Shown here piece after piece: positions 1 to 22,632 of a stretch of DNA of 22,632 nucleotides. The position numbers and the translations under genes are program-made. The stretch comes from an uncultured Bdellovibrio sp. (GTDB lineage: Bacteria > Bdellovibrionota > Bdellovibrionia > Bdellovibrionales > Bdellovibrionaceae): contig CAWVRN010000043.1 of assembly GCA_963932905.1 (NCBI GenBank), forward strand, positions 1 through 22,632. The letters run 5' to 3'. Numbering within the stretch: position 1 is the first letter of the stretch; each line of letters starts with the position of its first letter. The notes beneath the pieces are model-generated. The model did no database searches. It saw only the letters and a program-made list of their open reading frames with translations, and was not told the DNA's origin.

Positions 1-52
1 ACTGTCTTTCCAATAGAATTTAGCTTCTTAGCCGCAAGCTAAGGAGCCAGTT

Positions 53-1360
53 CTAGCTTCTTAAGCCTAAATGCTTTTGAAGTTCGACTAAAAAGAAAAT
101 GCTGAATATGTTCGAGTGTTCTAATTTATCGTGTTTTAAGGCCGCGGGTTGGTGATCCGATCCGTATAGTCGTTCGTCGATAGAGATCTCGCTGAAATGT
201 ATTAGCATGGATTCAAGGGGAATGGCTTCAGGGTTTGGTTTGTAGGGAAAGCCGGTCATGTCGACGCGCTCGTGGGTCTTTAAGATGATCTGTTTGATCG
301 ATTCTGGTATTTCCATTTTCCTAGATAAAATCGCGACAAGGCTCATCGAAGGATGCTTTTTGTATTCGTCTACTTCAGTTCTGCTCAACAAGCGGAGATC
401 AACGCCTTGTCGGATTTTTTTTGATAATTCAGGAGCTAGGAATAACAGTCCTAAGTCGGCTAATAGGGCGGCCATCAGAGTGTCTACTGGTTTGCCCATT
501 TTAGATTGGATACCCAAATGAGCCGCAAAAGTAGCGACCGCCGGGCTTCGTTCAACCGAAGCGTAGTTTCCAATCGACGCGTGATGAAATATCGGCCATA
601 CATTATCTACAAACTTTAATGTATCTACCAAGTTTATAGCGTTCGCTGTGCACACCCTTAAGAGTTCAGTTCCTCTTTTAAAATTTGAATTTTCGCTATG
701 GTCGCAAAAATACATGATCAAATCAAAATAGCTAGTCAGCAAAGATAGAAATTGCATACGACCATTTTTGATCGAAAATGTTTCATATTTACCGCGATAG
801 TTCTGAAATACGTTAAGGTCTTTTCGCTGAATATAAAGTTCACGAACTTTGCTTAGTTTTTCCATGCGGTATTCGGTGATTGTTTCGTTTGGCCATAAGA
901 TAGGAAGGAACTTTTGATTGATCGGCATGGAATGATAGACAAAGCAATTAATAGACGAACCAACACGCAGTTCGCTCATCTTAATCGCTATATGGGATGT
1001 CTTGATTTTTTGTAACGCCACAAACTCTAATTTGCTTGAATTTGATAGATCTGAATCTAAAAACACGCAATCGGCGCCCGCTTTTTTAAGATTTTGAGGA
1101 ATCTCCAAGCTTAATTTCGGCGAAATAGCGACGCATAGAAAAGATTCTGGGAGTCGCTGCTTCAGTATTCTAATATCGGCTAGCAAGTTGCTTTCGCTTT
1201 TGTAAGATTCTGTAGTTAATAATACAAAATCGGCGAATTTATTTACCGTTCGGCTTTCTGTAATTTGATAGAACGAGTAACCGGCATCTTTGCAGACTTC
1301 TTGGCAACGTTTAACGATTTTGTCGTTTGCAGAAATAACTAAAAAATTAACTGTATCCAT
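53..1360 (-). CDS. Degenerate HD-GYP domain protein with N-terminal receiver-like alpha/beta region
   Basis: C-terminal YKKHP...ILKTHERVDMTGFP...IPLESMLI matches the HD-GYP HHExxDGxGYP region. The HD dyad position reads LLADLG (H->A). ATG at 1360 follows GAAAGGGA; the ORF track extends to a GTG at 1393. Confidence 0.8.
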   Translation of the reverse strand: MDTVNFLVISANDKIVKRCQEVCKDAGYSFYQITESRTVNKFADFVLLTTESYKSESNLLADIRILKQRLPESFLCVAISPKLSLEIPQNLKKAGADCVFLDSDLSNSSKLEFVALQKIKTSHIAIKMSELRVGSSINCFVYHSMPINQKFLPILWPNETITEYRMEKLSKVRELYIQRKDLNVFQNYRGKYETFSIKNGRMQFLSLLTSYFDLIMYFCDHSENSNFKRGTELLRVCTANAINLVDTLKFVDNVWPIFHHASIGNYASVERSPAVATFAAHLGIQSKMGKPVDTLMAALLADLGLLFLAPELSKKIRQGVDLRLLSRTEVDEYKKHPSMSLVAILSRKMEIPESIKQIILKTHERVDMTGFPYKPNPEAIPLESMLIHFSEISIDERLYGSDHQPAALKHDKLEHSNIFSIFFLVELQKHLGLRS

Positions 1361-1423
1361 TGCTAAGATCCCTTTCGGTTTGTATACATTCACAGAATAA
1401 GGCGCATCAGTTTACCTTGCCAC

Positions 1424-1512
1424 TTAAGAAATCTTCAGGGGTTGTGCTAAGTAGCAGTAGCGCAGGATTAAGGCCTATTAAATCGGTCAATATGGTGATG
1501 AAGATTTCTTGA
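1424..1512. promoter_or_regulatory. Two inverted copies of a TCAAGAWWTCTTGA-like motif (candidate operators) upstream of the HD-GYP gene
   Basis: TTAAGAAATCTTCA at 1424-1437 and TGAAGATTTCTTGA at 1499-1512 match the core of the 13922-13941 palindrome at 12/14 and 13/14 positions. Confidence 0.45.
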
Positions 1513-1811
1513 GTCGCGATTTCTCGAGTTCCAAATTGAGAACAAAAAAGTAATGATGAATTCATCGGCCACGGATGGTTGATTGCGTAACGGCTCACGG
1601 ACAGAGCGAACTCCTTTTCAAGTTTTTTCCGTCATTTCCCAGCACTAAAACTCAAGTTGAACGGCCCCCTCGACAGAGGGGGAAGTGGTTTTTCGAAAAA
1701 ACTACAGATCTTTGGTGCTTAAACCAAATCTACCGCCTGCCTAAATCGTCACTGGTGTCTAAATCTCTACAGTGGATAATGGCATTTGGTTCCCCTATAT
1801 TGGGATACTGA

Positions 1812-2942
1812 ATGAAAAACTCTATTTTGAAAACAGCTGTGTTATCTCTACTTCTTATGGTGAGCGAAGTTTCTTTTGCAGGGAACTTGGCTTGTCGACA
1901 GGTCTACCGTCCGGCCCTAACGGAAATTCAATATTTAATGAATACTAAAGATCTTGTTTCTTTTGTTGAGCGTGGAAATGCGCCTCGACAGGGTATTGAT
2001 AAAATATGGTCTTCGCGTGCTGTTCTTCAGGAATTATTAAGCTTACGTGGTCCACTTGGTCCGCTTGGCCCAGTAGGTGAGTTAGGACCTATTGGTGATA
2101 ATACTTGGAATCCGTCGTTCTGGTGGACTCAGTTTGTTCGATCCAATGTTTGGAGGCTATCGGCAGGCAAGCTATCTACGAAGGCAGGCCCGCTGAGTAA
2201 GTATGGCTCTTTAAGTGACATTGGTCCTTTAGCTAAAGATTGGGGTGAAGGTGCTTATTCTATCCTTGGTACACGGGGAATTCTTGGTCCTTTAGGCCCT
2301 CTGGGCGCATTGGGATTGATGGGTGCATTGCAAACGGTGGGATTAAAAGGTCCCGACGAAAATGGTAACTATCGCTACAAAGGAAGAATCATCAAATCTG
2401 TGAATATCGAATGGACCGATGGCGTTCGAGAATTTGAAATCATGGAAAAATACACCAGCAAAGAAGCCCAACGTCGCAGTCGTGATGGATCCCTTGAAAA
2501 TAGTTACATGGTGGATGCGTCTATGTCGGCGTTTGAATCTAAGCAATCTTATAAATCTAAAAGTGACCGTGAAAAATTAGTGTCGGTATTGGTTGTTCCT
2601 GATGCGGGTGCGATGGTGAATATGTTTGGTATGCCATTGCCAACAAATTTTTCTATCGAAGTTCGTGATAAATCAGGCAACCTGATTGGTATCTCGGATA
2701 TGTCATTGCAAGCTAACTTTGTTCAGTTCGCGGTTCCTAAGAATGGCGAATATGAAGTGATCATTAAACGTCAGGGTTTTTCGGCTCTACCGCTAGGGTA
2801 TCGTTTGATCTCTGTTGGTGCCGGTGCAGAGCTATTCGAAATGTTCCCTCACATAATAGACGCGAATACCGCAATTAATTTGCACGCGCAGATCGAAGAT
2901 TACCTGAAAGAGTTGAAAGATAAGCACTTCAAAGAACGCTAG
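1812..2942 (+). CDS. Secreted hypothetical protein with Gly-Pro-Leu (G-X-X) repeats
   Basis: Signal peptide ending SFA. Repeats GPLGPLGPVGELGPIG and GILGPLGPLGALGLMG. Beta-rich C-terminal domain. Confidence 0.8.
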   Translation: MKNSILKTAVLSLLLMVSEVSFAGNLACRQVYRPALTEIQYLMNTKDLVSFVERGNAPRQGIDKIWSSRAVLQELLSLRGPLGPLGPVGELGPIGDNTWNPSFWWTQFVRSNVWRLSAGKLSTKAGPLSKYGSLSDIGPLAKDWGEGAYSILGTRGILGPLGPLGALGLMGALQTVGLKGPDENGNYRYKGRIIKSVNIEWTDGVREFEIMEKYTSKEAQRRSRDGSLENSYMVDASMSAFESKQSYKSKSDREKLVSVLVVPDAGAMVNMFGMPLPTNFSIEVRDKSGNLIGISDMSLQANFVQFAVPKNGEYEVIIKRQGFSALPLGYRLISVGAGAELFEMFPHIIDANTAINLHAQIEDYLKELKDKHFKER

Positions 2943-2960
2943 GGATATCACCTGAAATAA

Positions 2961-2988
2961 AAAGACCCGCGATATTTCGCAGGTCTTT
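2961..2988. terminator. Probable bidirectional intrinsic terminator
   Basis: AAAGACC-C-GCGA-tatt-TCGC-A-GGTCTTT hairpin between convergent genes, with A/T-rich flanks. Confidence 0.7.
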
Positions 2989-3019
2989 AGTGGTTTTTAA
3001 AATTTAAATCAAATTTAAA

Positions 3020-4033
3020 TTAGAATTTGCCAAGTAGGCGGTAAACCATTTTTTGGATCGCGATTACTTGCGGTCCATTTTTATTTACGTAGTCAGAGCC
3101 AGAGTATCCGAACCAGTCCCAGCATCCATACGGATTAGTGAATCCAGAACTTGTGACTTGAGGGTAAAGTACGATGATGTTGTTTGTTTCAGCCCACTCG
3201 TTAAGACCACTGTTAGTTACATATTGATCTTTGATGTAGTTTGGACCCATTTGGCAACCGTGTAAATTAACGTGTAAACGGCAGCCATTACGAGTCGCTG
3301 TTTGGCAAGCTTTTGGTACGTATACATAACCCGTTTGATACAATGAAGAATTGCCAGTTTGGAATTCGCTTTGGTCGAACGCGAACAATTGCTTCTTAAT
3401 TTCGGCTGGTGCTTTGATTGGAGGTAATAGAGGACCATACATTTGAGTTAAAATGTCGCCAGCCATATCGTAGTTACAGTTAGAAATCCATGGAGATGCT
3501 TGTGAGCTGCATGAATTGCCGAACCGATTTGTGATCCAACCGTGACCAGATGGAACGTCGTTTTTGTATTTGATGTTTTTAGCTGATGTTAACTTAGAGT
3601 AAAATTCGTAAAGCTTATCACTGTTACCTGGAGCCACAACGGAATCGTTTTTGCCAGCGTAAATGTAAACGCGAGAATTTTTTAAGTTCTCAAGTTTCTC
3701 GATTTTACCTGCAGCTTCGTCTGATTTAGCTTTTTGAAGGAATGTCGCTGTGTTCAACATCGCTGGATTTCTCATGCATGTCATTTGCGCTGTTAATGCA
3801 TTTCCTTGGGCGCACCAGTAAATACCACCAGCTACCGACGCAGCACCTTTAAATACAGTTGAAAGAGCTACGTGAAGTTGGACAGCCATAAAACCGCCAG
3901 CTGAAATACCCGATACTGTGATCGTGGAAGGGTTAACACTCAGGGGAGTCAATTTGCTTACTCCGCGGTATTGAGCATTTGCCAATCCAGTGACGAAAAG
4001 AACAAGTCCTAGTCCAAGTATTCTAATATTCAT
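3020..4033 (-). CDS. phaZ: Extracellular PHB/scl-PHA depolymerase family esterase (catalytic domain type II, no substrate-binding domain)
   Basis: Signal peptide. N-terminal lipase box VSGISAGGFMA, catalytic D (GKNDSVV) and H (SGHGW), plus LHVNLHGC, NEWAETNNIIVLYPQ and NPYGCWDWFGY motifs. Confidence 0.88.
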   Translation of the reverse strand: MNIRILGLGLVLFVTGLANAQYRGVSKLTPLSVNPSTITVSGISAGGFMAVQLHVALSTVFKGAASVAGGIYWCAQGNALTAQMTCMRNPAMLNTATFLQKAKSDEAAGKIEKLENLKNSRVYIYAGKNDSVVAPGNSDKLYEFYSKLTSAKNIKYKNDVPSGHGWITNRFGNSCSSQASPWISNCNYDMAGDILTQMYGPLLPPIKAPAEIKKQLFAFDQSEFQTGNSSLYQTGYVYVPKACQTATRNGCRLHVNLHGCQMGPNYIKDQYVTNSGLNEWAETNNIIVLYPQVTSSGFTNPYGCWDWFGYSGSDYVNKNGPQVIAIQKMVYRLLGKF

Positions 4034-4207
4034 AGAGTCTCCTATAAGTTTCCAAAGGGTTGTCTAATTAGTGTAATTAGTCGATATACATAAGCCGCTT
4101 GTAGGTACAAGGCATCCTAACCAAAAGCAAACACTATTTTAGAGTGAAAACTGTACATGGAGAATTCTCCATACAGGCTCGGGTATAGAGTTTTTGCTCT
4201 ATGTGAG

Positions 4208-4234
4208 TAAAAAATGCAGACTGATAACCGACAG
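4208..4234 (+). promoter_or_regulatory. Possible sigma28 (FliA)-type promoter
   Basis: TAAA-N15-ACCGACAG versus the consensus TAAA-N15-GCCGATAA, 35 nt upstream of the ATG at 4270. Confidence 0.3.
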
Positions 4235-4269
4235 TTTAAGAATTTGCCATTAGGTCTAATATATTTAGC

Positions 4270-5421
4270 ATGCATGCAATCAAATCGTTCATTTTAACTT
4301 TAGTGCTTGTTGTTTTGGCTCAAGCGGATAGTCGCCTGACTGTTTATGTTTATCCTCCGAGTCAGCCCCTTAACTGGAAAAGTCCAAAGACCCTGATCTA
4401 TTCGTTTCTAAGAATTCAGGGCCTTAAGGCAATAAAGCAGATTCCAAGTTCGTCATCATCCTTCGTTTCTGATTTTAATGAACCTGGTTCAATCGATACC
4501 ATGTACATGTCGACGATGGGGCATACGATTGCTCATGTACAATGTGAATTGGAAAATGGAGTTCTATATGATCGTTGGAGTTCGTTGTCTGGTGAGGATG
4601 ACGTCAGTGAAGATTATAATTTAGCTTTTAAACAGAAAATTGGCGTGGGTTTGTTATTTCATAAATTTATCGACGGGCATATTATCTCGGGTGCTGAAAA
4701 CTACAAACGCCTAATTCACTATCGCGGTCAGAAATACAAAGATTCGAATGGTAAAACTCAGGTCTCTAAACCAAAGTATTTATCTTTTTCTATCGACCCT
4801 CAACAATGTCAAAATTTAAAAGGCATGATTGATTTCTATGAATCCTTTCATTTTCCTAAAAATACTCCAACCTCTGAATTAAAGAAACGATCGGCACAGC
4901 AGACTTTGTTTTTCACAAATGTGATCGATCCGTATGATAGCTACATTGAAAGACAGAAAAACAGCCAGGCGGAAGTGGGCGGTGGTTGCGCGCCCTACGC
5001 GGTAGGATTGGTGAAGATGACAGGGTTGTTTACTGCTACTCTTGACAAAATCTGGAGCCGTTTGCAACCGGTATCAGAAAATTTAATTGGTGGTGTATCG
5101 GCGTCCGGTCAAACAGTCAGGGCAGTAAATATGAACTCTATTTTGGTCGGTAAGCTGGGCAATCACTGGATGTATGCCGGTCAGCCGAATCAAGTTGTGA
5201 AAATGTATGATCCGCAAAACATTTGGGAAAATATCATGGCTCTTGAAAACTGTGTCTCTAAAAAGCAATGTACCGCAGAGCTTGAGGCGATTCAGCGAGA
5301 GTTTCAAATGCTGGGCAAGTCGTTGCATGTTGGATCGCCACATGTATTTGCCGATCAATATCGAGCTGGGAAAAAAGAAAAATCCGTTTCGCAATCCATC
5401 ACTGGGTTAGAAGTTAGATAA
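4270..5421 (+). CDS. Secreted hypothetical protein, possibly a permuted papain-like (NlpC/P60-type) hydrolase
   Basis: Signal peptide MHAIKSFILTLVLVVLAQA. MGHTIAHV precedes GGGCAPYAVGLVKMTG (His before Cys). The CDS is solid; the function is inferred. Confidence 0.7.
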   Translation: MHAIKSFILTLVLVVLAQADSRLTVYVYPPSQPLNWKSPKTLIYSFLRIQGLKAIKQIPSSSSSFVSDFNEPGSIDTMYMSTMGHTIAHVQCELENGVLYDRWSSLSGEDDVSEDYNLAFKQKIGVGLLFHKFIDGHIISGAENYKRLIHYRGQKYKDSNGKTQVSKPKYLSFSIDPQQCQNLKGMIDFYESFHFPKNTPTSELKKRSAQQTLFFTNVIDPYDSYIERQKNSQAEVGGGCAPYAVGLVKMTGLFTATLDKIWSRLQPVSENLIGGVSASGQTVRAVNMNSILVGKLGNHWMYAGQPNQVVKMYDPQNIWENIMALENCVSKKQCTAELEAIQREFQMLGKSLHVGSPHVFADQYRAGKKEKSVSQSITGLEVR

Positions 5422-5423
5422 GT

Positions 5424-5452
5424 TTGACAACCATCGATTGATAACCTAGAAA
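5424..5452 (+). promoter_or_regulatory. Candidate sigma70 promoter
   Basis: TTGACA (5424-5429), 17 nt spacer, TAGAAA (5447-5452). AGGAGA RBS before the ATG at 5477. Confidence 0.5.
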
Positions 5453-5476
5453 TTTTCCTAAATTAGGAGATAGGTT

Positions 5477-6211
5477 ATGCAAAAAATTTGGATAGTGTTG
5501 AGCTCGGCAATGTTGTTTTTTTCTACTGTGGGATTTGCTCAAGAACAAACAAAACCTTGGTCAAATGAATCGGAAGCTTCAGTTGTTCAGGTAGGTGGTA
5601 ATGCGACATCGGAAAGCTACAGTGCTAAATCAAAAACATCGTATAAAATAGACGCCAATATAACAACGGTCACGGGTCGCTACTTGCAAACTAAGTCGTC
5701 GGGTGCAGAAACAGCGAAGCAATGGGAAGCTGCGGCTCGCTATGAGCGTGAGTTGAGTGTTGATTGGGCTGCTTTCTTACAGCACGGTGCAGAGAGTGAT
5801 TGGTACGCAGGCTACGTTCAAAGGGACAATACTGATTTGGGCGGCAAGTATTACTTCACAAAAAATGAATTAGAGACGTTTTTTTCTGAGGCGGGTTTTC
5901 GTACATCGAAAGAAATTTCTTCACCAACGAACGAAGTCAGTACGTTTAATTCTGGCCGTTTGTATTTAGAGTACAGTAAAAAGGTAAACGAATCTGTATC
6001 TGCGAAAGCTTGGGTTGAGTATCTGCCAAACTTTACGACTCCTGATGCATACCTTGTGAACTATGAGCCATCAATGAGTGTGATGATGTCACAGATATTT
6101 TCGATCAAAGTGGCATATCTAGTTAAGTATCATAATAGAACTGATCCGGCGAAACTGAATGAGAAAAAAGAAGATACTACCTTCACAACCGCTCTGGTAG
6201 CGAAGTTCTAG
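5477..6211 (+). CDS. DUF481/YdiY-family outer-membrane beta-barrel protein
   Basis: Signal peptide, GGNATSE N-terminal strand motif, alternating beta strands, and C-terminal KKEDTTFTTALVAKF with a terminal Phe. Confidence 0.85.
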   Translation: MQKIWIVLSSAMLFFSTVGFAQEQTKPWSNESEASVVQVGGNATSESYSAKSKTSYKIDANITTVTGRYLQTKSSGAETAKQWEAAARYERELSVDWAAFLQHGAESDWYAGYVQRDNTDLGGKYYFTKNELETFFSEAGFRTSKEISSPTNEVSTFNSGRLYLEYSKKVNESVSAKAWVEYLPNFTTPDAYLVNYEPSMSVMMSQIFSIKVAYLVKYHNRTDPAKLNEKKEDTTFTTALVAKF

Positions 6212-6316
6212 ACTATTATTACATGTAATATATCGTTTCACCTCAGTCTTAGGGCTGGGGTGACATTGTTCTTTGGGCAAATTCATTTTAAAATGAAGTT
6301 TAAACAAAGGACGGCT

Positions 6317-7552
6317 ATGAAAAATTTTAAACTTGTATTAATGACGGTGTTGTTATCAACCGTGACCATGGCTCAAGTAGATTCTTCGCAAATCGAAGCG
6401 GAAGAAGCTAAAATTGATTCTGAATCGGCTAAAGCAGAAGCGAACGAAAGTAAACGTCGTGCCGATGAAGAAAAGAAAAAACGCGATCAAATTCAAAGCG
6501 AAGCTAAATCATTGATAGAAAAATATAAAAAAATAGAGCAGCAATCAAAAGAACAGCAAGCTGAATCTGAAAAACAAGCGCAGTTTTTTAAAAAAGAACA
6601 AGACGAAGCTCAAGCCCAAATGAAAAAAACGGACGAAGAAATCGCCCGAACTCAAAAACGTATCCAAGAAATCAAAGACAGGACAGCTAAAGCTAAAGAA
6701 GAAAAAGAAAAAATGGTCGAGCAAAAAAAAGAGACCGAAAAAGTTCTGAAGAAACGTCAAGACGAAGCTAAGGAAGCAGAAAAAGAGCAGTTAAAAGCCG
6801 ATCAGGAATCTGAGAAAACAAAAACTGAAACTGTAAATCTGCAAAAAGAACAACGCATTAACGAGCAAAAATTAGCTAAATCAAAGCAAGATACAGAAAA
6901 AGCAAAGGCTCAGTTAGCATCTAACAAATTAAAGATGGAACAAGAGAAATCTAAAACCGAGAGTGAGCTTAAAAAGATCAACGCCGAAATTGAAAAAAAC
7001 AGTGCCGCTATCAAAGATCTTGAAAAGGAACTGAAGCAGGTCTCTGAGCAGGTTGAAAAGGCCCAGGCCGAAACTAAAAAGGCAAAAGCCGACTATGAGA
7101 AAACTATATCTCAACGTGAAGAACTAAAAAAGAAAACAGAACAGGCTAAAAAGGAATTCCAAGAGAATACTAAAAATTTGGAAAAAGAAAATGCCAAGCT
7201 TCACCAAGAGCAAAACGCCTTAAAGGCAGAAAATGATCAGCAGACAGTGATTGTTCGTAATCAAGAAGAGGCACTGAAGAAATTAACCGGCGAGCAGGCG
7301 AAACTGAAAGAAGATATCGATCGAGTGAAAAAGGATCGAGATTCAAAAATGGCGCGAAATAAAGAGTTAGAAACCAAGACTCAAGAAGATAAAATCAAAC
7401 TCGAGACTTTGACTTCGGAATTGGAAACAGAAAAAACAAAGCTAGAAACAGAGAAAATTAAAAACGATGCGCTAGAAGCAAAAAACAAAGAGAACAAGGC
7501 GCAGATCGATGAAAAACAAGATGCTTTGAAGAAAGCTAAAAAGAAAAAATAA
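6317..7552 (+). CDS. Exported long coiled-coil (Lys/Glu/Gln-rich) protein
   Basis: ATG at 6317 after AAGGA. Signal peptide MKNFKLVLMTVLLSTVTMA is followed by about 390 aa of Pro-free K/E/Q/A helical sequence. Confidence 0.85.
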   Translation: MKNFKLVLMTVLLSTVTMAQVDSSQIEAEEAKIDSESAKAEANESKRRADEEKKKRDQIQSEAKSLIEKYKKIEQQSKEQQAESEKQAQFFKKEQDEAQAQMKKTDEEIARTQKRIQEIKDRTAKAKEEKEKMVEQKKETEKVLKKRQDEAKEAEKEQLKADQESEKTKTETVNLQKEQRINEQKLAKSKQDTEKAKAQLASNKLKMEQEKSKTESELKKINAEIEKNSAAIKDLEKELKQVSEQVEKAQAETKKAKADYEKTISQREELKKKTEQAKKEFQENTKNLEKENAKLHQEQNALKAENDQQTVIVRNQEEALKKLTGEQAKLKEDIDRVKKDRDSKMARNKELETKTQEDKIKLETLTSELETEKTKLETEKIKNDALEAKNKENKAQIDEKQDALKKAKKKK

Positions 7553-7569
7553 CTTCAAACTAAATTTTG

Positions 7570-7612
7570 AAAATAAAAAACCCAAGACTAAAAAGCTTGG
7601 GTTTTTTATTTT
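7570..7612. terminator. Bidirectional intrinsic terminator
   Basis: Perfect 17-bp inverted repeat AAAATAAAAAACCCAAG / CTTGGGTTTTTTATTTT with a 9-nt loop, between convergent genes. Confidence 0.9.
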
Positions 7613-8714
7613 ACACTGTTGGCGCCTGAGTCGTTGCGGGTTGAACTGGGTTGAATAACAGTTTTTGTGTTGGATAGGCGATTTCAATTTTCAAATTATT
7701 AGCGATTGTTAATATCTGAAATAGAAAATCTTGTTGAACCAAGTTTTCAACCTTAACGTCTGGGCTTGTGGCAAAGAACGTGACCTGTACATCAACGCTG
7801 TAATTGCTTAGGCTAATCAAGTTGATTGTGATATCGCTGTGGTCGACTTGCGGATGCTTAGCTAAAAATTCGTTCACGGCTGCCATAAAACTACGAATCG
7901 CATCCGTCGACGTATCGTAAGACAGTGTAATTGTATGGCGAATACGGCGTTTGTATCGAGCCGATAAATTTTCTAGTTTTTCTTTTGCTACCGTTGAGTT
8001 GGAAATGGTTACAATGGAATTAGTGGGTGTTCGGATCTTTGTTGAGCGAAAGCCAATTTCAATAACAGTGCCTTCTACATCCATAACTTTGATGTAATCA
8101 TTTAGTTTAAATGGTTTATCCGCCAGAATGGTGATTGAGCCAAATAGATTAGCGACCGTTTCTTGCCCGGCTAACGCGATAGCGATACCACCGATACCCA
8201 GACCGGCCAGGACGCTGACCACATTAATTCCTAAGTTTTGCAAAACGATTAATACACCTAGAATAATAAGGACAAATTTAGCGGTCTTAACGGCAAATGG
8301 GATGATTTCATTGGGATGGCCATCGGGATCACCTATGCGTTGAGCCCAGTGAACTGATACAATGTCGATACCTATAATTAACATTTGAAGCCAGCGGAAA
8401 CCGATCAGGATTTGTGCGAACAACGTCATGTATTTATCTAGATTTTTGGGAAACCCTAACATATCGACGACCGAAATAAAAATCATCAATGAAATAATCC
8501 ATCCTAAGGGACGCTGAATTTCCGTTTTAGTGATTTCGGCAATGAAAATATTTTTATTATTAGAAATTAAACCACTATTTTTTAGCTGTTTTAAAAAATG
8601 CTCAACGGCACGACGTAAAAATGGAAATAACATAATGACGAGTGCAAACGCCATCCATTTCCATGTTGGCATTAATACATATTCTGTTTCGATTATAGAT
8701 TGAAATGATTCCAC
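7611..8714 (-). CDS. mscS: Small-conductance mechanosensitive channel (MscS family)
   Basis: N-terminal TM helices, then LAGLGIGGIAIALAGQETVANLFGSITILADKPFKLNDYI...EGTVIEIGFRSTKIRT, and C-terminal IEIAYP. Confidence 0.93.
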   Translation of the reverse strand: MESFQSIIETEYVLMPTWKWMAFALVIMLFPFLRRAVEHFLKQLKNSGLISNNKNIFIAEITKTEIQRPLGWIISLMIFISVVDMLGFPKNLDKYMTLFAQILIGFRWLQMLIIGIDIVSVHWAQRIGDPDGHPNEIIPFAVKTAKFVLIILGVLIVLQNLGINVVSVLAGLGIGGIAIALAGQETVANLFGSITILADKPFKLNDYIKVMDVEGTVIEIGFRSTKIRTPTNSIVTISNSTVAKEKLENLSARYKRRIRHTITLSYDTSTDAIRSFMAAVNEFLAKHPQVDHSDITINLISLSNYSVDVQVTFFATSPDVKVENLVQQDFLFQILTIANNLKIEIAYPTQKLLFNPVQPATTQAPTV

Positions 8715-8723
8715 ATGTACCTC

Positions 8724-9491
8724 TTACTGAATAACGAATAAAATGATTGCGCCTAAAATAATTCTATAAACACCGAAATGTTTAAACCCGTATCGGCTAA
8801 CTAGTTTGATAAATGTTTTTATGGCAACAATGGCAATTAGAAAAGACAAAACGCAGCCTATCAGTAGCGTTGTGATTTGGTCGGTAGTGATCGTGGGAAG
8901 AATTTTGTAGGACTTATATAGGGTCGCTGCCGCGATAGTTGGCACAGCTAGAAAAAATGAAAACTCAGCGGCTGCTTTTTTGTTATATTTCATGGCTAAC
9001 CCACCAATGATAGTTGCGCCAGATCGGGAAACGCCAGGAACCAATGCCAAACATTGGAACAGTCCTAAATATAGACTCTCTTTATAGTTTAATTTGTCCA
9101 GGGACTTTCCCTCAGTGGCGGTATTTTTAAAAATATAATCGGATGCGATTAGCGCTATACCGCCAATAATTAATGACCATGCCACAATTAAGATACTGCC
9201 CAACCATTCGTTTACAAAATTTCTAAGGGCAAATCCAATAACCGCCGCGGGCAGAAAGGCCACGAGCAAATTTTTGTAGAATTGCAACGAAGACAAAAAT
9301 GTTTTCCAGTAAACGACGAGCACAGAAAAAATCGCACCGAATTGAATGATGACTTCGAAACTTTTGATGAACAGATCATTTTCTTTCGCCAAATAATGAG
9401 AATAAATAATTAAATGTCCTGTAGAAGAAACAGGCAAAAATTCGGTGAGACCTTCAATCAACGAGTAAAAAAATATTTCCCAAATAGTCAT
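8724..9491 (-). CDS. uppP: Undecaprenyl-diphosphate phosphatase
   Basis: EGLTEFLPVSSTGHL, IQFGAI, PGVSRSGATI and AAEFSFFLAVP signature motifs of BacA/UppP. Confidence 0.96.
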   Translation of the reverse strand: MTIWEIFFYSLIEGLTEFLPVSSTGHLIIYSHYLAKENDLFIKSFEVIIQFGAIFSVLVVYWKTFLSSLQFYKNLLVAFLPAAVIGFALRNFVNEWLGSILIVAWSLIIGGIALIASDYIFKNTATEGKSLDKLNYKESLYLGLFQCLALVPGVSRSGATIIGGLAMKYNKKAAAEFSFFLAVPTIAAATLYKSYKILPTITTDQITTLLIGCVLSFLIAIVAIKTFIKLVSRYGFKHFGVYRIILGAIILFVIQ

Positions 9492-9708
9492 AATGTCCCC
9501 ACGCTCACAGCTTGCGCGTAGCAGCGAAAAACTGATGTTCGCGACAAGTTGAAAATAGTTACGTCAATGCATCACAATTACAGCTAGTTATTAAAAATTC
9601 AAGCAACTCAAGTTCAGAGTCAATTTGAGTATAACCAGTTGGTATTGTCATTGCTTAATCGATCTTTGAATCATCAGAAATATATCTGATTAAATCAAGG
9701 GGGAAAAA

Positions 9709-10317
9709 ATGAAAATGACAAATCTACTATTAGCGGCAGTGACTGCACTTCTAGTTTCTGAAGCCACAATGGCTCAATCAGGTATCCGTTTAGGAACTCC
9801 ACAGTATGGTGGTAACGGATGTCCGGCAGGAACAGCCAGCGTAACACTTAGCCCGAGCGAAGATGCGATTAGTATCTTATTTGATGCTTTCTCGGCGTCA
9901 GCAGGTAGCAGTTCTGGTAAACGTGTGGATAGAAAGTCGTGTAACCTTTCTATTCCTGTAACTATTCCGCAAGGATATAGCGTATCAGTTATTCAAACTG
10001 ACTATCGCGGTTTTAACTATGTTCCGGGTTCAGGTGCTTACACTCGTTTGAACACTGAGTATTTCTGGGCTGGTATCCGTGGTCCTATGTTTTCTAAATT
10101 ATTCACAGGCCCACAAAACAAAGATTTCACGACATCAAATGGAATCATTGCAGAAAGCCTAGTTTGGACTCCATGTGGAGCGAGCATCAATATGCGTGTC
10201 AATTCAAGCATCATGGCTCAATCTAACTATAGAATGGATCAAACAGACATCATGGTTGACTCTGCTGACATTACTGCCGGTCTGGTTTACCACTTACAAT
10301 GGCGTCGTTGTAACTAG
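9709..10317 (+). CDS. Secreted DUF4360 domain protein
   Basis: Signal peptide. YGGNGCPAGT...ILFD...RKSCNL...PQGYS...DYRG...WTPCG, and C-terminal WRRC. Confidence 0.88.
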   Translation: MKMTNLLLAAVTALLVSEATMAQSGIRLGTPQYGGNGCPAGTASVTLSPSEDAISILFDAFSASAGSSSGKRVDRKSCNLSIPVTIPQGYSVSVIQTDYRGFNYVPGSGAYTRLNTEYFWAGIRGPMFSKLFTGPQNKDFTTSNGIIAESLVWTPCGASINMRVNSSIMAQSNYRMDQTDIMVDSADITAGLVYHLQWRRCN

Positions 10318-10334
10318 TAGTTACTCATAAAACT

Positions 10335-10369
10335 AACAGCGCCGAAGTTCCGGCGCTGTTTGGCTTTTT
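10335..10369. terminator. Intrinsic terminator between convergent genes
   Basis: AACAGCGCCG-aagttc-CGGCGCTGTT perfect 10-bp stem followed by TGGCTTTTT. Confidence 0.8.
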
Positions 10370-10372
10370 ACT

Positions 10373-10804
10373 TTAGTAAGTTTCGCCTTTTTTAAGGCGA
10401 TCGCGGAATTCTGCGGAGAGTGCACTAGCTTGATATCCAAAAGTTAAGGCTTTTTGTACTGTTTCTATTAAATCGAACGGCTGAATCGGTTTGTTTAAAT
10501 AGTCAAAGTGACTATAAGCCACAGCTTCACATAAATTTCTATTATCTAAAGAACCAGTCAGCATAACTACAGGAATTTTAAATTCATTCAGTTCTAGAAA
10601 TTTAAGTAATTCAAGTCCTGTCATTTCGGGCATATTGATATCGGTGATTACCAAGTCCGGGCTGTTTTTTGAAATTTGGTCGAGGGCGAGTTTGCCATTG
10701 GCAAATGTTAAAATATCTAGCTTCAAAGAAGATAAGATATCCACAACAGTATCTAATATCCACTGGTCGTCATCACATACAAAGACGGTTTTTGGTCGAG
10801 ACAT
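10373..10804 (-). CDS. Single-domain response regulator (receiver only)
   Basis: VFVCDDD, PDLVITDINMPEMTG (phosphoacceptor D), MLTG and YLNKP motifs, with no output domain. ATG at 10804 follows AAGGGG; the ORF track extends to 10852. Confidence 0.92.
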   Translation of the reverse strand: MSRPKTVFVCDDDQWILDTVVDILSSLKLDILTFANGKLALDQISKNSPDLVITDINMPEMTGLELLKFLELNEFKIPVVMLTGSLDNRNLCEAVAYSHFDYLNKPIQPFDLIETVQKALTFGYQASALSAEFRDRLKKGETY

Positions 10805-11019
10805 TCCCATTCCCCTTATACAACATCGTAGCGAATGTTCTTTCGGCAACAAAAGTGAAATATTAAACAGTTTCTTTACAACTATGTCTCATATCAATAC
10901 GTTCAGTGTATGTTTTGCTGAATCGAACAATCAAGTACTCCAGTTTGATACAAAGCTGAATCAACTGAATCAATTTAGTCCTTTGTACCTCAAGAAAAAC
11001 GGAAACAAAATTCTTTAAT

Positions 11020-11037
11020 GGTAAGTAAATACTTACC
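11020..11037. promoter_or_regulatory. Perfect 8-2-8 palindrome (candidate operator) upstream of the histidine kinase
   Basis: GGTAAGTA-AA-TACTTACC, ending 43 nt before the ATG at 11081. Confidence 0.5.
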
Positions 11038-11080
11038 GATATGTTTAGTGGCGGGGGAGTTCACCGTTGATGGAGACCAA

Positions 11081-12478
11081 ATGCAATCATTTATCATGAC
11101 AACGTTTGTAATTATTATGGCGTTTTCACTGATCAATCTATTAATTAGTCTCTCTATATATGCATCCTCTCGACGCCCACTCTACGCTCGCACTGGTTTA
11201 TTCTGGTTTACTCTTATTATTAACTTTTTTATTCAATCTCAGGCTCAAGAAGGCGAATTTTTAATTATTTTAGGTGTGGGTTTTTCTCTTGTCCCATTGA
11301 ACTTTCTGGCCTATGCGTGCTTATTTTTTTCCGGTGTTGCTTATCCAGGTCGGATACTTGTGCCTCTTTCAATTTTCTCTTTAATAGTGACACTTGCATT
11401 AAAAGATTTGCCCATTTCCTTTACCCTGAAAGCGCTTCCATTCTCTATAGCGACGGCCGTTCCGTTGCTTTATACTGTTTATATTTATTTGTTTAAAAAA
11501 CGTGAACGTACTACGAAGCTTATGTATGTAAACGCCGTGGTTTTATCATTGGTTTCTGTTCATTGTTTTAATTTTGCATTTTTTAGAATGGAGCCTGAGG
11601 CGCAGCTTTGGGGTTGGCCCGTCGCGTATGGACTATACCAAATTCTAGCTATGCTGATACCGGCTATGACATTAGAGTTCTACCATGATGAAGAACAGAG
11701 TCGGTTAAAGATGGAAGTTGAGAAGCGTACTAAAGAACTTGAAATTAAGAATCAAGATTTAAATACCCTAGCGAAAGAAAATCAAATGCTACTGAATATT
11801 TTGGTTCATGATATTTCAAATCCAATTCAGGTCATTATGGGGTTTGGAAATAAACTGAGTCCACAAAACCTCCCACAAGATATGCATAAAGGTCACGATA
11901 GATTTAAACGGGCTTTGGAGTCGATGTATGAAACTCTGAGAACAGTCCGAGAATATCACGGAGCTAAATTAGGAAAAATTATTCCGACATTGAAGATCGT
12001 TTCGATCGTTGAGCCAATAATGGAATGTATTTCTTTATACGAAGACAAGATTGAAGAAAAAAAAATTAAGCTAATTTTAGATAAAGAAAATGGAAAAAAT
12101 ATTCTATTGAAGACCGATGCTTCCTGGATAAAAAATCAAATATTCGCTAATATTATTTCTAATGCAATTAAATTCTCCCCCGTGGGCGGAGTGATCTTGA
12201 TTACATTTAGTAAAATGGACGAGTCGGTAAAAATCCGAGTACGCGACCACGGTGTCGGTATATCAAGCGAATTGAAGGAGTATATTTTTTCTGCCACAAA
12301 AGCGACGACTAAGCTTGGAACATCCGGCGAAAAGGGAATTGGATTGGGTATGCCGATTGTTAAAGAATATGTGGATCGTTTGGGAGGAAAAATAGAAATA
12401 TTGAATTTGGAGCCCGGAGAAAAAGGAACATGCTTCGAACTCGAGTTCAAAATCTATGAAGAAAGCAAAGCTGCCTGA
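11081..12478 (+). CDS. Membrane sensor histidine kinase (~7 TM input, HisKA, HATPase_c)
   Basis: About seven hydrophobic segments and a coiled-coil linker. H-box LVHDISNPI, N-box NIISNAIKFS, G1 DHGVGI, G2 GIGLGM. ATG at 11081 follows GGAGA; the ORF track starts at 11018. Confidence 0.93.
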   Translation: MQSFIMTTFVIIMAFSLINLLISLSIYASSRRPLYARTGLFWFTLIINFFIQSQAQEGEFLIILGVGFSLVPLNFLAYACLFFSGVAYPGRILVPLSIFSLIVTLALKDLPISFTLKALPFSIATAVPLLYTVYIYLFKKRERTTKLMYVNAVVLSLVSVHCFNFAFFRMEPEAQLWGWPVAYGLYQILAMLIPAMTLEFYHDEEQSRLKMEVEKRTKELEIKNQDLNTLAKENQMLLNILVHDISNPIQVIMGFGNKLSPQNLPQDMHKGHDRFKRALESMYETLRTVREYHGAKLGKIIPTLKIVSIVEPIMECISLYEDKIEEKKIKLILDKENGKNILLKTDASWIKNQIFANIISNAIKFSPVGGVILITFSKMDESVKIRVRDHGVGISSELKEYIFSATKATTKLGTSGEKGIGLGMPIVKEYVDRLGGKIEILNLEPGEKGTCFELEFKIYEESKAA

Positions 12479-13164
12479 GCCGGAGTTTGTTTTGCTTCTT
12501 TCATCTTTTTCCAGAGTTTTTTCGTAGCCTCTACTACACCTGGTAGCGGACTTAGCTGCGAGGAATCCCGAGTCAAATAACAGAAATCCACGGGCACATT
12601 ATATGCGTTAGTTTCTGAAATTTTAATGGCGCCATGCCTGTAGAAGCTTTGAAAGAAACTCTTGTCTTTTCTGATATACCCAATCAGGTTTTCTAGTCCA
12701 CTCTCCCAAAAGCGCATCATAGCTAACGAAAATAATAAGTCCGGTATTGGAATATCGGTATCTTTAGTTCGCCAGTTTTCGTGAACGGTCATGTATGTTA
12801 AAACCATGACTTCCTTAAAGTTGTTATTTCTAAGGTGCTCAATCGTTTCTTTCGGATAATTTTTGAAATACGAATGACCAACTATTGAGTCTCTAGAAAT
12901 ATCAAAACGATTTGCAAAGAAAAGGGCCACTGGTTCTTGATCTGAAAAAAGTGCTATTACTTCTCGATCTAAAAAATCATCTGCTGATAGGATACCGTTT
13001 TTATCGACACCTAAACTAGAAAAAGTGGCTGACCAGCTTTTATGCCAAAAGTAAAAGGCTTTTTCGCAAAGGTCTAAATGTTCTGGCATGGGATTGCGAG
13101 TGTTAATTAAATGAAGAGATAGATTAGATGTTTCTTTTATAGAAGATATTTTATTTGTTTCCAT
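12454..13164 (-). CDS. Hypothetical protein, probable GNAT-fold acyltransferase (LuxI/FeeM-like architecture)
   Basis: ATG at 13164 follows AAGGAGG. EVMVLTYMTVHENWR resembles GNAT beta4/motif A, followed by a helix, LIGYIR and FYRHGA (GNAT motif-B-like). Its 3' end overlaps the kinase 3' end by 25 bp. Confidence 0.6.
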   Translation of the reverse strand: METNKISSIKETSNLSLHLINTRNPMPEHLDLCEKAFYFWHKSWSATFSSLGVDKNGILSADDFLDREVIALFSDQEPVALFFANRFDISRDSIVGHSYFKNYPKETIEHLRNNNFKEVMVLTYMTVHENWRTKDTDIPIPDLLFSLAMMRFWESGLENLIGYIRKDKSFFQSFYRHGAIKISETNAYNVPVDFCYLTRDSSQLSPLPGVVEATKKLWKKMKEAKQTPAQAALLSS

Positions 13165-13215
13165 CAGGCCTCCTTCGTTCATCTTGGTAGTCACGATTTA
13201 TAATTTAACTCTTAT

Positions 13216-13854
13216 TCATGCGTTTAAATCTGGACCAATTGTAGTTTGAACGGAATCAGCGCATGCGTTGATCATATGCGCATAGGATTTAGCGGTCTGA
13301 ATGACATTAGCCATGATAATCTCTTGAAGCTCAGGTGATAGCTGGCTTGTTAATGCGATCGCTTTTTCGGTATGATCGGGATCTTCTTCTGCATGTACCT
13401 TTAAAAACAGGCTCGCTTTTTCTCCATGAGCTTCTTTTACGGCTTCATAAAACTTAGGTAGATAGACCGATGAAAAATACTCAAGCGCAATAATATATCC
13501 CATTAGTGATAGTGGACTTTCATGTAAAATCTTATAGTATTGAGGTTCCCACAATGCTTTCGTTTCAGGCAAATGAACAAATTCATTTGGTGTCATTCCC
13601 AGTTCTTTTAGATCGCGTTCTGCTAATACTTCATGGGCGTTTTCTTCCGCGATATGCTTGATAAAACGTCTAAAATGAGGTTCCTCACTTTTTTTCAATA
13701 GCCCGGCGGCAAAAGAAAGTAGACGCGTTGAATGACAAACATAGTAGTATGATTGGGCTAAGAAATTTCCGTAAATTTTTGGATTTTTAATATCCATTTT
13801 TTGTACGGCTTTTCCCATTAATGCAATTGGCAATTGATAATATTCTGCGGTCAT
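13216..13854 (-). CDS. Heme-oxygenase-like diiron enzyme (iron-containing redox enzyme; CADD/PqqC/TenA superfamily)
   Basis: All-helical. HIAEENAHE, ALEYF and LKVHAEEDPDH supply an E,H,E,H,D,H ligand set as in CADD. AAGGAG RBS. Confidence 0.85.
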   Translation of the reverse strand: MTAEYYQLPIALMGKAVQKMDIKNPKIYGNFLAQSYYYVCHSTRLLSFAAGLLKKSEEPHFRRFIKHIAEENAHEVLAERDLKELGMTPNEFVHLPETKALWEPQYYKILHESPLSLMGYIIALEYFSSVYLPKFYEAVKEAHGEKASLFLKVHAEEDPDHTEKAIALTSQLSPELQEIIMANVIQTAKSYAHMINACADSVQTTIGPDLNA

Positions 13855-13921
13855 GCGATCTCCTTGAATAAATGCTTAATGAATGATTCAGAAAGATAAT
13901 ATTTCGAAACTGCAATTTTAC

Positions 13922-13941
13922 ACGTCAAGATTTCTTGACGT
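13922..13941. promoter_or_regulatory. 20-bp palindromic operator upstream of the diiron enzyme/acyltransferase operon
   Basis: ACGTCAAGA-TT-TCTTGACGT. A minus-strand TATTAT (-10-like) at 13901-13896 places its centre at about -42.5. Confidence 0.6.
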
Positions 13942-13969
13942 TAATAAATCTACTTACATTAGATAGACT

Positions 13970-14560
13970 TTAGATTGTCGGTTTTTTAGTTTTTTGGAAC
14001 CACCACATTTCGATGGCTAAATATACGACCGCGGACACGGTTAGTCCGACACCTTTAAGCAAAGCCCAATTGACAGTGGTCCAGTCGTAGGCGGCCCACA
14101 CGGCTAGAATACTGTGGGCAAGAAAGAAAATTCCTAAACGAAATGTGATGCTAGAGAAAAAATCCAGCATGTGGGGTGGAGTGTTAGGATTTTGTTTGAG
14201 CGCCATTTCGCGCAAGAAAGGTTTTTTAAAAAAAAGAGATCCCCAAAGAACGATAACCATCAACAATTCGGCCAATGCGGGTTGAAGTTTAAACCAGATG
14301 CCGTCATTCATATATAAAGACACGCAACCAAGACCGATAACCATGGCATTCACAGTCCAAGTCATCGTGCTGACTTTTTTATACATTATTTTTTCAGTAA
14401 TAATTTCGACGACGCCTAATATTAAACCGGCAATTAGTCCCCAGTAGGTGCCGTAAGTTTCCTCTACGATCGTGTAAACAACCAGCGGAAGAAGGCCGGA
14501 TAATAAAACGAGCTTGTTACTTGGCGATGGTGACGGGGGCCGCTGACTATGGGAGTTCAA
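13970..14560 (-). CDS. yciB: Intracellular septation protein A family (YciB/IspZ) inner-membrane protein
   Basis: LPLVVY..., GCVSLYMNDGIWFKLQPAL, KKPFL and W...KGVG motifs, with 5 TM segments. Confidence 0.8.
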   Translation of the reverse strand: MNSHSQRPPSPSPSNKLVLLSGLLPLVVYTIVEETYGTYWGLIAGLILGVVEIITEKIMYKKVSTMTWTVNAMVIGLGCVSLYMNDGIWFKLQPALAELLMVIVLWGSLFFKKPFLREMALKQNPNTPPHMLDFFSSITFRLGIFFLAHSILAVWAAYDWTTVNWALLKGVGLTVSAVVYLAIEMWWFQKTKKPTI

Positions 14561-15899
14561 AATTAACGCCTTCTCCTGAACTTGGTGTTATGATTTGATC
14601 GTCAGTCATACACACGCGTCCATTTAGAATGACCATCGTTGGCCAACCCGTAACTGTTTTCCCGTCAAAGACAGTCCATTGTGATTTGGAAGCAATCCAC
14701 TTGTTTGTTATTTGAACTTGTTTTTTCATGTCAACCAATGTGAAATCAGCGTCCATTCCTACTTGAATGCGGCCTTTGTTTTTCAATTTAAAAATATCAC
14801 GCACGTTTTCCGACATCATTTGAGTTAGTTTTTCTAAACTCAAGCGGCCATTGTTTACGTGGTCTAGCATGATAGGCAAAATTGTTTGAACGCCAGTCAT
14901 GCCACTAGGGGTGTTGGGATAGCCACGATTTTTTTCTTCCGCAGTATGAGGTGCATGATCAGATCCAATGACATCGACAACATTATCTGTGATGGCTTTC
15001 CACAAGGCATCTTGATGAAATTTTTCACGGATAGGAGGGTTTTGCTGAGCAAATGTTCCCCAACGTTCATAACACTCGGGTGCCGACAAAGTTAAGTGTT
15101 GTGGTAGCACTTCGACAGTAGCAAAATTTTTGTGCTGGGCTAACAAAGCCATTTCCTGCGCCGTTGTAACGTGAAGCACATGAATCGGGTGATTTGTTTT
15201 TTTCGCTAGGTTGATAATTCTTTGCGTGGCTAAGAACGCGGATTCGGCATCACGCCAATTTGGATGATCTTTTGGATCAGTCGAATTGGCGAAAAGTTTT
15301 TTTCTGTCTTTTAAGCGGTATTCATCTTCACAATGGAAAATCACGCGACGTTTGGTGTTGTTTAATATTTTTTCTAAATGACTATCGTCTTCAACAAGCA
15401 AAGTTCCAGTGGAGCTGCCCATGAAAACTTTGACACCAGAACAGTGAGGCAAACGTTCTAGTTCCGACAAACTTTGAAAGTTGTCTGGGCTGCCGCCAAT
15501 GAAAAACGCATAGTGTGTGTGGCATCGGTTTTTAGCACGGTCTAGTTTTTGTTCAAATGCATCTTGTGTTGTCGTCGAGGGCGACGTGTTCGGCATTTCA
15601 AAAATGCAGGTTACGCCACCAAGTAAGGCCCCGCGAGTTCCAGACTCAAGATCCTCTTTATGGGTCAATCCTGGTTCGCGGAAATGGACTTGTGAGTCGA
15701 TAATGCCGGGTAGCAAATGTAAGTTGTTTGCATCGATAATTTGCTTGGCAGTCGCGGATATTAAAGATCCTATTTCAGCTATTTTTCCATCTTTGACAGC
15801 CACGTCTAACGATTCTGTTTTTAATGTCGTTCTATGTCTTAAGTCGAGGTTTTCTGGAATTAAGGCTTTTGCATTTTTAATAATCAAATCGTAGTTCAT
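14547..15899 (-). CDS. pyrC: Dihydroorotase (class I, amidohydrolase superfamily)
   Basis: PGIIDSQVHFREPG, GGVTCIFEMPNT, KVFMGSSTG, FHCED, HVLHVTT, EVLPQHL, NPPIR, IGSDHAPH and KGRIQVGMDAD motifs. Confidence 0.92.
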   Translation of the reverse strand: MNYDLIIKNAKALIPENLDLRHRTTLKTESLDVAVKDGKIAEIGSLISATAKQIIDANNLHLLPGIIDSQVHFREPGLTHKEDLESGTRGALLGGVTCIFEMPNTSPSTTTQDAFEQKLDRAKNRCHTHYAFFIGGSPDNFQSLSELERLPHCSGVKVFMGSSTGTLLVEDDSHLEKILNNTKRRVIFHCEDEYRLKDRKKLFANSTDPKDHPNWRDAESAFLATQRIINLAKKTNHPIHVLHVTTAQEMALLAQHKNFATVEVLPQHLTLSAPECYERWGTFAQQNPPIREKFHQDALWKAITDNVVDVIGSDHAPHTAEEKNRGYPNTPSGMTGVQTILPIMLDHVNNGRLSLEKLTQMMSENVRDIFKLKNKGRIQVGMDADFTLVDMKKQVQITNKWIASKSQWTVFDGKTVTGWPTMVILNGRVCMTDDQIITPSSGEGVNFELP

Positions 15900-15985
15900 G
15901 AAAGGATACTACCGCCTGGATGGTCTAGGGTCTAGCTACGAGAGCTTCTTGACGAGGGTCGTTGTTATTCGCGAGAATATAGGGA

Positions 15986-16927
15986 GTGAACTTTGAAAAT
16001 TTTTTGCAATTTTGGTCAGTCTACAATCGACAAATTATCGAATTTGTTTTCGTTTCTACGTTTGTTTTGATTTTGTTCGTTATCTATCGGCAGTTCTTTT
16101 CCAAAACAGAAACTGTTGGTGGCGGTGATGTGCATGCGACTCCAGTCAGCATTGACACCTCAGAAATAGAAGAAAAGCTCAAAAAAATTCTAGAAAACCA
16201 AGGCGCGTTTAAAGCTGTCTCTGCGGATACTCTTGCGACGGCAGGTGCTACTACGACAGCGGCAACACCAGGTGCAATGGTGGACACACGCGAGTTAGAG
16301 AAATTGCGTAGCGAGATTAAAGAAAAAGAAAAAGCAATTGAAGAAATGAAGAAGGCCGCCACGGCGGTTCCTGCGGGCACAGGTGTAGTGGCAACGGTCG
16401 ATACAAAAAAGTTTGAAGATAAAATTAAAGAACTTGAAGGTCGTTTGCAGGAATATGAAATCATCAGTGAAGATATTGCTGATTTATCATTTTACAAAGA
16501 AGAAAACGCTCGTTTGCAAAAAGAGCTGAGTAGCAAAGGTTCTGCTTCGACAACATCTGAACCCACACCCGCGCCAGTAGCTCCGGTACAGGCGGCACCT
16601 GAGCCGCCGCCGGTGGTTGCGACGCCGCCACCGGCAGAAACACCAGTGCCTGTTACGACACCAGAGCCGACTCCTGCAGTCGCTGCAGCCGCGCCTGGGG
16701 CTATTGATTCTGTTATTGACGATGATATTTTAAAAGAGTTCGCCGCGGCCGTTGAGGGGCAAAAGGCTGCAGAAAAGCCCAAGAATGTCGCTGCCGAAGC
16801 GGTTTCTACCGTCGTCGAGCCAGCAGCACCGCCGACGGGCGAGCCTGCCCAACCCGTTGATCCTCAGAAACTAAATGAGTCAAAAGAGTTGATGGGCGAG
16901 TTTGAAAATTTCATAAAAAAAGGATAG
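15986..16927 (+). CDS. Membrane-anchored coiled-coil protein with Pro/Ala/Thr-rich linker
   Basis: GTG start after GGGA. One N-terminal TM helix, coiled coils (KIKELEGRLQEYEIISEDIADL), and a Pro-rich region PEPPPVVATPPP. Confidence 0.85.
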   Translation: MNFENFLQFWSVYNRQIIEFVFVSTFVLILFVIYRQFFSKTETVGGGDVHATPVSIDTSEIEEKLKKILENQGAFKAVSADTLATAGATTTAATPGAMVDTRELEKLRSEIKEKEKAIEEMKKAATAVPAGTGVVATVDTKKFEDKIKELEGRLQEYEIISEDIADLSFYKEENARLQKELSSKGSASTTSEPTPAPVAPVQAAPEPPPVVATPPPAETPVPVTTPEPTPAVAAAAPGAIDSVIDDDILKEFAAAVEGQKAAEKPKNVAAEAVSTVVEPAAPPTGEPAQPVDPQKLNESKELMGEFENFIKKG

Positions 16928-16934
16928 ATCCTTC

Positions 16935-17624
16935 ATGATGACTAAATTTATTGTTTTATGTCTGGTATTGGCTTCGATGACATTTGCCGCCGTTCCTGCG
17001 AAACCGACAGCTAAATCAGCAATTAGTTTGGATGCGGAAATGGAGATTCTGGCTTTGCCACTGAGCAATCAAAAACGACTATTGAAATCGGATACTAAAA
17101 CACTCGAGCGTTTGATGATGGTGGCTCAAGATACAAATCTATCACTCGACATACGCTGGAAATCCATCATGGCTTTGGGCTTTTTAGAAAGTAGCAGTCC
17201 GAATCCAGGCTATATGACTTTACAAACCTCGAAAGAATGGTTTGTAAAAAACGGATTGTTAATTGCCATGGATGAAAACAATCATCCGCAGCGCTTTGCC
17301 GTCGCAAAAAAGATGGTAAAAGATCCGTCATTGATCGTTCGTTCGCAAGCGTTCGATATTTTGATGCAAGAGCCACATAACCGCGATCTTTTATGGGAAG
17401 AATTATTTAGTGCTCAGAATATTAAAAAGAAGAGGTCATTGTGGGTTCGTCCCAAAATTATTGCCTACATGAATAAAAATCCTAAGTCTTATGAGAGATC
17501 ATTTTTCGAAAAACTAGCTAAAGAAAGTGAGCCAGAAATCACTAAATTAGCAGAACAAGGTTTAAATAAAATTAGAATGATGGGCTCAAACAAGCCAGTA
17601 GAGCCAGCTACAAAGGCGTACTAA
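16935..17624 (+). CDS. Exported HEAT-repeat-like helical protein
   Basis: Signal peptide. HEAT-like units IRWKSIMALG, EWFVKNGLL and KDPSLIVRSQA. Confidence 0.7.
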   Translation: MMTKFIVLCLVLASMTFAAVPAKPTAKSAISLDAEMEILALPLSNQKRLLKSDTKTLERLMMVAQDTNLSLDIRWKSIMALGFLESSSPNPGYMTLQTSKEWFVKNGLLIAMDENNHPQRFAVAKKMVKDPSLIVRSQAFDILMQEPHNRDLLWEELFSAQNIKKKRSLWVRPKIIAYMNKNPKSYERSFFEKLAKESEPEITKLAEQGLNKIRMMGSNKPVEPATKAY

Positions 17625-18150
17625 CTTCAGAATTGGCCTTTTTTAAGGCCTCTTCAATCACAAGTTCGCGTTCCAATCGATACAATATCGCTTTTTCTTC
17701 TAAATGATCCGAATCCAATGATTCCGGGTCAGAAAAAAAATCTCTAATGCGTTCTAGCTTTTTATCAACGGTGACTTTTACACCTGTTTTGCCATTCTCG
17801 GTACGCACACGTACTAGGCTAATTGCGATTTTGTAACGAATGCCGGCAGAGACATTGCTAGACCCATCGGGACGTGTCCAGCCACCATCAGCGGGTTTAA
17901 TGTAATCCGTTTCGATATGTCCCGTTTCTTGGTTTTGATCAGTAATAGAATATTTTAAAACGGATAGGGTAGAGCGCCATACGCTATCGTAAGAATACTG
18001 AAATACGCGGGCTGGTGGTAGCACTGCAGATCTTCGTTTGTTTACCTTGTCCTCTTGCAGTTCCAATAAACCGCAAGAAGTTAAGAATAGGAAACTAGTA
18101 ATCCAAAGCAGCTTTAGTAAAATGAGTTGAGTTTTCCACTCTTTCTTCAT
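17608..18150 (-). CDS. Lipoprotein, BamC/NlpB-like helix-grip domain
   Basis: Lipobox FLTSC. RVFQYSYDSVWRSTLSVL...DQNQETGHIETDY pattern typical of BamC-like domains. Confidence 0.65.
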   Translation of the reverse strand: MKKEWKTQLILLKLLWITSFLFLTSCGLLELQEDKVNKRRSAVLPPARVFQYSYDSVWRSTLSVLKYSITDQNQETGHIETDYIKPADGGWTRPDGSSNVSAGIRYKIAISLVRVRTENGKTGVKVTVDKKLERIRDFFSDPESLDSDHLEEKAILYRLERELVIEEALKKANSEVSTPL

Positions 18151-19576
18151 GGGTAGAGATTATCGTAACTGGGTTTTGTTGACCAGAATTATCTACTTTT
18201 TTAGCCAGCAAAGTGACTTCCACGCGTTTCGGAGTGCTGTTTGGCGTATCAATATTAGGAATCGCTAAATGATTCGCCCATTGAGTCGTGTGAATTTCCC
18301 ACACGGGGATTTTGTACTTAGCAACTTTGCCGTCGGGTAGACTTAAATTTTGTAATTCAGAAACAACAATTACCATACCTTGGTCTTCGTAATCAGTTGG
18401 CGAAACAGTAGGCATATTGATTTGCAAATTCGTAGTAGAAATCCAAGTCGGTTGATTCATCAACGGTAAATAAGTCATCGCAGTACTTGGGGTATCAATG
18501 CTGACACTCATTCGTTCTGTGGTTGCAGAATCGCCGTCAAATTCATTGCTGTTTTTTACAACGCCAATGAAATATGGCGCCGTCGTCGCCGTCGATTTAA
18601 ATTTTGTGATTTGTTCGCTTTGCATATATTTTACGTCCAGAGGTTGATATGTATTGTTTTCTTTAAATGCGCTTATGCCAAGAGCCACTTGTCCGGTGGT
18701 CACTTTAGGCGCTGTGATGGTATAGTTCTTGTCGAGTGTATACTTCGTTGAGTCTACAATTGGTGATCCGTTAGCGGCCAAATAACCATAAGATAGTTGT
18801 CCCGTGGATGAGAAATCAAAAAGATTTACTAGTTCATAATAAGGTTTTTTATTCTGCAATTCAGAGATCACTTTCTTGAAAGGGAATTTACCTTGAATCG
18901 CATAGATGGATTTCTGACCGTAAGAATCATAAGGCAAATTGAACCAAGGTTTTTGGATCGTGACGGAAATAAAATAAGACTCTTTCTGTTTTGGAATAAA
19001 AATATTTTGAGGAACTGGAAATTCAAATCCGGCCGCTGATATTTTTTCAGTCCAAGGACTTACGATTTTATTCACGTTGAAATTCAGAAGATCAGCTTTT
19101 GCCATAGAATCTAAAGCAATTGCGAAATCGATAAAGCCGTCTTTATCTTTAGGGGCAAGACCAGTAACACCGCCTTTTAAAGACAACGTGGGCAGTTGTG
19201 ATTTTTTCCGAAGTACCACGTTCATTGGTTTTGGAGCTTGGTCCTTGACGGTGACTCGAATATAACCGGGAGCTTCTACAGTGATGTCTTGATTTTGTGT
19301 CCAAGAGGCTGGGATGGCGACTTGTCCTTTTTCATTGGCAACAATCCAGTTGTTGACGGCCGTATTTAAATCGCCAAGTAAAAGGCGGGCGGCGGGAACG
19401 GTTTGACCTTGATCGTTTGATATTTGGATAACAAGAGATTCGCTAGTACCGATGGTTTCATTTTTGTGAGGGGCTGTTTTTGTGTCTTGATTTTGTTCTG
19501 GATCATTGGACCTGTTAGTACAAGAAATAGTGATCAGTAGAATCGTGGCCATAGCCGCGATGAGTGCTCGTTTCAT
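18095..19576 (-). CDS. Lipoprotein with N-terminal carboxypeptidase-regulatory-like (prealbumin-fold) domain
   Basis: ATG at 19576 follows AGGAG. Lipobox TISC. GQTVPAARL...ANEKGQV...ITVEAPGY pattern. Confidence 0.75.
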   Translation of the reverse strand: MKRALIAAMATILLITISCTNRSNDPEQNQDTKTAPHKNETIGTSESLVIQISNDQGQTVPAARLLLGDLNTAVNNWIVANEKGQVAIPASWTQNQDITVEAPGYIRVTVKDQAPKPMNVVLRKKSQLPTLSLKGGVTGLAPKDKDGFIDFAIALDSMAKADLLNFNVNKIVSPWTEKISAAGFEFPVPQNIFIPKQKESYFISVTIQKPWFNLPYDSYGQKSIYAIQGKFPFKKVISELQNKKPYYELVNLFDFSSTGQLSYGYLAANGSPIVDSTKYTLDKNYTITAPKVTTGQVALGISAFKENNTYQPLDVKYMQSEQITKFKSTATTAPYFIGVVKNSNEFDGDSATTERMSVSIDTPSTAMTYLPLMNQPTWISTTNLQINMPTVSPTDYEDQGMVIVVSELQNLSLPDGKVAKYKIPVWEIHTTQWANHLAIPNIDTPNSTPKRVEVTLLAKKVDNSGQQNPVTIISTHEERVENSTHFTKAALDY

Positions 19577-19794
19577 GGGTGCTCCTGATAATTCTTTGGG
19601 ATCTATTTCCATTTCGAAGTTTGCCGAAAAAATAGTCAACTTGGGCTGCGGTGACCACGACGGAAACTAGCCAATGGGACGTGTAAGTACCTGTATTTAC
19701 ACAATTGATATTAGAAATTTGGATGAATAATTGGTTATTGACATAGGCCCCCATTTTAAAGTAACTCATTAGTTCGCAAAACACGCGATGGTAT

Positions 19795-19871
19795 GGTGGG
19801 GTAGCTCAGCTGGTTAGAGCATCAGAATCATAATCTGAGGGTCGGCGGTTCAAGTCCGCCTCTCACTACCA
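19795..19871 (+). tRNA. tRNA with CAT anticodon, elongator tRNA-Met type
   Basis: Cloverleaf: acceptor GGTGGGG/TCTCACT, D arm GCTC/GAGC, anticodon arm TCAGA-ATCATAA-TCTGA, T arm GGCGG-TTCAAGT-CCGCC, ACCA end (77 nt). It lacks initiator features; Ile2 is not fully excluded. Confidence 0.96.
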
Positions 19872-21616
19872 ATTCTTAGAACCTGCAACTTTTCGATCTC
19901 CAAATTATCAGAAGGAAGACCAGAGTCAGCCGACTCCGAATCAGCGACCGTAGCTGAGGTCTTCGCACGTCTTTTGTCTGCCATTTCTACGACATTATTT
20001 TCATTTTTTAGTGACGAAATAGCTTCGGGCGTTAGGATTTCAGAATTCAATCCTTCTTTCAGTCGATACTCAATTTGCAGTCCCTTAGGAACTACAACCA
20101 CTGCAAATAATAGGTCTTTAAAGAGACTCTTACGCATCGTTACGCTGGCTTTCTTCCAGCCGCGAGTAAATTGTTCAATTCGAGTTTTAAGATCAACAAT
20201 AGAATTGTCGACGTCATCTTTATAGGACTCCTGAGACTTAAGATCTCGAAGACGAACCTCAAGCGAGCTTTGCTTGCGTCCCAATTCTTGAAGTTCTTGG
20301 GCTACAAGTTTGATGCCTTCGGAATCGGCATCCATTTCAGCTTGAATCTTAAATGTTCGGCGAATGGCGATAGTCGTTTTTTGTATCTCAGCCTGGATAG
20401 CTGCAATCTGACGTTTGATCTCTTCAGGAGCGGTTGAAACTTGCTTTCTAATATTTTCTGAAACATTTTCAAAATGTCCTGCTCTAAGTAAAATTTCTGT
20501 CAGGCGATCAACGAGACCCGTTTCGATTTCATCGGCAGAATATCTTTTTTTAGGGCATTTAATGGTATCGCCCATTTTACTGGCGTGGACGTAGTATCTA
20601 TGAACTTTGTTTTTACCATGAGCTGAAGATCCGACAAGTTTTCTGCCACACTCGCCGCAAATTAAAATTTGCGAGGCAAGAAAAACTCTTTTCACAGATG
20701 TGTCTAATCTTAAGCGCTCTTTACTTTTGCTATCTTCTAAAATTCGTTGAACATTTTTAAAAGTGTCTTCGTCAATTATTGCTGGCCACGAAGCCTTAAC
20801 GATTGAGTATTTCTGCCAAGGCTTAAGATAGCCTTCCTCTTTATCTTTATTGGCCTTATTGATTTCTTTAAGACCAATGTATGATTTATTCTGCAGGACA
20901 GAACTTAGCGATTCATACGTCCATCGACCTTCAGCAGCCAGTCGCTGTTTTTTACCTTGCCTGGCTTTCGGCGTAATTCCCATTGCCTCTAGTTCTCGAA
21001 TAGTGCGTCCCAGGGTCAGGTTTTCAGTGTAGAGTTTAAATATAGTCCGAACGCTACTAGCTTCAGCTTCATTGACCTTAAAAGTAGTTTTATTGTCATC
21101 CAATTTATCATAACCCAAGATCGCAGGTCCTCCATTTAAAAGTCCGCGAAGGGATCTAGAGTGGCAGTTAACCGCTACACGTTCTGCGGTCTGTTTTCTT
21201 TCAAATTGGGCTAGGCTAATCAATTGATACAGCATTAACTCACCGGATGGAGTGGACGTATCAAATTGTTCTTTGATCGATAGAAAACTTACGTGATAGT
21301 CATCAAATAGTTTTTTCAAGGCGCAAAAATCAGGAATATCTCGCGATAATCGAGAAAGCTCCGTCACCATGACCATATTTACTTTGCCGGACTTGATATC
21401 TCTGATCAGCCGCTGATATTGAGGTCGTTTGGTGTCACCAGCGGAATAGCCGTCATCAATATAAAAATCAACGATGTCACCCCAGTTCTTATCTTGGATA
21501 TTTTTGAACTCAACAAAAGATTTCATTCGGTGGCGCTGGTTATCAAGCGATCCCTCGATAACATTTGCCTGCTCGTCCGTGGAAACGCGTCCGTAAGCAG
21601 AAATTTTAAACTTCAT
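19850..21616 (-). CDS. Large serine recombinase (integrase)
   Basis: YGRVST catalytic Ser, DDGYSA and ELSRLSR. Recombinase domain (LGYD...WPAIIDEDTF), zinc ribbon CGECG...YYVH...C, and a coiled coil. ATG at 21616 follows GGAGA. The TGA stop lies in the tRNA T-loop on the antisense strand. Confidence 0.95.
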   Translation of the reverse strand: MKFKISAYGRVSTDEQANVIEGSLDNQRHRMKSFVEFKNIQDKNWGDIVDFYIDDGYSAGDTKRPQYQRLIRDIKSGKVNMVMVTELSRLSRDIPDFCALKKLFDDYHVSFLSIKEQFDTSTPSGELMLYQLISLAQFERKQTAERVAVNCHSRSLRGLLNGGPAILGYDKLDDNKTTFKVNEAEASSVRTIFKLYTENLTLGRTIRELEAMGITPKARQGKKQRLAAEGRWTYESLSSVLQNKSYIGLKEINKANKDKEEGYLKPWQKYSIVKASWPAIIDEDTFKNVQRILEDSKSKERLRLDTSVKRVFLASQILICGECGRKLVGSSAHGKNKVHRYYVHASKMGDTIKCPKKRYSADEIETGLVDRLTEILLRAGHFENVSENIRKQVSTAPEEIKRQIAAIQAEIQKTTIAIRRTFKIQAEMDADSEGIKLVAQELQELGRKQSSLEVRLRDLKSQESYKDDVDNSIVDLKTRIEQFTRGWKKASVTMRKSLFKDLLFAVVVVPKGLQIEYRLKEGLNSEILTPEAISSLKNENNVVEMADKRRAKTSATVADSESADSGLPSDNLEIEKLQVLRIGSERRT

Positions 21617-21637
21617 AGGTTCTCCATTTTGCAACCA

Positions 21638-21835
21638 TTAGGCAGCCTCGTTAAAAGACTCGAATTTTTTAGGTCTACCACGTTTTTGTCCGAGCAAAAC
21701 AATTTTAGCAACAAGTTCATCGATTCTCTTTGATCTAAGTTCGGCTTCTGTTGTTTCATCTTTTCGTCCTGTCATTTTAACTTCCATGTCGTCAGGATCA
21801 AGCTTTACAGCTTTTTCCAGCCGATCCACCATCAT
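21638..21835 (-). CDS. Small hypothetical protein with AT-hook-like KRGRPKK motif (candidate directionality or accessory factor)
   Basis: 65 aa. ATGA overlap with the upstream HTH gene. Ends 21 nt before the integrase ATG. Confidence 0.65.
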   Translation of the reverse strand: MMVDRLEKAVKLDPDDMEVKMTGRKDETTEAELRSKRIDELVAKIVLLGQKRGRPKKFESFNEAA

Positions 21836-22086
21836 GGTTTTTTAGTCTTCACTGACTTCTTTACTTTAGCCATGTGGTGCTTAATATCTTCAATAAACGT
21901 CATCGCTTCTTTATTAGAGAGACTATCAACATAGCTCATTACGGCTTGAACAAGTAAACTTGGCGTCCTAAATCCAGTCTCATAATGACTTATCGGTTTA
22001 TATGTTGAGACACCAAGAATTATTGATAACTCCTCTTGTGTGAGGCCGAACTTTTCACGAATCTCTTTAAACTTTGCCGGACTCAT
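21832..22086 (-). CDS. XRE-family helix-turn-helix regulator
   Basis: FKEIREKFGLTQEELSIILGVS...ISHYETGFRTP. Confidence 0.88.
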   Translation of the reverse strand: MSPAKFKEIREKFGLTQEELSIILGVSTYKPISHYETGFRTPSLLVQAVMSYVDSLSNKEAMTFIEDIKHHMAKVKKSVKTKKP

Positions 22087-22523
22087 GCCGCCTCATTTCT
22101 ATCAACAGTATCTATGATACTATCTGTTTTCAAGTTCTTTTTGACTTTTTTAGACACTCCGTTGCCACCGCCAAAGAAATGCTGTGCTAGTGCATTTTTT
22201 ATTTCTGGTGGCAGGTTTCCAGAACTTTTAGCCCTTTTTAAAACATTTTCAAGCATTGTCATCTCATCCGTACACGACATTCTTAGCTGATGAATCACGT
22301 CATCGGTTATATTCGATTTAAACCAATCAAAAATAAAATTTATGACATCAAGTTTAGTAGCGCGGCCAGCTTCAAATCCATCATTGACCCGCTCTAGAAC
22401 CTCTGAGGCGATCTTTTCAGCATCCTTAGATATGACAACCCTTGTGATATTTTCATCCCTAGCACTTACTATGCTAGCACCAGATTCTACTATTTTATTT
22501 GCCTCTTCCTTTTTGTTCTCCAT
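22083..22523 (-). CDS. Hypothetical protein of the integrative element
   Basis: 146-aa ORF with a strong GAGGAGGT RBS and an ATGA overlap with the HTH gene. Confidence 0.8.
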   Translation of the reverse strand: MENKKEEANKIVESGASIVSARDENITRVVISKDAEKIASEVLERVNDGFEAGRATKLDVINFIFDWFKSNITDDVIHQLRMSCTDEMTMLENVLKRAKSSGNLPPEIKNALAQHFFGGGNGVSKKVKKNLKTDSIIDTVDRNEAA

Positions 22524-22632
22524 TCCTTACCTCCTCATATTATTAATTATTTATATTATTATTTTGTATTCATTCTTCCCCCTCACCACCCCAGACCCCG
22601 TTTCGTAACCACTTTCCATCAACATCGTTGGG

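Follow-up and report, generated by a model that had tools for sequence, protein, structure and literature searches.

Why would a heme-oxygenase-like diiron oxidase (HDO) and a 236-residue companion, here called X, be encoded face to face with a histidine kinase that carries a predicted seven-helix membrane sensor? The question is raised by a four-gene cassette in the window, that is, the whole 22,632-nucleotide stretch of uncultured Bdellovibrio sp. DNA under analysis. The answer that we favour, with a probability of about 0.6, is that HDO and X form a two-step pathway to a small oxidised acyl amide, a signal that the kinase senses and relays to a receiver: a modular synthase with its own receptor. 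The literature searched, in which few subscription journals were represented, contained no description of this system.

Gene layout and promoter regions

The four-gene arrangement advanced in the original prediction is confirmed by the open reading frames (Table 1), as are a 51-nt gap between the HDO and X genes and a convergent overlap of 25 bp between X and the kinase. The kinase gene stands as well; its start, formerly placed at 11018, is probably the ATG at 11081, which has a GGAG upstream, and relatives of the kinase are mostly 455–485 residues long. For the receiver, its own sequence and that of a relative make 10804 or 10810 the probable start. In the relative G400, a receiver frame with 83% identity occupies the same place and is cut shorter there. 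The housekeeping genes flanking the cassette are syntenic in G400, and the idea that the cassette is part of the recombinase element at the right end of the window was rejected on this ground.

Table 1. Positions of the cassette's features in the window
Feature	Position	Strand	Basis
Receiver ORF	10373-10852	-	ORF listing
Receiver-only response regulator, likely extent	10373..10810	-	Pfam Response_reg, PF00072, E 1.5e-24
Kinase ORF, longest	11018-12478	+	ORF listing
Histidine kinase with 7-helix membrane sensor, likely extent	11081..12478	+	Pfam, predicted helices
Protein X, 236 aa from ATG 13164	12454..13164	-	ORF, predicted fold
HDO, 212 aa	13216..13854	-	Pfam PF14518, ligand motif
Inverted repeat, 8-bp arms, ~45-60 nt upstream of probable kinase start	11020..11037		
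Inverted repeat of 20 bp with 9-bp arms, 68-87 nt before the HDO start	13922..13941		
Terminator-like hairpin at the end of the receiver gene and of a convergent DUF4360 gene	10335..10360		

Palindromes had been claimed in both promoter regions, and both are present; the one at 11020-11037 lies upstream of the kinase because the latter probably begins at 11081. When the 273-nt stretch around this repeat was shuffled 500 times, 7-bp arms were reached in 21% of the shuffles and 9-bp arms in 1.4%. For the repeat at 13922..13941, a candidate operator or promoter element, 9-bp arms were reached in 1% of 500 shuffles. G400, the one relative in which the repeats were compared, carries a different repeat with 6-bp arms at the place aligned with the former, and keeps just the inner part and one arm of the latter. 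The palindromes are only partly conserved and lend little support to a signalling reading. Sigma-70-like sites upstream of synthase operons occur at chance level (9 against 10.0 expected), and a strict sigma-54 consensus precedes only one of 109 such operons. One RNA run (n = 1) contained 7% of the sampled words; a single 233-nt contig from it (13090-13322, depth 2.3) spans the HDO–X junction, a trace too faint to demonstrate expression and possibly derived from DNA.

Predicted properties of the four proteins

The HDO matches Haem_oxygenas_2 (PF14518) with an E-value of 2.9e-14 and 53.7 bits against a curated cut-off of 28.9. Its dimetal ligands, E71, H74, E125, H154, D158 and H161, are invariant in all 73 aligned sequences and make up the full motif of three histidines and three carboxylates, E-H-E-H-(D/E)-H (PMC11363339). 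A profile search placed it nearest to the uncharacterised structure 3dde (E 3.6e-20) and, among characterised solved HDOs, to MboA (9ypi, E 1.4e-8); UndA, BesC, SznF and CADD all failed to reach E 0.01 in this search.

X has no meaningful Pfam match, and its profile yielded no match among PDB sequences at E 10. Its predicted model (pLDDT 95.1) bears out the GNAT fold that had been proposed for it: the top Foldseek rows are FeeM (2g0b), BjaI and EsaI, with FeeM in first place (E 7.5e-7; Z 12.9, rmsd 3.4, 171 aligned residues), and RpaI heads the wide structural matches (Z 15.5, rmsd 3.2, 190 aligned), among which MesI, LasI and TofI are also listed. X is, as modelled, an undescribed GNAT-fold family nearest to the LuxI-type and FeeM acyl-amide synthases. 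General GNATs score within approximately 1–2 Z of RpaI, and the substrate therefore cannot be read from the fold. The Autoind_synth family PF00765 is matched by none of 147 X members at E 0.05 and gave no match in the window's own genome, in a search where the control genomes gave none either, while the FeeM-type profile PF21926 fails to match the window's X and gives weak matches in 5 of the 147 (best E 0.0012). Profile comparisons were likewise not significant with TraI (hhalign probability 0.4%), with the FeeM-domain protein of the same genome (0.8%) and with a 241-residue protein at locus L167 (28%), and a plasmid search for X gave no match. The conserved residues of X are W40, W44, D62, F64, Y99, R132, R165 and G178; LuxI-type acyl-homoserine lactone synthases are characterized by a conserved Arg/Glu/Asp network serving SAM chemistry.

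The kinase possesses a HATPase_c domain (E 1.8e-19) and the H, N, G1 and G2 boxes, and Pfam detects no receiver domain in it. The membrane-sensing 7-TM architecture that had been claimed is upheld by the model, in which seven helices precede a coiled coil (mean pLDDT 96.8); a simple hydropathy scan recovers four segments at a strict threshold and six at a loose one. No Pfam family is common to the 55 members of the sensor family, no PDB sequence matches and Foldseek returns nothing at E 0.001, so that the sensor is best described as a predicted seven-helix domain of no named family. The model resembles a GPCR/rhodopsin-like bundle at Z 11–14, a range that is common for helical bundles, and AdipoR2 is among the top structure rows (Z 13.3). 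The receiver, as read from its sequence, retains the acidic pocket, the phosphoacceptor Asp, the Thr and the Lys. It may be the kinase's cognate partner. Among the 97 X genes mapped across the phylum, only 21 have a receiver within 3 kb.

Distribution and exchange of the components in Bdellovibrionota

Of 401 genomes sampled from the phylum, 128 (approximately one third) carry X. The window's gene order recurs at L191, in the record named Bacteriovorax sp. DB6_IX (NZ_AUNJ01000379.1), from a bacterium in culture. An oxidase, either HDO, desaturase-like or a VAO-type flavoprotein, is found within 3 kb of 96 of the 97 mapped X genes, and the two are fused in places: X to HDO in P0013, P0116, P0155 and L061, and X to the flavoprotein in L118. 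A linkage of homologous enzyme pairs to sensors in other genomes, as originally anticipated, holds across the phylum. The 7TM kinase takes this role only as an alternative, near 12 of the 97 X genes, whereas the commoner candidate is a soluble PAS-like protein, near 72; both together are near none and neither is near 13, in counts that rest on family models built from these same loci and on related genomes that are not independent. The window's genome harbours two X–HDO pairs: one adjoins the 7TM kinase and the other adjoins the only member of the PAS-like family. Neither receptor family was found at the four Myxococcota loci (0/4).

Viewed from the sensor, HDO or X lies within 3 kb at 24 of 54 7TM loci examined, or at 12 of 42 once the 12 loci that seeded the models are set aside, compared with 0.35% for positions picked at random in this genome. 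A chance neighbourhood was rejected: 12% of random positions have some kinase within 3 kb, but for this sensor family the figure is 0.4%. The remaining 30 of the 54 loci, including that of a paralogue in this genome, have no synthase nearby. L151, L154 and L155 are counted among these solo loci; a 244-residue gene facing the sensor there looked HDO-like by eye and was discarded (2% profile match, no Pfam family). G280 is also counted as solo, its HDO and sensor lying on contigs without end overlap.

Within the window's genus, HDO and sensor stay together, and a methyltransferase or a different GNAT-like protein takes the position of X, a pattern that is new here. In G400 a methyltransferase occupies the place of X, and X was not found elsewhere in this genome, which is 97% complete; this sits badly with a strict acylate-then-decarboxylate route. 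HDO and sensor share their nearest relatives both for the window and for G280. The tree of the sensor family is a quick one. Over 20 linked loci, sensor identities correlate with those of HDO at a Spearman coefficient of 0.45 (same nearest neighbour in 10/20) and only weakly with those of X, at 0.21 (7/20). Both enzyme slots are exchangeable and HDO with the sensor forms the constant pair of the genus; the product is therefore not bound to be an acyl amide in every case.

At four fixed chromosomal sites, divergence in the cassette far exceeds that of the flanking genes. Between L107 and L129 the cassette shows 61–69% identity against 96–99% for the flanks (86% for one adjoining gene), and between L166 and L171 it shows 21–41% against 81–98% (66% for one gene between the kinases). 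L044 and L084 share 28% in X and 36% in HDO against flanks of 82–99%, and L075 and L115 differ by a swap of HDO for desaturase, with 45% identity in the PAS-like protein. No excess divergence is seen at a gcv-linked site, at a c36-linked site or between L161 and L165.

The putative signal, its rivals and known systems

X would take an acyl group from a thioester of CoA or ACP and pass it to an amino acid or an amine, and HDO would then, or beforehand, desaturate the substrate or decarboxylate it oxidatively. The adjacent seven-helix kinase would bind the signal in the membrane and relay it to the receiver-only regulator. An enamide-like or otherwise unsaturated amide is the favoured product because an oxidative decarboxylase is known from each family that fills the oxidase slot: UndA from the HDOs, UndB from the desaturase-like enzymes and FeeG, which we take to belong to the VAO family, from the flavoproteins; that it is an enamide itself is doubtful. 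A different transferase, a different oxidase or an exchanged cassette would yield a different molecule and so give lineage-specific signals. On a broader and more tentative view, a shade short of even odds, Bdellovibrionota may share a phylum-wide modular chemical language, with slots for a transferase (X, another GNAT or a methyltransferase), an oxidase (HDO, desaturase-like or flavoprotein) and a receptor (GPCR-shaped 7TM kinase or soluble PAS-like protein), whose parts are swapped among close relatives to give private signals and whose solo 7TM kinases hear other lineages.

Alternatively, the product of the enzymes could be an effector metabolite that serves in competition, prey handling or metal binding, with the sensor regulating them in answer to an outside cue instead of their product. 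Characterised HDOs do belong mostly to natural-product biosynthesis (PMC13108848), and MboA forms an alkyne on the route to an antimetabolite (PMC13185094); solo 7TM kinases are common (30/54), and some loci include accessory methyltransferases, CoA ligases and hydrolases. We nevertheless consider this unlikely: at fixed sites the sensor diverges jointly with the enzymes, the two unrelated candidate receptors alternate with zero overlap, both families are rare per genome and, in the list of neighbour clusters, transporters are not regularly present. The same list contains no conserved exporter, as expected were the product retained in the cell or its membrane as a messenger or lipid reporting one cell's metabolic or oxygen state. 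The solubility of the commoner receptor candidate, the redox nature of all three oxidase types and a 7TM bundle that could take a lipid inside the membrane (as the AdipoR2 match suggests) point the same way. Yet small acyl amides can pass membranes, and allele swaps between close relatives at fixed sites fit more easily a signal read by other cells, which leaves such a messenger improbable. Least probable is that X is a highly diverged, SAM-using LuxI making an acyl-homoserine lactone with an oxidase-tailored chain. RpaI, MesI, LasI and TofI do figure among its structural matches, and its partners that resemble desaturases or acyl-CoA dehydrogenases could modify acyl chains; against this stand the missing PF00765 and the TraI comparison, in whose weak alignment the RLL and ESSRF stretches face non-matching residues. 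LuxR-type receptors were not found in the window region or among the 74 and 76 neighbour proteins scanned as a subset.

If the signalling reading is true, it would add a new HDO reaction and a new family of bacterial 7TM ligand sensors. X itself is a predicted fold-level relative of LuxI and FeeM, missed by profile searches, with receptor candidates of its own. Bdellovibrionota are reported to be without LuxI-type synthases; two small enzymes and one kinase now allow a direct test of predator-to-predator signalling.

The window's HDO shares PF14518 and the diiron ligand motif with UndA, BesC, SznF, CADD and MboA and forms a subfamily separate from them. X resembles the LuxI-type synthases (RpaI 6wn0, BjaI 5w8a, EsaI 1kzf, LasI 1ro5) in predicted fold and length, and differs from them in its 6–12% identity, in lacking PF00765 and in having an obligate oxidase partner. 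We know of no receptor linkage in fee clusters. As in the FeeM, FeeG, CndG and HyeB systems, 4 of the 97 X genes are paired with a VAO/PCMH-type flavoprotein, whereas the usual partner of X is HDO; enzymes of the FeeG type turn N-acyl tyrosine into enamides (PMC11959600).

In layout, the putative synthase adjoining a multi-pass membrane kinase recalls LuxM/LuxN, CqsA/CqsS, LqsA/LqsS and the methyltransferase-based PhcB/PhcS, each of which combines a small-molecule synthase with such a kinase and a response regulator. The enzyme families differ from LuxM, CqsA, LqsA and PhcB; the LuxN, CqsS and LqsS receptors are hybrid kinases with a fused receiver, whereas the window's kinase has none, and at most X loci a soluble PAS-like candidate replaces the membrane kinase. 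The pherotype cassettes agr and comQXP are peptide systems of Bacillota; as in them, the putative synthase and receptor here diverge together at a fixed locus between conserved flanks, at four pairs of sites.

Cassette layout and its two enzymes

The four open reading frames described for the cassette are all present at the positions claimed, as are the 51-nt gap between the genes for the heme-oxygenase-like diiron oxidase (HDO) and the 236-aa protein X, and the 25-bp overlap between the convergent ends of X and the kinase gene, which probably starts at 11081 and not at 11018. Of the four products, the receiver, the HDO and the kinase's ATPase domain belong to named Pfam families; X and the N-terminus of the kinase received no Pfam assignment. 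Two palindromes had also been described: both exist, and that upstream of the HDO has 9-bp arms, equalled by 1% of 500 shuffles; neither is intact in G400, a genome of the window's genus and the one relative compared. X has its nearest named relative at 85% and the sensor at 91%; the two relatives carry adjacent locus tags in the record of Bdellovibrio sp. 28-41-41, from which the window can be assigned to Bdellovibrionota.

Features of the window and of related loci
Feature	Location	Strand	Observation
Secreted 376-aa protein	window 1812-2942		Gly-Pro-Leu-Gly repeats, no Pfam match; adjoins PHB-depolymerase-like esterase
Receiver	window 10373-10852	-	
7TM kinase	window 11081-12478 (start probable)	+	
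X	window 12454-13164	-	
HDO	window 13216-13854	-	
tRNA-Met	window 19795-19871		overlaps 3' end of large serine recombinase gene
Edge of integrated element	window 19795-22523		recombinase, then XRE gene, then small ORF
Second X-HDO pair (L001)	G000:C33:1-5700		window's own genome
Solo 7TM kinase paralogue (L002)	G000:C7:30018-31782		then receiver-only gene; no synthase close by
FeeM-domain protein (L173, G000:C7)	L173:1339-2592		separate protein, Pfam score above cut-off; C-terminal extension PilZ-like by eye
Kinase-less sensors	L052:7362-9083; L105:2783-4388		beside X and HDO
241-aa protein, unnamed	L167:5208-5930		immediately upstream of 7TM kinase; weak X similarity (28% probability)
Distant HDO locus (G267:C49)	L205:272-3076		more distant HDO, then desaturase-like gene, converging on weakly FeeM-like fusion protein

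The X family comprises 569 clusters at 50% identity (E up to 0.001). A GNAT fold had been foreseen for X, and its structure model (147 sequences, pLDDT 95.1) lies nearest the LuxI/FeeM types: FeeM ranks first in Foldseek, with BjaI and EsaI also at the top, and a wide structural search puts RpaI on top (Z 15.5, rmsd 3.2, 190 residues), followed by general GNATs at Z 14.8-13.5 and FeeM at 12.9. An Atlas model of X falls in the same structural neighbourhood.

The HDO exceeds the PF14518 cut-off. Residues E71, H74, E125, H154, D158 and H161 are invariant in an alignment that took in 73 of the 85 full-length neighbour HDOs, window included, and correspond to the E-H-E-H-D-H motif of the HDO family (PMC11363339, excerpt). 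The closest solved structures are 3dde, which is uncharacterised, and MboA, an enzyme that desaturates a peptide side chain iteratively to form an alkyne (PMC13185094, excerpt). A 2026 review puts the number of validated HDOs at about 12, with fatty acids or amino acids as their main substrates (PMC13108848, excerpt).

Oxidase and receptor partners of X

X occurs in 128 of 401 genomes of the phylum, a conservative count as the model used missed the second X copy of the window's genome, and in 48 of 53 genomes of the window's family. From 166 matches 100 regions were fetched; the ORF caller gave no X in five, and the other 95 loci contain 97 X genes. An oxidase lies within 3 kb of 96 of these genes: an HDO at 82, a desaturase-like protein without HDO at 10 and a FAD-binding VAO/PCMH-type protein at four. 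The remaining X gene adjoins an acyl-CoA-dehydrogenase-like gene, and in five cases X is fused to HDO or flavoprotein. As UndA (HDO; PMC11363339, excerpt), UndB (desaturase-like; PMC11204201, excerpt) and FeeG/CndG (flavin oxidases; PMC11959600, excerpt) are oxidative decarboxylases belonging to the three partner types, an enamide-like product is favoured, with the caveat that each oxidase fold also performs other chemistry. Loci L046 and L048 hold two tandem X-HDO-PAS cassettes, a CoA-ligase-like gene preceding each and the HDO lying in opposite orientation in one.

The proposed survey of enzyme-pair neighbourhoods for sensors yielded two receptor candidates. A PAS-like protein (160-360 aa, no Pfam match), placed near PAS domains by the Atlas (score 0.95), lies within 3 kb of 72 of the 97 X genes, and the 7TM sensor within 3 kb of 12; none has both and 13 have neither. 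A small XRE gene, often accompanying the PAS-like protein, is found at 52. Neither receptor family was seen at four Myxococcota loci. Among 23 named loci retrieved with the sensor-linked X alignment, a biased query, 21 have an HDO and 14 the sensor. Within this genome, the window's X-HDO pair adjoins the 7TM kinase, unlike the second pair, which lies beside the genome's only PAS-like family member; its gene order is X, HDO, sigma-54-type response regulator, and it is accompanied by XRE genes that run divergently.

The seven-helix sensor and exchange of cassette parts

The sensor model (55 sequences, pLDDT 96.8) has seven helices and then a coiled coil; neither Pfam nor the PDB sequences gave a match to the sensor. 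Its fold resembles GPCRs, rhodopsins and AdipoR2 at Z 11-14, a range reachable by unrelated helical bundles. The conserved polar residues N20, W43, H162 and R170 within the membrane part could line a pocket. The family has 69 matches over 54 of 401 genomes; in the 54 loci examined (55 matches), HDO or X lies within 3 kb at 24, and at 12 of 42 once the model's seed loci are removed, against a chance expectation of 0.35% for this genome. In a quick tree, 18 of the 23 rows of the window's group are linked, eight of them seeds.

At L052 and L105 a sensor lacking the kinase domain is divergent from a 290-315-aa XRE-domain protein, possibly a one-component variant. The solo kinase at L002 is a candidate listener for foreign signals, and the 241-aa protein at L167 represents perhaps another synthase family. 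At the syntenic loci L130, L139, L141 and L144, two of which have X-HDO and two of which do not, the gene ahead of the 7TM kinase encodes an aromatic amino acid hydroxylase; this may hint at an aromatic substrate. At L151, L154 and L155 the kinase converges on an unnamed 244-aa protein whose His/Glu motifs recall HDO, a profile test against which gave no significance.

The cassette is far more diverged than its flanks at four fixed sites (L107/L129, L166/L171, L044/L084 and L075/L115). A fifth site has flanks of 39-90%, but X and the PAS-like protein there are at 22-27%; no such excess was seen at other sites. Over 20 loci, sensor identity correlates with that of HDO at Spearman 0.45 and of X at 0.21. 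For HDO and sensor alike, the window's nearest relatives are those of L134 and L137, while its X is nearest to X genes of PAS-linked loci. G400 has the window's flanks, a kinase 73% and an HDO 64% identical, and a SAM methyltransferase in the place of X, for which a search of that genome found no copy; in G280, of the same genus, the HDO is coupled to another ORF, one of weak GNAT/FeeM likeness that lies close to the end of a contig. The shared relatives and the replaced X indicate, therefore, that HDO and sensor are the stable core in the window's genus and that the transferase is exchanged.

A putative signalling cassette

No description of an X/HDO/7TM-sensor system was found in the literature searched, and the excerpt of PMC8461301 contains nothing on a Bdellovibrio synthase. 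We propose, with a probability of roughly 0.6, that HDO and X would make a small oxidised amide which the kinase would sense, and that the whole would be one form of a signalling cassette with interchangeable modules. It is less probable, at about one chance in five, that the product is a regulated effector metabolite, and still less so that it serves as an intracellular messenger or lipid. The least credible reading takes X for a diverged AHL synthase. As modelled, X has the shape of a LuxI/FeeM acyl-amide synthase, yet by profile it is in neither family: PF00765 is matched by none of 147 family members and PF21926 weakly by five.

LuxM/LuxN and CqsA/CqsS are known systems that work in the manner proposed here. 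The oxidised-amide cassette would operate alike, with synthase and receptor families of its own that are as yet undescribed.
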